From Alphaproteobacteria bacterium (GTDB taxonomy: Bacteria > Pseudomonadota > Alphaproteobacteria > MPNO01), in the NCBI GenBank assembly GCA_964291675.2, contig OZ219866.1, positions 3,296,001 through 3,360,000 of the forward strand: a DNA stretch of 64,000 nucleotides. Reading direction: 5' to 3'. The notes beneath the pieces are model-generated. The model searched no databases. It worked only from the letters and a program-made list of their open reading frames with translations, and was not told where the DNA came from. Below are positions 1 to 64,000 of this stretch, piece by piece. The position numbers and the translations under genes were made by a program. The stretch's first letter is position 1, and each line of letters starts with the position of its first letter.

Positions 1-468
1 GCGCGGCACGATCACGCTCGCCGCGCCAAAGCTGTAATTGGTGACCTGGTCGACGAAGCCGCCATGCAGGTTGAGAAAGCGGGAGAGCTGGCTGCGCGCG
101 TTGTGGAAGCCGCCGGCGCTGGCCCAGCCCGAGCTGCCGTAGACGGCCTCGTTGCCGTGCTCCCGCTTGACCCGGTCGAGCTCGCCCGCGACCAGGTCGA
201 GCGCCCGGTCCCAGCTCACTTCGATGAAGGGCTCCGCGCCCCTGAGCGCGGTGTTCGTGCCCGGCCCGCCCTCCAGCCACGACTTGCGCACCGCCGGACG
301 GGCGATGCGGCATTCGGCGTGGACCGCATCGGGCAGCGCCCGGATGAAGGGCGCGGGATCGGGGTCCTTGGCGAACGGCGTGACGCCGACCAGCCTGCCG
401 TCCACCGTCTCGGCGGTGAACGCCCCCCAATGGCTCGCCCCGAAAGCGGTCCGCGTCCCGTCCGGCAT
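1..468 (-). CDS. Molybdopterin oxidoreductase, DMSO/TMAO/biotin-sulfoxide reductase family (5' part; runs off the window start)
   Basis: Not in the ORF track. Manual translation from ATG at 468: MPDGTRTAFGASHWGAFTAETVDGRLVGVTPFAKDPDP...RIARPAVRKSWLE...RGAEPFIEVSWDRALDLVAGELDRVKREHGNEAVYGSSGWASAGGFH...NYSFGAA, typical of the BisC/TorA/DorA N-terminus; no Tat leader. Confidence 0.88.
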   Translation of the reverse strand, partial: MPDGTRTAFGASHWGAFTAETVDGRLVGVTPFAKDPDPAPFIRALPDAVHAECRIARPAVRKSWLEGGPGTNTALRGAEPFIEVSWDRALDLVAGELDRVKREHGNEAVYGSSGWASAGGFHNARSQLSRFLNLHGGFVDQVTNYSFGAASVIVPR

Positions 469-492
469 GTCCGGCCTCCCTCGTCCTCCGGG

Positions 493-533
493 CTATCGTA
501 GCGCAAGCGGCAGGGCGGTGAAGCCGCGCAAGC
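493..533 (-). repeat. Degenerate 41-bp direct repeat of the P450 3' end (other copy 2854-2894)
   Basis: ctatcgtagcgcaagcggcagggcggtgaagccgcgcaagc vs ctaccgcagcgcaagcggcaggctgttgaagccgcggaagc, 35/41 identical; encode LRGFTALPLALR* and FRGFNSLPLALR*. Confidence 0.8.
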
Positions 534-612
534 ACGGCGGGCGCATTCCCGCTTCCGGCACGCGTCGGCCAAGTCTAGACTGGCGGCCCATCCAAGGCGG
601 ACGGTCGCGTCG

Positions 613-819
613 ATGCAAACCTATACCGCAGTCGTCGAGCGATGCCCGGATACAGGGCTCTATGTCGGCTATGTCCCCGGCTTTCCCGGCGCCCACAGCC
701 AGGGCGAGACGCTCGACGAGCTGAACGCCAATCTCAGAGAAGTCATTGCAATGAGCCGCGAGGACGTCGTGCCCCGGACAGGCCGCGTATCCGTCGGCAT
801 GTCGACTATTGTGGTGTAG
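613..819 (+). CDS. hicB: HicB-family antitoxin (short form, no adjacent HicA)
   Basis: MQTYTAVVERCPDTGLYVGYVPGFPGAHSQGETLDELNANLREVI matches the HicB/UPF0150 pattern. Confidence 0.85.
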   Translation: MQTYTAVVERCPDTGLYVGYVPGFPGAHSQGETLDELNANLREVIAMSREDVVPRTGRVSVGMSTIVV

Positions 820-920
820 GGAGAGTTGGCGCGGATAGGGCGGCGGCGTCCGACATATTCGGGCTTCGTTGGCGACACCTCTACCCCACTGCACGCCGCT
901 TTGCTTTGAATCGAAGATCC

Positions 921-1277
921 ATGCGCTACTTCGCAAATCAGGCGCACAAAGTTGAAACCACCGAGGCGGGACCGCCCTCGTGGTCTCCCGACAAGACGCC
1001 CTGTCCGAAGGGAATGACTCTCCGCGAGCGGAACGAGCTTCTGCGGAATTCAGTTGCCGAAGACCCGGACGTACCGGGATCCAGACGATTCGCCCTCCGC
1101 CGCACCGAGTCGGGGCTGGAATTCTTCACTGCTCAGATGACGCGAGTCGCAAACGGCGAGTTCGAGTATCATGGCTACCCTGCGAGCTACGTTCCGGGCA
1201 GGATTCTGCGACACTTCAGGGATCGGGGTGCTATTTCCAATTCGGAATACCGAACTCTGCTAAAGAGGCTCGGATAA
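921..1277 (+). CDS. Hypothetical protein, 118 aa (possible toxin)
   Basis: ATG at 921 within ORF 642..1277: MRYFANQAHKVETT...CPKG...FEYHGYP...; lower GC; stop lies 2 nt before the next ATG. Confidence 0.7.
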   Translation: MRYFANQAHKVETTEAGPPSWSPDKTPCPKGMTLRERNELLRNSVAEDPDVPGSRRFALRRTESGLEFFTAQMTRVANGEFEYHGYPASYVPGRILRHFRDRGAISNSEYRTLLKRLG

Positions 1278-1279
1278 CG

Positions 1280-2770
1280 ATGCTGATCGGAAACCGAAAC
1301 AGCTTCGCAGTCGGTATCGAGCCACTCTCGCCGTCCTGGGAGCGCCGATTTCCCCCCGAATTCACAGCTTGGGCGCAGCTGTCGCTCTGGATCAATGGAG
1401 AAAACATCTGCCGAAATCTCCTGGACGGCTCGGATTCCGTTCGCGAGGGAGTCAACGTGCCGCTTGCCCCGATCGCGGACTGGCTGGTGCGATCCTGGAC
1501 CTTTCTCGAATTCGAGGAACGTCCCAGCGGCTTTCCCCTAGGTATCTCATCACGCAATACCGTCAGGCGTTGGGGAGATTCACTGCCTCCCGCCGAATTC
1601 GGCGAAGACGACTGGCTGGATGCGCGCGAACTTTGGTGGTCGCGGCACTTTCTCGCCGCGGGCGCGGACGGCGCTCATTTGCCGAATGTTTCCTTGATCC
1701 GGGGTGGCGACCGGTTGTTCATCGAATGGGCACAGGCTGAATTCGCCGGTTCTCCGGCTCCTCGATTTCTGTCGGTGGACGGTCGCCAGACGATCGGCTG
1801 GAGCGAGGGCGAAGAGATTCTTTCCGACTTCGTGTCTTACGTCGCTCGATGGCTTCGGGACGGTGGACTCGACGACGTATACCCTTGGGTTTACCGGGCA
1901 GACCCGCTCCGTGAAGCGATGCCGGATTTCTCTGAAGCATTGCAGGCATACACCGGAATCCCTGCGGATGTCCTGCGCGGCCGGACCGGCTCCCGCGACG
2001 ATGCCGAGTTGCGGCAAAAGCTTGGCCTTCATGCAGACGAGAGGGATCCGGGTGGCAGCGTGGTCACTCAAGTCCTGCGAGACCTCCCACCCGGAATTTC
2101 CGACTCCATGTGGGACTTGGTCTGGCGACTTGACGGTGAAAGTCGATCTGCCACTGGCTTTGCCGAGGAGCTGAGAGCCTTGGCACTCGATGCGGTGCGG
2201 CCCGCTTCCGATCCGGAGACATCCGGCTATCTCGCCGCCCAGGGTCTTCGGGATTATCTTGGCCTCAATGGGCAACCGATCGAGGATGTGGACGGGCAGT
2301 TGAGGGAAGCCGGGGTGAACCTCATCGATTCCGATGTCAAGTGCACGCACGAACGAATGCTGGCGGGGTTTCGACGCGGTTGTGGTGCCGCTGCGATCAT
2401 CAATCGTACCCCCCGCACCTCGACGCCTTGGGGCCGGAGGTTCGAGTCGATTCGGGCCCTGGGACATCTGCTGTTGGATCCGTACCGCCGAGACGCTCTG
2501 GGAGCTGCGTCGACAGCCTTCGCGCAGCCTTGGGCGCGGCGCCGGGCAGGGGCTTTCGCGGCGGAATTCCTACTCCCCAGCGAAGCATTGGGAGAGGAAG
2601 CCCATAGTCTCGATTCGTATGCCGAGCCGGAGAGGTTCCTGCATGTACTGGAGAGGTACGGGGTCGGCGCACAAACGGCAGCCTATCACCTCTGGAACCG
2701 CGGGTTTCTCTCAAGCACTCAGGTTCGGGATGACCTGATCGATCAATTCTCCAACGTAGAACCGTATTAG
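1280..2770 (+). CDS. ImmA/IrrE (DUF955)-like protein with a large unknown N-terminal region
   Basis: ATG at 1280. C-terminal RRFESIRALGHLLLD...RRAGAFAAEFLLP...YGVG...AAYHLWN resembles the IrrE/ImmA peptidase domain; HExxH is altered to RALGH. Confidence 0.75.
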   Translation: MLIGNRNSFAVGIEPLSPSWERRFPPEFTAWAQLSLWINGENICRNLLDGSDSVREGVNVPLAPIADWLVRSWTFLEFEERPSGFPLGISSRNTVRRWGDSLPPAEFGEDDWLDARELWWSRHFLAAGADGAHLPNVSLIRGGDRLFIEWAQAEFAGSPAPRFLSVDGRQTIGWSEGEEILSDFVSYVARWLRDGGLDDVYPWVYRADPLREAMPDFSEALQAYTGIPADVLRGRTGSRDDAELRQKLGLHADERDPGGSVVTQVLRDLPPGISDSMWDLVWRLDGESRSATGFAEELRALALDAVRPASDPETSGYLAAQGLRDYLGLNGQPIEDVDGQLREAGVNLIDSDVKCTHERMLAGFRRGCGAAAIINRTPRTSTPWGRRFESIRALGHLLLDPYRRDALGAASTAFAQPWARRRAGAFAAEFLLPSEALGEEAHSLDSYAEPERFLHVLERYGVGAQTAAYHLWNRGFLSSTQVRDDLIDQFSNVEPY

Positions 2771-2853
2771 GGTCGGATTGCCCGCGTCGAAAGGCGCACA
2801 CTCTCTCTTCTCGGCGAAGCCTGCTCTCAGCCCCGGCGCTCTCGGTCCCGCCC

Positions 2854-4065
2854 CTACCGCAGCGCAAGCGGCAGGCTGTTGAAGCCGCGGAAGCGGGCGC
2901 GGCCGCCGCGTTCCGGCTTGCCGGCGAGCTCGATCGAGGGGAACCGGGCCAAGAGCTTGCCGATCGCCACGCGCCCCTCCATGCGGGCGAGCGACATGCC
3001 GGCGCAGGCATGCACCCCGGCGCCGAAGGCGAGATGCCGGTTGGGCGTGCGCGACACGTCGAGCCGGTCGGGGTCGGGGAATTCCGCGGGGTCGCGGTTG
3101 GCGGCCCCGATCGACATGTGGATATAGGTCCCGGCGGCGAGCTTCGCCCCGCCGAGCGTCGCATCGACCGTGAGCCGCCGGTTGCCGATCTGGTTCGAGC
3201 TCTCGAAGCGCAGGAGCTCCTCGACCGCCGTGCCGATCAGCCCGGGATCCTCGCGCAGCCGCCGCATCTCGCCCGGGAAGCGGAGCAGCGCCTCGACCCC
3301 GTTGCCGATCAGGTTGGTGGTCGTCTCGTGCCCCGCGTTGAGCAGAAAAATGCAGTTGTGCAGCAATTCGAGCTCGCTCAGCGCCGCGCCGTCCGCGTCG
3401 GGGCCGATCAGCTTGGACAGGATTTCGGCGTCGTCGTCGCCCGCATCCCGCACGCGGCGCGCGACCAGGCTGCGCAGATAGTCCTTGAACTCGTCCACCG
3501 CCTCCGAGCCGCGCGCCACCTGGTCCGGGCTCGGCCGGGGTTCGAGCCCGCTCAGGATCGCCAGCGACCAGCCCCTGAGCGGCGCCCGTTCGGGGCGCGG
3601 AATGCCCAGCATGTCGCCGATCAACTCGACCGGCAGCGCCGAGGCGAGGTCGCGGATCAGGTCGCAGGACCCGCGCTCGGCGATGTCGTCCAGCATGTCG
3701 TCGACCACCGCCTCGACGCGCGGCTGGAGCGCCCTCAGCGCGCGCGGGGTGAAGGCCGGCATCAGCCGCTTGCGCACCCGCGTGTGGTAGGGCGCGTCGT
3801 TGAACACCAGGCTCGTCGTGTGGTGCTCGTAGAGCGGCGTCTCCCCCATCGCCGGGCGGAAATCGACCGTCTTGTCCGACGAGTAGCGCGCGGCGTCGTG
3901 ATAGACCTCCGTCACGTCGGCGTAGCGGGTGAGGAAGACCGAGCCGTCGGCCATGGTCTTCACCGGGGCGTGCCGGCGGAGCGCGCGGTAGGTCGGGAAC
4001 GGGTCGTCGAGGAAGCCCCGCGTCAGGCGGGCGATGTCGAAGCCCTCGGCGAGCTCCCTCTCCAC
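2854..4065 (-). CDS. Cytochrome P450
   Basis: I-helix AGHETT, K-helix EELLR, heme motif HLAFGAGVHACAG. Confidence 0.96.
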   Translation of the reverse strand: MERELAEGFDIARLTRGFLDDPFPTYRALRRHAPVKTMADGSVFLTRYADVTEVYHDAARYSSDKTVDFRPAMGETPLYEHHTTSLVFNDAPYHTRVRKRLMPAFTPRALRALQPRVEAVVDDMLDDIAERGSCDLIRDLASALPVELIGDMLGIPRPERAPLRGWSLAILSGLEPRPSPDQVARGSEAVDEFKDYLRSLVARRVRDAGDDDAEILSKLIGPDADGAALSELELLHNCIFLLNAGHETTTNLIGNGVEALLRFPGEMRRLREDPGLIGTAVEELLRFESSNQIGNRRLTVDATLGGAKLAAGTYIHMSIGAANRDPAEFPDPDRLDVSRTPNRHLAFGAGVHACAGMSLARMEGRVAIGKLLARFPSIELAGKPERGGRARFRGFNSLPLALR

Positions 4066-4075
4066 GGCCGAGGGC

Positions 4076-5293
4076 TCAGTCCTCGATGCGGAACACGCGC
4101 TTTGCGGTCAGCCCGAGGATGTTGCGCTTGGCCGCCTCGTCGAAGAAGGGCAGGTCGAAGATCACGCTCGGCGCGTCGAAATCCCAGTGCGGCCAGTCCG
4201 AGGAGTACATCATCTGGGTCGAGGCGTTGAACGCATCGCAGGTCGCCTCCAGCAGCTTCATGTTGGTGCGCTCCAGCGGCTGCGAGGTGTAGTACATCTC
4301 GCCGATATATTCGCTCGGCAGGCGCTTCAGCGCCGGCGCCTCGGACGAGCGCATCAGGTACTCGTTGTCGAGCCGGGGCATCATGAAGGAGAGCCAGGCG
4401 ATGCCGCTCTCGATCCAGACCACCGGCAGGTTGGGGAAGCGCTCCGGCAGGCCGTTCATCACCCAGTTGGCGAGATGCACCATGTTGCACAGCGAGAACG
4501 AGATCGCGTGCATGGTGAGGAAGCGGTTGAGCTGGCGCACATAGCCGTCGCCGCCCCAGTTGGGCCCGGCGTGGAAGCCGAGCGTCATCCCGCGCTCCTC
4601 GATCATCCGGTAGAGCCGCATATAGGCATTGTGGTGCACCGGCTTGTAGCGCACCGAGGTGACCATGAAGCCGACCACCCCCCTGGTGTCGCTGTAGCGC
4701 TCGACGATCTCCTCGCAGGCCGGCGGGTCGTTGAAGGGGAGGTAGAGCAGCGACTTGATGCGCTCGTCGGCCGACAGCACCCGGTCGGTCACCCAGTGGT
4801 TGTAGCCCCTGGACAGCGCGATCTCGACGTCGAGCTCGGGATGCAGGCCGAGCGCCAGCATCGGCGTCGGGAAGATCACCTGGTAGTCGATGCCGAAGCT
4901 CTCGATGGCGCGGCGAACCAGGCTGACATCGCGCTGGATGCCGGGCTCGCCGGGCTCCAGCACGCCCGGCTCGTGCGGGATCCGCCCGCCGACGCTCTGG
5001 TGCAGCGGCCAGCCGCTGGCCTGCATGATGCCGGTGTTGACGTCTCCCCGCCCGTCGCCGCCGCCGCGGAAATTCGACGCGATGTCGCGGATCACCGGGT
5101 CGGGGATGTATTCGACGATCTCGCCCCAGGACTGGTTCTCGAAGTGATGCGCGTCGACGTCGACGATCAGGTAGTCGTCCAGATTGCGCTCCCGCGCCTG
5201 GCGCGCCGCGTGGGCCAGGATGTCCCGCGTCGCGGCGTCCCGCTTGAGCTCGGGGAGCCGGGTCTGGCCCGCGCCCTGTTCGATGGTGTCCAT
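4076..5293 (-). CDS. Amidohydrolase family protein (Amidohydro_2)
   Basis: DVDAHH metal motif, GFHAG, GLPERFPNL..VWIESG, YSSDWPHWDFD. Confidence 0.9.
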   Translation of the reverse strand: MDTIEQGAGQTRLPELKRDAATRDILAHAARQARERNLDDYLIVDVDAHHFENQSWGEIVEYIPDPVIRDIASNFRGGGDGRGDVNTGIMQASGWPLHQSVGGRIPHEPGVLEPGEPGIQRDVSLVRRAIESFGIDYQVIFPTPMLALGLHPELDVEIALSRGYNHWVTDRVLSADERIKSLLYLPFNDPPACEEIVERYSDTRGVVGFMVTSVRYKPVHHNAYMRLYRMIEERGMTLGFHAGPNWGGDGYVRQLNRFLTMHAISFSLCNMVHLANWVMNGLPERFPNLPVVWIESGIAWLSFMMPRLDNEYLMRSSEAPALKRLPSEYIGEMYYTSQPLERTNMKLLEATCDAFNASTQMMYSSDWPHWDFDAPSVIFDLPFFDEAAKRNILGLTAKRVFRIED

Positions 5294-5492
5294 GCTGGGC
5301 CTCTCTGTACGTTCCCGCGCGCAAGTCTAGGAGAAGGGCTCTCCGGTCGGCAAGCCGCGCGGTTGCCGGCCGCGCCGGGCGCTGCTAGTTTCCGCCCGCC
5401 GCCGACCTCCCGAATGCGCGCATTCCCGGACGCGGACGCCCCGTCCGCGGCGCGGTCGCGTGCCGGCGGTCCCCCGATTTCGGAGCACAGCG

Positions 5493-6518
5493 ATGTCCAG
5501 CCAGCCGCGTTACCCCCATGAAGACCTCGAATACGGCGAGACCCTGGAGGTCGCGCCCGGCGTGCACTGGCTCAAGATGCCGCTCCCCTTCGCGCTCGAC
5601 CACATCAACCTCTATCTCATCGAGGACGGCGACGGCTGGACGGTCGTCGACACCGGGTGGAACGGCGACGACGCGAGGGCGCACTGGCAGGCCGTGCTCA
5701 AGCGGTTCGGCGGCCGCCCGCTCAAGCGCGCCATCGTCACCCATTTCCACCCCGACCATCTCGGCCTCGCCGGCTGGCTGCAGGAGGAGTACGGCACCGC
5801 GCTGTGGATGACCTACGGCGAGTGGCTGCAGGCCCATCTCGCCTGGACGCAGGACGTGACCCACGACGTCGAGGGCTGGATGGAGTTCTTCCGGGTCAAC
5901 GGGCTCGACGCCGACAGCGTCGACGCCTACCGGGCCGGGGTGGGGAATTTCGGGCGCTGGACCACGCCGGTGCCGTCCCGGGTGCGGCGCATCTGGCACA
6001 ACGGCGAGTTCGACATCGGCGGGCGGACATGGCAGGTGATCGTCGGCGGCGGGCATTCGCCCGAGCACGCCTCGCTCTACTGCCCGGAGCTCAAGCTGCT
6101 GATCGCCGGCGACCAGGTGCTGCCCCGCATTACCACCAATATCAGCGTCTGGTTCGCCGAGCCCGAGGGCGACCCGCTGCGCCACTTCGTCGAGAGCTTC
6201 GACCGCTTCCGTCACCTGCCCGGGGAGTGTTTTGTGCTGCCCTCGCACAACCGCCCCTTCTACGGGCTGCTGGAACGGCTCGACTACCTACAGGAGCACC
6301 ACCGCGAGCGGCTCGAAATCGCGCGCGATTTCTGCGCCGAGCCGCGCACCGCGCTCGATCTGATCCCGGTGCTGTTCAAGCGCGAGCTCGACAACCACCA
6401 GATCGCCTTCGCCATGGGCGAGGCGCTGTCGCACCTGCATTATCTGGTGAGCGAGGGCACGCTGGTCCGCATGGACGGCGAGGCCGACGGGCTGGTCCGC
6501 TACCGGCAGGCCGGCTGA
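5493..6518 (+). CDS. MBL-fold metallo-hydrolase
   Basis: THFHPDHLG, GGHSPEH, AGDQVLP, LPSH motifs; ATG at 5493 after GGAG. Confidence 0.92.
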   Translation: MSSQPRYPHEDLEYGETLEVAPGVHWLKMPLPFALDHINLYLIEDGDGWTVVDTGWNGDDARAHWQAVLKRFGGRPLKRAIVTHFHPDHLGLAGWLQEEYGTALWMTYGEWLQAHLAWTQDVTHDVEGWMEFFRVNGLDADSVDAYRAGVGNFGRWTTPVPSRVRRIWHNGEFDIGGRTWQVIVGGGHSPEHASLYCPELKLLIAGDQVLPRITTNISVWFAEPEGDPLRHFVESFDRFRHLPGECFVLPSHNRPFYGLLERLDYLQEHHRERLEIARDFCAEPRTALDLIPVLFKRELDNHQIAFAMGEALSHLHYLVSEGTLVRMDGEADGLVRYRQAG

Positions 6519-6895
6519 TGCGCGAGCCGGGCGCGGTCGGCAGCTACGCCGTCGTCGTCGAGGAGCGCCATACCGCGCATGCCGCCGGCAATCCCGGGGT
6601 ACGAGTCCTCTCCACCCCGACGCTCGCGCATTTCTGCGCGCTGGCCGCGCGGAACGCCATCGCCCCGGGCCTCGCCGGGGGCGAGGTCGCGACGCCGCGG
6701 TGCTCCACCCTCGCCCATCTCAAGGCATCGCCCCCCGGCGCCCGGATCGAGGCGACCGCGCTTGTGACCGCGGTGAAGGGGCGGGAATTCACCCTCGATG
6801 TCGAGGCCCGCGACGGCGAAGGGACGGCGATGACCGGCACCCTGGTGTGGGCGATCGAGGACCGCGATGCCTTGCTCGCCGCGGCGGGCGGGTAA
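6518..6895 (+). CDS. Hotdog-fold thioesterase, FlK-like (paralog 1)
   Basis: ATG overlaps the upstream stop (TGATG); HTAHAAGNPGVRVLSTP...LAHLKASPPGARIEATA; 3' part of ORF 5657..6895. Confidence 0.75.
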   Translation: MREPGAVGSYAVVVEERHTAHAAGNPGVRVLSTPTLAHFCALAARNAIAPGLAGGEVATPRCSTLAHLKASPPGARIEATALVTAVKGREFTLDVEARDGEGTAMTGTLVWAIEDRDALLAAAGG

Positions 6896-6899
6896 CCCG

Positions 6900-7289
6900 A
6901 TGGGCAGCTACGCCATCGGCATGCGCGGGCGCTACGAGGCGACGGTCGAGCCGCGCCATTGCGGGCCGGAGAACGGCTATCCCGACTTTTTCTTCCTCTC
7001 CGACCCGTGGTTCACCCTGTTCTGCGAAATCGCCTGCGACGAGGCGATGAAGCCGGGTTACGGGCCGGGCGAGGCGAGCGTCGGCGTCCGTCTCGACCTC
7101 GAACGCCTGGCCCCGGTGCCGGCCGGGCGCCGGGTGCGCCTGGAGGCCCGGGTGGCCGCGCTGGACGGCCGCCGGCTGCGCTTCGAAGTGGTGGGCGAGG
7201 ATGCCGGCCGCGCCTTCGTCCGCGGCACCCACGACCGGGTCGCCGTCGACCTCGAACGCTTTCTGGCGCGCCTGCCCACGGCCGGGTAG
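6900..7289 (+). CDS. Hotdog-fold thioesterase, FlK-like (paralog 2)
   Basis: FCEIAC...SVGVRLDLERLAPVPAG...FEV...GTHDRVAVDLERF is the typical FlK C-terminal pattern. Confidence 0.8.
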   Translation: MGSYAIGMRGRYEATVEPRHCGPENGYPDFFFLSDPWFTLFCEIACDEAMKPGYGPGEASVGVRLDLERLAPVPAGRRVRLEARVAALDGRRLRFEVVGEDAGRAFVRGTHDRVAVDLERFLARLPTAG

Positions 7290-7296
7290 GGCGCGC

Positions 7297-8205
7297 TCAC
7301 GACCCGCCGATATGGCTCTCGTGGTTGTCGAGATACCATTCGGCGATCTCTTCCCGCTTGGCGAACCACACCCCTTCGAACCCCTTGGCGTAGTCGATGA
7401 ACTCGCGCAGCGCGCGGACCCGGAAGGGCTGGCCCCAGACATGCGGGTGGATGCCGACATTCATCAGCCGGCCGCTGTCGCCGCCCTCGCGGTAGAGCTC
7501 GTCGAACTGGTCCTTCAGCATCGCGAAGGCTTGCTCGTTGGTCATGCCGCGGCGCAGATAGATGGTGAAGTCGTTGACCTCGTTGGAATAGGGCACCGAG
7601 ACCACGGGCCCGCTCGCGGTGTGGATCAGATAGGGCTGGTCGTCGTTCATGAAATCGTTGGTGTAGATCAGCCCCTGCTCGGCGATGGTCTCGACCGTGC
7701 TTGCGTTGCAGCGCAGCGAGGACGAGAGCCAGCCCCTGGCCGGGCGGCCGACCGCCTCCTCGTACACCCGGAGCGTCTCCAGGATGATGCCGCGCTCGGT
7801 CTCCGGGTCGTCGAAATAGTTGGTCAGAAGGTCGGTCTGGACGTAGTTGTGGGCGACCAGCTCCCAGCCGCGCTCGTTCGCCGCATCGATCACCGCGCGC
7901 CGCTCCAGCCCCATCTTGGCGTTCATCGTGCAGCTCGCCGGCACGCCGGCGCGGTCGAAGATGTCGATCAGCCGCCAGATGCCGACCCGCTGGCCGTATT
8001 CGCGCCAGGTGAAATTGGGATAGTCCGGCACGTTGCCCGGCAGCGGGTCGGGCAGGATCGCCGGACCGCCGGCGTAGTAGGGACCGGCGCTGTCCTTGGT
8101 CAGGTCCCAGTATTCCAGGTTGAAGGTGAGGATCAGCGCGAGCCGCGCCCCGTTCGGCCAGCGCAGGGGCTTGCGTTGGGACAGCGGGACGTAGTCGTAA
8201 TGCAT
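7297..8205 (-). CDS. Polysaccharide deacetylase family protein (PuuE-like)
   Basis: LRWPNGARLAL, WREYGQRVGIWRL, ELVAHN, GIHPHVWGQPFR; ATG at 8205 after GGGAG. Confidence 0.88.
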   Translation of the reverse strand: MHYDYVPLSQRKPLRWPNGARLALILTFNLEYWDLTKDSAGPYYAGGPAILPDPLPGNVPDYPNFTWREYGQRVGIWRLIDIFDRAGVPASCTMNAKMGLERRAVIDAANERGWELVAHNYVQTDLLTNYFDDPETERGIILETLRVYEEAVGRPARGWLSSSLRCNASTVETIAEQGLIYTNDFMNDDQPYLIHTASGPVVSVPYSNEVNDFTIYLRRGMTNEQAFAMLKDQFDELYREGGDSGRLMNVGIHPHVWGQPFRVRALREFIDYAKGFEGVWFAKREEIAEWYLDNHESHIGGS

Positions 8206-8245
8206 CGGTTTCTCCCTTGGCGGCGGACGCCGCGGCAATAGCGCA

Positions 8246-8824
8246 TCAGCCGCCGCCGCGCCAGTCGCGCCAGTCCTCCGGCGTGTCGATGTCGAGCGCG
8301 AGCCCGGGGTTGTCGACCGCCTCGGCCGCGACCCCGAGGCGCGCGGCCTCCGCCATGTGGGCGGCGAAGCTGCCGGCCCCGAAGCGGAAGGCGAAGTCGA
8401 GCCCGGCGTCGAGCGCGAGCCCGTTGGTGCCCCTTCGGTGGCGGTCCGGCGCGACGGCAACCGGGCTCGCCGTCCCGGCCAGCGCCAGCACGTCGCCCGG
8501 TTGCGCGGTCGGCAAATCGCTCGGCAGGACGACGATGCGCGCCGCGCCCAGAAGCCGCGCCGCGCCCCGCCCGGCCTCGACCGCCGCGTTGAGGCCGAGC
8601 CCGGGGTCGGCGACAAGCACCGCATCGGCCGCGGCCGGGTGCGCGGCGACCGCTTCGTCCGGGCTCACCAGCAGCGTCGGGCCGGCGAGCGCGCCGGCGA
8701 GCCCCAGCGCGTGGACCAGGAATTCCTCGTTGAGCGCGGCGCGCGCCGCATCGTCCATCGCTCCGGCGAGGCGGCGCTTGCCGTCGGCGAGCGAGCGCAC
8801 CGGAACGATGGCCGAGACGATCAT
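8246..8824 (-). CDS. cofC: 2-phospho-L-lactate/PEP guanylyltransferase CofC (FbiD)
   Basis: IVPVRSLADGKRRL, PSDLP, APDRHRRGTNGL, FRFGAGSFAAH, LALDIDTPED; coupled to cofD. Confidence 0.92.
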   Translation of the reverse strand: MIVSAIVPVRSLADGKRRLAGAMDDAARAALNEEFLVHALGLAGALAGPTLLVSPDEAVAAHPAAADAVLVADPGLGLNAAVEAGRGAARLLGAARIVVLPSDLPTAQPGDVLALAGTASPVAVAPDRHRRGTNGLALDAGLDFAFRFGAGSFAAHMAEAARLGVAAEAVDNPGLALDIDTPEDWRDWRGGG

Positions 8825-9780
8825 CGCGCGCCGGCGCCGAGCCCCGCGGCGAAGGCAAGCGTCTCCTCGGCCAGCGCCCGCGAATCGGATTCGTCGCGCA
8901 TCACCGTCTCTGTGACACAAACCGCCATGCCGAGCTCGCTTATGGCCGGGGCGAGGGCGGCGTCCAGCTCGTCGATCACCATGCCGTCGATCCGCGCGCC
9001 GTAATGCCGGGCGATGCCGAGCGCGTCGGTCTCGGCGCCGAGCTCCGCCATCATCTTGGCCGCCGGCCCCTTGATCGCCCGCCCGCCGACGATGGGCGAG
9101 ACGGCCACCACCGGGACATTCCGCGCGTCGAGAAAGGCGGCGACATCCGCCATGCCGACGATCGGCGCGACGCTGACATAGGGGTTGGAGGGGCAGATGA
9201 CGACCGCTTGGAGCGCCTTGTCGGCGAGGGCGGCGGCGAAGCCGGGGGAGGGGCCGGCCGCCTCGATCCCGTCGAAGCGGAAGCCCGAGACCCGGGGCTC
9301 GCATTGCCGGCGGACGAAATAGTCCTGGAAGGGGAGGGCGCCCTCGTCGGTCTCGACGACGGTGCGGACGGGCGCATCGCTCATCGGCACGATGCGGTGT
9401 CCGATGCCGAGCGCCGCCGAGAGCGCCGCCGTCGCCTGCGACAGGGTCTTGCCCGCCTCCAGCATGCGGCGGCGCTCGACATGGGTGGCGAGGTCCTTGT
9501 CGCCCAGCCTGAACCAGGTCTCGCCGCCGAGCTCGGCCAGCGCCGCCATGAACGACCAGGTCTCGCCGGCGACGCCCCACCCGGTCTCCTCGTTGGCGCG
9601 CCCGGCGAGCGTGTACATCACCGTGTCGAGGTCGGGCGAGACCGGCAGCCCGAGATGCTCGAAATCGTCGCCGGTGTTGACGACCACGGTCAGGCGTTCC
9701 GGGTCGAGCGCGCCGGCGAGGCCGCGCGCCAGCCTGGCACCGCCGACGCCGCCCGCGAGCGCGAGAACATGCCCGGCCAT
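8821..9780 (-). CDS. cofD: 2-phospho-L-lactate transferase CofD (FbiA)
   Basis: LAGGVGGARL, VNTGDD, SPDLDTVMYTLAG, WFRLGDKDLATH, ICPSNPYVS, KGPAAKMM. Confidence 0.96.
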   Translation of the reverse strand: MAGHVLALAGGVGGARLARGLAGALDPERLTVVVNTGDDFEHLGLPVSPDLDTVMYTLAGRANEETGWGVAGETWSFMAALAELGGETWFRLGDKDLATHVERRRMLEAGKTLSQATAALSAALGIGHRIVPMSDAPVRTVVETDEGALPFQDYFVRRQCEPRVSGFRFDGIEAAGPSPGFAAALADKALQAVVICPSNPYVSVAPIVGMADVAAFLDARNVPVVAVSPIVGGRAIKGPAAKMMAELGAETDALGIARHYGARIDGMVIDELDAALAPAISELGMAVCVTETVMRDESDSRALAEETLAFAAGLGAGAR

Positions 9781-9782
9781 GG

Positions 9783-10556
9783 TCAGCAGAACAGGTCGAA
9801 TTCGCGCGGCCGGATCAGGTCGGCGGCGCGCGCCTCCCCGGACTCCGCCGCGAGCCCGCGCACAAGCGCGATCGGCCGCCTCTCGTCCGCCTCGCCCATG
9901 GCGAGCGCCGCCGCCGCGGCGATCTGGTCGGCGAGCCCCACCTCGCTCACCTGCAACGGCCGGCCGAACATGTCCGGCCTGCCGCGCAGATCGGCGAGCG
10001 TCGTCACCCCGGCGGCGCCGAGCGCGGTCGCCGCGGTGCCGAGCCGCCAGGCGCGCCCCAGGCTGTCGGCGACGATCACCCCGGGGGCGATTCCGGTGCG
10101 CCGTTCGATCCCGGCGCGGATCGCCGCCGCGCTGCCGTCCGGGTCCTCGGGCAGCAACAGCACCCTCCTGTCGCCGCCCTCCTCCACGTTGGACGCGTCG
10201 ATCCCCGCATTCGCCAGCACATAGCCGAGCCGGTGGCGCACCACGATCAGCCCGGGGCGCGCCCGCATCACCCGCTCCGACTCGGCCAGGATCAGCTCGA
10301 TCACCCGCGCGTCCTTGCCGGTTTCGCGGGCGAGCCGTTCGGCCTCCGGGGAAGGGGAGACGCCGTCAAGGTCCACCCGCCGCCCCTCCGCCTTGGAGAC
10401 GATTTTTTGGGCGATCGCCAGGATGTCGCCCGCCGCCGGGGCGAGGCCCGAGGCCCGGTAGGCATCGAGCACCACGCCGCAAAGGTCGTCGCCGGCCGCG
10501 ATGTCCGGCACGCCATCCAGCGCGACGATTTCGAGCCGGGGCGCGCTCGCGGTCAA
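9783..10556 (-). CDS. cofE: Coenzyme F420-0:L-glutamate ligase CofE (single domain)
   Basis: AQKIVSKAEGR, ANAGIDASN, LLLPEDPDGSA, DSLGRAWRLG; probable TTG start overlapping the npdG stop. Confidence 0.94.
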   Translation of the reverse strand: MTASAPRLEIVALDGVPDIAAGDDLCGVVLDAYRASGLAPAAGDILAIAQKIVSKAEGRRVDLDGVSPSPEAERLARETGKDARVIELILAESERVMRARPGLIVVRHRLGYVLANAGIDASNVEEGGDRRVLLLPEDPDGSAAAIRAGIERRTGIAPGVIVADSLGRAWRLGTAATALGAAGVTTLADLRGRPDMFGRPLQVSEVGLADQIAAAAALAMGEADERRPIALVRGLAAESGEARAADLIRPREFDLFC

Positions 10557-11218
10557 TCCGACTCCCCGGGCAGCCCGGTGATGCGGATGCCGGAGCCGGG
10601 CGATTCGTAGCGCCGGTTGATCCAGATCAGCACCGAGGTCAGCGCCTCGGCGGCGACGGCGTTGTCGAGCGGCCCGGCCTCGATGCCGCGCAGGCCCGCC
10701 GCCTCGATCAGCGCCACGGCTTCGGCGCGCGCCTCCCTCGAGTCGCCGCAGACCAGCACGTCGCACTCCATCTCGTGACCGGGATCGGCGAGGTGGTCGG
10801 CGGCGACGTTCTGGAACGCCGACACCACGCGGGTCTCATCGCCGAGAATGCCTTGCGCGATGGCCGCCGCCGAGCCCTCCGGCGGGAGCTGCACCCGGGC
10901 GACCCGGGGCGGCACCAGCGGCACCGTCACGTCGATCACGATCTTGCCGCGCGCGGCATCGGCGATGTCGCTCATGGTCCGGCGCTGGGCGGCGAAGGGA
11001 ACGGTGACGACGACGATATCCGCTTCCGCCGCGGCATCGGTATTGGCCGCCCCCTCGACCGCGCCGTGTTCGGAGAGCGCCGCCGCGCTGGCCGCGGCGC
11101 GCTCGGCCGAGCGCGAGCCGACGATCACCCGGTAGCCGGCGCGCGCCCAGCGCACCGCGAGCCCGGTGCCCTCGGCCCCGGTGCCGCCGACGATGGCGAT
11201 GACGGGAAGTGCGCTCAC
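10553..11218 (-). CDS. npdG: NADPH-dependent F420 reductase (Fno)
   Basis: IAIVGGTGAEGTGLAVRWARAG..GSRSAERA, IDVTVPL, VVSAFQNVAA; GTG start overlaps the fbiC stop. Confidence 0.94.
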   Translation of the reverse strand: MSALPVIAIVGGTGAEGTGLAVRWARAGYRVIVGSRSAERAAASAAALSEHGAVEGAANTDAAAEADIVVVTVPFAAQRRTMSDIADAARGKIVIDVTVPLVPPRVARVQLPPEGSAAAIAQGILGDETRVVSAFQNVAADHLADPGHEMECDVLVCGDSREARAEAVALIEAAGLRGIEAGPLDNAVAAEALTSVLIWINRRYESPGSGIRITGLPGESD

Positions 11219-13557
11219 CGCGCGGCCGCGACGGGTTCGAGCGGCGCCGCGCCGCGCCCGGCGGCGATGCGCGCCGCGTCGACCGGGCCGTAGGTCGTCG
11301 AGCGCTGGCGCGGCAGGCGCCCGGCGCCCGCGATCAGCGCGTCCATCTCGTCGGGCGGCAGCTCCTGGCCGTGCGCCGTGCCCGCGGCGCGCGAGATGCT
11401 CTCGTTCATCAGCGTGCCGCCCAGATCGTTGACCCCGGCATCGAGGCAAGAGGCCGCGCCCTCGCGCCCCATCTTCACCCAGGACACCTGGATGTTGGGG
11501 ATCGACGGGTTGAGCGCGAGCCGGGCCACGGCGTGCATCAGCACGGCCTCGCGCCAGGTCGGGCCCTTGCGCGCCTTGCCGCGGAGATAGATCGGCGCCT
11601 CCATGTGGACGAAGGGGAGCGGCACGAACTCGGTGAACCCGCCGGTGTCGGCCTGCAGGTCGCGCACCGCGTTGAGGTGCCGCGCCCAGGACGCCGGCCC
11701 CTCGACGCTGCCGAACATGACGGTCGCGGTGGTCCTGAGTCCCAGCCGGTGCGCGGTGCGGATCACCGACAGCCACTCGTCGACCGTCACCTTGTCGGGG
11801 CAGAGGATTTGGCGGATCGGGGGATCGAGGATTTCCGCCGCGGTACCGGGCAGCGAGCCGAGCCCGGCATCGATCAGCCGTTCCAGGAAGGCGTCCACCG
11901 GCAGCCCCAGCGTCGCCGCGCCCTGGCTGATCTCGAGCGGCGAGAAGGCGTGGACGTGCATCTCGGGCGCCACGCGCTTCACCGCGCGGGCGATCGCGAC
12001 ATAGGTCTCGCCGGTGTAGTCGGGATGGATGCCGCCTTGCAGACAGACTTCCGTCGCGCCGCGCACCCACGCTTCGGCGACGCGCCGCTCGATCTCCTCG
12101 AGGTCGAGGTCGTAGGGGGTGCCGCGCAGCCCGGCGCTGGAGCGCCCCTTGGAGAAGGCGCAGAACCGGCAGGCATAGGTGCAGATGTTGGTGTAGTTGA
12201 TGTTGCGGTTGACGACATAGGTCACGACATCGCCGGACACCTCGCGCCTGATCGCATCCGCCGCCGCGACCACGGCATCGAACCGCCCGGCCCGCGCGCC
12301 GAACAAATGCACGATCTCCCCAATCTCCAGCCGCATGCCCGCGGCGGCGCGGTCGATTATGGGTGCGAGGTCGTCGGTGCGGATCGCGGGAGCCCGGACT
12401 GCGCGGTCCGCCGGCGGGCCTTCGGCGACCCCGGGAGCCCAGAAATCGGGCCTGGCGAACCCCTCCGAATCGATCGTGCGGCGCACCGCGGGCGCGAGCG
12501 CGGGATCGACCCAGCGTTCCGCGTCCAGCGCATAGGCCGGGTAGACCGCCAGACGCTCGACCAGCAGCTTGCCGGCGGCGGCGCTCTGCCGCGCGAGCGC
12601 GTCGATCTCCGGCCACGGCGCCTCCGGGTTGACGTGGTCCGGGGTGACCGGCGAGACCCCGCCCCAGTCGTTGAGCCCGGCGGCGATCAGATCGGGCCAG
12701 GTCCCGGCGCTCAGATTGGGCGGCGCCTGGATGCTCATCGCCGGGCCGAGCACGTGGCGCGCGGCGGCGACCGTCCAGGCGAGCTCTTCCGGCGCCGGCT
12801 CGGGCGCGCCCGCCATGCGGGTGCCCGGCTTGGCGCGGAAGTTCTGCACGATGACTTCCTGGATGTGGCCGTGCGCGCGATGCAGCTCGGCGATGGCGAA
12901 CAGGTCGTCGAGCCGTTCCGCCCGGGTCTCGCCGATGCCGATCAGGATGCCGGTGGTGAAGGGGACGGCGAGCTCGCCGGCCTCGCGGAGGGTGGCGAGC
13001 CGGGGGCCGGGCCGCTTGTCGGGCGAGCCGAAATGCGGGAAGCCGCGCCGCGCCAGCCTCTCCGACAGGCTTTCGAGCATGATCCCCTGCGACACCGAGA
13101 CCTCGCGGAGCGCGGCGATATCGGCGCGGCCCAGCACCCCCGGGTTGACATGCGGCAAGAGCCCGGTCTCCTCGAACACCAGCCGCGCCGCGTGGACCAG
13201 GTATTCGATCGTCGTCCCGAAGCCCAGCGCGGCCAGCGCCTCGCGCGCCGCGCGGTAGCGCAATTCGGGCTTGTCGCCGAGGGTGAACAGCGCCTCCTTG
13301 CAGCCGGCCTTCCGCCCCGCCTCGGCGATCGCCAGCACCTCCTCCGGCGACAGATAGGCGGCGACGCCGCGCCGCGGCGGCGCTGCGAAGGTGCAGTAAT
13401 GGCAGACGTCGCGGCAGAGCCGGGTCAGCGGCACGAACACCTTGCGCGAATACGACACCGTATGCCCGAACCCGGCATCGCGCAGCCGCACCGCCTCCGC
13501 CGCCAGCTCGTCATACGGGGCGGCGAGCAGGTGGCGGCGGAGGTCCTCGCGGTTCAT
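11215..13557 (-). CDS. fbiC: Bifunctional FO synthase (CofG-CofH fusion)
   Basis: Two radical-SAM motifs, CRDVCHYC and CTYACRFC; PFTTGILIGIGE; SLPGTAAEIL; DLGGTLMNESISRAAG; ATG at 13557. Confidence 0.96.
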   Translation of the reverse strand: MNREDLRRHLLAAPYDELAAEAVRLRDAGFGHTVSYSRKVFVPLTRLCRDVCHYCTFAAPPRRGVAAYLSPEEVLAIAEAGRKAGCKEALFTLGDKPELRYRAAREALAALGFGTTIEYLVHAARLVFEETGLLPHVNPGVLGRADIAALREVSVSQGIMLESLSERLARRGFPHFGSPDKRPGPRLATLREAGELAVPFTTGILIGIGETRAERLDDLFAIAELHRAHGHIQEVIVQNFRAKPGTRMAGAPEPAPEELAWTVAAARHVLGPAMSIQAPPNLSAGTWPDLIAAGLNDWGGVSPVTPDHVNPEAPWPEIDALARQSAAAGKLLVERLAVYPAYALDAERWVDPALAPAVRRTIDSEGFARPDFWAPGVAEGPPADRAVRAPAIRTDDLAPIIDRAAAGMRLEIGEIVHLFGARAGRFDAVVAAADAIRREVSGDVVTYVVNRNINYTNICTYACRFCAFSKGRSSAGLRGTPYDLDLEEIERRVAEAWVRGATEVCLQGGIHPDYTGETYVAIARAVKRVAPEMHVHAFSPLEISQGAATLGLPVDAFLERLIDAGLGSLPGTAAEILDPPIRQILCPDKVTVDEWLSVIRTAHRLGLRTTATVMFGSVEGPASWARHLNAVRDLQADTGGFTEFVPLPFVHMEAPIYLRGKARKGPTWREAVLMHAVARLALNPSIPNIQVSWVKMGREGAASCLDAGVNDLGGTLMNESISRAAGTAHGQELPPDEMDALIAGAGRLPRQRSTTYGPVDAARIAAGRGAAPLEPVAAAR

Positions 13558-15239
13558 TGCGCCGCCTCGCCGGCCGCCTCGCCCGCCGCGGCGTTCGCCG
13601 CGATCGCCTTCAGCGACTCCTTGTCGATCTTGCGCGACGGGCCGAGCGGCATCTCCGCCACCAGCTCCAGCCGTTCCGGCAGCTTGTACTTGGCGATGCC
13701 CCGCTCCAGCAGCCAGGCGCAGAGCCCGTCCAGCGTCACCGCGCCGTCGTTGCGGGCGACGGCGAAGGCGCAGCCGATCTCGCCGAGCCGCGCATGCGGC
13801 GCCGGCACGACCGCCGCCTGGTCGATCTCCGGATGGTCGAGCAGCAGCTCCTCGACCTCGCGCGTCGAGTACTTGACCCCGCCCCGGTTGACCGTGTCCT
13901 TGATGCGGCCCTTGAGCACCACATTGCCGTGAACGTCGACGGTCGCGAGGTCGCCGGTGCGGAACCAGCGGTCGTGGGTGAACGCCTCGGCGTTCGACCC
14001 GGGGTCGCGGAAATAGCCCGGAAAGACCGAGGCGCCGCGCACCTGAAGCTCGCCCTCGGCGCCTTGCGGCAACGCTTCGCCGTCCCCGGACGCGATGCGG
14101 ATCTCGGTGCCGGGGCTCGGCCGCCCGCAGGTCTCGGCCGCGAAGTCCACCGGATCGTCGGGGCGGGTATAGAGCCCGGCCTGCATCTCGGTCATGCCCC
14201 AGAGCTGGACCACCCGCCCGTTCGGCAGCCTGGCGTCGAGCGCGCGCACCAGCTCGCCCGATACCGCCGCGCCGGCGATCGACAGCAGCCGCACCGAGGA
14301 CCAGTCGCGCCCGTCCATCAGCCCTTCGGCGAGGCAGGGCAGCACATGGGCGGGGACGGCGAAGATCACCGTCGGCCGCGCGGTCTCCACCAGGTCGACG
14401 AAGGCCGCCTTGTCGTAGGTCGGCAGGATCACCTGGGCCGCCCCCGTCAGCAGCGAGAAATGCGGGGCGTGCAGCGAATAGAGATGGGCGAACGGCCCGG
14501 CCGCCATGATCCGGTCTTCCGCGGCGATGCCGAACACGCCGGCGCTGCCGCGCGCGTTGGTCAGCAGATTGTTGTGGCTGAGCGGCACCGCCTTGGGCCG
14601 GCTGGTCGAGCCCGAGGTGTAGAGCATGATGAACGGCCCGGACGCATCCGCCCGCTCGGCGACCGGCCGGGGCTCGTCCTCGAGCGATTCGAGCGCGATC
14701 GTCCCCGCCGGCCCGCCGCCCGCGACGATGACGTGTTCCAGCGCCGGCAGGCGCCGTTTCAGCCGCAGCATGGTCTCGGCGATGGCGAAATCGCCCATCG
14801 CCCTTTCGCAGACGATCGCCGCCGCCTCGCCGAAGCCGAGCGCGCGCTCGCACTCGGCCTCGCGGAAGGTGAGATGGATGCCGGTCATCGCCGCGCCGAT
14901 GCGCACCAGGGCGGCGTGGATCGCGACCCACCAAGGACCGTTGCGGAGCTGCACGCCGACCACGTCGCCCCTGCCGATGCCGAGCCGGCGGAACCCGGCG
15001 GCGAGGCGGTCGCTCATCGCCGCGAGCTCGGCGAAGGTGAGGGTTCCCCCGGCGGTAACGATGGCGGTCGCCTCCGGCGTCGCCGCGACAATGCGGTCGA
15101 GCCAGTCGGTCAGCAGCTCGTCGCGCCACAGCCCCTCGCGGCGATAGCGCGCCGCAAGCCCCCGATCGTACGCCATCGCCGCGGCCAGCCGCGCGCGGGC
15201 TTCGCTCCGTCGGTCGGATCTCTGCGGCGCTTCGGACAT
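13554..15239 (-). CDS. AMP-binding acyl/aryl-CoA ligase (cyclohexanecarboxylate-CoA ligase-like)
   Basis: YTSGSTSRPK, WGMTE, FRTGDL, GRIKD..NRGGVK, KYKLPERL; stop overlaps the fbiC start. Confidence 0.9.
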   Translation of the reverse strand: MSEAPQRSDRRSEARARLAAAMAYDRGLAARYRREGLWRDELLTDWLDRIVAATPEATAIVTAGGTLTFAELAAMSDRLAAGFRRLGIGRGDVVGVQLRNGPWWVAIHAALVRIGAAMTGIHLTFREAECERALGFGEAAAIVCERAMGDFAIAETMLRLKRRLPALEHVIVAGGGPAGTIALESLEDEPRPVAERADASGPFIMLYTSGSTSRPKAVPLSHNNLLTNARGSAGVFGIAAEDRIMAAGPFAHLYSLHAPHFSLLTGAAQVILPTYDKAAFVDLVETARPTVIFAVPAHVLPCLAEGLMDGRDWSSVRLLSIAGAAVSGELVRALDARLPNGRVVQLWGMTEMQAGLYTRPDDPVDFAAETCGRPSPGTEIRIASGDGEALPQGAEGELQVRGASVFPGYFRDPGSNAEAFTHDRWFRTGDLATVDVHGNVVLKGRIKDTVNRGGVKYSTREVEELLLDHPEIDQAAVVPAPHARLGEIGCAFAVARNDGAVTLDGLCAWLLERGIAKYKLPERLELVAEMPLGPSRKIDKESLKAIAANAAAGEAAGEAAQ

Positions 15240-15284
15240 CGGCCGCGAATGTAGCCAAACCGGCGGCCGACCGCCACAGTGCGT

Positions 15285-15386
15285 CCTTCGATACGGGGCT
15301 TCGCGCCTACTCAGGATGAGGAATCCTGCATGTGGCATACCAGCACCTCATCCTGAGTAGCCCGCCGCAGGCGGGCGTATCGAAGG
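15285..15386. repeat. Intergenic palindromic repeat family A (inverted pair)
   Basis: ccttcgatacg...ctactcaggatgagg followed by cctcatcctgagtag...cgtatcgaagg; related copies near 48533, 56950-57145 and 58759-58872. Confidence 0.85.
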
Positions 15387-15427
15387 CCGCCCTTGCCCGC
15401 GCCCGTCCGCGCCCGCAAGATCGACCG

Positions 15428-16528
15428 ATGGGCATCCGGTCGGTCGCGGTGATGGGGGCGGGGCATGGCGGCCATGCGGCGGCCGCGGATCTCGCGCGCC
15501 GCGGCTTCGAGGTCCGGCTGCATGCGAGGCGCGAGGATTCGCTTCAGCCGATCCGCGACAATGGCGGGATCGATGCGCGCGGCGTGTTCGAGGGTCGCGC
15601 GATGCCGGCGCTCTTGACCACCGACGTGGCCGAGGCGGTCGATGGCGCCGACCTGGTCATGCTCGTGGTGCCCTCGGTCGCGCATGCCTACTACGCCGAG
15701 CGCCTTGCCGGGATGCTGGAAGAAGGGGTTCCCGTCTTCCTCGACCCCGGCCATACCGGTGGCGGGCTCCACTTCCGCGCCGAGATGCGCCGCGCCGGGC
15801 ACGCCGCCCCGATCGAGACCTGCGAGACGGTGACGCTCACCTTCATCAGCCGGATCGAGGCGCCAGCCACCGTCGGCATCTACAGCTACACGAAATCGCT
15901 GATGTTCGCGGCGCTGCCCGGCACCGCGACGGCACGGCTGCACGAGGCGGTCTCGCCGCTGTTCCCCGAAATCCGCCCCGCCTCCAGCGTGCTGGAGACC
16001 GGGCTTGCCAATATCAACGCCGTCTTCCATCCGCCCGGCATGCTGCTGAATGCCGGGTGGATCGAATCGACCGGCGGCGACTTCCTGTTCTACCGCGAGG
16101 GGGTGACCGATGCGGTCGGCAGGGTGACGGCGGAGATCGACGCCGAACGACTCGCCGTCGCGCGCGCGCTCGACGTGCCGGCGACCCCCTTCCTCGAAAT
16201 CTTCCGCAATGCCGGGCTGACCACGCGGGAGGCGATGGAGAGCGGCTCGATCTCGCGCGCCTGCCGGGAGAGCGCGCCCAACGCGACGCTCAGGAGCCCG
16301 CCCTCGCTCGACCACCGCTACGTGCACGAGGACGTGGGCTACGGGCTGGTTCCGTTTGCCGCCTTCGGCCGGCTGGCGGGCGTGCCGACGCCGACCATCG
16401 ACGCCCATGTCGCGCTGCTCTCGGCGACGACCGGAATCGACTACGCCAGCGAGGGACTCACCCTCGAACGCATGGGGATCGCCGGCCTCGATGCGGCGGC
16501 GCTGCATCGCCTGGTGCAGCAGGGATGA
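15428..16528 (+). CDS. NAD/NADP-dependent opine (octopine/nopaline) dehydrogenase family protein
   Basis: VAVMGAGHGGHAAAADL, LANINAVFHPP, FLFYREG, HRYVHEDVGYGL. Confidence 0.9.
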   Translation: MGIRSVAVMGAGHGGHAAAADLARRGFEVRLHARREDSLQPIRDNGGIDARGVFEGRAMPALLTTDVAEAVDGADLVMLVVPSVAHAYYAERLAGMLEEGVPVFLDPGHTGGGLHFRAEMRRAGHAAPIETCETVTLTFISRIEAPATVGIYSYTKSLMFAALPGTATARLHEAVSPLFPEIRPASSVLETGLANINAVFHPPGMLLNAGWIESTGGDFLFYREGVTDAVGRVTAEIDAERLAVARALDVPATPFLEIFRNAGLTTREAMESGSISRACRESAPNATLRSPPSLDHRYVHEDVGYGLVPFAAFGRLAGVPTPTIDAHVALLSATTGIDYASEGLTLERMGIAGLDAAALHRLVQQG

Positions 16529-17511
16529 GCGGCTTCGGGGTGAGCTTCGACGGCTTCGCGAGCTTCGCAGATGCGCTCGCGCTCGCCCGCCGCGCCGAGG
16601 CGGCGGGCGCGGACGGGCTGTGGATGGCCGAGCATCTGGGCTACCGCCAGTCCCTGGTCTCCTGCACCGCCTTCGCGCTCCGCACCGCGCGCGCCACCGT
16701 GGTGCCGACCGCGATCAGCCCCTATCTCTGGTCGCCGGTCTCGGTGGCGATGGCGATGGCGACCATCGCCGAGGCGGCGCCCGGACGTGCCGCGCTCGCG
16801 CTCGGCTCGGGCAACCCGATGTTCCTCGCCGAGGCGGGCGCGAAGCTGGAGAAGCCGCTCGCGGCCATGCGCGAGTTCATCGCCTGTCTGCGCCAGCTCT
16901 GGTCCGGCGAGAAGGGCGCCTTCGAGGGCGAGATGTTCCGCCTCGACGGCATGCGCATGGCCTTCCTGCCGCCTGAGCCGATCCCGCTCTACCTCGCCGC
17001 GATGGGACCCAGGATGCTGCGGCTCGCCGGCGAGCTCGCCGACGGGGTGGTGCTGTCGGCCGGGCTCACGGCCGGGTATTGCGCCCAATCCCTCGCCACG
17101 GTCGAAGCCGGCGCGAAAGAGGCGGGCCGCGACCCGGCGGCGCTCAGGCGCGCGGCCTATGTCTACATCGCCGTCGATCCCGACCGGGCGGCGGCGGTCG
17201 AGCGTCTGCGGCCCAAAATCGCCTTCATGATGCGCAACGATTTCGTCGCCCCGAGCGTCGCCGGATCCGGCATCGCCGTCGACCGGGATGCGGTCAAGGA
17301 CGCGATCGCGCGGCGCGACATGGACGCGGCCGCGGCGCTGATCCCCGACGAGGCGGTCGAGGCGTTCGCCGTCTGCGGCACGGCCGACGACTGCGCGGCG
17401 CGCATCGCCCAGTACCGCGCCACCGGGATCGAGGAGATCGTGCTGCTGATCGCAGGCGACGCGGCGGGCGAGACGGCCGCGCTCGAGCTGATCGGCGCGC
17501 TCGGTGCATAG
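16525..17511 (+). CDS. LLM-class oxidoreductase (Mer-like, probably F420-dependent)
   Basis: WMAEHLGYR, ALALGSG, PIPLYLAAMGPRMLRLAGELADGVVL; ATGA overlap with the upstream gene; next to the F420 cluster. Confidence 0.88.
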   Translation: MSGFGVSFDGFASFADALALARRAEAAGADGLWMAEHLGYRQSLVSCTAFALRTARATVVPTAISPYLWSPVSVAMAMATIAEAAPGRAALALGSGNPMFLAEAGAKLEKPLAAMREFIACLRQLWSGEKGAFEGEMFRLDGMRMAFLPPEPIPLYLAAMGPRMLRLAGELADGVVLSAGLTAGYCAQSLATVEAGAKEAGRDPAALRRAAYVYIAVDPDRAAAVERLRPKIAFMMRNDFVAPSVAGSGIAVDRDAVKDAIARRDMDAAAALIPDEAVEAFAVCGTADDCAARIAQYRATGIEEIVLLIAGDAAGETAALELIGALGA

Positions 17512-17530
17512 CCGCGATCTGTGAAGGGCG

Positions 17531-18181
17531 TCAATCGGCGCTTGCGGGCCTGACAAAACGGAAATCCTCGCGCAAGCGAGCAATGTCAACGCTTCCCCAG
17601 CATCGGGCGGTGAGTTGCGCGCCCTTTGGAGGGAACGCCCCGTGGATCACCTTGATGCCTCTGGTTTCGAGGAATTCGGCCACCGGTACAAAATCCCGGT
17701 CGGACGACACCAGAACGGCGATGTCATAGTTGTCGACCCAGGCAAGACTGATCATGTCGGTTGCCATGCGGACATCGACGCCTTTTTCCTCGGTCCCCCG
17801 CATATCCGACCCACAGGCAGGGCATTGGCCCACCGCCGCATGGCAGGCAGGGCAAGCCGGTGGCGACCGCTTCCGCTGGCGCGGAACGATCGATACGCTC
17901 ACGCCGGGAAACGTGTTCACTACTGTTGTCGCCCACCGGCGAAGTTTCCGATCCGCTCCGCTGACCGGATCGTATGAGCCATAGAAGTTGAGGCCTTGGT
18001 ACTCGCCCGTCGCGGCGGTATCGACAACTGACGTCGCCGCTCTCGACAACGCCTGACCCAGCCTTGTCCAGTCGGTGCGGAACGCCGCATCGGCATCTCG
18101 CATCGAAAGCGTGTAGTTCCAGAAATCGACGAACACCCGGACCCAGTGGCGTGGACTACGGATCGGATCGTCACCGGTCAT
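17531..18181 (-). CDS. NYN-domain (PIN-like) ribonuclease with inserted Zn-ribbon
   Basis: VFVDFWN, EEKGVDVRMATDMI, DIAVLVSSDRDFVP acidic catalytic motifs; CPAC...CPACG insert; lower GC than the flanks; alternative GTG start at 18193. Confidence 0.9.
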   Translation of the reverse strand: MTGDDPIRSPRHWVRVFVDFWNYTLSMRDADAAFRTDWTRLGQALSRAATSVVDTAATGEYQGLNFYGSYDPVSGADRKLRRWATTVVNTFPGVSVSIVPRQRKRSPPACPACHAAVGQCPACGSDMRGTEEKGVDVRMATDMISLAWVDNYDIAVLVSSDRDFVPVAEFLETRGIKVIHGAFPPKGAQLTARCWGSVDIARLREDFRFVRPASAD

Positions 18182-18188
18182 GGCAGTC

Positions 18189-18289
18189 GGCACAAGATAT
18201 ACAGGGACGCGCGAGGCGTCCCTGGGGTCAGGATGATCGGACCCCGTATCTCCCTGTCTGGGCGGTAGTCCGATGGGTCATCTTGCACC
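18189..18289 (-). ncRNA. Putative structured leader/ncRNA upstream of the NYN gene
   Basis: 10-bp closing stem GGUGCAAGAU/AUCUUGUGCC (two G-U pairs); 9-bp hairpin 18202-18224; 6-bp hairpin 18224-18245; extra complementary pairs 18236-18242/18268-18274 and 18201-18207/18251-18257. Confidence 0.5.
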
Positions 18290-18291
18290 GC

Positions 18292-18320
18292 AATGTATAC
18301 CCCTGCAGCGGGAATTGCAA
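18292..18320 (-). promoter_or_regulatory. Putative sigma70 promoter of the leader/NYN transcript
   Basis: Minus strand TTGCAA-17 nt-TACATT; the predicted +1 (~18286) falls in the 5' arm of the closing stem. Confidence 0.5.
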
Positions 18321-18343
18321 TCCGCTCCGCGAGCCCGCCGCGC

Positions 18344-19450
18344 TCAGCCGATGACGATCAGCCGGTCGTTGTCGGTGGCGTCGGACAGGAGCTCGGCGCC
18401 GCGCTCCGCGACCGCCACCATGTCCTTGAGCTGCATGCCGTAGCCGTGGCCGGTGCGGTAGACCAGCGGCTCGAAGCCCATGACCGTGCCGGCCCGAAGC
18501 ACGGTGTCGTCATGCGCGGCGAGATAGGGCGCCTCGTGCAGATTGAGCCCGATGCCGTGCCCGACGAAGGCGATGGGCGGCAGGCCGAGCTTGCCGAACT
18601 CCGCGAGGAAGGCGGCGTAGATGTCGCTGGCGACCGCGCCCGGGCGGATCATGTCCAAGAGCATGTGCTTGCAGCCCACCAGATTGGCCCAGATCCGCTC
18701 GGCGTGCTCGGGCGGCTCGCTCACCGCCGCCGTGCGGCAGACCCCGGCATGGTAGCCGCCGATCATCGAGAAGATCTCGACCCGGCAGACATCGCGCGGT
18801 TCGAGCACGCGGTCGGTCGGCCCGACATTGGGGAGCTCGCTGCGCGGGCCGGTGGCGACGATCATCAGCCGGAACTGCTCCGCCCCCTGTTCGTAGACGC
18901 TCCGGGTCAGCGCCGCGCCGAGGTCCATCTCGGTATCGCCCGGCGAGACCGCGGCGAAGGCATCGCCGATCGCGCGATCGGAAATCCGCGAGAGCCGACG
19001 TAAAAGGTCGATCTCGTCCGGCGTCTTGATCCGCCGCATGCCGTCGAGCGCCGCGTCGATGGCGACGAACTCCGCTGTCGGCATCGCCGCCTGGAGGCGG
19101 GCGAAATCGGCCGCCGGCAAATAGTCGAGCTCGATCCCGATGCGCGCGAAGCCGAGTCGGGCGAGCTCGTCGGCGAGCACCGCCATCGCGTCGTCGGTGA
19201 ACTCGCCCCAGGCGCGCACCGGCACCTCGCCCGCCCGCCCGGCGACGGTGGTCTCCTCCATGTCGACGCAGACATAGGCGGTGTCCGTGTGCCCGACGAC
19301 GGCCATCGCGTGGCGCCAGCGCATGATCGGCTGCGAGGGGACGACGAAGCCTGCGACCCAGCCGAAATTCTCCGGCGAGACCGCCACCGCCGCGTCCAGC
19401 CCGGCGCGTTCCATCTCCGCCCGCAGGCGGCTCAGCACCGCGTCACGCAT
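18344..19450 (-). CDS. M24 (Xaa-Pro peptidase/creatinase fold) family hydrolase
   Basis: RRIKTPDEI, GHGIGLNLHEAP, FEP motifs; creatinase-N-like start MRDAVLSRLRAEMERAGLDA; several metal ligands altered. Confidence 0.88.
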   Translation of the reverse strand: MRDAVLSRLRAEMERAGLDAAVAVSPENFGWVAGFVVPSQPIMRWRHAMAVVGHTDTAYVCVDMEETTVAGRAGEVPVRAWGEFTDDAMAVLADELARLGFARIGIELDYLPAADFARLQAAMPTAEFVAIDAALDGMRRIKTPDEIDLLRRLSRISDRAIGDAFAAVSPGDTEMDLGAALTRSVYEQGAEQFRLMIVATGPRSELPNVGPTDRVLEPRDVCRVEIFSMIGGYHAGVCRTAAVSEPPEHAERIWANLVGCKHMLLDMIRPGAVASDIYAAFLAEFGKLGLPPIAFVGHGIGLNLHEAPYLAAHDDTVLRAGTVMGFEPLVYRTGHGYGMQLKDMVAVAERGAELLSDATDNDRLIVIG

Positions 19451-20615
19451 CGCCCGTCTCCACCCGGTAGCGTTCGATCTTGGCCTCGTCGATGTCGACC
19501 CCCATGCCCGGCCCGTCCGGCACCGGCACCGCCCCGTCGACATGGGCGAGCGGAGCCGAGATCAGGTCGTCGGTGTAGTAGACCCCGCCGATGCGCCCCT
19601 TCCGGTGCTCCGCCGGCATCGAGACCGGGACGACGCAGCTCAGCGTCACCGGCTCGGCGGCGGCGGCGAGCTGGAGGTTGGCGAGGTTGCCCACCCCGGT
19701 CTCGACCGAGCCGTTGACGTTGGAGATCAGCCCGGCCGCCCGGGCCACCGCGGCGACCTGCATGGCGCGGTAGAGACCGCCCGGCTTGGTGGTGTAGATC
19801 GAGACGATGTCGGCGGCGCGTCGCTCGGCGATCTCGATCACGTCGCGCGCGTTCCACGCGCTCTCGTCGGCCATCAGCGGCACGCCGATCGCGCGCCGCA
19901 CCTCGGCGAGGCCGTCGATCCCCTCGACCGGCTGCTCGGCGTAGATCAGCCCGGCCGGCTCCATCCTGCGGATGATCCTGACCGCCTCGTAGGGCGTGGC
20001 GTAGCCGCAATTGGCATCGACGCAGAGCCGGGTCGCCGGGCCCACCGCCTCGCGGATGCGGTGCACGATCTCGACATCGCGCTCGGGATCGACGCCGACC
20101 TTGATCTTGATCGTCTTGATGCCCTCGGCGACGACGATCCTGCATTCCTCGACCGCTTCGTCGATGGCGAGCAGGCCGATCGAATGGGTGATCGGCACCG
20201 AGTCCCTGAGCTTCCCGCCGAGCAGGCGGTGGACCGGCACGCCGAAGCTGCGCCCGGCGAGGTCGTAGGCCGCCATCTCGACCGCGCCCTTGGCATAGGG
20301 GTAGCCCTTGACCGCGGCATCCATCGCCGCGTGCAGCAGGGCCGGCTGCGCCGCATCCAGCCCGATCGCGGCGGGTGCCAGGTAGGTCTCGATCACCAGC
20401 CGCGCGGTAGCCGGCGATTCGCCGAAATAGCGCCCGTAATCGCCGCCCCAGTCTTTTAGCGCCGACGCCTCGCCCCAGCCGACGAGCCCATTGTCGCCGG
20501 TCATGCGGACCAGGATGTAGCCGCCGATGGGCTCGGTGAGCCCGGTCCATTTGTGCTCGCGGCGCGTCGGCAGGGATACCTGCACGGTCTCGATTGCGGC
20601 GATTCTCGCGGTCAT
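19443..20615 (-). CDS. Mandelate racemase/muconate lactonizing enzyme family (enolase superfamily)
   Basis: GWGEA, AVEMAAYDL, KIKVG, DAN, EQP, DES motifs. Confidence 0.92.
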   Translation of the reverse strand: MTARIAAIETVQVSLPTRREHKWTGLTEPIGGYILVRMTGDNGLVGWGEASALKDWGGDYGRYFGESPATARLVIETYLAPAAIGLDAAQPALLHAAMDAAVKGYPYAKGAVEMAAYDLAGRSFGVPVHRLLGGKLRDSVPITHSIGLLAIDEAVEECRIVVAEGIKTIKIKVGVDPERDVEIVHRIREAVGPATRLCVDANCGYATPYEAVRIIRRMEPAGLIYAEQPVEGIDGLAEVRRAIGVPLMADESAWNARDVIEIAERRAADIVSIYTTKPGGLYRAMQVAAVARAAGLISNVNGSVETGVGNLANLQLAAAAEPVTLSCVVPVSMPAEHRKGRIGGVYYTDDLISAPLAHVDGAVPVPDGPGMGVDIDEAKIERYRVETGDA

Positions 20616-20739
20616 CGCTTCCTCCCGCCCGTTGCCCTATCGCGAAACCGGGGCCCGCGCAAGCCGCCGGCAGGCGCATTGCCGGGCGGCGCGGCATGGG
20701 GTAGAAAGAGCCTCGCATCGTCTACCCCAGGGGTCCGCG

Positions 20740-20997
20740 ATGAGCCTCAACATCAAGAACGCCGAAACCTGCCGCCTCGCCGCCGAGCTCGCCGAGCTGA
20801 CCGGCGAGACCAAGACCGGCGCGATCACCGTCGCGCTCCGCGAGCGCCTGGCGCGCGAGAGGCGGGCGCGCGACAAGGAAGCGCTGCTTCGCGACATCCG
20901 CGCCATCGCCGAGAGCTGCGCGAGCCTCATGGGACCGGGACCCTCATCGGACGAGATCGGCGACTTTCTCTACGATGAGCGCGGGTTGCCGAAATGA
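20740..20997 (+). CDS. vapB: VapB antitoxin (Rv0623-like)
   Basis: MSLNIKNAETCRLAAELAELTGETKTGAITVALRERL...LYDERGLPK; ATGA overlap with vapC. Confidence 0.92.
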   Translation: MSLNIKNAETCRLAAELAELTGETKTGAITVALRERLARERRARDKEALLRDIRAIAESCASLMGPGPSSDEIGDFLYDERGLPK

Positions 20998-21380
20998 TCA
21001 TCGACAGTTCGGCGGTCGTGGCGATCCTCAACCGCGAGCCGGAGGCCGAACGCTACGAGGAGGCGATCGCCACGGCCACACAACCGCGCGTTTCCGTCGC
21101 CAGCCTGTTGGAGGCATCCATCGTCGTGGAGGGCAGGGGTGGCGCTGCGGCGGGCGATCAACTCGACCTCCTTGTCCAACGTTTCGGAATTGCGTTGGAG
21201 CCGGTGACGGTCGAGCAGATGCAGGCCGCCCGCCGCGCCTGGCGGCGCTTCGGCCGGGGCAACCACCCGGCGGCGCTCAATTTCGGCGACTGCTTCGCCT
21301 ACGCGCTGGCCGAGACCACCGGCGAGAAGCTGCTCTACAAGGGCGAGGACTTCGCCAGGACCGACGTGGAGGCGGCGTGA
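20994..21380 (+). CDS. vapC: VapC PIN-domain toxin
   Basis: MIIDSSAVVAIL..EPE, FGRGNHPAALNFGDCFAYALA, LLYKGEDFARTD. Confidence 0.95.
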   Translation: MIIDSSAVVAILNREPEAERYEEAIATATQPRVSVASLLEASIVVEGRGGAAAGDQLDLLVQRFGIALEPVTVEQMQAARRAWRRFGRGNHPAALNFGDCFAYALAETTGEKLLYKGEDFARTDVEAA

Positions 21381-21461
21381 GGCTCGTCAGGTCTGACATG
21401 TGGCTGTACGATGGCGTAGTTCCCGGCATCCCCGGCGGACGGATTCGACAGCGGGCGAGGG

Positions 21462-21692
21462 ATGGCGATGGGCGAATGTCCTATCGAGAGCAACTCCGAG
21501 ATCCTCGGGGGCGTCCCGGTGTTTTCCGGCACTCGGGTTCCGGTGCGTATCCTGATCGAGCATCTGGAGGCGGGCGACCGGCTGGACGAGTTCCTGGAGG
21601 ACTTCCCCACGGTCTCGCGCGATCAGGCCGTCGCCGTTCTCGAACGGGCGAAGGCGATGCTGGCCGGCGAGGCGCATGAAGCTGCTGCTTGA
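21462..21692 (+). CDS. DUF433 domain protein (putative antitoxin)
   Basis: EILGGVPVFSGTRVPVRILIEHLEAGDRLDEFLEDFPTV. Confidence 0.9.
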   Translation: MAMGECPIESNSEILGGVPVFSGTRVPVRILIEHLEAGDRLDEFLEDFPTVSRDQAVAVLERAKAMLAGEAHEAAA

Positions 21693-22002
21693 CGAGTCCG
21701 CGCCGAGGCGGCTCGCCGCGTCCTTTCCCCAATCGATCGAGGTTTGCACCGTCCAAGAGATGGGATGGGCGGGGAGCACGAATGGGGAACTACTACGACT
21801 CGCCGCGGCAGACGGGTTCGATGCCCTCCTCACCGTGGACCGCGGCTTCGAACACGAGCAAAATCCCGACAACCTGCCTGTTCCCGTGATCATCGCGATC
21901 GCCGCCCGAAGCCGTCTTTCGGAACTGCGGCCTCTGGTCCCCGATGTCGTGGCGGTACTGTCCAGAAGTCTGGAGCGGCGAATCTACCGCGTCCAGGCCT
22001 GA
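21676..22002 (+). CDS. DUF5615 PIN-like protein (putative toxin)
   Basis: MKLLLDES.PRRL, TVQEMGWAG..NGELL, LLTVDRGF; overlaps the DUF433 gene. Confidence 0.88.
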   Translation: MKLLLDESAPRRLAASFPQSIEVCTVQEMGWAGSTNGELLRLAAADGFDALLTVDRGFEHEQNPDNLPVPVIIAIAARSRLSELRPLVPDVVAVLSRSLERRIYRVQA

Positions 22003-22011
22003 CCGCCGCCC

Positions 22012-22647
22012 CTACTTGTCCTTGATCCCCCTGAGCGCCTCCTTGCCCCAGATGTCGCGCAGGCGTTTGTCGCGGCCGCAGCCGAAGCGGTAGAAGCGGT
22101 AGCGTAGCGGGTCCTTGACGTAATACTCCTGGTGGTAGGCCTCGGCCGGGTAGAAGGCCTTGGCCATCAGGATCGGGGTGACGATCGAGCCCTTGAGCGT
22201 GCCGGAGTCGTTGATCGCCCGCTTGGTGGCGATGGCCGCGCGCTGCTGCTCCGGCGTGTGAAAGAACACCGCGGTCCGGTAGCTGTCGCCGCGGTCGCAG
22301 AACTGCCCGCCGGCGTCGGTCGGATCGACCGAGTGCCAGAACACGTCGAGCAGTTCCTCGTAGCTCACCTTGGCCGGGTCGTAGGTGATGCGGACCGCCT
22401 CGTAATGCCCGGTATTGCCCCCGGTGACAGCCTTGTAGGTCGGGTTCTCCAGCGTGCCGCCGGTATAGCCGGACACCGTCTCCAGCACCCCCGGCACCTT
22501 GTCGAAATCGGACTCCACGCACCAGAAACAGCCGCCCGCGAAGGTCGCGACCGCCTGGGCGGCCGAGGCCGCGCCGGCCGAACCCGCGAGAGCCGCGGCG
22601 GTGAGCAGCGCGCCCGCCGCCCGTTTGACGATCGATGTCGTGCCCAT
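22012..22647 (-). CDS. msrA: Peptide-methionine (S)-S-oxide reductase with signal peptide
   Basis: FAGGCFWCVE, SGYTGG, GQFCDRG, FYPAEAYHQEYY; Ala-rich N-terminal signal. Confidence 0.95.
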   Translation of the reverse strand: MGTTSIVKRAAGALLTAAALAGSAGAASAAQAVATFAGGCFWCVESDFDKVPGVLETVSGYTGGTLENPTYKAVTGGNTGHYEAVRITYDPAKVSYEELLDVFWHSVDPTDAGGQFCDRGDSYRTAVFFHTPEQQRAAIATKRAINDSGTLKGSIVTPILMAKAFYPAEAYHQEYYVKDPLRYRFYRFGCGRDKRLRDIWGKEALRGIKDK

Positions 22648-22784
22648 GCCGCTTTCCTCCCCTGTCGGCAGTCGCGTTCCCGACCGAGATGGGCGCGCAA
22701 GCGGCGTCTTGCAACCCCCCGCGTGCTTGCCCGCGCCCGGCGAATTGACGACCATCGGCGGCGCCCGGCAAGGGGGGAGAGGCG

Positions 22785-25118
22785 ATGGGGGAGTTCGCGA
22801 TCGGCCAGCCGGTATCGCGCCTGGAGGACCCGAGGCTGCTGAAGGGGCTCGGGCGCTATGTCGACGACCTCGACCTGCCCGGCCAGGCCTGTGCCTTCAT
22901 CCTGCGCTCGCCGCACGCCCATGCCCGGATCCGCGCCGTCGAGACGGGCGCGGCGGCGGCGATGCCGGGCGTGCTCGGCGTGCTGACCGGCGCCGATTGC
23001 GCGGCCGACGGGCTCGGCCACCTGCCCTGCGACCAGAAGCGGTTCCGCCGCGACGGCGGCGACATGTTCCGCCCGCCGCGACCGGTGCTGGCGCGCGACC
23101 GGGTCCGCGTGGTGGGCGACTATGTGGCGATGGTGGTCGCCGAGACCGCGGCGCTGGCGCGCGACGCCGCCGAGCGGATCGCGGTCGATTACGAGCCGCT
23201 GCCCGCGGTGGTCTCCCCCGCCGACGCGGCCGAGCCGGGCGCGCCGCTGCTCTGGGACGGCTGCCCCGGCAACGAGTGCTTCTATCACGAAGACGGCGAC
23301 GAAGCCGCGGTCGAGGCCGGCTTCGCTTCCGCCCACATCGTCGTCGAGCGCCGCTTCGTCATCAGCCGGGTGACCGCGGCCCCGCTCGGCCCGCGCGGCT
23401 GTCTCGGCGCCTACGACCCCTCGCAGGAGCGCTACACGCTCTATACCGGGGTTCAGCAGGCGCATTTGCTCCGCATGCATCTCGCGCGCACCGTCTTCGG
23501 CATCCCGGAGACGCGCATGCGCGTGATCGCGCCCGATATCGGCGGCAGCTTCGGGCTCTACAGCAACGTCTACCCGGAGAACGCGCTGGTGCTCTGGGCC
23601 GCGAAAAAGTTCGCCCGGCCGGTCAAATGGACCGCCGAGCGTGGCGAATGCATGGTGAGCGACGATTCGGCGCGCGACTGCGTCTCCGACGCCGCGCTGG
23701 CGCTCGACCGCGACGGGCGTTTCCTTGCGCTCCGCTGCCGGAGTTTCGCCAATCTCGGCGCCTATCTCTCGCTGCGCGGCCCGCTGCCGCCGGTGGTCAA
23801 TCTGGGGACGCTCGCCGGCACCTACACGACGCCGGCGATCCATGTCCGGGTCTCCGGCATGTTCACCAACACCTTCTGCACCTCGCCCTATCGCGGGGCG
23901 GGGCGGCCCGAGGCATCGACGGTGCTGGAGCAGCTGATCGACGAGGCGGCGCGGCGCCTGCGTCTCGATGCGGCCGAGATCCGCCGGCGCAACACCATCC
24001 CCGCCGCTGCCATGCCGTACAGGACCGCGCTCACCTTCACCTATGACAGCGGCGATTTCGAAAAGAACCTCGACGATGCGCTGGCTCTCGCCGACTACCC
24101 GGGCTTCGCGGCGCGGCGCGAAGAAGCCGCCGCGCGCGGCAAGCTGCGCGGCATCGGCATTTCCAACACCGTACACCGCGCCGCCGGGCTGGAGCTCGAG
24201 GCGGCGCAGATCCGCTTCGATGCCAGCGGCACGGCGACGTTGATGGTGGGCTCGGTCCATCACGGGCAGGGCCACGCGACCACCTTCACCCAGATCGCCT
24301 GCGACCGGCTGGGGCTGGATGCGGGCGCGGTGCGCTTCGTCTCGGGCGATACCGACATGGTGACCTTCGGGCGCGGCTCCTTCGCCTCGCGCTCGGCGGC
24401 GCTCGGCGGCTCGGCGGTAGCGCTCGCGGCCGACAAGATCGTCGGCAAGGGAAAGACGATCGCCGCCGCCCTGCTGGAAGCGTCGGAAGAGGATATCGAC
24501 TTCGCCGAGGGGACGTTCACGGTCGCCGGAACCGACCGTTCGGTCGGCATCGCCGACATTGCCCGGGCGGCCTATGCGCCGCACGGCCTGCCGCTCGACA
24601 TCGAGCCGGGGCTCGACGAGACGGCGATGTACCGCCCGGGCGCGCTCACCTTCCCCAATGGCTGCCATGTCGCCGAGATCGAGATCGACCCCGAGACCGG
24701 GGCGCTCGAGATCGTCGATTACGCGGTGGTCGACGATTTCGGCACCATCCTCAACCCCAAGCTGCTGGAGGGGCAGATCCACGGCGGGCTCGCCCAGGGC
24801 ATCGGCCAGGCGCTGATGGAGGACGTCGCCTTCGACGCGGCGACGGGCCAGCTTCTCGCCGGCTCGTTCATGGATTACTGCATGCCGCGGGCCGACGACC
24901 TGCCGTCCTGGGTCGCGGCGTTCAACGAGCTGCCGACGGCGGTCAACCCGGTCGGCGTGAAGGGGGCGGGCGAGGCCGGCGCGGTGGGTGCGCTGCCGGC
25001 CACGATGAACGCGGTGGTGGACGCGCTCGCGCCGCTCGGCGTCGAACACGTCCGGATGCCGGCGACGCCCGAGCGCATCTGGCGGGCGCTCCGCGCGGCG
25101 GCGGCTCAGAAGGCGTAG
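22785..25118 (+). CDS. Xanthine dehydrogenase family Mo-binding subunit (CoxL form II-like)
   Basis: RLEDPRLLKGLGRYVDD, RSPHAHARI, PYRGAGRPE, GQGHAT, GQIHGG.AQGIG, KGAGEAG. Confidence 0.92.
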   Translation: MGEFAIGQPVSRLEDPRLLKGLGRYVDDLDLPGQACAFILRSPHAHARIRAVETGAAAAMPGVLGVLTGADCAADGLGHLPCDQKRFRRDGGDMFRPPRPVLARDRVRVVGDYVAMVVAETAALARDAAERIAVDYEPLPAVVSPADAAEPGAPLLWDGCPGNECFYHEDGDEAAVEAGFASAHIVVERRFVISRVTAAPLGPRGCLGAYDPSQERYTLYTGVQQAHLLRMHLARTVFGIPETRMRVIAPDIGGSFGLYSNVYPENALVLWAAKKFARPVKWTAERGECMVSDDSARDCVSDAALALDRDGRFLALRCRSFANLGAYLSLRGPLPPVVNLGTLAGTYTTPAIHVRVSGMFTNTFCTSPYRGAGRPEASTVLEQLIDEAARRLRLDAAEIRRRNTIPAAAMPYRTALTFTYDSGDFEKNLDDALALADYPGFAARREEAAARGKLRGIGISNTVHRAAGLELEAAQIRFDASGTATLMVGSVHHGQGHATTFTQIACDRLGLDAGAVRFVSGDTDMVTFGRGSFASRSAALGGSAVALAADKIVGKGKTIAAALLEASEEDIDFAEGTFTVAGTDRSVGIADIARAAYAPHGLPLDIEPGLDETAMYRPGALTFPNGCHVAEIEIDPETGALEIVDYAVVDDFGTILNPKLLEGQIHGGLAQGIGQALMEDVAFDAATGQLLAGSFMDYCMPRADDLPSWVAAFNELPTAVNPVGVKGAGEAGAVGALPATMNAVVDALAPLGVEHVRMPATPERIWRALRAAAAQKA

Positions 25119-26014
25119 CGCCAGTTGGCGAGCAGGCTGAGCTCGGGCTCCGCCGCGGTGTCGTGGCCGGGCTGGCGGGTCCAGCCGGCGCCGATCCCGA
25201 GCTCGCCGCCGTTCGGCAGGGTGCGGCGCCAGCGCGCGGCGATGTCGATCTGCCGGCCGCCGGGCTCCAGCCCGGCCGACAGCGAGCGGCGCAGCACCCG
25301 CCCGTCCTCGGAGCGCCCGACGGGAAGCGACAGCCTGGCACGCCCGGCCTCGACGCGGAGCGGCTGCGCCGCCGAGAACCCGATGCGGTCGCCGTTCGCC
25401 AGCGTCCGCTCGGCGGAGAGCGCGAAGGCGCTGGTGGCGAGCGGCGAGACGGCTGCGATCATGCCGCCGCTTGCCTGCGCCCTGGCCGTGCCGAGCTCCG
25501 CGCCGGCGTCGAGCCGCCAGGCGCCCAGCGCCGCGCTCGCCTCGATGCCGGCGAAGGCGGCGTTGCCGGACAGCCGGCCGAAGGCGCCGGCGGCGGTGCT
25601 GCCGAGCATGGTTTGGCGTTCGCCCACCCATCCGCCGGTGAGACCCAGCCAGCCGCCATCCGGCCGCCACGACAGCGCGGCGCCGGAGGCCGGGCTGTGC
25701 CCGCGCATCCCTTCGCTCGAGAAGGCGGCGACGCGCAGCCCGCCCGGCTGCCCCGTGCCGAGGGCGAGGGCGCCGTCGGCGAGCGAGAGATGTCCGCCGC
25801 CGGTGCCGGGATCGGGCGCCCGCAGGACGCCGACGCTCAACCGGTCGCCGGCGGTCAGCGCGGCGAAGCGGTGGCGCAGCGGCCCGGGGTCCGGATCGGC
25901 CCGCCGGGGTGCCGCGAAGGCGCGCAGCCGCGCCAGGACCGGGCGGCCGGGGTCGGGGGCGGAGAGGGCGTCCAGGGGATACCAGAACGGCGCGCCCAGC
26001 GAATCGAAGGCCGC
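25084..26014. repeat. ~930-bp near-identical direct repeat (other copy 27472-28402)
   Basis: Offset 2388 nt; only two substitutions noticed by eye (near 25201 and 25206); includes the coxL 3' end. Confidence 0.9.
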
Positions 26015-27325
26015 GATCTCGTGGCCGGCGAAGGCTCGCGCCAGACCGGCGCCGATCGCCCCGCCCGGTGCCAACCGGGTGCGGACCAGGGCGTGGCCCG
26101 GGTCTCCGACCCGGTCGCCGCGCGCGATCGCGGCGATGCCGACCGGTGCCGTCGCGGCGTCGAGATCCATCAGGCCCTGGCCGTAGACGCTGCTGTCGGC
26201 GTAGATGCCCTTCTTGTTCGCCGTCGCCAGCAGCCGCGCGACCAGCGCCGAATTGGAGAGCTGGCTGCGGAAGACATCTTTCAGCACCGCCAGCCCGCCG
26301 GTCACGATCGGCGCGGCGAAGGAGGTGCCGTTGGCGCTGGCCGCGCCCCGGGCGCCCGGGCTCCCGTCGTTCCAGTCGGGCCCGAAATACGCCACGCGGA
26401 CCGCCACGCCCGGGGCCGCGATACACCAGTCGGAGGCGGCCCCGCAGCGATTGGAGAACGAGGCGATCCTGCCGTTCTGGCCGACCGCCACGACCGCGAC
26501 CAGATGCCCGCGCAGCTCGGGGAACCGCATCGGCAGGCCCGGCAGGACCTCGACCGACCTGGCGACGACGCGTCCGTCGACGCAGAGATCGGGGTTGCCG
26601 GTGAAATCCGCCGGGTCGCAGTCCTTGCCGTGGGCGTTGCCGGCGGCCCAGACGAAGACGGTCTTGTCGGTCGAACCGGCCTGCGCCAGCGCCCCGACTA
26701 CGGCCCCGTATCTGTCGCGGAGCTGCTGCTGCGAGTACTGCTCGATGAACCCGTGGGGGCCGAAGCTCATATTCGCAAAATCGATCGACCGGTCGCCTCT
26801 GGACCAGCCGGTCACCCGGTTGATCACCGACGCCAACGAAACGCGGCCGGCGCCGACGACCGCCCCATAGTTCGCTCCCGGCCTGCCCAGCGGGATCGCG
26901 AACATCGCTATATCGGCGCCCCGGGCGACGCCGCGCGGGGCGTTCACCTGCGCGGCGTAGAGGTCGCTCGGGTTTCCGGCCATCACGCTCGCCACCGCGG
27001 TGCCGTGCGATTCTTCCTCGCCCGTCTCGTCTGTCGCGTCGCCCAGCAGGGTTTCCGACACCGACTTGCCCGCGAAGACCGGGTGCTCGCTGTCGATGCC
27101 GCTGTCGACCACGCCCAGGGTCTGACCGCTGCCCGGCGCGGTTCTCGCGCCGTCCCGGGTTGCCAGCCGCTTATAGGCCCGATCCGCCTCGACGGTGCGC
27201 AGCCCCCACTGGTTGTAAACAGGCTCGTCGCCGATCTCTCCGCAGGCCGCCAGGAGCGCCCCCGCGGCGAGTGCCGAAAGCCATCCTCCGATATCCCGCA
27301 TCGGTCGACCGGTCGCGTTCGTCAT
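25106..27325 (-). CDS. S8 subtilase lipoprotein with C-terminal beta-domain (paralog 1)
   Basis: Lipobox LLAAC; triad VVDSG / HGTAVAS / GTSFAAP; ends WRYAF; start may be 27301. Confidence 0.9.
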   Translation of the reverse strand: MTNATGRPMRDIGGWLSALAAGALLAACGEIGDEPVYNQWGLRTVEADRAYKRLATRDGARTAPGSGQTLGVVDSGIDSEHPVFAGKSVSETLLGDATDETGEEESHGTAVASVMAGNPSDLYAAQVNAPRGVARGADIAMFAIPLGRPGANYGAVVGAGRVSLASVINRVTGWSRGDRSIDFANMSFGPHGFIEQYSQQQLRDRYGAVVGALAQAGSTDKTVFVWAAGNAHGKDCDPADFTGNPDLCVDGRVVARSVEVLPGLPMRFPELRGHLVAVVAVGQNGRIASFSNRCGAASDWCIAAPGVAVRVAYFGPDWNDGSPGARGAASANGTSFAAPIVTGGLAVLKDVFRSQLSNSALVARLLATANKKGIYADSSVYGQGLMDLDAATAPVGIAAIARGDRVGDPGHALVRTRLAPGGAIGAGLARAFAGHEIAAFDSLGAPFWYPLDALSAPDPGRPVLARLRAFAAPRRADPDPGPLRHRFAALTAGDRLSVGVLRAPDPGTGGGHLSLADGALALGTGQPGGLRVAAFSSEGMRGHSPASGAALSWRPDGGWLGLTGGWVGERQTMLGSTAAGAFGRLSGNAAFAGIEASAALGAWRLDAGAELGTARAQASGGMIAAVSPLATSAFALSAERTLANGDRIGFSAAQPLRVEAGRARLSLPVGRSEDGRVLRRSLSAGLEPGGRQIDIAARWRRTLPNGGELGIGAGWTRQPGHDTAAEPELSLLANWRYAF

Positions 27326-27493
27326 TCGGGCCGTCTCTCCACCGTTGGCACGCGGCCCGCGCACATGGAGGGGCCGCCGCAGGACAGAGTTGCCCGTCAG
27401 ACGAGATATCGAAACGGATATGACGACGCTGCGTCGTTATGTCCCGCAAGCGCAGGTGGAGCGTCGCGGCAGGGCGCTCCGCGCGGCGGCGGC

Positions 27494-29773
27494 TCAGAAG
27501 GCGTAGCGCCAGTTGGCGAGCAGGCTGAGCTCGGGCTCCGCCGCGGTGTCGTGGCCGGGCTGGCGGGTCCAGCCGGCGCCGATCCCGAACTCGTCGCCGT
27601 TCGGCAGGGTGCGGCGCCAGCGCGCGGCGATGTCGATCTGCCGGCCGCCGGGCTCCAGCCCGGCCGACAGCGAGCGGCGCAGCACCCGCCCGTCCTCGGA
27701 GCGCCCGACGGGAAGCGACAGCCTGGCACGCCCGGCCTCGACGCGGAGCGGCTGCGCCGCCGAGAACCCGATGCGGTCGCCGTTCGCCAGCGTCCGCTCG
27801 GCGGAGAGCGCGAAGGCGCTGGTGGCGAGCGGCGAGACGGCTGCGATCATGCCGCCGCTTGCCTGCGCCCTGGCCGTGCCGAGCTCCGCGCCGGCGTCGA
27901 GCCGCCAGGCGCCCAGCGCCGCGCTCGCCTCGATGCCGGCGAAGGCGGCGTTGCCGGACAGCCGGCCGAAGGCGCCGGCGGCGGTGCTGCCGAGCATGGT
28001 TTGGCGTTCGCCCACCCATCCGCCGGTGAGACCCAGCCAGCCGCCATCCGGCCGCCACGACAGCGCGGCGCCGGAGGCCGGGCTGTGCCCGCGCATCCCT
28101 TCGCTCGAGAAGGCGGCGACGCGCAGCCCGCCCGGCTGCCCCGTGCCGAGGGCGAGGGCGCCGTCGGCGAGCGAGAGATGTCCGCCGCCGGTGCCGGGAT
28201 CGGGCGCCCGCAGGACGCCGACGCTCAACCGGTCGCCGGCGGTCAGCGCGGCGAAGCGGTGGCGCAGCGGCCCGGGGTCCGGATCGGCCCGCCGGGGTGC
28301 CGCGAAGGCGCGCAGCCGCGCCAGGACCGGGCGGCCGGGGTCGGGGGCGGAGAGGGCGTCCAGGGGATACCAGAACGGCGCGCCCAGCGAATCGAAGGCC
28401 GCAATCTCGTGACCGGCGAAGGTGCGGGCGAGCCCGTTCCCCAAGGGGCCGCCCGCCGTGAAACGCGTCCCGGAGAGGTTGCTGCCCCGGCCGCCGACCC
28501 GGTCGCCGCGGGCGACCATGGTGGTGCCGACCGGTGCCGTCGCGGCCTCCAGGTCCAACAGCCCCTGGCCGTAGACGCTGCTGTCGGCGTAGATGCCGCT
28601 CTTGTCCGCCGTCGCCAGCAGCCGCGAAACCAGCGCCGTATTGGGAAGCTGGTCGCGGAAGGCGTGCTTCATCACCGCCAGCCCGCCGGTCACTATCGGC
28701 GCGGCGTAGGAGGTGCCGTCGACGTCGGCCGCGCCCCGGATGCCCGGGGTCCCGTCATCTAGGTCGGGCCCGAAATAGGCCACGCGGACCCCCACCCCGG
28801 GCGCGGCGATGCACCAGTCGGCGGCGATGCCGCAGCGATTGGAGAACGGGGCGATCCGGCCGTCCCGGCCGATCGCCACGACGGCGATCACATGCCCGCG
28901 CAGCTCGGGGATCCGCACCGGCAGTCCCGCATCGATGTCGACCGACCTGGCGACGACCTTCTCGGCGACGCAGAGATCGGGGTTGCCGGTGAAATCCGCC
29001 GGGTCGCAGTCCCTGCCGTGGGCGTTGCCGGCGGCCCAGACGAAGACAGTCTTGTCGGTCGAACCGGCCTGTGCCAGCGCCGCGATCGAGGCGCCGAATA
29101 TGGCCCGGAGCTCTTGCTCCGAATACTGCTCGATGATGCCGTTTACGCCGAAGCTCATGTTCGTGAAATCGATGGTCCGGCCTCCGCCGGTCCAGCCGGT
29201 CACCGCGGTCGCCATCGACGCCCGACGATTGTCCGCGCTGCGCAGACCGGACAGCGAGATCGGGTTGTAGGACGGTCTGGGCCTGCCCAGTGGGATCGCG
29301 AACATCGCGATATCGGCGCCCCGGGCGACGCCGCGCGGCGCGTCCACCTCCGTGGCGATGGCATCGCTCGGGTTTCCGGCCATCACACTCGCGACCGCGG
29401 TGCCGTGCGAATATCGGTCGCCCGTCTCGTTGGTCGCGCTTCCCAGCAGAATCTCCGATACCGACTTGCCCGCGAATACCGGATGGTCTTCGTCGATGCC
29501 GGTATCGACCGCGCCGAGGGTCTGGCCGCTGCCGGGCGCGGTCGCGGCGCCGGGCAGGGCCTCCAGGCGGTTGTATGCCCGGTCCGCCCTGATCGTGCGC
29601 AGCCCCCACTGGTTGTGGAGGACCGCGCTCGCCGCCTCGTCGCCGTTCCCGCCGCCGCCGCCGCCGCAGCCAAAGAGGACCAAGGCGGCAAGCGCCGCGA
29701 TCCCCGCCCCCAGTCGTCGCCCGGTTCGACCGGATCGCGGACTGGCAGGCGCCATGCCGACGGAAGTATCCAT
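27494..29773 (-). CDS. S8 subtilase lipoprotein with C-terminal beta-domain (paralog 2)
   Basis: Lipobox VLFGC plus poly-Gly; AVDTG / HGTAVAS / GTSYAAP; ends WRYAF. Confidence 0.9.
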   Translation of the reverse strand: MDTSVGMAPASPRSGRTGRRLGAGIAALAALVLFGCGGGGGGNGDEAASAVLHNQWGLRTIRADRAYNRLEALPGAATAPGSGQTLGAVDTGIDEDHPVFAGKSVSEILLGSATNETGDRYSHGTAVASVMAGNPSDAIATEVDAPRGVARGADIAMFAIPLGRPRPSYNPISLSGLRSADNRRASMATAVTGWTGGGRTIDFTNMSFGVNGIIEQYSEQELRAIFGASIAALAQAGSTDKTVFVWAAGNAHGRDCDPADFTGNPDLCVAEKVVARSVDIDAGLPVRIPELRGHVIAVVAIGRDGRIAPFSNRCGIAADWCIAAPGVGVRVAYFGPDLDDGTPGIRGAADVDGTSYAAPIVTGGLAVMKHAFRDQLPNTALVSRLLATADKSGIYADSSVYGQGLLDLEAATAPVGTTMVARGDRVGGRGSNLSGTRFTAGGPLGNGLARTFAGHEIAAFDSLGAPFWYPLDALSAPDPGRPVLARLRAFAAPRRADPDPGPLRHRFAALTAGDRLSVGVLRAPDPGTGGGHLSLADGALALGTGQPGGLRVAAFSSEGMRGHSPASGAALSWRPDGGWLGLTGGWVGERQTMLGSTAAGAFGRLSGNAAFAGIEASAALGAWRLDAGAELGTARAQASGGMIAAVSPLATSAFALSAERTLANGDRIGFSAAQPLRVEAGRARLSLPVGRSEDGRVLRRSLSAGLEPGGRQIDIAARWRRTLPNGDEFGIGAGWTRQPGHDTAAEPELSLLANWRYAF

Positions 29774-29868
29774 TATACCATTTAATCATAGCTATTCGGA
29801 TATGTCACCTGCCGCACGGAGCGATCTCATCCGGCGCGCGACCGCCGACGCGAAAATTGCGCGACGGA

Positions 29869-32280
29869 TCAGAAGGCGTAGCGCCAGCCGGCGAGGAGGA
29901 CGAATTCGGAATCGGAAGCGGCGTCGTGGCCCGGCTGCCGGGTCCAGCCGGCGCCGATGCCGAGCTCGGCGCCGTCGGCGAGGGAGCGGCGCCACCGGGC
30001 GGCGATATCGATCTGCCGGCCGCTGGGCGCGAGACCGGCGGTGAGCCGCCGGCGCAGCACCGTTCCGTCGCGGGTGCGACCGACCGGAACCGCGAGACTT
30101 GCCCGCCCGGCCTCGATCCGAAGCGGCTGGGACAGCGAGAACCGCAGCCCGTCGCCGTTCGCCATGGCGGTTTCCGCTTCGACGGCGAAGGCGCTGGTGG
30201 CGAGCGGCGAGACGCGCGCGATCATGCCGCCCTGCGCCGCCGCCCTGACGGTGCCGAATTCGGCGCCGGCGCCGACCTGCCAGGCGCCGATGCGGGCCTT
30301 CCCCTCCACGCCGGCGAAGGCCGAGGCGCCGGACAGCCGGCCGAAGGCGCCGGCGGCGGCGCCGCCCAGCACGGTCTCGCGTTCCCCCACCCAGCCGCCG
30401 GTGACGCCCAGCCGGCCGCCGCCGGGCCGCCAGGAGAGCGCGGCGCCGGACGCCGGGTGCTGGCCGCGCACGCCCTCGGAGGAGAAGGCGAGGAGCCCGA
30501 GACCGCTCTCCGCCGCCGTGCCGAGGGCGAGGGCGGAGCCGGCGAGGGCGAGATGCCCGCCCTCCGCGCCGGACGGCGCCCGCATGACGCCGAGATGCAA
30601 CCGACCGCCGGCGGCGAGCGGGGCGAGGCGGGGGAAGAGCGGGCCGGCGCCGCCGTCTTCCCGAGGCGCCGTGAGGCCGCGCAGCCGCGCCAGGGCGGAG
30701 CGTTGCGGCGCGTCGCCGGCGAGGTCGCCGAGCGGCACCCAGAAGGGCGCGCCGAGCCGGTCGAAGGCGGCGATCTCGTGGCCGGCGAAGGCCCGCGCGA
30801 GCCCGTCCCCCATCGCGCCGCCGGGCACGAGCCGGGTTCCGGGCAGGCCGCTCGCCGGACCGTCGACCCGTTCGCCGAGCGCGAGCGCGGTTTCGCCGAC
30901 CGGTGCCGTCGCCGCGCCCAGATCCATCAGCCCCTGCCCGTAGACCTCGCGGTCGGCATAGATGCCGCTCTTGTCGGCGGTCGCCAGCAGCCGCGAGAGC
31001 AGCGTGGCGTTGGAGAGCTGGCCGCGGAAATGGTGTTTCATCACCGCCAGCCCGCCGGTCACCATCGGCGCGGCGAGGGAGGTGCCGCTGGGGCTGTAGG
31101 CGCCTCGCGCGCCCGGGCTGCCGTCGTCGGGATCGGGTCCGAAAAAGGCCGCGCGGACGGCCTGCCCGGGGGCGGCGATGCACCAGTCGGCGGCGATGCC
31201 GCAGCGGTTGGAGAAGGTGGCGATCTCGTAGTCGCCGTCGCCGTCGGCGTCGGGCGCGACCGCGACGACCGCGACCAGGTGACCCCGCAGCTCGGCGATG
31301 CGCGCCGGCAGGCCCGGCAGGATCTCGACCGACCTCGCGTTGACCACGCCGTTTACGCAGAGGTCGGGATTGCCGGTGAAATTGGCGGCGTCGCAGTCCC
31401 TGCCATGGCCGTTTCCGGCGGACCAGACGAAGACGGTCTTTTCGCCGGCGCCGGCCTGCGCCAGGGCGGCGATGGTATCGTCCAGCCCGTCGCGCAGCGC
31501 CTGTTCGCCGTATTGCTCGACGATACCCTCGTAGCCCACGCTGAGATTGACGAAGTCGAGGCTCCGGCCTCCGCTCGACCAGTTGAGCACATGGGCGAAC
31601 CTCGCCGCCCATTCGTCGTCCGCGCTGTCGGCTCCGCTCAGCGATACCGGCACGTATTCGCCGCCGGCCGATCCGGCAACGAGGGCGAACATCGCGATAT
31701 CGGCGCCCCGGGCGACGCCGCGCGCGGCGTCCACCGCCGCGGTGAACGCGGAGGAGGGCCGCCCGGCGATCACGCTGGCGACGGCGGTGCCGTGCGAGGG
31801 CTCGTCGCCGGTCTCGTCGGTCGCCCCGGCAAAGAAGTGCTCGGTCACCGTCTTGCCGGCGAACGCGTCGTGTCCGGTGTCGATGCCGGTGTCGATCAGC
31901 CCCACGGTGTGGCCGCTGCCCGGCTCGGTGCCGGCGCCATGCCCGAGCTCGAGTTGCGCATAGGCGCGGTGCGCGCGGATCGCGGTCAGCCCCCATTGGT
32001 TGGCGAAATCCTCCGCGCCGGCGTGGTCGTCCTGGAGAGACTGGCGCTGGCGTTGGAAAACCTGCGGTGACACGCAACCGAAATCCGCGGTTGGAATGCA
32101 CGTTTGCTGCGGCGGCGGCTCCGGCGGCATCGGCGGCGGCGGAGCCTCGACCCGCGGCTGCGGCGCGGAAGACTCCCCGCCACCCCCGCCGCATCCCCAG
32201 ACCAGGGAGATGGCGACCAGCAGGGAGCCGACGACCGCAATGGATCGCAACCGCACAAGCCTCCAGCCCGACATCCGCAT
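29869..32280 (-). CDS. S8 subtilase lipoprotein with C-terminal beta-domain (paralog 3)
   Basis: LVWGC plus poly-Gly and a Pro-rich linker; LIDTG / HGTAVAS / GTSLAAP; ends WRYAF. Confidence 0.9.
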   Translation of the reverse strand: MRMSGWRLVRLRSIAVVGSLLVAISLVWGCGGGGGESSAPQPRVEAPPPPMPPEPPPQQTCIPTADFGCVSPQVFQRQRQSLQDDHAGAEDFANQWGLTAIRAHRAYAQLELGHGAGTEPGSGHTVGLIDTGIDTGHDAFAGKTVTEHFFAGATDETGDEPSHGTAVASVIAGRPSSAFTAAVDAARGVARGADIAMFALVAGSAGGEYVPVSLSGADSADDEWAARFAHVLNWSSGGRSLDFVNLSVGYEGIVEQYGEQALRDGLDDTIAALAQAGAGEKTVFVWSAGNGHGRDCDAANFTGNPDLCVNGVVNARSVEILPGLPARIAELRGHLVAVVAVAPDADGDGDYEIATFSNRCGIAADWCIAAPGQAVRAAFFGPDPDDGSPGARGAYSPSGTSLAAPMVTGGLAVMKHHFRGQLSNATLLSRLLATADKSGIYADREVYGQGLMDLGAATAPVGETALALGERVDGPASGLPGTRLVPGGAMGDGLARAFAGHEIAAFDRLGAPFWVPLGDLAGDAPQRSALARLRGLTAPREDGGAGPLFPRLAPLAAGGRLHLGVMRAPSGAEGGHLALAGSALALGTAAESGLGLLAFSSEGVRGQHPASGAALSWRPGGGRLGVTGGWVGERETVLGGAAAGAFGRLSGASAFAGVEGKARIGAWQVGAGAEFGTVRAAAQGGMIARVSPLATSAFAVEAETAMANGDGLRFSLSQPLRIEAGRASLAVPVGRTRDGTVLRRRLTAGLAPSGRQIDIAARWRRSLADGAELGIGAGWTRQPGHDAASDSEFVLLAGWRYAF

Positions 32281-32357
32281 ACTTTTACAGCAACGGAATT
32301 CGGTTAGAATAGGGCAGCGAAGCGGCCGGTCGCGCCGCGCGAAGGGCGGAGGAATGA

Positions 32358-33191
32358 ATGCCGAAGGTGCTGACCGAAGAGCAGATCGAGTTCTTCAAGC
32401 GCGAGGGGTATCTGTTTCCGGTCGACGGTGTCGACAAGGAGAAGTGCGACGACCTGCTGGGCGCGATGAACCGGTTCGAGGACGACCAGGGGATCAACCC
32501 GGGGGTGTTCAAGCTCAAGGGCCATCTCTGCCTGCCCGAGACCTGGGATTTGATCCGCGAGCCGCGCATCCTCGACGCGGCCGAGGACATCATCGGGCCC
32601 AACATCCTCGCCTTCGGCTCGCGTTTCTGGGTCAAGCCGGCGGGCGACGGCTCGTTCGTCTCGTGGCACCAGGACTCGGCCTATTTCGGCTGCGAACCGC
32701 ACGACATGGTGACCTGCTGGCTGGCGCTCACCCCGGCCAACAGGGGGAACGGCTGCCTCAGGGTGATGCCGCGCTCGCACGAGGTGGGTTACGAGCACAA
32801 GGAGAGCCGCGAGAACGCCCCCGGCGAGGCGCCGGGCGAGAAGAAGAACATGCTGGGCCGCGGCCAGACCATCCAGGGGCTGGACGAGTCGAAGGCGGTC
32901 CACATGGAGCTCGAGCAGGGCCAGTTCTCGATGCACACCGAGCGCACCGCGCACGCATCCTATCCCAACAACTCGACCGAGACCCGGGTGGGCTACTCGT
33001 TCTTCCTGATCCCGCCGCATGTCAGGTCGACGCTGGAGCGCCGACCGGCGACGCTGGTCCGCGGGGTCGACGAGTACAACCACTGGGACACCGACCCGGT
33101 GCCGACCGAGGACCGGCTGCCCGAGCTGATCAAGATGATGCTGGCGCATAACGCGCAATACACCGACCCGAAGTTCAGGCAAAGCGCCTGA
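32358..33191 (+). CDS. Phytanoyl-CoA dioxygenase family Fe(II)/2-oxoglutarate oxygenase
   Basis: SWHQDSAY, NGCLRVMPRSH, HTERTAHASYPNNSTETRVG; GGAGG RBS. Confidence 0.9.
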   Translation: MPKVLTEEQIEFFKREGYLFPVDGVDKEKCDDLLGAMNRFEDDQGINPGVFKLKGHLCLPETWDLIREPRILDAAEDIIGPNILAFGSRFWVKPAGDGSFVSWHQDSAYFGCEPHDMVTCWLALTPANRGNGCLRVMPRSHEVGYEHKESRENAPGEAPGEKKNMLGRGQTIQGLDESKAVHMELEQGQFSMHTERTAHASYPNNSTETRVGYSFFLIPPHVRSTLERRPATLVRGVDEYNHWDTDPVPTEDRLPELIKMMLAHNAQYTDPKFRQSA

Positions 33192-33213
33192 GCGGGGCGG
33201 CGGGCGGAGAATC

Positions 33214-33345
33214 GTGGGCAAGAGCGAATACATCCTGGCCGGCGGCCTGCTGCTGCTCGGCGCGGTCTCGCTGCCGCTGGTCAAGGACGTCTATCTGGTC
33301 CAGGACATCGTGCTCGCGATCTGCAGCGGGCTGGGGTTCCAGTAG
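33214..33345 (+). CDS. Putative 43-aa small hydrophobic protein
   Basis: Not in the ORF track. GGAGA RBS plus GTG; MGKSEYILAGGLLLLGAVSLPLVKDVYLVQDIVLAICSGLGFQ*; GC-rich third positions; fills the intergenic gap. Confidence 0.6.
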   Translation: MGKSEYILAGGLLLLGAVSLPLVKDVYLVQDIVLAICSGLGFQ

Positions 33346-33347
33346 GG

Positions 33348-35411
33348 CTAGCGCCCCTCCCGGCGCCAGGCGAGCATCAGCACGCCGACGCCCAGCAGCA
33401 GCACCGCGAGCGGCGGCAGCAGCGGCACCTCGGTGATGCTGGTCACCCGGTAGTCGCGGTTGGCGACCAGCCCCATCCAGCCCGACCCCGAGGCGAGGCG
33501 GTCCGGCCGCACCCGGCGAAACGAGGGCAGGCCGTCGGCCAGCCAGACGATGCCGCCGCCGGTCCTGGCGGCGATGGCCGACAGCCTGTCGGCGGTCGTG
33601 CGCATGTCGGCGAACTCGACCGGGTTGGGGCTCGCCACCGCGGCGAGCGCCGTCCGCTCCCCGTCGCTCACCCGGTAGAGCCCCATCTCGTCCGGCGCCA
33701 GAATCGCCCGCGCCCGCCCGCCGCCTTCCTCGACGAGCTCGACGGCGGTGGTCGCGCCCGACGGGGCGGTGACCTCGACCGGCGGGTGGTCGCGCTCCAG
33801 GCTGCGCCGGGTGATGACCAGGCCGCGCCGTCCGGCGGCGACGCGGAGGTCGTTCTCCTCCAGATCCGGCTCCTTCATCAGCCAGTGCGACAGCCGCCGC
33901 AAAATCTCCGAATGCGGGCCGCCGGTCTCGAAGCCGCGCGCCCACAGCCATATGTGGTCGCTCAAGAGCTGCGCCACGCGGCCCTCGCCGACCCGGTCGA
34001 CGATCAGCAGCGGCCGCTCGTCGGCGCCCTGCATCAGGATCGTGCCGCGCGCCGCGCCGACCTCGACCTGGCGGAACCAGCGGCCCCAGCGCGACCGCGT
34101 TCCCGCCGCGCCGAACAGCTCGGCGGTGACCGGGTGCCGTTCGCCGATATCGCTCACCACCGGCTTGAAGCCGCGCTCGAACACCTGCCCGGTCGGCGCG
34201 CCCGGCAGGATCGCGCCGAGCGGCGTCTGGTACAGGCTGAGCGCCGAGGCGAAGCCCGGCCCCGCCACCTCCAGCACCGCGCCGCCGCCTTCGACGAAGC
34301 GCGCGATGTTGTCGAGATAGATCGCCGGCAGCACCCCGCGGCGGCGGTAGCGGTCGAAGATGATCAGGTCGAAATCGTCCAGCTTGACCTCGAACAGCTC
34401 GCGGATCGGGAAGGCGATCAGCGACAGCTCGCGCACCGGCGTCGCGTCCAGCTTCTCCGGCGGCCGCAGGATGGTGAAATGGACCAGGTCGACCGACGGG
34501 TCCGCCTTGAGGAAGTTGCGCCACACCCGCCCGCCGGGATGCGGCTCGCCCGACACCAGCAGCACGCGCAGCCGTTCGCGCACGCCGGATATCTCGACCA
34601 CGTTGCGGTTGTTGGCGCCGGTCAGCTCGCCCGGCCGGGCGTCGACCTCGAGCTCGAAGATGTTCGAGCCGGCGCGGTCGATCTCGACCTCGACCGTGCG
34701 CGCGGCGCCGATCGTCGCGTCGACGCGGCGGGCCGGCTTGCCGTCGCGCACGATCGCGATGCTGGCGGGGCGGCCGGCCTCGGCGGCGTCCTCGACGCGG
34801 ATCTCGATCCGCGCCTTCGAGCCGACCAGCCCGTAGCTCGGCGCCTTGTCGACGAACAGGATCCGGTCGTGCTCGCCGCGCCTGCCGTTGAGCAGCACGT
34901 GCAGCGGCCCGGCGAAGGGGAGCGCGTCCTCCGCGCCGGGGACGTCGTGAACCTGGCCGTCGGTCAGCAGCACGGTCCCGGCCATGCGCCGCCGCGACGT
35001 GCTCGACAGGCTGCGGCCCAGCGCCTCGAACAGCCGCGTGCCCTCGCCGGCGCCGGCGACCGCGCTCTTCTCCGCCCCCGCCCTGACCACGCGGACATCG
35101 AGATCGTTGAGCTTGTCCAATTTCGCGAGCAAGGTTTCCAAAATGTCTTCGGAGCGCGTTCGCCGACCGTCGATCTTCTGGCTGTCCGACTCGTCGACCA
35201 CCACCGTGACCAGGTCCGGGATCGGCTCGCGCTCCTCCTCGACCAGCGCCGGGTTGGCCAAAGCGAGCCACAGCGCGGCGAGGGCGAGGCTGCGCCAGCC
35301 CAGCCCGCGGGCGCGCGTGACCGCACAGAGCGCCAGCACGGCGAGCGCGAGCGCGCCGGCGGCGGCGAGCACGGTCCAGTCGAACATCGGCGCGAAGGCG
35401 ATCGAGGTCAT
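33348..35411 (-). CDS. Membrane protein with vWA-like and glutamine-amidotransferase-like domains (MoxR operon)
   Basis: N- and C-terminal TM segments, VVDESDSQ, LTDGQVHD, VSGEPHPGGRVWRNFLKADPSVDLVHFTILRPPEK. Confidence 0.82.
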   Translation of the reverse strand: MTSIAFAPMFDWTVLAAAGALALAVLALCAVTRARGLGWRSLALAALWLALANPALVEEEREPIPDLVTVVVDESDSQKIDGRRTRSEDILETLLAKLDKLNDLDVRVVRAGAEKSAVAGAGEGTRLFEALGRSLSSTSRRRMAGTVLLTDGQVHDVPGAEDALPFAGPLHVLLNGRRGEHDRILFVDKAPSYGLVGSKARIEIRVEDAAEAGRPASIAIVRDGKPARRVDATIGAARTVEVEIDRAGSNIFELEVDARPGELTGANNRNVVEISGVRERLRVLLVSGEPHPGGRVWRNFLKADPSVDLVHFTILRPPEKLDATPVRELSLIAFPIRELFEVKLDDFDLIIFDRYRRRGVLPAIYLDNIARFVEGGGAVLEVAGPGFASALSLYQTPLGAILPGAPTGQVFERGFKPVVSDIGERHPVTAELFGAAGTRSRWGRWFRQVEVGAARGTILMQGADERPLLIVDRVGEGRVAQLLSDHIWLWARGFETGGPHSEILRRLSHWLMKEPDLEENDLRVAAGRRGLVITRRSLERDHPPVEVTAPSGATTAVELVEEGGGRARAILAPDEMGLYRVSDGERTALAAVASPNPVEFADMRTTADRLSAIAARTGGGIVWLADGLPSFRRVRPDRLASGSGWMGLVANRDYRVTSITEVPLLPPLAVLLLGVGVLMLAWRREGR

Positions 35412-38164
35412 TGGCCGAGCCGTTCGATGATCGCCGGCACGTGGACCTGGTCGGTCTTGTAGTTGCCGGTGAGCGCGTACATCACCCAGTTGACCCCGAA
35501 GCGATAGGCCATCTCGCGCTGCATCTCGCCCTGCGGCACCACCGGGAACATCGCCGCGCCGAGCCGGTCGACGGCCCAGGCGCCCGACCAGTCGTTGGAC
35601 CCGATGATCACCGACGAGACCCCGTCATTGTGCCGCCCGCCGCGCCGTTCGACCCAGACCCGCCCGCCGCTCCAGCGCCCGGGGAAGTCGCTCAGCAGGT
35701 AGAACGCCTTGGTCAGCACGTGGTCGCGCGGCACCGGGATCAGGGTCGAGACGTCGAGGCCGCGCAGCAGCAGACGCAGATGCCGCCCCGCCGCGCCCTC
35801 GCCGCCCAGCGTGCCGGTCAGGAAGTCGCCGCGCTCCTTGGTGTCGAACAGGATGGTGCCGCCGCTGCGCAGATAGCGGTTGAGCTTTTCCAGGGCGCGG
35901 TCCGAGGGCGGCGGCTGGCGCGTCGACACTGCCCAGTAGAGCAGCGGGAAGAGGGCGAGCTCGTCGCGCTCCGGATCGACCCCGAGCGGCTCGCCCGGCT
36001 CGACCGAGGTGCGCAGGCGCAGCACCCTTGTGAGCCCGGCGAGCCCGGCGCGCGAGACCTCGTCCGTCGCGCGGTCGCGGGTGATCACATAGGCGAGGCG
36101 GGTCTCCAGCGTCGCATGCAGCGCCCGCGCGTCGGGGCCGATATGCGCCCGCCCGCCCGACTGGGCGTCGGCGGTCCCGCCGGGGGCGAGCACGGCCAGC
36201 ATCGCCGCCGCCGCGACCCCGGCCGCCTTCGGCGGGCGCAGCCGCACCAGCCCCCGCATGACCAGCCCGATCGCGGTGTCGGCGATCGCCAGCGCGAGCG
36301 CCGCGAGCAGCAGCCAGGGCGCGAGCGGGAGCGTCGCGCCGGTCTCGCGGTAGCCGGAGCGCGCGACGCCGGCCGGGAGCGGGCCGAGCGGTTTGGGCGC
36401 CGCCACCCCGTCGGCCAGGTTGAGCGCCTGGCGCGCCGTGTCGGTGCCGTAATAGCCGGGCGGCGAGGCCGGGCCCGGCGCCGGCGGCTCGGCACCCAGC
36501 GCCGCGATCGCCGCCGCCGCGGCCGGCGGGTCGCCCAGCGCGCCGAACCCGTCGAGGGTCTGGAGCGGCGCCAGGCTCGCCCGCCTGTCCCCGCCGACCA
36601 CGCCCTGCGACAGATCGACCATGCGCCGCAGCAGGTCGACGAACAGGCCGGAGATCGGCAGGTTGGACCAGTCGGTGTTGGCGGTGACGTGGACCAGCAC
36701 CAGCCAGCCCAGACCCTGGCGTTCGGCGGTGATCAGCGGGGTGCCGTCGCTCAGCCGCGCCCAGGTCTTGTCGTTGAGCTGCAGCGAGGGTTCGGCGAGG
36801 ACCTGGCGCCGCACCCGGACGTCGTGCGGGATCTCCAGCCCGAAGAACGGGCTCGCCTCCGCGAACGGCGCGAGCCTGGCCGGCGCGGTCCAGGAGAGCG
36901 CGCCGCCGAGCACCCTGCCGCCGCTCCTGAGCTTGACCGGCAGCAGCGAATCGGCGTTGCGGGCGAGCTTCGGGCCGGAGAACCGGACGGCGACGCCGCC
37001 GCGCCCGATCCAGCGCGCGAGGCCGTCCGCCTCCTCGCCGCCGAGCCGGCCGATATCGGCGAGCACGATGACCGAGAACGGCTCGGCGACGAGCTCGCCC
37101 AGCGTCCCGCGGGTCACCTCGCTGAACGGCTCCAGCGCGCGCTGCAGGAAATAGAGCGCGCTCAACAGCGGCTGGTCGGCGTCGGCGGTGTCGCCCGAGA
37201 CCAGGCCGACCGGGCGCCGCCGCCAGCGCTCGTCGAGCAGGAAGACCCCGCCCGCCGTGCGCTCGTCCTCGATCTCCAGCCGCGCGACCGCGTTCCTCAG
37301 CCGCGGCGGCAGGGCGAAGCGGATCTTGCCGCTCCGCTCGCCCGGCGCGAAGGACACCCGCTCGCGGGCCAGCACGCGGCCGTCCTCGGCCACCGCGCGA
37401 ACCCAGCGCGCCGCGCGCTCCCCGTCATCGGCGCGTTCGACCGCGGCCTCGATGCCGCCGGGATCGCCCCCCGCGCCGCGCAGCAGCAGCGCGGTCGAGC
37501 GGCCGCCGGGGGCGAGGACGTCGAGGCTGCCGAGGCGTTGCAGGCGGAGCGCGAGGTCCCTTGTCGCCGCGCCCTCCAGCCCGTCGCTCAGCCACACCGA
37601 GTGGGCCGAGCCGTCGATGGCGAGCGATTCCGAGGCGGCCAGCAGGGCGCGGTGATCCGCCGCCCAGGGCCGCGGCTCGACCGCGCGCAGGATCTCGCGC
37701 GCCTCCTCGGCGCGCAGCGGGTCGGAGAACCCGGCCGGCCCGCCGTCGCCGGCCCGCGCGGCGGTCGCCAGCCGCACCGGCCGGTTGTCGCGCTCCGCCC
37801 GGTCGAGCAGCTCGTTCCAGGCCGCCACCCGGTCCTGCCAGTTGCGCGCGGAGGCCCAGCCGTTGTCGACGATGAGGATCAGCGGGCCCGAGCCGCGCAG
37901 CCCCGCGGTCGGGTTCAGCACCGGCCCGGCCAGCGCCAGGATGATCAGCGCGGCGATGAGGCAGCGCAGCACGATCAGCCAGAGCGGCGTGCGGGCCGGC
38001 GATTCCTCGGGCGAGCGCAGGCCGAGGACGAGGCGGATCGGCGGGAAGGCGACCAGCCTCGGCGCCGGCGGGGTGACGCGCAGCAGCCACCAGATCAGCG
38101 GCAGGACGAGCCCGGCGAGCAGGAACCAGGGGGCGGCGAAGCCGAGCGCGCTGAGGCCGGCCAC
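35408..38164 (-). CDS. BatA N-terminal / DUF4159 domain protein
   Basis: FAAPWFLLAG..WWLLRVTPP..FPP double-TM start; C-terminal FPLLYW, HVLTKAFYLL, FGVNWVMYALTGNYKTDQVH. Confidence 0.85.
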   Translation of the reverse strand: MAGLSALGFAAPWFLLAGLVLPLIWWLLRVTPPAPRLVAFPPIRLVLGLRSPEESPARTPLWLIVLRCLIAALIILALAGPVLNPTAGLRGSGPLILIVDNGWASARNWQDRVAAWNELLDRAERDNRPVRLATAARAGDGGPAGFSDPLRAEEAREILRAVEPRPWAADHRALLAASESLAIDGSAHSVWLSDGLEGAATRDLALRLQRLGSLDVLAPGGRSTALLLRGAGGDPGGIEAAVERADDGERAARWVRAVAEDGRVLARERVSFAPGERSGKIRFALPPRLRNAVARLEIEDERTAGGVFLLDERWRRRPVGLVSGDTADADQPLLSALYFLQRALEPFSEVTRGTLGELVAEPFSVIVLADIGRLGGEEADGLARWIGRGGVAVRFSGPKLARNADSLLPVKLRSGGRVLGGALSWTAPARLAPFAEASPFFGLEIPHDVRVRRQVLAEPSLQLNDKTWARLSDGTPLITAERQGLGWLVLVHVTANTDWSNLPISGLFVDLLRRMVDLSQGVVGGDRRASLAPLQTLDGFGALGDPPAAAAAIAALGAEPPAPGPASPPGYYGTDTARQALNLADGVAAPKPLGPLPAGVARSGYRETGATLPLAPWLLLAALALAIADTAIGLVMRGLVRLRPPKAAGVAAAAMLAVLAPGGTADAQSGGRAHIGPDARALHATLETRLAYVITRDRATDEVSRAGLAGLTRVLRLRTSVEPGEPLGVDPERDELALFPLLYWAVSTRQPPPSDRALEKLNRYLRSGGTILFDTKERGDFLTGTLGGEGAAGRHLRLLLRGLDVSTLIPVPRDHVLTKAFYLLSDFPGRWSGGRVWVERRGGRHNDGVSSVIIGSNDWSGAWAVDRLGAAMFPVVPQGEMQREMAYRFGVNWVMYALTGNYKTDQVHVPAIIERLGQ

Positions 38165-38168
38165 CGCG

Positions 38169-39083
38169 TCACCCCTCGGGCGGCGCGAGCGCCGCGTGCA
38201 ATGCGAGCAGCGCGGTCTGCGGCGGCTGGTCGGTGACATGCGCGGCGACGGTCCAGCCGAGCGATCGCACGATGCCGCCGAGGCCTTCGCGGTGCCGCGC
38301 CATCGCTCCGGCGTAGTCCTCGCGGATATTGCCGACCCGGCCGATCACCACCCCGCCCTCGTCCTCCAGTCCCTCGAAGCGGACCCTTCCATCATAGGGG
38401 AGCGACAGCTCCGCCGGGTCGATCACCCGCAGCAGATGGCCCGCCACGCCCATCGCGGCGAAGTCGCGGATGGTGCGCTCGATCTCGGCGAGCGGCGAGA
38501 GCAGATCGCCCAAGATCACCAGCCGGGCATGGCGCGGCAGGGGCTCGACCGGGGGCAGGCTCGACTCCTCCGCCAGCGCGCGCACCAGGCACTCGGTGAA
38601 GCGTTCCAGCGCGCCGCGGCCCTGGTCCGGGGCGAGGCCCGAGCCGAGCAGCGCGATCCGCTCGCCGCCGCGCACCAGGAGGATCGCCGCCGCGAGCGCC
38701 AGCACCGCCGCGCGCTGCTGCTTGTCGGGCCAGCCCGGGTCCGAGCGGAAGCGCATCGAGGGCGAGGCGTCGCACCAGATCCAGACGCTCTGCGCCGCCT
38801 CCCACTCGGTCTCGCGGACATAGGCGAAGCGCGACTTCGCGGTCTGGCGCCAGTCGATCGACTGCGCGCTGTCGCCGGGCTGGTACTGGCGGAACTGCCA
38901 GAACGTGTCGCCCCGCCCGACCCGCCGCCTGCCGTGAATCCCGGCGATCACCGAGGACGCGATGCGGTCGGCCTCGACCATCAGCTCGGGGATCCGGGCG
39001 GCCGCCTCCTCGGCGCCGCGGCGCAGCGCCGGGCCGGCGCGGTCGGGGGAGATGCCGAACCGGTCTATGCGAGGGGTGCGCAC
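38169..39083 (-). CDS. DUF58 domain protein
   Basis: GIHGRRRVGRGDTFWQFRQYQPGD...IDWRQTAK; start uncertain. Confidence 0.88.
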   Translation of the reverse strand: MRTPRIDRFGISPDRAGPALRRGAEEAAARIPELMVEADRIASSVIAGIHGRRRVGRGDTFWQFRQYQPGDSAQSIDWRQTAKSRFAYVRETEWEAAQSVWIWCDASPSMRFRSDPGWPDKQQRAAVLALAAAILLVRGGERIALLGSGLAPDQGRGALERFTECLVRALAEESSLPPVEPLPRHARLVILGDLLSPLAEIERTIRDFAAMGVAGHLLRVIDPAELSLPYDGRVRFEGLEDEGGVVIGRVGNIREDYAGAMARHREGLGGIVRSLGWTVAAHVTDQPPQTALLALHAALAPPEG

Positions 39084-40081
39084 AATCTTGCGATGATGTC
39101 GTCGACCGAGATCCCGTCCGCCCGCGCCGCGAAGGTGACCGCCATGCGGTGGCGCAGCACTGGCCCGGCCAGCGCCAGCACGTCGTCGAGCGAGGGCGCG
39201 AGCCGCCCGTCGAGCAGGGCGCGGGCGCGGCTCGCCAGCATCAGCGCCTGGCTCGCCCGCGGACCCGGCCCCCACGCCACCTGGCCGGGGAGTTCCGGGA
39301 TGTCGGTGGTGTCGGGACGCCCGCGCCGCACCAGCTCGAGGATGCCGTTCACCACCGACTCGCCGACCGGGATGGCGCGGACCAGCCGCTGGGCGGCGCG
39401 CAGCTCCTCGCCGGTCAGCACCTGTTCCGCCGGCGCCTCCTCCGCGCCGGTGGTGGCGATCAGCATCTCGCGCTCGGCGTCGAGCTCGGGATAGACGATG
39501 TCGATCTGCAACAGGAAGCGGTCGAGCTGCGCCTCGGGCAGCGGGTAGGTGCCTTCCTGTTCCAGCGGGTTCTGCGTCGCCAGCACGTGGAAGGGCAGGG
39601 GCAGCGGGTGGTAGCGGCCGGCGACCGACACCCGCTGCTCCTGCATCGCCTGGAGCAGCGCCGACTGGGTGCGCGGGCTGGCGCGGTTGATCTCGTCGGC
39701 CATCAGGAGCTGGGCAAACACCGGACCCTGGATGAAGCGGAATCCGCGCCGCCCGGACTCGCTCTCCTCCATGACCTCGGAGCCCAGTATGTCGGCCGGC
39801 ATCAGGTCGGGGGTGAACTGGACCCGCTTGTCGTCCAGACCCAGCACCCCGCCGAGGGTTTCCACCAGCCGGGTCTTGCCGAGACCGGGAAATCCGATGA
39901 GCAGGGCGTGACCGCCGGCGAGAAGGGTGATAAGGGTCTCTTCGACAACCTGTTCCTGGCCGAAAATCACCCGGCCGATGCGGTCGCGCACCATCGCCAT
40001 GCGGTGGCCGAGCGCCTCGATCTCGCTCGCCCGGGGCGGCGTCTCGCCGGCGGTCTGGATGTCGGTCGGCAGGTTGGACAC
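39065..40081 (-). CDS. moxR: MoxR family AAA+ ATPase
   Basis: GFPGLGKT, RVQFTPDLMPAD, DEINRASPRTQSALL, ATQNPLEQEGTYPLPEAQLDRF; start 40081 or 40087. Confidence 0.95.
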   Translation of the reverse strand: MSNLPTDIQTAGETPPRASEIEALGHRMAMVRDRIGRVIFGQEQVVEETLITLLAGGHALLIGFPGLGKTRLVETLGGVLGLDDKRVQFTPDLMPADILGSEVMEESESGRRGFRFIQGPVFAQLLMADEINRASPRTQSALLQAMQEQRVSVAGRYHPLPLPFHVLATQNPLEQEGTYPLPEAQLDRFLLQIDIVYPELDAEREMLIATTGAEEAPAEQVLTGEELRAAQRLVRAIPVGESVVNGILELVRRGRPDTTDIPELPGQVAWGPGPRASQALMLASRARALLDGRLAPSLDDVLALAGPVLRHRMAVTFAARADGISVDDIIARLCAPLA

Positions 40082-40110
40082 GGGCACCTCACGGAGGGCA
40101 GACGCACACG

Positions 40111-40671
40111 ATGTCCGAATCCGATCTCCGCCGCGTCTCGCGCGCCTTGCGACCGCGGCCGGCGGCCGATATCGGCACCGCTTCCGCCCAGCAGTTCTGC
40201 GGCGATATCGACATGCGAATCGCGCGCGACGGGACGTGGTTCTACCACGGCTCGCCGATCGGTCGCAAACCTCTCGTCAAGCTCTTCGCCAGCGTGCTCA
40301 AGCGCGATTCGGCCGGCGACTACTGGCTGGAGACGCCGTTCGAGAAGTGCCGCATCGCGGTCGACGACGCGCCGTTTACCGCCGTGGAGATGTTCGTCGA
40401 GGGCGCCGGCGCGGGGCGCATCATCCGCTTCCGCACCAATATCGACGAGATGGTGAGCGCCGGTCCCGAGCACCCGATCCGCGTCGAGACCGACGCCGGG
40501 AGCGGCGAGCCCGCGCCCTATGTCGGCGTGCGGGACGGGCTGGACGCGCTCATCCTGCGCTCGGTGTTCTACGACCTGGTCGAGCTCGGCGAGGAGGCCG
40601 ACGGCCCCGGCGGTCCGACCGTCCGCGTGCGCAGCGACGGCGCGTTCTTCACCCTCGGCCCGGCGGCGTAG
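40111..40671 (+). CDS. DUF1285 domain protein
   Basis: FCGDIDMRIARDGTWFYHGSPIGRKPLVKLFASVL, TPFEK..VDDAPF. Confidence 0.9.
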   Translation: MSESDLRRVSRALRPRPAADIGTASAQQFCGDIDMRIARDGTWFYHGSPIGRKPLVKLFASVLKRDSAGDYWLETPFEKCRIAVDDAPFTAVEMFVEGAGAGRIIRFRTNIDEMVSAGPEHPIRVETDAGSGEPAPYVGVRDGLDALILRSVFYDLVELGEEADGPGGPTVRVRSDGAFFTLGPAA

Positions 40672-40681
40672 GCCCGGTCGC

Positions 40682-41290
40682 GTGATCGACACAAGCAGCG
40701 ACGGCATAAGGGCGGCCTTCGACGGCCCCGGCATCGCCGCCGGCGACGGTCCCGACTGGCGCGCGGCGAACGGCGCGGCGGGCGACGCAAGGGGGTTGAC
40801 GCCGGCCGCGGTGCTGGTCCCGATCGTGCGCCGCGACGACGCGCCGACCGTCCTGTTCACCCGCCGGACCGACCACCTGAAATCCCATTCGGGGCAGATC
40901 TCCTTCCCCGGCGGGCGCATCGAGGAGCGCGACGATTCGCCCGAGGCGGCGGCGCTGCGCGAGACCGGCGAGGAGATCGGCCTCGCCGCCGGCGACGTCG
41001 AGCTGCTCGGGCGGCTCGACCTGCGCGAGACCGGCACCGGCTATCGCGTGTTTCCCGTGGTCGGCATGGTGGTCCCGCCGCTCGCCCTGGTGCCCGACGC
41101 GCACGAGGTGGCGGAGATATTCGAGGTGCCGCTCGCCTTCCTGGTCGACCCCGCCAACCACCGCTTCGAGACCCGGGTGAGCGGCAATGTGGAGCGCCAG
41201 TTCTACGCCATTCCCTACGGCTCCCATTTCATCTGGGGGCTGACCGCGCGAATCCTGGTCAATCTGGGGGAGGTGCTGCGACGGCCATGA
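40682..41290 (+). CDS. CoA pyrophosphatase (Nudix, NudL/Pcd1-like)
   Basis: AAVLVP, HSGQISFPGGR..AALRETGEEIG, IWGLTARIL; start uncertain. Confidence 0.9.
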   Translation: MIDTSSDGIRAAFDGPGIAAGDGPDWRAANGAAGDARGLTPAAVLVPIVRRDDAPTVLFTRRTDHLKSHSGQISFPGGRIEERDDSPEAAALRETGEEIGLAAGDVELLGRLDLRETGTGYRVFPVVGMVVPPLALVPDAHEVAEIFEVPLAFLVDPANHRFETRVSGNVERQFYAIPYGSHFIWGLTARILVNLGEVLRRP

Positions 41291-41574
41291 CGCGGATCCT
41301 GCTCACCTACATCCTGCCTTTGGTCCTGCCCGCGCTGGTCTGGTACCTGTGGCACCAGTTCCGCCCGCAGCGGCCCGGCGAGGAGAAGAAGAAGGGCTGG
41401 CGGGCGGCGCCGGTGCCGCAGCTCGCCGTCGCCGGACTGGTGCTTCTCGCCGCCACGCTCGGCGCCTATGCGCTGCTGGTCGGCGGCGATCCGGGCGAGG
41501 TCTACCAGCCCGCCCGGCTGATCGACGGCGAGGTCGTGCCCGGGCAGCATTCCGACGCCCCGGGCGGCAACTGA
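41287..41574 (+). CDS. Small two-TM membrane protein (DUF6111-like)
   Basis: Two hydrophobic segments; C-terminal YQPARLIDGEVVPG; lies between the Nudix and cca genes. Confidence 0.8.
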   Translation: MTRILLTYILPLVLPALVWYLWHQFRPQRPGEEKKKGWRAAPVPQLAVAGLVLLAATLGAYALLVGGDPGEVYQPARLIDGEVVPGQHSDAPGGN

Positions 41575-41621
41575 ACGGCGTCTCCTTGCGACCGGCGGGA
41601 CGCATCGAACCCCGGGAGTGG

Positions 41622-42827
41622 ATGACCGCGCCGGCGGCGCGCACCCTGCTCGCCGCGCTGGCGGGCGGCGGCGCGACGTCGCGCTTCGTCGGCGGCTGCG
41701 TGCGCGACACCCTCGCCGGCCGTCCCGTGCACGACATCGACATCGCCACCGAGGCGACCCCCGACCGGGCGGTGGCGCTGCTCCGGGCGCGCGGCATCCG
41801 CACGATCCCGACCGGGCTCGCCCACGGCACGCTGACCGCGCTGGTCGAGGGCGAGCTGTTCGAGGTCACCACGCTGCGCCGCGACGTGGAGACCGACGGG
41901 CGCCGCGCCGTGGTCGCCTTCACCGGCGACTGGCTGGCCGATGCCGCGCGCCGCGATTTTACCGTCAACGCGCTCTATCTCGACGCCGACGGCACGCTCT
42001 ACGACCCGACCGGCGGGCGCGCCGACCTCGAGTCCGGGCGGGTGCGCTTCGTCGGCGCGGCGCGCGAGCGGCTGGCCGAGGACGTGCTGCGGCTGCTGCG
42101 CTTCTTCCGCTTCCACGCAAGCTACGGCGCCGGCGCGCCGGACCCGGACGCGATGGCCGCCTGCACCGACTTCGCGCCGCGCCTGGCCGGCCTGTCGGGC
42201 GAGCGGGTCTGGGCCGAGCTCGGCAGGATCCTGGGCGCGCCCGATCCGGGCGGGACGCTGCGCCTGATGGACCGGGCCGGCGCGCTCGCCCCCATCGTCC
42301 CCGGCGCGACCGCCTTCGCCCGGCTCGACGGCGTCGTGGGGGTCGAGGCGGCGCTCGGCCTCGGCGCCGCGGCGATCCGCCGCCTCGCCGCCGTGCTCGA
42401 CGCCGACGAAGCGGAGACCGGCCGCCTCGCCCGGCGGCTGCGCATGTCGCGCGCCGAGGCGGCGCGGCTCGAAAAAGCCGTGGCGGCTTCCGGCGCGCTG
42501 ATCGGAGACCCCGATCCCGCCGCGTCCGGCTGCCGGCTCTACCGCTGGGGCGAGGAGGCGTTCGCCGACGCGCTCGCCATCGCCTGGGCCGGGCGCCGCG
42601 CGGACGGCGGCGACGAGGCCGGCTTCGAGCAGGCCGCCCGCGCGCTGGCCGCGTGGCGGCGCCCGGTCTTCCCCCTCGGCGGCCGGGACGCGATCGCGCT
42701 CGGCGCGCCGCCCGGGCCGGCGGTCGGAAGCCTGCTGCGCGAGGTCGAGGCGTGGTGGATCGCCGAGGGTTTCGCGCCCGGCCGCGACGCCTGCCTCGCC
42801 CGCCTCGCCGCCGCGGCGGCAAGCTGA
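41622..42827 (+). CDS. CCA tRNA nucleotidyltransferase / poly(A) polymerase family
   Basis: FVGGCVRD..DIDIAT, TGLAHGT, EVTTLRRD, DAARRDFTVNAL, EDVLRLLRFFRF; the start could be slightly upstream (TTG 41586). Confidence 0.92.
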   Translation: MTAPAARTLLAALAGGGATSRFVGGCVRDTLAGRPVHDIDIATEATPDRAVALLRARGIRTIPTGLAHGTLTALVEGELFEVTTLRRDVETDGRRAVVAFTGDWLADAARRDFTVNALYLDADGTLYDPTGGRADLESGRVRFVGAARERLAEDVLRLLRFFRFHASYGAGAPDPDAMAACTDFAPRLAGLSGERVWAELGRILGAPDPGGTLRLMDRAGALAPIVPGATAFARLDGVVGVEAALGLGAAAIRRLAAVLDADEAETGRLARRLRMSRAEAARLEKAVAASGALIGDPDPAASGCRLYRWGEEAFADALAIAWAGRRADGGDEAGFEQAARALAAWRRPVFPLGGRDAIALGAPPGPAVGSLLREVEAWWIAEGFAPGRDACLARLAAAAAS

Positions 42828-42836
42828 AGGGAAGGC

Positions 42837-44372
42837 ATGCAGACCGCGTTCGACCTTGTCTGGCTGTCCGCCGAGCGGACCCCGGACCGCATCGCCATCG
42901 TCGACGACCTCACGGACCGCTCGCTCACCTATGCGGCGCTGATCGCCGAGATCGAGAGCGTCGCCGCCGGCCTGGCCGCGCGCGGGCTGGGCGCCGGCGA
43001 CCGGGTGGCGACGGTGCTTCCCGGCAGCTTCGACCACGCCGTCCTCCTGCTCGCGTTGCAGCGCCTGGCCGCGGTGCCGATGCTGCTCAACCACCGGCTC
43101 GGCCCGGCCGACATCGCCGCGCTCGCCGCCCACGGCGAGGCGCGGGCCGCAATCGTCGGGCCCGACCGGGCGCTCGCCGCCGCCGCCGCGGATGCGCTCC
43201 CCGACGGCGCGCCGGTACTCGCCCCGGCAGACTTGGCCGCCTGCCGGGGCGATCCGGCGCGGCTGGGCGAGCCGCCGCGCCCCGGCCGCGAGGACCCCGC
43301 CTTCGTGTTCTACACCTCGGGCACCACCGGCCTGCCCAAGGGCGTGGTGCTCGCCCAGCGCACCACCGAGCACCGCGTCCTCTGGCTCTCCACCCAGGCC
43401 GGTCTGCGCCATGGCGGGCACAACCGGACGCTCGGCTTCATGCCGCTCAGCCACGCCATCGGCTTCTACGGCGTGTTCCTGGTCACCCTCGCCTTCGGCG
43501 GCACCTATTACGCGATGACCAGCTTCGATCCGGCGGCGGCGGTCGAGATGACCGAGCGCCACGCGATCACCTACATGTTCGCGGTGCCGACGCTCTATCA
43601 CGCGATGACCCGGGCGCCCGGCTACGCGCCCGAGCGGATGCGCTCGCTGGAGCTGGTGCTGTTCGGCGGCGGGGTGATCGAGCCTGCGCTGATCCGCCAC
43701 ATCGACCGGCACTGGCCGGCGGCGATCCGCCACATCTACGGCACCACCGAGACCATGTGCTCGCTCTACAACCCCGACCCGGTGGACCGCCCGGCCTCGC
43801 TCCGCCCCGGCTTCTATTCGCGCACCAGGGCGGTCCGGCTCGGCGGCGGCCCCGACGACGCGGTGGGTCCCGGCGAGGAGGGCGAGCTGATCATCGACGC
43901 CAGCGCGGATGCGACCTTCTCGGGCTATCTCAACCGGCCCGAGGCGACGGCCGAGAAGCTGCGCGGCGGCTGGTACTATTCGGGCGACATCGTCGAGGTC
44001 GAGGCCGACGGCGATCTCAGGCTGCGCGGGCGGGTCGACGACGTGATCCGCTCGGGCGGCGAGAACATCCACCCCGGGGAGGTCGAGGCCGCGCTCGCCG
44101 CCCATCCCGGAATCGCCGATTGCTGCGTCATCGGCCTGCCCGATGCGCGCTGGGGCGAGGCGGTGCTCGCCTGCGTCGTCGCCGCCGGCGAAGCGCCCGC
44201 GGCGGCCGCGCTCGACGCCCATTGCCGGGCGGGCGGCCTCGCCGGGTTCAAGCGGCCCAAGGGGTATCTCTTCGTCGACGCGCTGCCGCGCAACGCGGCC
44301 AACAAGGTGCTGCGCCGCGAGCTCCGCCAGACCGCCGAGGCGGGCGCGGACGCGATCCGGCGGCCGGGCTGA
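42837..44372 (+). CDS. 4-chlorobenzoate-CoA ligase-like aryl-CoA ligase
   Basis: FYTSGTTGLPK, RVLWLSTQAGLRHGGHN..LGFMPLSH, IYGTTETMCSLY, SGGENIHP, LPRNAANKVLRR closely resemble the CBL/FcbA sequence as I recall it. Confidence 0.8.
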   Translation: MQTAFDLVWLSAERTPDRIAIVDDLTDRSLTYAALIAEIESVAAGLAARGLGAGDRVATVLPGSFDHAVLLLALQRLAAVPMLLNHRLGPADIAALAAHGEARAAIVGPDRALAAAAADALPDGAPVLAPADLAACRGDPARLGEPPRPGREDPAFVFYTSGTTGLPKGVVLAQRTTEHRVLWLSTQAGLRHGGHNRTLGFMPLSHAIGFYGVFLVTLAFGGTYYAMTSFDPAAAVEMTERHAITYMFAVPTLYHAMTRAPGYAPERMRSLELVLFGGGVIEPALIRHIDRHWPAAIRHIYGTTETMCSLYNPDPVDRPASLRPGFYSRTRAVRLGGGPDDAVGPGEEGELIIDASADATFSGYLNRPEATAEKLRGGWYYSGDIVEVEADGDLRLRGRVDDVIRSGGENIHPGEVEAALAAHPGIADCCVIGLPDARWGEAVLACVVAAGEAPAAAALDAHCRAGGLAGFKRPKGYLFVDALPRNAANKVLRRELRQTAEAGADAIRRPG

Positions 44373-44380
44373 AGCGGCCG

Positions 44381-44626
44381 CTACGCCAGTACGCGGGCGA
44401 TGGTAACGATCGCGCTCGCGATCATGCCGAGCGCGGCCACGCCCAGCGTGCCGATCAGCCAGCGCAGCATCCTGGTCTCGCGCTCGGCGATCAGCGCCTT
44501 GACCTCGGCGACCAGCGCCTTGACCGCGCCGATGTCTTCCTTGGTGGCGAGATAGTCGATGCGGGCTTCGAGGGCCCCGACCCGACTATCCAGCTCGTGC
44601 ATCCCGCCGGCCGCTGTCTGCGCCAT
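44381..44626 (-). CDS. Small coiled-coil protein with C-terminal TM (copy 1)
   Basis: LEARIDYLATKEDIGAVKAL...ETRMLRWLIGTLGVAAL; DUF1640/CCDC90-like ATKED motif. Confidence 0.75.
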   Translation of the reverse strand: MAQTAAGGMHELDSRVGALEARIDYLATKEDIGAVKALVAEVKALIAERETRMLRWLIGTLGVAALGMIASAIVTIARVLA

Positions 44627-44758
44627 GAAGCCTCTCCCGCACCGACTGCAACTTACTATAGATGGATATCGAGGGATATTCCACTCCGAGCGGATATCCG
44701 TTCCGCCCGCGGGCCATGACGTGGCTGGAGTGCTGTGCGAGCGCGCGCGAGCCGCCGA

Positions 44759-44983
44759 TCAGGCCAGTACGCGGGCGATGGTAACGATCGCGCTCGCGAT
44801 CATGCCGAGCGCGGCCACGCCCAGCGTGCCGACCAGCCAGCGCAGCATCCTGGTCTCCAGGTCGGCGATCAGCGCCTTGACTTCGCCGATGTCTTCCTTG
44901 GTGGCGAGATAATCCATACGGGCTTCCAGGGCCCTGACCCGGCTACCCAGCTCGTTCATCCCATCGGCTGCCGCCTGCGCCAT
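44759..44983 (-). CDS. Small coiled-coil protein with C-terminal TM (copy 2)
   Basis: MAQAAADGMNELGSRVRALEARMDYLATKEDIGEVKALIADLETRMLRWLVG; tandem paralog that also shares upstream sequence. Confidence 0.75.
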   Translation of the reverse strand: MAQAAADGMNELGSRVRALEARMDYLATKEDIGEVKALIADLETRMLRWLVGTLGVAALGMIASAIVTIARVLA

Positions 44984-45141
44984 GAAAGCTCTCCCGCACC
45001 GACTGCAACCTGTTATAGGTGCATGCAGAGCGAGTTTCCACCGCGAGCCGATAAACGTCCCGCCCGCACCCCTATTGCCGGTTAACATTCCCGCCGTTTC
45101 GGCCTATGGTTGCGGCGTGCCCATGAGCGGGGGTGACGACG

Positions 45142-45741
45142 ATGGCAGCGCCCAGGAGAGCCAATCCGGACCGGGTGATCGATGCGGCGCTCGCGCTGGC
45201 GGCGGAGCGGCCGTGGCGGCGGGTCACCCTGTCCGAGATCGCCGGGGAGGCCGGGGTGCGGCTCGACCAGGTCCACGGCCTGTTCCGCAGCAAGGCCGCG
45301 ATCCTCGATGCGTTCACCGCGCGGATCGACGCCCAGGTGATGCGCGGCACCGACGAGGAGGCCGCCGCCGAGCCGGTGCGCGACCGCCTGTTCGACGTGC
45401 TGGCCCGGCGCTTCGAGGCGCTCCAGCCGCATCGCGCGGCGCTCGCCTCGATCGTCTGCGAGGGGCTGACGGTGCCGCGCGAGGGGTATTGCGGCACCAG
45501 GCGGCTGCTGCGCTCGATGACCTGGTCGCTGGAGACCGCCGGCGTCGGCGGCTCCGGCCCGTTCGGCGAGCTCCGGGTGCGCGGGCTGGCCGCGCTGTTC
45601 ATGTCCAGCCTGTTCGTCTTCCTGCGCGACGACTCGCCCGATCTGGCCAGGACGATGGCGCATCTCGACCGCAATTTGAGCCGCGCCGACCGGCTGATGG
45701 GGCGCCTGAACCCGAGACGGGCTCAGGCGGCGACCGCCTAG
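45142..45741 (+). CDS. TetR/AcrR family transcriptional regulator
   Basis: VIDAALALAAE..VTLSEIAGEAGV...FRSKAAIL HTH; RDRLFDVLARRFEAL. Confidence 0.88.
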   Translation: MAAPRRANPDRVIDAALALAAERPWRRVTLSEIAGEAGVRLDQVHGLFRSKAAILDAFTARIDAQVMRGTDEEAAAEPVRDRLFDVLARRFEALQPHRAALASIVCEGLTVPREGYCGTRRLLRSMTWSLETAGVGGSGPFGELRVRGLAALFMSSLFVFLRDDSPDLARTMAHLDRNLSRADRLMGRLNPRRAQAATA

Positions 45742-47051
45742 ACCGGCATGCGCAGCCGGGCGCGGACGCCGCCGCCCGGCGCGGTCTCGATCCTGATGTC
45801 CCCGCCATGGCCGCGCATCACGTCGCGCGCGATGGTCAGCCCCAGCCCGGTGCCCCCGGTCGCCGGGTTGCGCGAGCCGTCGATCCGGTAGAACGGCTTG
45901 AACACGTCCTCGCGGGCGCTCTCCGGAATGCCCGGCCCGTCGTCGTCGACGACGATCTCGATCGTGTCCCGGCTGCGGCTCGCCCGCACCGAGACGCGCC
46001 CGGCGTGGCGCACCGCGTTGGAGACCACGTTGGCGAGGCAGCGCCGGAAGGCGTTGGGGCGGATCGGCACGACCAGCTCGGCAGGCGCGCGGAACTCGAC
46101 CGCCACCCCGTCGCGCCGCGCGCCGGCGACCACCTCGTCGAGGATCGGCGCCACGTCGGCGGCGACCACCGCCTCGGTGCCCTCGCCGGCGGCGAAGGCG
46201 AGATATTCCTCGACCAGCGACTCCATCTCGGCGACGTCGGATTTGAGGTCGTCGACCCGCCCGCCCTCGCCGAGCAGGGCGATCTGCAGCTTGATCCGGG
46301 TCAGCGGCGTGCGCAGGTCGTGCGACACCCCGGCCAGCATCTCGGTGCGCTGCGCGATCGCCCGCCCGATCCGCGCGCGCATCAGGTTGAAGGCGGTGGT
46401 CAGGCTGCGGATCTCGGCGGCGCCGGACGGGCTCACGTCGGGCACCTCGCGGCCCTTGCCGAATTCGTCCACCGCGACGGCGAGCCGGCGGATCGGCCGC
46501 ACCTGGTTGCGCATGAACAGAACCGCGATGACGATCATCACCAGCGAGGTGCCGATCAGCCAGGCGAGGAACAGATAGGTCGTCTCCTCGAACAGGCGGC
46601 GCTTCTCGACGAACACGTCGAGCACGCCGTCGGCGAGCTGCACCTTGACGCGGATCCAGTCGCCGTAGCCCGCGGTCTCCATGTGGTAGGGCCGGCCGAG
46701 CTGGTAGTCGAGCGCCTGCGACAGGCGGCGGTCGCGGATGCCCTCGCCGATCCGCGGCCCCGGACCGGCCAGCGCGGCGCCCCGGGCGAAGCTCGCGCGC
46801 AGCCCCGCGGTGCGCGCGCCGCGCAGCACGACCTCGCGGCTCGCCGCGCCCGGAAACGCCCGCATCCCCTCGATCACCAGCGCGATGTCGCCCGCCACCG
46901 TGGCGACCAGGCGCTTGGTCACGATGTCCCAGTGGCGGTCGTAGAACGCCCAGGTCGCCACCGCCTGAACGACGATCATCGGCACGACCAGGATGGTCAC
47001 CGACCGTCCGATCAGGGTCTTGGGCGCCAGACGCTTGAGGAAGCCCGGCAT
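45738..47051 (-). CDS. EnvZ-like sensor histidine kinase
   Basis: Two TMs, HAMP, SHDLRTPLTR, NVVSNA, DDDGPGIP, GTGLGL. Confidence 0.94.
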   Translation of the reverse strand: MPGFLKRLAPKTLIGRSVTILVVPMIVVQAVATWAFYDRHWDIVTKRLVATVAGDIALVIEGMRAFPGAASREVVLRGARTAGLRASFARGAALAGPGPRIGEGIRDRRLSQALDYQLGRPYHMETAGYGDWIRVKVQLADGVLDVFVEKRRLFEETTYLFLAWLIGTSLVMIVIAVLFMRNQVRPIRRLAVAVDEFGKGREVPDVSPSGAAEIRSLTTAFNLMRARIGRAIAQRTEMLAGVSHDLRTPLTRIKLQIALLGEGGRVDDLKSDVAEMESLVEEYLAFAAGEGTEAVVAADVAPILDEVVAGARRDGVAVEFRAPAELVVPIRPNAFRRCLANVVSNAVRHAGRVSVRASRSRDTIEIVVDDDGPGIPESAREDVFKPFYRIDGSRNPATGGTGLGLTIARDVMRGHGGDIRIETAPGGGVRARLRMPV

Positions 47052-47056
47052 GGCGG

Positions 47057-47737
47057 TCAGTCGGGCTGCAGCACGTAGCCCTCGCCGCGCACCGTCTGCA
47101 GGTAGCGCGGGTGGCGCGGGTCGGGCTCGATCTTGCGGCGCAGCCTGGTGACCTGGACGTCGACCGTGCGCGCGCCGCCGGCGATGCCGCTCTCGGCGAT
47201 CAGCAGGCGGCGCGACAGCGTCACCCCGGGCCGCCGCGCCAGGGTGCGCAGCAGCCTCGCCTCGACCGGCGACAGGTGAACCGCGAGGTCGTTCCTGGTG
47301 AGCGCGGAACGCTCGACGTGGAAGCGGTGCTCGCCGAGGCGCACCACCGGATCCGGCACCGACCGAGGCGCGCGGCGCAGCAGGCTGGACAGGCGGAGCA
47401 CCAGCTCGCGCGGCTCGAACGGCTTGACCAGGTAGTCGTCCGCGCCGCGTTCGAGCCCGGCGATCCGGTCCTGCGGCTCGCCGCGCGCGGTCAGCAGCAG
47501 GATCGGCGTGTCCGAGACCTGCCGCAGCCAGGCGGTGAGCGAGAACCCGTCCTCGCCCGGCATCATCACGTCGAGCACAACGAGGTCGAACGCCATCGAG
47601 CGCACCCGGTCGCGCGCCTCGACCGCATCGGCGGAAGCGGTCACCCGGTAGCCGTTGGCGCCGAGATACTGGCTCAGCAGGTCGCGCAGCCTGTCGTCGT
47701 CGTCGACGACCAGCACGTGGGGGGCGTATTCCGTCAT
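47057..47737 (-). CDS. OmpR-family response regulator
   Basis: LVVDDD, LDVMMPGEDG, GADDYLVKPF, VDVQVTRLRRKIE, TVRGEGY. Confidence 0.95.
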   Translation of the reverse strand: MTEYAPHVLVVDDDDRLRDLLSQYLGANGYRVTASADAVEARDRVRSMAFDLVVLDVMMPGEDGFSLTAWLRQVSDTPILLLTARGEPQDRIAGLERGADDYLVKPFEPRELVLRLSSLLRRAPRSVPDPVVRLGEHRFHVERSALTRNDLAVHLSPVEARLLRTLARRPGVTLSRRLLIAESGIAGGARTVDVQVTRLRRKIEPDPRHPRYLQTVRGEGYVLQPD

Positions 47738-47771
47738 GCCGCCGCCCGGCCCGGCGCCGCGCCGCCGGGGC

Positions 47772-48464
47772 TCAGGGGCCCAGCGCCGCCGCGTCCGCCG
47801 CCATCCCGCCGAACAGCGCGAGCATGCGCCCGCGCCATTCGAGCACCGGGTCGTCGGGCGCGATGACCGCATACGGGCTGACGATGCGGATCCACTGGCA
47901 GCTGCCCATCAGGATGTAGTCCGCGTAGCCCGGCTCGTCGCCGGCGAGAAAGGGCTGGTCGGCGAGCACCGCGCGGGCCGGGGCGAGCGCCGCCCGCGCC
48001 GCCGGCAGGCGGTCCTCGCGCGCCGCGTGCAGCGCGTCCAGCGTGGTGCCGAACCGCTTCTCGCGGGTTTCCAGGAAATAGCCGCGGTCGCGCTCGTCGA
48101 TGTTGTCGTAGACGTCCCTGACCACCAGCAGGATGAGCCTGGGGTTCACCTCGCGGTCGGCCCATTCGTTGATCAGCCGCGCCATCGCCCGCTCGGCGCG
48201 GCTCGCGAACAGCGGCGGCCGGTCGGGATAGGCCTCGTCGAGATAGCACGCGATGGCCCAGGAATCGGCCACCGCCCGGTCGCCGTCGCGCAGCACCGGC
48301 ACCCGTTCCTGGCCGCTGAAGGCGATCGGCCGCTTGTCGGCGAAGCGCACCGGCACGGTGTCGAAGTCGAGCGCCTTGTGGGCCAGCGCGAAGCGGGTGC
48401 GCCAGCAATAGGGGCTGAACCTGAGATCGTCCCGTCCCACCAGCTCGTAGAGCGTGATCGCCAT
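47772..48464 (-). CDS. Glutathione S-transferase family protein (LigE/beta-etherase-like clade)
   Basis: FSPYCWRTRFALAHK, VPVLRD, DSWAIACYLDEAYPDRP, PGYADY. Confidence 0.88.
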   Translation of the reverse strand: MAITLYELVGRDDLRFSPYCWRTRFALAHKALDFDTVPVRFADKRPIAFSGQERVPVLRDGDRAVADSWAIACYLDEAYPDRPPLFASRAERAMARLINEWADREVNPRLILLVVRDVYDNIDERDRGYFLETREKRFGTTLDALHAAREDRLPAARAALAPARAVLADQPFLAGDEPGYADYILMGSCQWIRIVSPYAVIAPDDPVLEWRGRMLALFGGMAADAAALGP

Positions 48465-48532
48465 CTTCCCTCCCGATCGCCCGGCGCGGCTACCATGCCA
48501 CAAGCGGGTGCGATGGCAAGCCCCGGGGCCGG

Positions 48533-49270
48533 TCCTTCGATACGCCCGCCCGCGACGGGCTGCTCGGGATGAGGGGGAAGTGACAGGCGGCCCAAGCCGC
48601 GTCCCCCATCGTCACCTCCCGTCGTCACTCCCCATCGTCACTCCCCCATCGTCACCCCCCTCGTCATGCCCGGACTTGATCCGGGCATCCATGGGCGCCG
48701 CCGCCCCTCTCGTCGGACCGTCGTGCGGGCGGAGAGGCCGCGTGGATGGCCGGATCAAGTCCGGCCATGACGTAGGGGTAACAGCGGGAGCGGAGATGCA
48801 GATGCTCACGGGCGCGGAGCCCGCGTCGAAAATCTAAACCGGACAGCAGTGGACTTGATCCGGGCACCCACTGGCGCCGCCGCTCCTCCCGACGGGGCGT
48901 TGTACCGGTGGCGCCAGTGGTTGCGCGGATCAAGTCCGCGCATGGGTGGCCGGATCACCCCCGGACTTGATCCGGGGGCCGGCCATGACGGGGTGGGGGT
49001 GGCGGTGGAGGAGCACGGGAGCCGGGGGCGGCCCGCCCCGCCCGTGGGTGCCCGGAACGAGGCCGACGTGACAACGGAGGGGCAGGGACGGCAAGTGCGG
49101 GCGTGCGGCGATCCGTGTCCCGATCCGGCGGATGCGCCGATATCCCGCCCGGAACAAGGCTTTGCGCCCGGTCCAGCTCACATAAACCGGACAGCAGTGG
49201 ACTTGATCCGGCCACCCACTGGCGCCACAGCCGCGACCGACGGGCCGATGTGCCGGCGGCGGCAGTTGAT
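48533..49270. repeat. Cluster of palindromic repeats (one family A half, several family B units)
   Basis: gtcatgcccggacttgatccgggcatcca...tggatggccggatcaagtccggccatgac at 48663-48771; further ggacttgatccgg units at 48851, 48963 and 49199; short tandem cgtcact/cccc repeats at 48610-48665. Confidence 0.85.
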
Positions 49271-50720
49271 GATCGTGTCCCGCCACGTGGTGTAAGAGCC
49301 CGGCGCCGATCGCGGTATCCGGCGTGTTGGGCCGGTAGGGTCAGGCTGCCACGGCGGGCGGCTTGACGGTGAGATTGTCGCTGGTCTGAGCGATGGATTC
49401 CAGTGTCATGTATCTCCTTGCAACGGCCCACTCGTCGTTCTGCTCGAGCAGGATGGCGCCGACCAGGCGGGTGACGGCGTCTTCGTTGGGGAAGATGCCG
49501 ACGACGTTGGTTCGGCGCTTGATCTCGGCATGGACCCGCTCGATGGGGTTGGTCGAGTGGAGCTTGGTTCGGTGCTCCCTGGGGAAGGTCATGTAGGCGA
49601 GGACGTCGTGCTCGGCGTCGTCCATGAGGGTGGCGAGCTTGGGCGCCTTGGGCCTGAGCTGGTCGGCGACCAGGCGCCACTGGGCGCTCGCGGCCTGGGC
49701 GTCGTCCTGGGCGAAGGCGGTGGCGACGAAGGCAGACACGACGCGCCTTCCCTGACGGCCGGCATGGGCCAGCAGGTTGCGCATGAAGTGGATGCGGCAG
49801 CGCTGCCAGGTGGCGCCGAGGATGCGGGTCGCGGCGGCCTTCAACCCCTTGTGGTCGTCGGAGATCACCAGCTTGACGCCCTTGAGCCCGCGGCCGGTCA
49901 GCGCGCGCAGGAAGGCGGTCCAGAAGGTCTCGGCCTCGGAGTGGCCGATCGCCATGCCGAGCACCTCGCGCCGGCCCTGGTCGTTGACCGCCACCGCGAC
50001 GGTCACCGCGACCGGGACGATGCGCCCGATCTCGCGCATCTTGATATAGGTCGCATCCAGCCACAGATAGGGCCACTCGCCCTCCAGCGGCCGGTCGAGG
50101 AAGCTCTCGATCTTGTCGTCGATCTCGGCGCACAGCCTGGACACCTGGCTCTTGGAGATGCCCGACATCCCCATCGCCTGCACCAGGTCGTCGACCGAGC
50201 GCGTCGACACGCCCTGGATGTAGGCCTCCTGGATCACCGCCGTGAGTGCCTTCTCGGCCATCCGGCGCGGTTCCAGGAAGCCGGGGAAGTAGCTCCCCGT
50301 CCTGAGCTTCGGGATCCTCAGCGCCACCGTGCCGGCGCGGGTCTCCCAGGCCCGCTCGCGGTAGCCGTTGCGCTGCGTGATCCGCTCCGGCGTGCGCTCG
50401 CCATGGGCGGCGCCGGTCAGCCCTTCCACCTCCAGCGCCATCAGACGCTCGGCCGAGAAGCCGATCATCTCGCGCAGCAGATCGGCGTCGGAACTCTTCT
50501 CCAAAAGCCCGCGCAGGGCCATCATGTCGTCGGTCATCGCGGTTCCTCCTCAGGTTCGGGTTGGCGTTGCACGACCCAACCCTAAACCGGAACCGCGATG
50601 GCCTCCGCTGTGGATAAGCAGCCCGCCGCCGCCAGACTCGCGGCGGTCGCGGCGGCGCGCTGCTTACCCACAGCTACAAACCAAGGCCAGAGCTCCTACA
50701 CCACGTCTGGGGACACGACC
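49271..50720 (-). mobile_element. IS256-family insertion sequence, 1450 bp, 8-bp TSD CAGTTGAT
   Basis: Imperfect terminal IRs gatcgtgtcccgccacgtggtgtaagagc / gctcctacaccacgtctggggacacgacc; CAGTTGAT at 49263-49270 and 50721-50728. Confidence 0.95.
49341..50537 (-). CDS. IS256-family transposase
   Basis: [57 protein letters not shown]; uninterrupted 398 aa. Confidence 0.97.
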
Positions 50721-50915
50721 CAGTTGATGCCCGGATCACCCCCGGACTTGATCCGGGGGCCGGCCATGACGGGGGAGGGCATGAGCGGGGGCCGGGGGGC
50801 GTATCGAGGCGCGCGCGCCGGCGCATTGACGCGCCGCCGCGCGCTTTCTAATTTCCCGGCCGGCCGCGCCCGGCGCCCGGGCACGGGCGCCGCCGGCATA
50901 TGCGAGGATCAGACG

Positions 50916-52091
50916 ATGGTATCGCCGGCCGCGCCGCGCGTCCGCCCGAACCGCCCGTTCTTCTCGTCCGGCCCGTGCGCCAAGCGGCCGGGCTGGACGC
51001 CCGACGTGCTGGCCGGCGCGCTGCTCGGGCGCTCGCACCGCGCGCCCGCCCCCAAGGCCCGGCTCGCGGAGGTCATCGAGCGCTCGCGCCGCCTGCTCGG
51101 CCTGCCCGAGGGATGGCGGCTCGGCATCGTTCCGGCCTCCGACACCGGCGCGGTCGAGATGGCGCTGTGGTCGCTGCTCGGGCCGCGCGGCGTCGACCTG
51201 CTGGCGTGGGAGAATTTCGGCGCGGGCTGGGCGAGCGACGTCGTGGACCATCTCGGGATCGCCGACGCGCGGGTGCTGTCGGCCGCCTACGGCGAGCTGC
51301 CCGACCTCGCCGCGGTCGATTTCTCGCGCGACGTGGTGTTCGCCTGGAACGGCACCACATCCGGCGTCCGCGTGCCCGACGGCGCGTGGATCGACCCCGG
51401 CCGCGAGGGGCTGGTCATCTGCGACGCCACCTCGGCGGCGTTCGCGATGGACCTCCCCTGGGACCGGCTCGACGTCGCCACCTGGTCCTGGCAGAAGGCG
51501 ATGGGCGGCGAGGCGGGGCACGGCATGATCGCGCTCGGCCCGCGCGCCGCCGACCGGCTGGCGAGCCATACCCCGCCCTGGCCGATCCCCAAGGTCTTCC
51601 GCCTCACCTCGGGCGGCGCGCTGATCGAGGGGATCTTCCGCGGCGAGACCATCAACACGCCCTCGATGCTGTGCGTCGAGGACGCGCTCGACGGGCTGCG
51701 CTGGGCCGAGGAGATCGGCGGGCTCGACGCGCTGCTGGCGCGCACCTCGGCCAACATGGCGGCGATCGAACGCTGGGTCGCGGCGACGCCGTGGATCGAC
51801 TTCCTCGCCGCGGTGCCGGCGACGCGCTCGCCGACCTCGGTCTGCCTCGGCTTCGCCGATCCCTGGTTCGCCGCCCTCGACGCCGCCGGCAAGGCCGCGG
51901 TGCCGAAGCGCATCGAGTCCATGCTGGAGGCCGAGGGCGTCGCCTGCGACATCAACGGCTACCGCTCGGCCCCACCCGGGCTCCGCATCTGGGCCGGGCC
52001 GACCGTGGAGACGGCAGACCTGGAGGCGCTGTTCGCCTGGCTGGGCTGGGCCTGGGGGCGGGTGCGCCAGGGCGAGCCGGTGGCCGCCTGA
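50916..52091 (+). CDS. serC: Phosphoserine aminotransferase (alphaproteobacterial/Methanosarcina type)
   Basis: [50 protein letters not shown]; upstream of serA. Confidence 0.95.
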
Positions 52092-52101
52092 GACCGCGCC
52101 G

Positions 52102-53679
52102 ATGAACCGGGTCCTCATCTCCGACAGGCTGAGCGAGCGCGCCGTCGGCGTCTTCGGCGAGCGCGGCATCGACGTCGATTTCGACCCCGGGCTGGCCTCC
52201 GAGGCGCTGCTGGAGCGGATCGGCGCGTATGACGGGCTCGCGGTGCGCTCGGCGACAAGGGTGACGTCCTCGGTGATCGAGGCCGGCGAGCGCCTCAGGG
52301 TGATCGGCCGCGCCGGGATCGGCGTCGACAATATCGACGTGCCCGCCGCCAGCGCGCGCGGCGTGGTGGTGATGAACACGCCGTTCGGCAATGCGGTGAC
52401 CACCGCCGAGCACGCCATCGCGCTGATGTTCGCGCTGGCCCGCCAGATCCCCGCCGCCGACCGCGAGACCCAGTCCGGCGCCTGGGACCGCGCCCGGTTC
52501 CTCGGCACCGAGCTCGCCGGCAAGACGCTCGGCATCGTCGGCTGCGGCAATGTCGGCTCGGTGGTCGCCGACCGGGCGCAGGGGCTCAAGATGCGGGTGC
52601 TGGTGCACGACCCCTATCTGGCGGCCGAGCGGGCCGAGCGGCTCGGCGTCGCCAGGGTGGCGCTCGACGAGCTGCTGGAGCGATCCGACGTGATCAGCCT
52701 GCACGTGCCGCTGACCGACCGGACGCGCGGCATCCTCGACGCCCGGGCGCTGGCCAGGACGCGCCCCGGGGTGCGCATCGTCAACTGCGCCCGCGGCGAG
52801 CTGGTCGATGCGCACGCGCTCGCCGACGCGCTGTCCTCGGGCCATGTCGGCGGGGTCGCCGTCGACGTCTATCCCGAGGAGCCGCCCGGCGACTACCCGC
52901 TGTTCGGCATGGCGGGCGTCGTCGCCACCCCGCATCTCGGCGCGTCGACCGCCGAGGCGCAGGAGAACGTCGCCGTCCAGATCGCCGAGCAGATGTCCGA
53001 CTACCTGCTCGACGGCGCGGTGCTGCACGCGATCAACATGCCGTCGTTCTCCAGCGAGGAATCGGCCCGTCTCGCGCCCTTCATGGATCTCGCGCGCCAG
53101 ATCGGCAGCCTCGCCGGCCAGGTCGCCGAGACCGGCTTCCGCGCCGTGGTGGTCGAGTACGACGGCGAGGCGGCGGAGCTCAACCCGCAGCCGATGACCG
53201 CTTCGCTGCTCGAAGGGCTGCTCGCGCCGATCGTCGATTCGGTCAACATCGTCAACGCGCCCATCGTCGCCCGCGAGCGCGGCATCCAGGTGACCGAGAC
53301 CAAGCACGCCAGGCGCTCCGACTACCCCTCGCTGATCCGCCTCACCGTGACCACCGAGCGGGCGACGCGGACCACCGCCGGCACGCTGTTCTCCAACCGC
53401 ATGCCGCGCATCGTCGAGCTCGACGGGATTCCCCTCGAAGCCTCGCTCGCCAGCAACATGCTGTACATGGTGAACCGCGACGAGCCGGGGTTCATCGGCC
53501 GGCTCGGCTCCTGCCTCGGCGACGCCGGGGTGAACATCGCGACCTTCCATCTCGGCCGCTCGGGCCCGCGCGAGAACGCGGTCAGCCTGATCTCGGTCGA
53601 CGGCACGATCCCGGCCTCGGTCCTCGACTGCGTGCGCGCGCTGCCCGGCGTGGTGCGGGCCCGCGCGCTCACCTTCTGA
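52102..53679 (+). CDS. serA: D-3-phosphoglycerate dehydrogenase
   Basis: GRAGIGVDNID, GCGNVG, NCARG, TPHLGAST, C-terminal ACT domain. Confidence 0.97.
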   Translation: MNRVLISDRLSERAVGVFGERGIDVDFDPGLASEALLERIGAYDGLAVRSATRVTSSVIEAGERLRVIGRAGIGVDNIDVPAASARGVVVMNTPFGNAVTTAEHAIALMFALARQIPAADRETQSGAWDRARFLGTELAGKTLGIVGCGNVGSVVADRAQGLKMRVLVHDPYLAAERAERLGVARVALDELLERSDVISLHVPLTDRTRGILDARALARTRPGVRIVNCARGELVDAHALADALSSGHVGGVAVDVYPEEPPGDYPLFGMAGVVATPHLGASTAEAQENVAVQIAEQMSDYLLDGAVLHAINMPSFSSEESARLAPFMDLARQIGSLAGQVAETGFRAVVVEYDGEAAELNPQPMTASLLEGLLAPIVDSVNIVNAPIVARERGIQVTETKHARRSDYPSLIRLTVTTERATRTTAGTLFSNRMPRIVELDGIPLEASLASNMLYMVNRDEPGFIGRLGSCLGDAGVNIATFHLGRSGPRENAVSLISVDGTIPASVLDCVRALPGVVRARALTF

Positions 53680-53692
53680 CGGGGGCGGGGCG

Positions 53693-54850
53693 ATGAACGA
53701 GGGGGACCGCCGCGCGCTGCTGCCCTCCGGGCTGCGCGACGTGCTGCCGCCCGCCGCCGCCCAGGAGGCCGGCGTGGTCGAGCGGCTGATCGGCCTGTTC
53801 GAGCTCAACGGCTACGAGCGGGTCAAGGCGCCGCTGGTCGAGTTCGAGGAGGGGCTGCTGTCGGGCGCGGGCGCGGCGATCGCCTCCGAGACCTTCCGCC
53901 TGATGGACCCCGCCTCGCAGCGCATGATGGGGGTGCGCGCCGACATCACCCCGCAGGTCGCGCGCATCGCGGCGAGCCGGCTGAAGGACGCGCCGCGCCC
54001 GCTGCGCCTCTGCTACGCCGGCGACGTGCTCAGGATCAACGGCACCCATCTCCGCCCCGAACGCCAGTTCACCCAGGTGGGGATGGAGCTGATCGGCTCC
54101 GACGAGCCCGCCGCCGACGCCGAGATCGTGGTGCTCGCCGCCGAGGCGCTGACCCTGGTCGGCGCCGCCGACATCGCGATCGACCTCACCATGCCGCCGC
54201 TCGCGCCCGCGGTGTGCGCCGCGCACGGCCGCGAGCTCGCCGCCGACGCGGCGCTGCGCGAGGCGATCGACCACAAGGACGCCGCGGCGATCGCGGCGCT
54301 CGGCGGCGGGCTCGCCGACACGCTGGGCGCGCTGCTCGCCGCCGCCGGCCCGGCCGAGAGCTGCCAGGCGGCGCTCGATGCGCTCGACCTGCCGCCCGGC
54401 CCGGCCGGGGTGCGCCGCCGCCTCGCCGGGGTGATCTCCGAGATCCGCGCCGCCGCGCCCGAGCTCAGGCTCACCGCCGACCCGCTGGAGAACCGCGGCT
54501 TCGAGTACCACACCGGGATCTGCTTCACGATCTTCCCCGACGGCGTGCGCGGCGAGCTCGCCAGCGGCGGGCGCTACGTCACCGGCGCCGACGGGGACGG
54601 CGCGGGCGGCGAGCTCGGCACCGGCGTCACCCTCTATGTCGACACCATCCTGCGCTCGGTGCCGGCGCCGAGGGGGCCGCGCCGCGTGTTCCTGCCGCCC
54701 GGCACCGCGCCGGCGACCGGCCGCGCGCTCCGGGCCGAGGGCTGGATCACCGTCGCCGGGCTCGAGCCGGCGGCCGCGCCGGAGGCGGAGGCAGCCCGGC
54801 TCGGCTGCACCCATCACTGCCGCGCCGGCCGCGTGCTCCCGGTGGGCTGA
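53693..54850 (+). CDS. hisZ: ATP phosphoribosyltransferase regulatory subunit
   Basis: [43 protein letters not shown]; precedes purA. Confidence 0.92.
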
Positions 54851-54860
54851 GGCCGGGCCG

Positions 54861-56153
54861 ATGGCGAACGTCGCGGTGGTCGGCTCGCAATGGGGCGACG
54901 AGGGCAAGGGCAAGATCGTCGACTGGCTGTCCGAGCGCGCCGACGTGGTGGTGCGCTTCCAGGGCGGGCACAACGCCGGCCACACCCTGGTGATCGACGG
55001 CCGGACCTACAAGCTCAGCCTGCTGCCCTCCGGCGTGGTGCGCCCGGGCAAGCTCTCGATCGTCGGCAGCGGCGTGGTGGTCGACCCGTGGGCGCTGTTG
55101 GACGAGATCGACGCGGTGCGCGGCATGGGCGTCGACGTGAGCCCCGAGACCTTCTGCGTCGCCGAGAACGCGTGCCTGATCCTGCCGCTGCACCCGGCGC
55201 TCGACCACGCCCGCGAGGCGGCGAGGGGTGCTGCGCGCATCGGCACCACCGGGCGGGGCATCGGCCCGGCCTATGAGGACAAGGTCGGGCGCCGGGCGAT
55301 CCGGCTCTGCGACCTCGCCGATGCGGACGGGCTTGCGCCGCGCGTGGACCAGCTGCTCGAGCACCACAACGCGCTGCTGCGCGGGCTCGGCGCCGAGCCG
55401 TTCGACCGCGGCGACCTGCTCGACAAGCTGCGCCGGGTGGCGCCGCGCATCCTGCCCTTCGCCGCCCCGGTCTGGCTCCGCCTCGACGAGGCCAGGCGGG
55501 CGGGCAGGCGCATCCTGTTCGAGGGCGCGCAGGGTGCGATGCTCGATGTCGACCACGGCACCTACCCCTATGTCACCTCGTCCAACACCCTGGCCGGCCA
55601 GGCGGCGGCCGGCAGCGGGCTCGGCCCGCGCGCGATCGACTACGTGCTCGGCATCACCAAGGCCTACACCACCCGCGTCGGCTCGGGGCCGTTCCCGACC
55701 GAGCAGGACAACGATATCGGCCAGGTTCTCGGCGAGCGCGGCCGCGAGTTCGGCACCGTCACCGGGCGCAAGCGGCGCTGCGGCTGGTTCGACGCGGTGA
55801 TGGTGCGCCAGGCGATCCGCTTCGCCGGGATCGACGGCATCGCGCTCACCAAGCTCGACGTGCTCGACGGCATGGCGGAGCTGAAAGTGTGCACCGGCTA
55901 CGAGACCGCGGACGGGAAGCTCGACCGCTTCCCCGCCTCGGCGCTGGGCCAGGCGACTGTGCGCCCGGTCTACGAGACCCTCGCCGGCTGGCAGGACAGC
56001 ACCAGGGGCGCGCGGAGCTGGGCCGAGCTGCCGGCCGATGCGGTAAAATACATCCGCCGCATCGAGGAGCTGATCGATTCCCCCGTCGCCCTGCTCTCGA
56101 CCAGCCCCGAGCGCGAGGATACGGTGATGGTGCGCGACCCGTTCGCCGCCTGA
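54861..56153 (+). CDS. purA: Adenylosuccinate synthetase
   Basis: [50 protein letters not shown]. Confidence 0.98.
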
Positions 56154-56187
56154 CCGGCGCGGCTTCCAGGAGGACGCAAGCGAAGCA

Positions 56188-56988
56188 ATGCCAAAGCCAC
56201 TGGTCGGCATCATCGGCTCCAGGCACCTGGTCAACGACCGCTACCCGGCGCAGCTCGTGGGCGAGAAGAATCTGCGCGCCGTCGCCGAGGTCGCCGGCGC
56301 GCTGCCGGTGATGTTCGCCGGCGCGCCCGACGTGACCGATATCGCCGCGCTGCTCGATGCCGTCGACGGGGTGCTGCTGACCGGCGGGCGGTCCAACGTC
56401 CATCCGGCGCATTTCAACGTCGAGCCCAGCCCGAGCCACGAGCCCTACGACCGGGAGCGCGACGCGGTGGCGCTGCAAGTGACCGAGGCCTGTATCGCGC
56501 GCGGCGTGCCGATCCTCGGCCTCTGCCGCGGCATCCAGGAGATGGGGGTCGCCTTCGGCAGCACCCTGCATCCCGAGATCCGAGACCTGCCCGGGCGCAT
56601 CAACCACCGCGCCACGCGGCTGGCGAACGGCGAGATCCATCCCGACCAGGACGTCGTGTTCGCCGACCGCCACGACGTGCGCCTGGTCCCGGGCGGCATT
56701 TTCGCGCGCCTGTTCGGCCGCGAGACCGTCCGCGTCAACTCGCTGCACGGCCAGGGCATATTGGAGCCCGGCGCGCGCGTCGTCGTCGAGGGGGTGGCCG
56801 AGGACGGCACCATCGAGGCCATCCGCATCGCCGGCGCCCCCGGCTTCGCGCTCGGCGTCCAGTGGCATGCCGAGCACGACCCGCAGACCAACCCGGTCAA
56901 CCGAGCCCTGTTCCGCGCCTTCGGCGCGGCGGTCAGGGAGGGCGGGCATCCTTCGATACGCCCGCCTTCGACGGGCTACTCAGGATGA
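56188..56988 (+). CDS. Gamma-glutamyl-GABA hydrolase family (peptidase C26, PuuD-like)
   Basis: GVLLTGG, LGLCRGIQE, VNSLHGQG, GVQWHAE; C-terminal tail is encoded by a family A repeat. Confidence 0.9.
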   Translation: MPKPLVGIIGSRHLVNDRYPAQLVGEKNLRAVAEVAGALPVMFAGAPDVTDIAALLDAVDGVLLTGGRSNVHPAHFNVEPSPSHEPYDRERDAVALQVTEACIARGVPILGLCRGIQEMGVAFGSTLHPEIRDLPGRINHRATRLANGEIHPDQDVVFADRHDVRLVPGGIFARLFGRETVRVNSLHGQGILEPGARVVVEGVAEDGTIEAIRIAGAPGFALGVQWHAEHDPQTNPVNRALFRAFGAAVREGGHPSIRPPSTGYSG

Positions 56989-57145
56989 GGGGTGGGGGCA
57001 AGGGTTTTCGCCTCATCCTGAGTAGGCCCCGCAGGGGCCGTATCGAAGGGCGCCCCCTCCGGGGGCTACTCAGGATGCGGATGGGGTGGTATCTCTGAAG
57101 AATACTCCCCTCATCCCGAGTAGGCGCGAAGCGCCGTTTCGAGGG
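56950..57145. repeat. Family A palindromic repeats, four alternating half-units
   Basis: ccttcgatacg..ctactcaggatgagg / cctcatcctgagtag..cgtatcgaagg / ggctactcaggatg / cctcatcccgagtag..tttcgaggg. Confidence 0.85.
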
Positions 57146-57150
57146 ACGCC

Positions 57151-58752
57151 ATGCCCGATCCCGCCAGACTCGACGCGCTGATCGTCGGCGCCGGCTTCGC
57201 CGGGCTCTACATGCTGCACAAGCTGCGCGGCGCGGGCTTCGCCGCGCGCGCGGTCGAGGCGGCCTCCGGCGTCGGCGGCACCTGGTACTGGAACCGCTAC
57301 CCCGGCGCGCGCTGCGACGTGGAGAGCATGTTCTACTGCTACCAGTTCGACGACGCGCTGTCGCGGGACTGGGAGTGGACCGAGCGCTACCCCGCGCAGG
57401 CGGAGATCCTGCGCTACGCCGAGCACGTCGCCGACCGGTTCGACCTCTGGCCCGACATCTCGCTCGACACAAGCGTCGCCGCGGCGGCGTGGGACGGGGA
57501 TGAAGCCCGCTGGCGGGTCGCGACCGACGCCGGCGACGAATATCTCGCCCGATACTGCATCATGGCGACCGGCTGCCTGTCGGCGGCGAACCGGCCGGAT
57601 TTCGCCGGGCTCGACGATTTCGCCGGGCGGGTGTTCCACACCGGGCGCTGGCCGCACGAGACGGTCGATTTCTCGGGAAGGCTGGTGGGCGTGGTCGGCA
57701 CCGGCTCCTCGGCGGTGCAGGCGATCCCGGAGATCGCCAGGGAGGCCGCCCGCGTCACCGTGTTCCAGCGCACGGCGAGCTATGTCGTGCCGGCGAAGAA
57801 CCGGCCGCTCGATGCCGCCGAGCAGGCCGACATCAAGGCGCGCTACCCCGAGCTCCGCGCCGCCGCGAGAAAGACCTTTGGCGGGTTCGCGGTGGCCATC
57901 GCCCAGCAATCCGCGCTCGCGGTGCCGGAAGACGAGTGCCGCGCGACGCTGGCCCGCGCCTGGGACCAGGGCGGGATCGGCTTTCTGAACGCCTATCGCG
58001 ATTTCGGCTTCGACGAGGCGGCGAACCGGCGGGCGCAGGATTTCGTCCGCCAGAAGATCCGCGAGACCGTCAGCGACCCCGAGACCGCCGAGAAGCTCAC
58101 GCCCCGGCACGTGATCGGCTGCAAGCGGCTCTCCCTCGGCGACGACTACTACGCCGCCTTCAACCGGCCCAATGTCGAGCTGGTGCCGCTCGGCGAGGAC
58201 GGGATCGGCCGCATCCTGCCGGGTGGGCTCGTCGCGGGCGGCCGGGAATACGCGTTCGACGACCTGGTGCTGGCCACCGGTTTCGATGCGATGACCGGCG
58301 CGCTCGCCCGCATCGACATACGCGGCAGGGGCGGGCGCGCCCTCGCCGAGGCGTGGCAGGCGGGGCCGCGCATGTATCTCGGCCTGATGTCGAACGGCTT
58401 CCCCAACCTGTTCGCGATAACCGGCCCCGGCAGCCCCTCGGTGCTGTCCAACATGATGCCGACCATCGAGCACCACGTGGAGTGGATCGCCGCCTGCCTG
58501 GAATACCTGCGCGACAAGGGGGTCCGCGAGATCGAGCCCGCGCTGGAGGCCCAGGACGCGTGGGTCGAGCACGGCAACGAGGTGGCCTCGAAGACGCTGC
58601 GCTACAACTGCAGCTCGTGGTATCTCGGCGCCAACGTCCCCGGCAAGCCGCGCGTCTTCATGCCCTATATCGGCGGCATGCCGTCCTACATGGAGAAATG
58701 CGCCGCCGTCGCGGAGTCGGGCTATGAGGGGTTCGAGCTGACCCCGGGGTGA
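57151..58752 (+). CDS. Type I Baeyer-Villiger monooxygenase (CHMO/PAMO-like)
   Basis: GAGFAG, GGTWYWNRYPGARCD, fingerprint FAGRVFHTGRWP, GTGSS, ATGFD, SWYLGANVPGKP. Confidence 0.95.
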   Translation: MPDPARLDALIVGAGFAGLYMLHKLRGAGFAARAVEAASGVGGTWYWNRYPGARCDVESMFYCYQFDDALSRDWEWTERYPAQAEILRYAEHVADRFDLWPDISLDTSVAAAAWDGDEARWRVATDAGDEYLARYCIMATGCLSAANRPDFAGLDDFAGRVFHTGRWPHETVDFSGRLVGVVGTGSSAVQAIPEIAREAARVTVFQRTASYVVPAKNRPLDAAEQADIKARYPELRAAARKTFGGFAVAIAQQSALAVPEDECRATLARAWDQGGIGFLNAYRDFGFDEAANRRAQDFVRQKIRETVSDPETAEKLTPRHVIGCKRLSLGDDYYAAFNRPNVELVPLGEDGIGRILPGGLVAGGREYAFDDLVLATGFDAMTGALARIDIRGRGGRALAEAWQAGPRMYLGLMSNGFPNLFAITGPGSPSVLSNMMPTIEHHVEWIAACLEYLRDKGVREIEPALEAQDAWVEHGNEVASKTLRYNCSSWYLGANVPGKPRVFMPYIGGMPSYMEKCAAVAESGYEGFELTPG

Positions 58753-58758
58753 GGGGCG

Positions 58759-58872
58759 TCCTTCGATACGCCCGCCTGCGGCGGGCTACTCAGGATGAGG
58801 GATTGGGGCGGTGGACGGCCCGACACCCTGCCCTCATCCCGAGCAGGCCCCCGCAGGGGCCGTATCGAGGGA
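58759..58872. repeat. Family A palindromic repeat (inverted pair)
   Basis: ccttcgatacgcccgcctgcggcgggctactcaggatgagg ... ccctcatcccgagcaggccc..cgtatcgaggg. Confidence 0.85.
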
Positions 58873-58909
58873 TGGGCTGGACAAAAATCCCCTGATATGA
58901 AAAAACCGC

Positions 58910-58938
58910 TTGACATGGGACGCGTTTTGGGGTATATT
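58910..58938 (+). promoter_or_regulatory. Near-consensus sigma70 promoter
   Basis: TTGACA (58910-58915), 17 nt, TATATT (58933-58938), with an upstream A-tract. Confidence 0.75.
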
Positions 58939-58955
58939 TGCCACAGTGGCCAAAT

Positions 58956-58985
58956 AGGGCGCCGGAAGAGCCGGCGCCCTTTTTC
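58956..58985 (+). terminator. Intrinsic terminator-like hairpin
   Basis: agggcgccgg-aagag-ccggcgccct followed by a T-run. Confidence 0.65.
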
Positions 58986-59029
58986 GTGCCCGGACGGTCC
59001 CGCGCGGCGCGGCAGGGAGAGCAGCGGCT

Positions 59030-59629
59030 ATGGACGGACGCCCGATCGGCTGGCTGGACCGGGTCGAGCCGGGCGACGTCTGGCCCGGCGAGCGCGCCGA
59101 TTTCGTCCCCTGGCTGGCGGCGCCGGAGGCCCTGCGGCGGCTCGGCGAGGCGCTCCGGCTCGAGCTCGAGCCGCAGGCGCTGGAGCGGCGGGTCGGGCGG
59201 TTCCGCGCCGATCTCCTGTGCCGCGACGCCGCCAGCGGATCGCCGGTGGTGATCGAGGCCCAGCTCGGGCGTTCCGACCACCGCCATCTCGGCCAGGTCC
59301 TGGCCTACGCGGCGGGGCTCGACGCCGCCGCCGTGGTCTGGCTGGCGGCGCGGTTTTGCGACGAGCATTTGGTGGCGATCGACTGGCTGAACCGCCCCGG
59401 CGACAGCCTCGCCCGCTTCTTCGCGGTCGAGATCGCGGCGTGGCGGGCGGGCGAGGCGGGCATCGCGGCACGGTTCGACGTGATCGCCCGGCCTCCCGAC
59501 TGGCCCGCCCCGGCCGAAGAGCGCAAGCCGCTCCGCCCGCAGCCGGTGCGCGGCGCGGTGCGCTGGACCGGCCCGCGCCGTCCCGACGGCGGCCGGGCAG
59601 GGCCCAGGCGGCTGGCGATCGCGGGGTGA
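59030..59629 (+). CDS. Protein resembling the N-terminal nuclease-like domain of DUF4268 proteins; C-terminus divergent or truncated
   Basis: DVWPGERADFVPWL, VGRFRADLLC, VVIEAQLGRSDHRHLGQVLAYAAG, IDWLN, FFAVEI. Confidence 0.65.
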   Translation: MDGRPIGWLDRVEPGDVWPGERADFVPWLAAPEALRRLGEALRLELEPQALERRVGRFRADLLCRDAASGSPVVIEAQLGRSDHRHLGQVLAYAAGLDAAAVVWLAARFCDEHLVAIDWLNRPGDSLARFFAVEIAAWRAGEAGIAARFDVIARPPDWPAPAEERKPLRPQPVRGAVRWTGPRRPDGGRAGPRRLAIAG

Positions 59630-59637
59630 GCGGGGGG

Positions 59638-62385
59638 CTACTCCGGGGCGACGGCGCCGAAGCTCCCGATCACGTTGTTGTCGTTCTTCTGGAACATGCC
59701 GGCGGCTTCCCGGTGCGCCGGGCCGAAGAAGCCGCCTTCCACGTAGCCGCCGTCGAAGCCGCCAAACGTGCCGTCGGAGGAGAGGGGGACGTTCGCGAAA
59801 CCGAAATTCGCCACCTCGCGCCGCAAGTCCATGCTCCTGACGCCGGAGAAGCCGATGTCGACCCGGTCGCGGCCGAACGAGACGCGCACGCTCGCGCGGC
59901 CCTCCACGAACGGGTCCTCGCCGGCCTCCAGGCCGGACTGGTATCCGACCATCCGCCCGTCCCAGCTCGCCCCGCCGGTCGGGCGGGTTCCGGCGAGGTC
60001 GCCCTGGAAGCCGGTTCCGCGGATGGAATGGTTCGACACCGAGCCGTCCTCCGACTCCCAGCCGTGGAAGCGGTAGAACCCGGTGCCGAACGCGGCGTGC
60101 CGCATGGTCCCGTAATAGCCGTCCTGCTGGAACCGTCCCGTGCCCCCGTCGGTGCCGTGGGCGGCGCGCCGGGCGATGCGGATCGCGCCATGATCGGCGA
60201 CCATGTCTTGGGACAGCCACTCGCCCCAGCCGGCCGTCCAGCCGAGCACGCGCTCGCGGGGCGTCCGCTCTCCCGAGGCGGCCACTTCGTACCAGTCATT
60301 GCCCGCTTGCCACCAGTTGAACCTGCCCTCGCAGCCGGACCCGCACCGGTACCGGTACCATCCGTCCGTGCCTTCGCCGGTGCCGTGCTGGGACGTCATG
60401 CCCCTGAGGTGGTCCGCCTCGGCGATCACGTCGTCGCGCCCGGGTCTCTCGTCGTGCCTCGCGCCGAAGCTCGCGACCAGCCCGGCCCGGGGATCGTCGA
60501 GCGTGCCGGCGACCTCCTCGTGCCGCGGTCCGTAGAAATCGGCCGCGAGAGACACCCCGGGGGAGTCGCCGGTTATCCCGTCATCCGTCACCGCGATCGG
60601 ATAGTGCAGGCTGCCTCCGGCGAAGAGGTGGCGCCGTCCCTCGTACAAGGTCCGCAGCGAGGTGAAGCTCGCCTTGCCGGTCATGGTATCGAGAACGACC
60701 GCGAGATTCGCATGGCCATGGACCGGGGGAAGGCCGGGCAGCTCGACCGCGGTGCCGATCAGCCCGCCCGAGTAGCGCACCGTCCCGGCGAGCGGGAAGG
60801 AGCGGGCGAGAGCGCCGCTGCTGGGATCGCCGAACGCATCGGCCTCGGCCCACAGCAGATCCACCGTGTCCAGGCTGCGGAACCCGGCGCCCGAGATCGA
60901 GTAGCGCGGCTGCGGGTCGGCGAGCGACACCTTCAGCTCGCGCGACACCGAGAGCGTGAAGGCCGAATGGTCCATCCAGCCCGCCAGCCCGTAGGTCTCC
61001 GGCCGGTCGGTCGGCGGCCCGATCGACATCCCGATATCGGCGAGGAAGGCGAAATCGATCTCCGCGGGCAGGAACGCGGGTATGCCGCCGGATTGCGTGC
61101 AATAGGCCATGACCGACGCGCAGACCCCGCTATGCGCGTAGTCGATCTGCCCAGCGTCGGAGCTGCGCTCCCCGCCATGCCAGCCATGCGTATCGTCGGC
61201 GTCCTGGAACGGCGCAGGCCCGCCATGGACCGCCATCACGTGCGGACCTCTCCAGGTGCCGGCCTCGCGGTCGATATAGGAAGCAAGCCGTTCCTCGACC
61301 GCCTCGCCGAACCACGAACCGATCACGTGGCCGATCTCGTGCACCATCACGTGGAAGAGCGAGCTTTCCGTCGCCTCTTCCAGGTAGCTCTCGTCGAGTG
61401 CGAGTGCGCCGCTATGCGGTTCCCAGACGGCGCCCGGCCGCAGGCTCCGGGCACCGCCCCTCCCGTCGGCTTCGCCCAGATCGGCCCCGGTCACGTATAT
61501 GACGAGGCCGGTGCTGGTCTCGCCGCCCGGCCCGACGCGGATCTCGCTCCCGTCGGCGCCGCGGTCTCCGATCAGGCGGCCCTTGGACTCGCCGAACCCG
61601 CGCTCCCAGGCCTGCCACGTGTCGCCGATGCGCCGGCTCCAGGCCTTGCCCGCCCGTTCGAGCGCCGCCCCGACCGAGGGGTCCTCGCGCAGCTTGCCGG
61701 TCGCATATTGGAGGTCGAAATCGATGGACAGCGTATCCGCCGGACCGCCGGCCCAGCGTCCATAGGCGATGCCGCGCCCGCGGCCCAGCATGGTGACGGT
61801 ATCGCCGTCCGCGAACCCGGGGACCGCCCGCCCGGCGCCGGCCTCCCGCGCGTCCTCCAGCAACGCCAGGAAATCGCCGATGTCGCCGTCGGGGTCCGCC
61901 GCCGCCGACAGCCCGGCCGACAGCGGGTCGCCGCGGCGGTGCCCCCAGTGGTCGAGCAGGTCGTCCGCCTCGACGTTGTTCCTGGGGCGCAGCGACACGC
62001 GCCGCCCGCCGGGCGGAGACCCGTCCGCCGACAGGCGGCCGGCCTCCGGCCCCGCGGCCTCCGGCGCGGCCGCGCCGGCGACGAGCGGGTCGAGGGCCGG
62101 GGCGGGACCCGCCGCGGCCGGGCCGGGCGCCCGGTCCCGCGTGACGGCTTGCCCGGTCCCGGCGCCGCCGCCGGCCGGCGTCACGGCGGGAGCGCGCGGC
62201 CCGACGGTCTGGCCCGGACCGATGCAGGACGTGGCCAGCAGGGTCGAGGCCAAGGCCGCGGCGGCGACGGTGCAGCGCCGGCGAAGCGCGCGCCGCGCGA
62301 TGTCCCGGCTCGCCCCCGCCACGGCGCAGGGCGTCCCGGAGTCCGAGAGCCGAAGCGCCGCTTCGAACGCGTCGTCGACCGTCAT
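59638..62385 (-). CDS. Large putative surface lipoprotein: zincin metallopeptidase plus TbpB-like beta-barrel domains
   Basis: LLATSC lipobox-like; HVMVHEIGHVIG and SVMAY Met-turn; two FYGPRHEEVAG / FFGPAHREAAGMF..GSFGA barrel ends; start uncertain. Confidence 0.72.
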   Translation of the reverse strand: MTVDDAFEAALRLSDSGTPCAVAGASRDIARRALRRRCTVAAAALASTLLATSCIGPGQTVGPRAPAVTPAGGGAGTGQAVTRDRAPGPAAAGPAPALDPLVAGAAAPEAAGPEAGRLSADGSPPGGRRVSLRPRNNVEADDLLDHWGHRRGDPLSAGLSAAADPDGDIGDFLALLEDAREAGAGRAVPGFADGDTVTMLGRGRGIAYGRWAGGPADTLSIDFDLQYATGKLREDPSVGAALERAGKAWSRRIGDTWQAWERGFGESKGRLIGDRGADGSEIRVGPGGETSTGLVIYVTGADLGEADGRGGARSLRPGAVWEPHSGALALDESYLEEATESSLFHVMVHEIGHVIGSWFGEAVEERLASYIDREAGTWRGPHVMAVHGGPAPFQDADDTHGWHGGERSSDAGQIDYAHSGVCASVMAYCTQSGGIPAFLPAEIDFAFLADIGMSIGPPTDRPETYGLAGWMDHSAFTLSVSRELKVSLADPQPRYSISGAGFRSLDTVDLLWAEADAFGDPSSGALARSFPLAGTVRYSGGLIGTAVELPGLPPVHGHANLAVVLDTMTGKASFTSLRTLYEGRRHLFAGGSLHYPIAVTDDGITGDSPGVSLAADFYGPRHEEVAGTLDDPRAGLVASFGARHDERPGRDDVIAEADHLRGMTSQHGTGEGTDGWYRYRCGSGCEGRFNWWQAGNDWYEVAASGERTPRERVLGWTAGWGEWLSQDMVADHGAIRIARRAAHGTDGGTGRFQQDGYYGTMRHAAFGTGFYRFHGWESEDGSVSNHSIRGTGFQGDLAGTRPTGGASWDGRMVGYQSGLEAGEDPFVEGRASVRVSFGRDRVDIGFSGVRSMDLRREVANFGFANVPLSSDGTFGGFDGGYVEGGFFGPAHREAAGMFQKNDNNVIGSFGAVAPE

Positions 62386-62955
62386 GGCACTGTCCCCCCG
62401 ACCGCCGTCCCGCGGCCCGTCTGCAGCGAGAAGCCCGGCCCCCGCGCGAGAGCTTCCGACGGCTTCCGGCGGGGATTCTTCTTCCTGTCTTCAACAGTTT
62501 AGGCTATGTCCTTGATGTCGTGCAAGAAGATTCGCGATGCCCTCCGCGGCGCCACGGCGGTCCGGTTCAGCGCGACCCAGGCGGACCGGGTCGGGCGCGT
62601 TCGGGCAGCGGGGCAGGCGGTCGGGTCGGAGACCGCGAAGCCGGGCCACGCGCCGGAGTCCCGGTTGGCGACGGGGCCGTGGCCGGCGCCTCCCGCATCC
62701 GATCGCGCCGTCGGCCCGGGCACCGGCTGGACGATATGCACGCCGGGGCGTCGTCGTAGAGGTCGGCGCTCGGCTCGGTTCCGGCAAGTCGTTCGTGCCG
62801 CGGCAGCCACGCAGGCTCCGCTCGCATCGACCGCTTCGCTCGTCCCGTCGCCGCGCCGGCTCTCCGCGCTCGCCGCGTTGCCGCTCGGAACGCCCCCCGG
62901 CATTAGTTCCGGCGCCCTGGCATGACAATGGGGGCGTTGCCGCTACCCCCACCAC

Positions 62956-63089
62956 GTCATGGCCGGACTTGATCCGGCCATCCATGCGGCCTCTCGGCCT
63001 GCACGGCGGCCGGCCGGGAGGTGTGGCGGCGCCAGTGGTTGCGCGGATCAAGTCCGCGCATGGGTGGCCGGATCAAGTCCGGCCATGAC
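62956..63089. repeat. Family B palindromic repeat
   Basis: gtcatggccggacttgatccggccatcca...ggatcaagtccgcgcatgggtggccggatcaagtccggccatgac; shares ggcgccagtggttgcgcggatcaagtccgcgcatgggtggccggatca with 48910-48957. Confidence 0.88.
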
Positions 63090-63139
63090 GGGGGGGATTA
63101 GCGGAGGCGGGGCGTATCGACGGACCGCCCCCCGCCCCC

Positions 63140-63616
63140 TCACACCCCCGCCAGCGGCAGCGCGGTCGCGTACTTCACCTGGTTGAGGGCGAAGCTCGAC
63201 TTGATCGAGGCGACGCCGGCGACGCGGGTCAGGTGCTCTTTCAGGAAGCGCTCGTAGGCCGTGAGGTCGGAGACCACGACGCGGAGCAGGTAGTCGGCGT
63301 CGCCGGTCATCAGGTAGCACTCCATCACCTCGGGGCGGCCGCCGACGGCGCGCTCGAAGGTCTCCAGCGCCCGCTCGACCTGGCGCTCCAGCGTCACCTG
63401 GACGAACACCGAGATCGGCAGCCCCACCGCGCCCGGCTCGACCAGCGCCGCGTAGCCCTTGATCACGCCCCCGCGCTCCAGCGCGCGCACCCGGCGCAGG
63501 CAGGGCGACGGCGACAGCCCGACCGCCTCGGCAAGCGCGGCGTTGGAGATCCGCGCGTCGGCCTGGAGCACGCCCAGGATGCGGCGGTCGATCGCATCGA
63601 GCTCGGGGTTTGGCAT
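63140..63616 (-). CDS. Lrp/AsnC family transcriptional regulator
   Basis: LDAIDRRILGVLQADARISNAALAEAVGLSPSPCLRRVRALE, ECYLMTGDADYLL. Confidence 0.95.
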   Translation of the reverse strand: MPNPELDAIDRRILGVLQADARISNAALAEAVGLSPSPCLRRVRALERGGVIKGYAALVEPGAVGLPISVFVQVTLERQVERALETFERAVGGRPEVMECYLMTGDADYLLRVVVSDLTAYERFLKEHLTRVAGVASIKSSFALNQVKYATALPLAGV

Positions 63617-63818
63617 AACCTGCCTCCGATATGCCGTCTGCGCCGGTTTCGTTGCGCAAACCCTGCATTTCGCGCAGCCCTTCGCAACATATTTTTTGGC
63701 CGCCCGGCCTATATTCCGGGTCACGCAGGTCCCAAGCGTCCCGCTGGGGAGCGAGCGATGTCCAGCCTGTCGGCCGGAGACGCATACTAAGCAGGGGCCG
63801 GCGGAAGGGGATAGCGGC

Positions 63819-64000
63819 ATGAGGACGAGCGCCCGAAAGCGAAACTCATCCGGGAATGAAGGTAAAGCCTGCGACGCCGTTGTGAAATGCATCGAGCGGC
63901 GTACTGGCGAGACGCGCGCGGCGGTTCGGCGCCCCGAGACGGACGGGATTGGTCCGCCGGTGGATTTCCGGCTGAGGCTCGGTGCCCGGGAATATGCTAT
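63819..64000 (+). CDS. Hypothetical protein, partial (runs off the window end)
   Basis: Not in the ORF track. MRTSARKRNSSGNEGKACDAVVKCIERRTGETRAAVRRPETDGIGPPVDFRLRLGAREYA...; lower GC; E...PPVD pattern reminiscent of PD-(D/E)xK proteins. Confidence 0.5.
   Translation, partial: MRTSARKRNSSGNEGKACDAVVKCIERRTGETRAAVRRPETDGIGPPVDFRLRLGAREYA

Follow-up and report, generated by a model that had tools for sequence, protein, structure and literature searches.

A mobile cassette pairs an NYN nuclease gene with a dedicated structured RNA that may act as its antitoxin

The window analysed here, a 64,000-nucleotide stretch of an alphaproteobacterial genome, carries between two convergent genes a compact cassette consisting of an NYN nuclease gene and, upstream on the same strand, a predicted small RNA gene with its promoter (Table 1). 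The gene order is promoter, two-module RNA of about 95 nt, terminator and NYN gene, with no promoter visible between the RNA and the NYN gene. The insertion is precise. In 11 of 11 same-genus genomes the cassette is absent and the two flanking genes are directly adjacent, and the junctions were set by alignment to the empty sites of genomes G009 and G010. The cassette, about 0.84 kb in length, has no recombinase of its own. The GC content of the NYN gene is 0.61-0.63, compared with about 0.70-0.75 in the flanks, in agreement with the lower GC reported in a preliminary description of the locus. A dispersed REP-like repeat, which the same description had listed as a point to be checked, is ruled out by the presence of a single copy of the RNA element in its 4.8-Mb genome, as judged by BLAST and by covariance model.

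Table 1. Features of the cassette and its RNA, in positions of the window
Feature	Position	Strand	Details
Inserted cassette (NYN gene, RNA gene and promoter)	17503..18338		about 836 bp; from empty-site comparison and lower GC
Direct repeats flanking the cassette	17496-17502 and 18339-18345		CGCGCTC, 7 nt
Sigma-70-type promoter	18292..18320	(-)	-35 TTGCAA (18320-18315), 17-nt spacer, -10 TACATT (18297-18292)
Predicted RNA gene	18192..18285	(-)	about 94 nt; made up of two modules: short A/U-rich leader with ACCC at its end, then hairpin
Module-1 leader	18275..18285	(-)	CAAGAUGACCC; consensus CAAUACAACCC; predicted RNA 5' end; conserved columns 11-21
Hairpin 1	18236..18274	(-)	outer helix AUCGGAC (18274-18268) with GUCCGAU (18242-18236); 14 pairs
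Hairpin 1 interior			CCG/CGG, then CCC (18262-18260) with GGG (18254-18252); 3' internal loop AGAUA
Module-2 leader	18225..18235	(-)	CAUCCUGACCC; consensus CAUCAUGACCC
Hairpin 2	18202..18224	(-)	CAGGGACGC, loop CUCGC, GCGUCCCUG; terminator stem; sequence nearly invariant
U-rich tail	18192..18201	(-)	UAUAUCUUGU; weaker than in most relatives (e.g. UAUUUUUUUG)
NYN nuclease gene	17531-18181	(-)	216 aa from ATG at 18181; GTG at 18193 also in frame
Zn-ribbon-like insert of the NYN protein			CxxC..CxxC; CPACHAAVGQCPAC

The open reading frame matches the Pfam NYN domain (PF01936; E 1.9e-14, 54.8 bits against a curated cut-off of 24.2). Across an alignment of 41 homologs residues D19, D161, D163, C110, C113, C120 and C123 are invariant, and at least 90% of the sequences retain D136 and D142, confirming the initial view of a stand-alone NYN gene with intact acidic motifs and a CxxC..CxxC element. 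The AlphaFold model of the protein (mean pLDDT 86.1) has a PIN-like fold, its nearest structures in a Foldseek search being the LabA-like VPA0982 (2qip) and MARF1 NYN domains, with E-values of 1.5e-6 to 5e-4 and a probability of 1.00 against 2qip, 5yaa and 6fdl at a sequence identity of 11-18%. A PADLOC scan of the protein returned only the HEC-09 and NYN models, the former matching residues 118-191 of 216 (model positions 89-165 of 203) with an E-value of 6.3e-13. Comparison of neighbours in homologous loci revealed no conserved partner gene beside the NYN and RNA genes, as had been supposed from the window.

The sigma-70-type promoter read in the preliminary description is present, and since it matches the consensus at only 8 of 12 positions a simple promoter scan made no call in the window. 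Among 92 distinct upstream regions of homologous loci, 62 nevertheless have a sigma-70-like site whose end falls on model positions 3-5; promoter scores average 8.4 of 12, and 7.0 in shuffles. Transcription is predicted from the promoter position to start at about 18285, and both ends of the RNA of about 95 nt are predictions, from the promoter and the U-tract. The window RNA scores 122.9 bits with its covariance model and 111 bits with model R2. The two leaders are alike (64% identity, the best of 84 offset windows with a mean of 25% and an sd of 8.7%), the likeness between the modules being confined to these 11 nt. An AUG within the window's module-1 leader is not conserved, and a leader peptide was rejected. 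Hairpin 2, a 9-bp hairpin followed by a U-rich tail, is for this reason terminator-like, and it was called as such by a terminator scan in both the window and locus L033. At least six T residues follow within 10 nt of hairpin 2 in 66 of 91 distinct copies (six in the window), and in the homologous copies the start codon lies about 15-30 nt after the hairpin and T-rich tail, excepting four divergent loci described below.

The fold of this RNA is conserved and covaries. Over 93 distinct sequences 97.2% of 2107 alignment cells pair, and 18 of the 23 pairs show compensatory changes on both sides. Double-change cells number 137, compared with 25.9 in shuffles, a value that none of 500 shuffles reaches, and slid controls yield 1-6 pairs with changes on both sides. 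A structure-blind MAFFT alignment gives 94.1% paired cells and again 18 of 23 pairs, so that the conserved covarying structure proposed at the outset as a check among homologs is found with two alignments. All 11 of 11 pairs of the hairpin 1 outer helix are changed on both sides (94.8% of cells pair), as are five of the nine pairs of hairpin 2 (99.8%). The excess of G-U cells (81) over A-C cells (20) identifies the NYN-coding strand as the one that folds. Taken alone, the window RNA has a moderately unusual fold (z -2.57, equalled by 3 of 200 shuffles), and the evidence for structure is therefore comparative.

This fold retains part of the one first drawn. The 9-bp hairpin at 18202-18224 is the covarying, terminator-like hairpin 2. 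The pairing of atcggac with gtccgat (18236-18242 with 18268-18274) likewise covaries, but as the closing helix of the nested hairpin 1 and not as the pseudoknot that had been considered; a mutual-information scan of the RNA alignment detected no pseudoknot. The outer 10-bp stem does not survive comparison, with 54.0% of cells pairing against 53.1% in shuffles, and roughly half of the nucleotides in its 5' strand precede the site where transcription is predicted to begin. Nor does the 6-bp hairpin at 18224-18245 (72.0% against 71.8%), which would form at the expense of the conserved helix. The other pairing proposed, acaggga/tccctgt, can form in 88% of cells; covariation is all but lacking, however, and wherever the terminator covaries the pairing is broken. 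Conserved unpaired nucleotides occur in both internal loop and linker. Hairpin 1 can do without its inner part, in place of which loci L091, L093, L135 and L136 have a plain short hairpin. A search of Rfam 15, also called for in the preliminary description, identified no family at the element in positions 17000-19000 at E-values up to 10, and none at the motif of seven further loci at gathering score, where the sole hit was RNAI elsewhere on an Aeromonas plasmid. The RNA is thus a family of about 100 members with strong covariation that is absent from Rfam 15.

The motif occurs in about a hundred bacterial genomes and plasmids of many phyla. When loci were collected by the protein, all 80 proved to have the RNA motif adjacent to the NYN gene; several of them are close relatives and not independent, and they represent at least nine phylum-level groups, across which the NYN homologs are 54-85% identical. 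Roughly 840 further homologs exist. Model R1 detected 78 of these motifs and model R2 the remaining two, in L082 (E 1.8e-10) and, on the opposite strand, in L092 (E 9.8e-8). At L074 a DDE transposase separates motif and NYN gene. An RNA-anchored search with the exact hairpin-2 pattern yielded 18 metagenome loci, of which 15 contain the whole motif and the other three are unrelated palindromic hairpins. Twelve of the 15 have an NYN gene directly downstream on the same strand (nine intact, three internally deleted) and three are orphans. Among 150 other genomes of the class the RNA model made one true match, in G133 (L139), where an intact motif precedes a remnant encoding NYN residues 1-47 only; four weak matches, with no NYN gene, look like ordinary terminators. 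Of 400 other genomes of the phylum, one has an NYN protein of the Hoeflea type. The RNA-NYN linkage is near-obligate, in either orientation, and the original proposal, that the NYN nuclease belongs with a structured RNA of its own and lacks a protein partner, is strongly supported.

None of the 80 protein-anchored loci has an NYN gene without the RNA. Conversely, of 94 distinct motif instances 77 accompany an NYN gene that is intact as far as readable, 12 accompany one with stops, frameshifts, deletions or reduced to remnants, and five have no NYN gene within 800 nt. Part of this asymmetry of decay is expected from target size, the open reading frame being 650 nt and the RNA 95 nt, and errors of assembly may account for some of the frameshifts seen in metagenome-assembled genomes.

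The cassette is mobile and is present on small plasmids. Homologs are found on plasmids of 6-12 kb, with the RNA motif upstream there too in L132, L133 and L134, and on small plasmids the cassette sits beside rep and mob genes, in L135 next to an RNAI gene. Its genomic surroundings are mainly ordinary metabolic genes. Of 34 loci sampled, 8 have a toxin-antitoxin, defence, phage or transposase gene as a neighbour, or 9 if the transposase of L074 is included, and a defence-island setting was rejected as a general rule. The exact hairpin-2 pattern has no match in viral contigs, and a phage collection gave a single weak partial NYN match. Many of the carrier taxa have names derived from sponge hosts.

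In four loci the motif lies on the strand opposite to the NYN gene: L092 and L144, of the Hoeflea type, and L135 and L136, on Aeromonas and Cobetia plasmids. These are distant homologs falling in two NYN subclades, and their motifs score 30-36 bits (E 1e-7 to 1e-9). Promoters can be read on the RNA strand (TTGACA-17-CATATT in L092, TTGTTC-17-TATAAT in L135), a U-tract follows the motif in L092, L135 and L136, and in L092 a separate NYN promoter is read between the two genes. With its own promoter on the opposite strand in these homologs the RNA is a separate gene and not only a leader.

We consider it about an even chance that the locus is a self-contained two-part module, of a small structured RNA gene and an NYN endoribonuclease gene, that follows the RNA-antitoxin logic of type III and AbiF-like systems. 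The RNA most likely holds the nuclease in check in the manner of an antitoxin; its transcription, its binding to the protein, the toxicity of NYN and its neutralisation by the RNA are inferred. As we envisage it, a constitutive sigma-70-type promoter would drive the RNA of about 95 nt, with two modules each comprising an A/U-rich leader that ends in ACCC and a hairpin, and hairpin 2 with its U-tract would stop most transcripts. The RNA would consequently be in excess and NYN mRNA made only by read-through. The RNA would bind the NYN protein directly and keep the nuclease inactive, and NYN may in turn cut the RNA in its A/U-rich leaders. Were the RNA supply to stop, because the cassette or plasmid is lost or a phage shuts off host transcription, the nuclease would be freed. 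The logic would be that of type III toxin-antitoxin systems and of AbiF/RCd22, realised with another nuclease fold and another RNA. Slightly more tentatively, the pair may constitute an undescribed class of RNA antitoxin and protein toxin, type III-like with a PIN-like NYN toxin, in which each ACCC-plus-hairpin module is a binding, perhaps cleavage, site; at about 0.84 kb it would be among the smallest known autonomous addiction or defence cassettes, spread over at least nine phyla and small plasmids. No NYN-associated RNA partner was found described in the literature, where related loci might be listed in the supplements to publications on type III and HEC systems. Counted against an RNA-antitoxin module is the reported failure of HEC-09, by model the nearest tested relative, to protect against phage (10.1101/2024.01.29.577857, in the part of that report available). 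The mostly ordinary metabolic neighbourhood and the absence of a tandem repeat array, which defines type III loci, from the window and L136 weigh against it as well.

Almost all of these observations would fit, too, if the RNA-protein contact served autoregulation. The RNA would then act mainly in cis, NYN binding or cleaving its own 5' leader or stabilising the terminator hairpin and so limiting its own synthesis, and NYN would be no toxin but have another cellular or plasmid role. For 79 of the 80 loci collected by the protein, the RNA does lie between the only visible promoter and the open reading frame, with the terminator just before the start codon, the near-invariant sequence of hairpin 2 is as expected of a protein recognition site, and RCd22 is reported to act in cis on abiF expression as well (10.1101/2025.04.15.648962, available text). 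We judge such a leader unlikely, if a serious contender, as in the four divergent loci, from two NYN subclades, the RNA has its own promoter and cannot be a leader, orphan RNA copies persist without NYN, and the mobile, patchy, cross-phylum spread is left unexplained. The divergent strand of L092, L144, L135 and L136 bears equally on a riboswitch, in which hairpin 1 would be a small-molecule aptamer and hairpin 2 the terminator expression platform controlling NYN; a riboswitch or cis attenuator would be expected always in the 5' leader, on the strand of the gene that it regulates. The order of promoter, conserved structured element, terminator and open reading frame would suit a riboswitch, as would the conserved unpaired nucleotides of internal loop and linker. 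It is nonetheless very improbable: the inner part of hairpin 1 can be dispensed with, the terminator stem is the most conserved part, neither alternative pairing shows clear covariation as an anti-terminator (one stands at 72.0%, with shuffles at 71.8%, and the other can form in 88% of cells), and an Rfam riboswitch match is absent.

The strict linkage in either orientation is also compatible with an RNA that is a substrate, cofactor or scaffold processed by NYN for a non-toxic function such as maintaining the cassette or plasmid, controlling its copy number or moving it, a view to which the rep and mob neighbours on small plasmids, the RNAI gene of L135 and the minimal cassette of about 0.84 kb, with its 7-nt direct repeat and no recombinase, would lend themselves. 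It appears decidedly doubtful given that the predicted RNA has no variable guide segment, running from a conserved leader at the 5' end to a terminator at the 3' end, that nothing links NYN to DNA transactions, that viral contigs contain no exact hairpin-2 pattern, and that NYN domains of known activity are RNases, as the structural match MARF1 is described to be (10.1101/2024.01.29.577857, available part). Divergent small RNAs beside toxin genes are known from type I systems (PMC3401426, in the portion available), and the four divergent loci here recall a type I-like antisense RNA that base-pairs with NYN mRNA to block translation or trigger decay. This is scarcely credible, since the duplexes predicted with the first 130-150 nt or so of the NYN mRNA region do not surpass those of shuffled RNAs, which pair as well in 12 of 40 (L092), 31 of 40 (L135) and 28 of 40 (L136) cases. 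The toxin, moreover, would be a 216-aa nuclease and not a small membrane peptide, and in L092 the separate NYN promoter between the genes means that the two transcripts need not overlap.

An RNA family of about 100 members gains a specific, testable protein partner. Should the RNA neutralise the nuclease, RNA-antitoxin systems would extend beyond ToxN-like and AbiF-like toxins to the very large PIN/NYN superfamily, and a search for a partner RNA would be worthwhile for thousands of 'orphan' NYN genes that lack a partner protein. Direct tests are easy because of the very small size of the cassette, its exact limits as set by empty sites, and its presence also on small plasmids and in cultured strains, the cultured carriers including Novacetimonas hansenii C110 (pKHC110_1), Paracoccus seriniphilus DSM 14827 (p12374) and Hoeflea marina DSM 16791.

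HEC-09, a PADLOC candidate defence gene combining a Zn-ribbon with a MARF1-like NYN domain, is reported embedded in Hma systems and gave no protection against any phage tested (10.1101/2024.01.29.577857, available part). The protein described here resembles it as a single-gene NYN with a Zn-ribbon-type element and a MARF1-like fold that matches its model (E 6.3e-13), but the match covers residues 118-191 and not the full length, the cassette lies mostly among ordinary genes, and the available text of that report mentions no RNA associated with HEC-09. With the LabA-like and MARF1 NYN structures (2qip, 5yaa and 6fdl) the protein shares its fold and a conserved acidic pocket, whereas those chains, as far as the alignments show, have no Zn-ribbon insert at that position. 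We know of no dedicated RNA partner for LabA-like or MARF1 NYN domains.

The gene arrangement is closest to RNA-antitoxin systems. As in the type III systems ToxIN, CptIN and TenpIN (PMC3401426; PMC8860590; PMC13682666), the RNase gene follows a terminator palindrome with the RNA region, there antitoxic, and promoter upstream (PMC3401426, in the part available), and here too the palindrome, hairpin 2 with its T-rich tail, stands 15-30 nt before the start codon, the four divergent loci apart. Type III loci likewise occur on chromosomes and plasmids, and truncated toxins beside intact RNA are reported there as well (PMC3401426, available text). In such systems the RNA binds and inhibits the toxin and is processed by it, as is proposed here for the NYN pair. 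According to the same source their defining feature, upstream of the terminator, is a tandem array of 1.9-5.6 repeats of 31-62 nt. Tandem Repeats Finder (minimum score 30) returned no rows in the window or in L136, so that such an array is lacking, and in its place are two dissimilar hairpin modules that share an 11-nt leader. The protein is an NYN domain and not a member of the ToxN, CptN or TenpN families; ToxN is related to the Kid/MazF endoribonucleases (PMC3401426, available text), a different fold, and the pseudoknot is not supported here. For AbiF_Cd and RCd22 of Clostridioides difficile direct RNA-protein neutralisation is reported in cis and in trans (10.1101/2025.04.15.648962, in the part available). 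The likeness to that pair extends, in the same source, to the sigma-A/sigma-70 promoter, the RNA of about 100 nt with two short conserved motif copies and a Rho-independent terminator, and the toxin gene that has no promoter of its own, is reached by read-through and is without a protein antitoxin. Our pair, known from sequence alone, differs in that the protein is a PIN-like NYN and AbiF an Abi_2/HEPN-type protein, that the abiF-motif RNA model (RF03085) has no match in positions 17000-19000 at E-values up to 10 or in seven further loci at gathering score, that the motif's second hairpin serves as the terminator as well, and that some loci are divergent. On the best reading this is an RNA-protein module of a known kind, type III- or AbiF-like, in which a different toxin fold and a different RNA family would be new.

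The NYN nuclease gene and its upstream RNA lie in a precise insertion (see table), which holds these two elements, the RNA promoter and nothing else. The flanking convergent genes, encoding a luciferase-like monooxygenase and an M24 peptidase, are directly adjacent, without the cassette, in 11/11 other genomes of the genus, and GC content is 0.61–0.63 across the NYN gene against about 0.70–0.75 in the flanks, bearing out the lower GC attributed to it in the preliminary description. Two genomes of the same genus (G001 and G004) carry a related cassette at different genomic places; in G001 its neighbours, judged from their translations, are candidate MazF/PemK-type toxin and AbrB-type antitoxin genes and a ParD/CopG-type protein. 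Two toxin-antitoxin-type pairs also occur in the window, 2.5–4 kb away from the cassette.

Features of the cassette, the RNA consensus and related loci (L, individual loci with a NYN homolog and/or RNA motif; positions are those of the window unless a locus is named)
Feature	Position or locus	Strand	Detail
Extra DNA	about 17503-18338		836 bp; junctions aligned with two empty sites
CGCGCTC, two copies bounding the cassette	17496-17502 and 18339-18345		junction alignment
NYN gene	17531-18181	minus	216 aa; in-frame GTG also at 18193
RNA leader 1	5' end of consensus		CAAUACAACCC
RNA hairpin 1			outer helix AYCGGRY/RYCCGRU around CCG/CGG and CCC/GGG; internal loop on 3' side
RNA leader 2	between hairpins		CAUCAUGACCC
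RNA hairpin 2			CAGGGACGC-loop-GCGUCCCUG; U-rich tract after
Premature NYN stops	L033, L038, L042, L046		
NYN frameshifts	L078, L079, perhaps L054		
NYN deletions	L104, L111, L112		
NYN remnants	L016, L018		
Toxin-antitoxin-type pair	20740-21380	plus	Rv0623-like antitoxin (PF07704) and PIN-domain VapC-type gene
Toxin-antitoxin-type pair	21462-22002	plus	DUF433 gene overlapping DUF5615/PIN_10 gene
Related cassette in G001	L012, 279-1299		NYN with premature stop at W21 position
Motif copies and RES genes	L059, 1015-2997		two copies with similar promoters, 1.8 kb apart, bracketing an Xre-like/RES-domain pair; NYN after second copy only; another RES gene downstream
Interrupted cassette	L074, 1265-3708	minus (transposase)	DDE transposase gene (440 aa) between intact motif and NYN body; NYN N-terminus cut off
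Tandem NYN genes	L091, 1894-2818		second NYN-domain ORF (212 aa) directly upstream of motif; motif between the two genes diverged, with short hairpin 1
Cassette in Erythrobacter MAG	L093, 1283-4849		between phage terminase large-subunit and portal genes
ORF downstream of orphan motif	L109, about 11300-12700	minus	N-terminus resembles a phage Gp37/Gp68-type (DUF5131) protein
ColE1-type RNAI gene (RF00106, 55.8 bits)	L135, 3670-3772	minus	just downstream of NYN, Aeromonas plasmid

The window protein matches Pfam PF01936 (NYN domain, 54.8 bits, E 1.9e-14), and the acidic motifs and CxxC..CxxC insert first noticed in its sequence are indeed intact, as D19, D161, D163 and C110, C113, C120, C123 are invariant in an alignment of 41 homologs and D136 and D142 are kept in at least 90% of them. 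The structures nearest to its AlphaFold model (mean pLDDT 86.1, pTM 0.80) are LabA-like 2qip and the mouse and human MARF1 NYN domains (Foldseek E 1.5e-6 to 5e-4). Residues 118-191 match the PADLOC model HEC-09 (E 6.3e-13), the nearest defence-candidate model, which gave no protection in the one study testing it (10.1101/2024.01.29.577857).

Both the RNA family itself and its association with this NYN subfamily have good support. Used as a BLAST query against relatives, the 162-nt spacer finds 78–84% identical DNA upstream of NYN homologs, one from another family, and the element also adjoins NYN remnants in two genomes (G008, G019). A first covariance model, made from six copies and run on 80 loci fetched by protein alone from one-genome-per-species contigs, matches the coding strand immediately upstream of NYN in 78; the last two are matched by a second model, for which 96 hits were used, leaving 0/80 without the motif. 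NYN identity to the window protein across these loci is 54–85%, and their host labels comprise Alpha- and Gammaproteobacteria, Binatia, Gemmatimonadota, Acidobacteriota (Vicinamibacterales, Holophagales), Latescibacterota, Rhodothermales, Dehalococcoidia, Spirochaetia and Acidimicrobiales, several bearing sponge-derived candidate names (e.g. Poriferisodalis, Poriferihabitaceae). The exact hairpin-2 pattern matches 18 metagenome stretches and no viral contig; the whole motif is present in 15/18, the other three being unrelated palindromic hairpins, and these 15, several of them near-duplicates of one another, are followed by an intact NYN (9), an internally deleted NYN (3) or none (3). In 150 other genomes across the class the RNA model finds one true copy, adjoining a 47-residue NYN remnant; four weak matches there look like ordinary terminators. 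The element is single-copy in its own genome, and the preliminary reading thus survives the check for a dispersed repeat.

The predicted RNA comprises two modules, each with a short A/U-rich leader that ends in ACCC and then a hairpin. In an alignment of 93 distinct sequences, itself fitted to the covariance model, standard pairs occupy 97.2% of 2107 cells, both sides change at 18/23 pairs and 137 double-change cells are observed against 25.9 in shuffles; none of five covariation measures is reached by shuffles (0/500), and slid controls give just 1–6 pairs with both-side changes. A structure-blind MAFFT alignment is 94.1% paired, again with 18/23 pairs, and nearly all of the top mutual-information pairs are pairs of these helices. 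The excess of G-U over A-C cells (81 vs 20) indicates that the NYN-coding strand is the one that folds. When leader 1 is compared with 84 offset windows in the main family, leader 2 is the most alike (64% identity; mean 25%, sd 8.7%). A conserved, covarying structure is therefore present, and the fold originally drawn is half right: its 9-bp hairpin is hairpin 2, and the pairing taken for a pseudoknot is real and closes hairpin 1 as its outer helix, a mutual-information scan of the alignment finding no pseudoknot. Its outer 10-bp stem and 6-bp hairpin pair at chance level (54.0% against 53.1% in shuffles and 72.0% against 71.8%, respectively). The alternative, ACAGGGA with UCCCUGU, could pair in 88% of cells, which is due to conserved sequence rather than covariation.

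In 62/92 distinct upstream regions the last base of a sigma-70-like site falls at model positions 3–5; the mean match is 8.4 of 12, compared with 7.0 when the flanks are shuffled. The TTGCAA-17-TACATT promoter proposed for the window is the equivalent site, but it matches at only 8 of 12 positions and is not called by a simple scan; its position predicts a start at about 18285, where the conserved leader begins. At least six T residues occur in the 10 nt after hairpin 2 in 66/91 distinct copies, hairpin 2 is terminator-like by scan tool in the window and in L033, and within about 15–30 nt downstream lies the NYN start codon, frequently preceded by a G-rich stretch. Promoter and terminator together predict an RNA of about 94 nt, from 18285 to about 18192, and the NYN mRNA would be reachable only by read-through past the hairpin-2 terminator.

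No flanking ORF family recurs across the loci, consistent with the reported absence of a protein partner; ORF clusters found in 20 or more loci all overlap NYN itself. Neighbours are mostly metabolic genes, with a transposase, integrase, toxin-antitoxin, defence or phage gene (including PhdYeFM, RES twice, AbiEii and KwaB-like) at 8/34 sampled loci, or 9/34 counting the L074 transposase. In the Erythrobacter MAG the cassette occupies the place where a prophage or GTA would carry an accessory gene. Across 94 distinct motif instances, NYN is intact as far as readable in 77 (including three natural C-terminal stops and one contig-end cut), damaged in 12, where some frameshifts may be assembly errors, and absent within 800 nt in five (L074 with its IS, L059 copy 1, L109, L119 and L120). 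The layout of L059 suggests duplication or recombination between motif copies. Conversely, the RNA is present at all 80 protein-anchored loci. An antitoxin-toxin pair predicts such an asymmetry, which is partly expected from target size too.

More distant NYN homologs (32–53% identity), on 6–12 kb plasmids of cultured bacteria, bear on how the RNA acts. In the Pararoseomonas (E 8e-17), Novacetimonas (1e-9) and Paracoccus (1e-5) plasmids the motif precedes NYN and shares its strand. In two other plasmids, from Aeromonas and Cobetia, and in Hoeflea marina and its relative G292, it lies on the opposite strand (30–36 bits, E 1e-7 to 1e-9), transcribed away from NYN. Putative promoters stand there at the usual distance (TTGACA-17-CATATT in L092, of the Hoeflea type, and TTGTTC-17-TATAAT in L135, the Aeromonas plasmid), with hairpins and a U-tract after them. 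A leader acting in cis only and a riboswitch are therefore poor fits, and so is an antisense RNA against the NYN mRNA, predicted duplexes of the divergent RNAs with the mRNA start region being equalled by shuffled RNA. The short divergent versions have a simple stem-loop as hairpin 1, and their modules look more alike, for example in Cobetia AUUAAUACCUA plus hairpin and AUAUAUGCCUA plus hairpin. The Aeromonas plasmid also carries merR/merT further upstream.

These arrangements best fit a trans-acting RNA recognised by the NYN protein. Judging from the architecture, the linkage in both orientations, the decay pattern, the mobility and analogy, we put at about one in two the probability that the RNA would neutralise the NYN nuclease; an autoregulatory leader of NYN is considerably less probable, and a non-toxic role of NYN in RNA processing slightly less probable again.

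No description of an RNA partner of NYN proteins was found in the literature (supplementary files excluded), and the RNA matches neither the abiF model nor any other Rfam 15 family. Type III loci, as defined in PMC3401426, have a toxin gene after a terminator palindrome, itself after tandem repeats of 31–62 nt; the NYN module shares the terminator before the gene, Tandem Repeats Finder detects no such repeats in the window or in L136 (the Cobetia plasmid), and the NYN fold is unlike the type III toxins covered there. The closest published analogue is AbiF/RCd22. According to 10.1101/2025.04.15.648962, its sigma-A promoter is followed by an RNA of about 100 nt that carries two abiF motifs and by a Rho-independent terminator, the toxin gene lacks a promoter of its own, and the RNA neutralises the toxin by contacting it directly, in cis as well as in trans. 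The NYN-RNA cassette is best filed with the RNA-antitoxin/protein-toxin modules, the RNA family itself being new.
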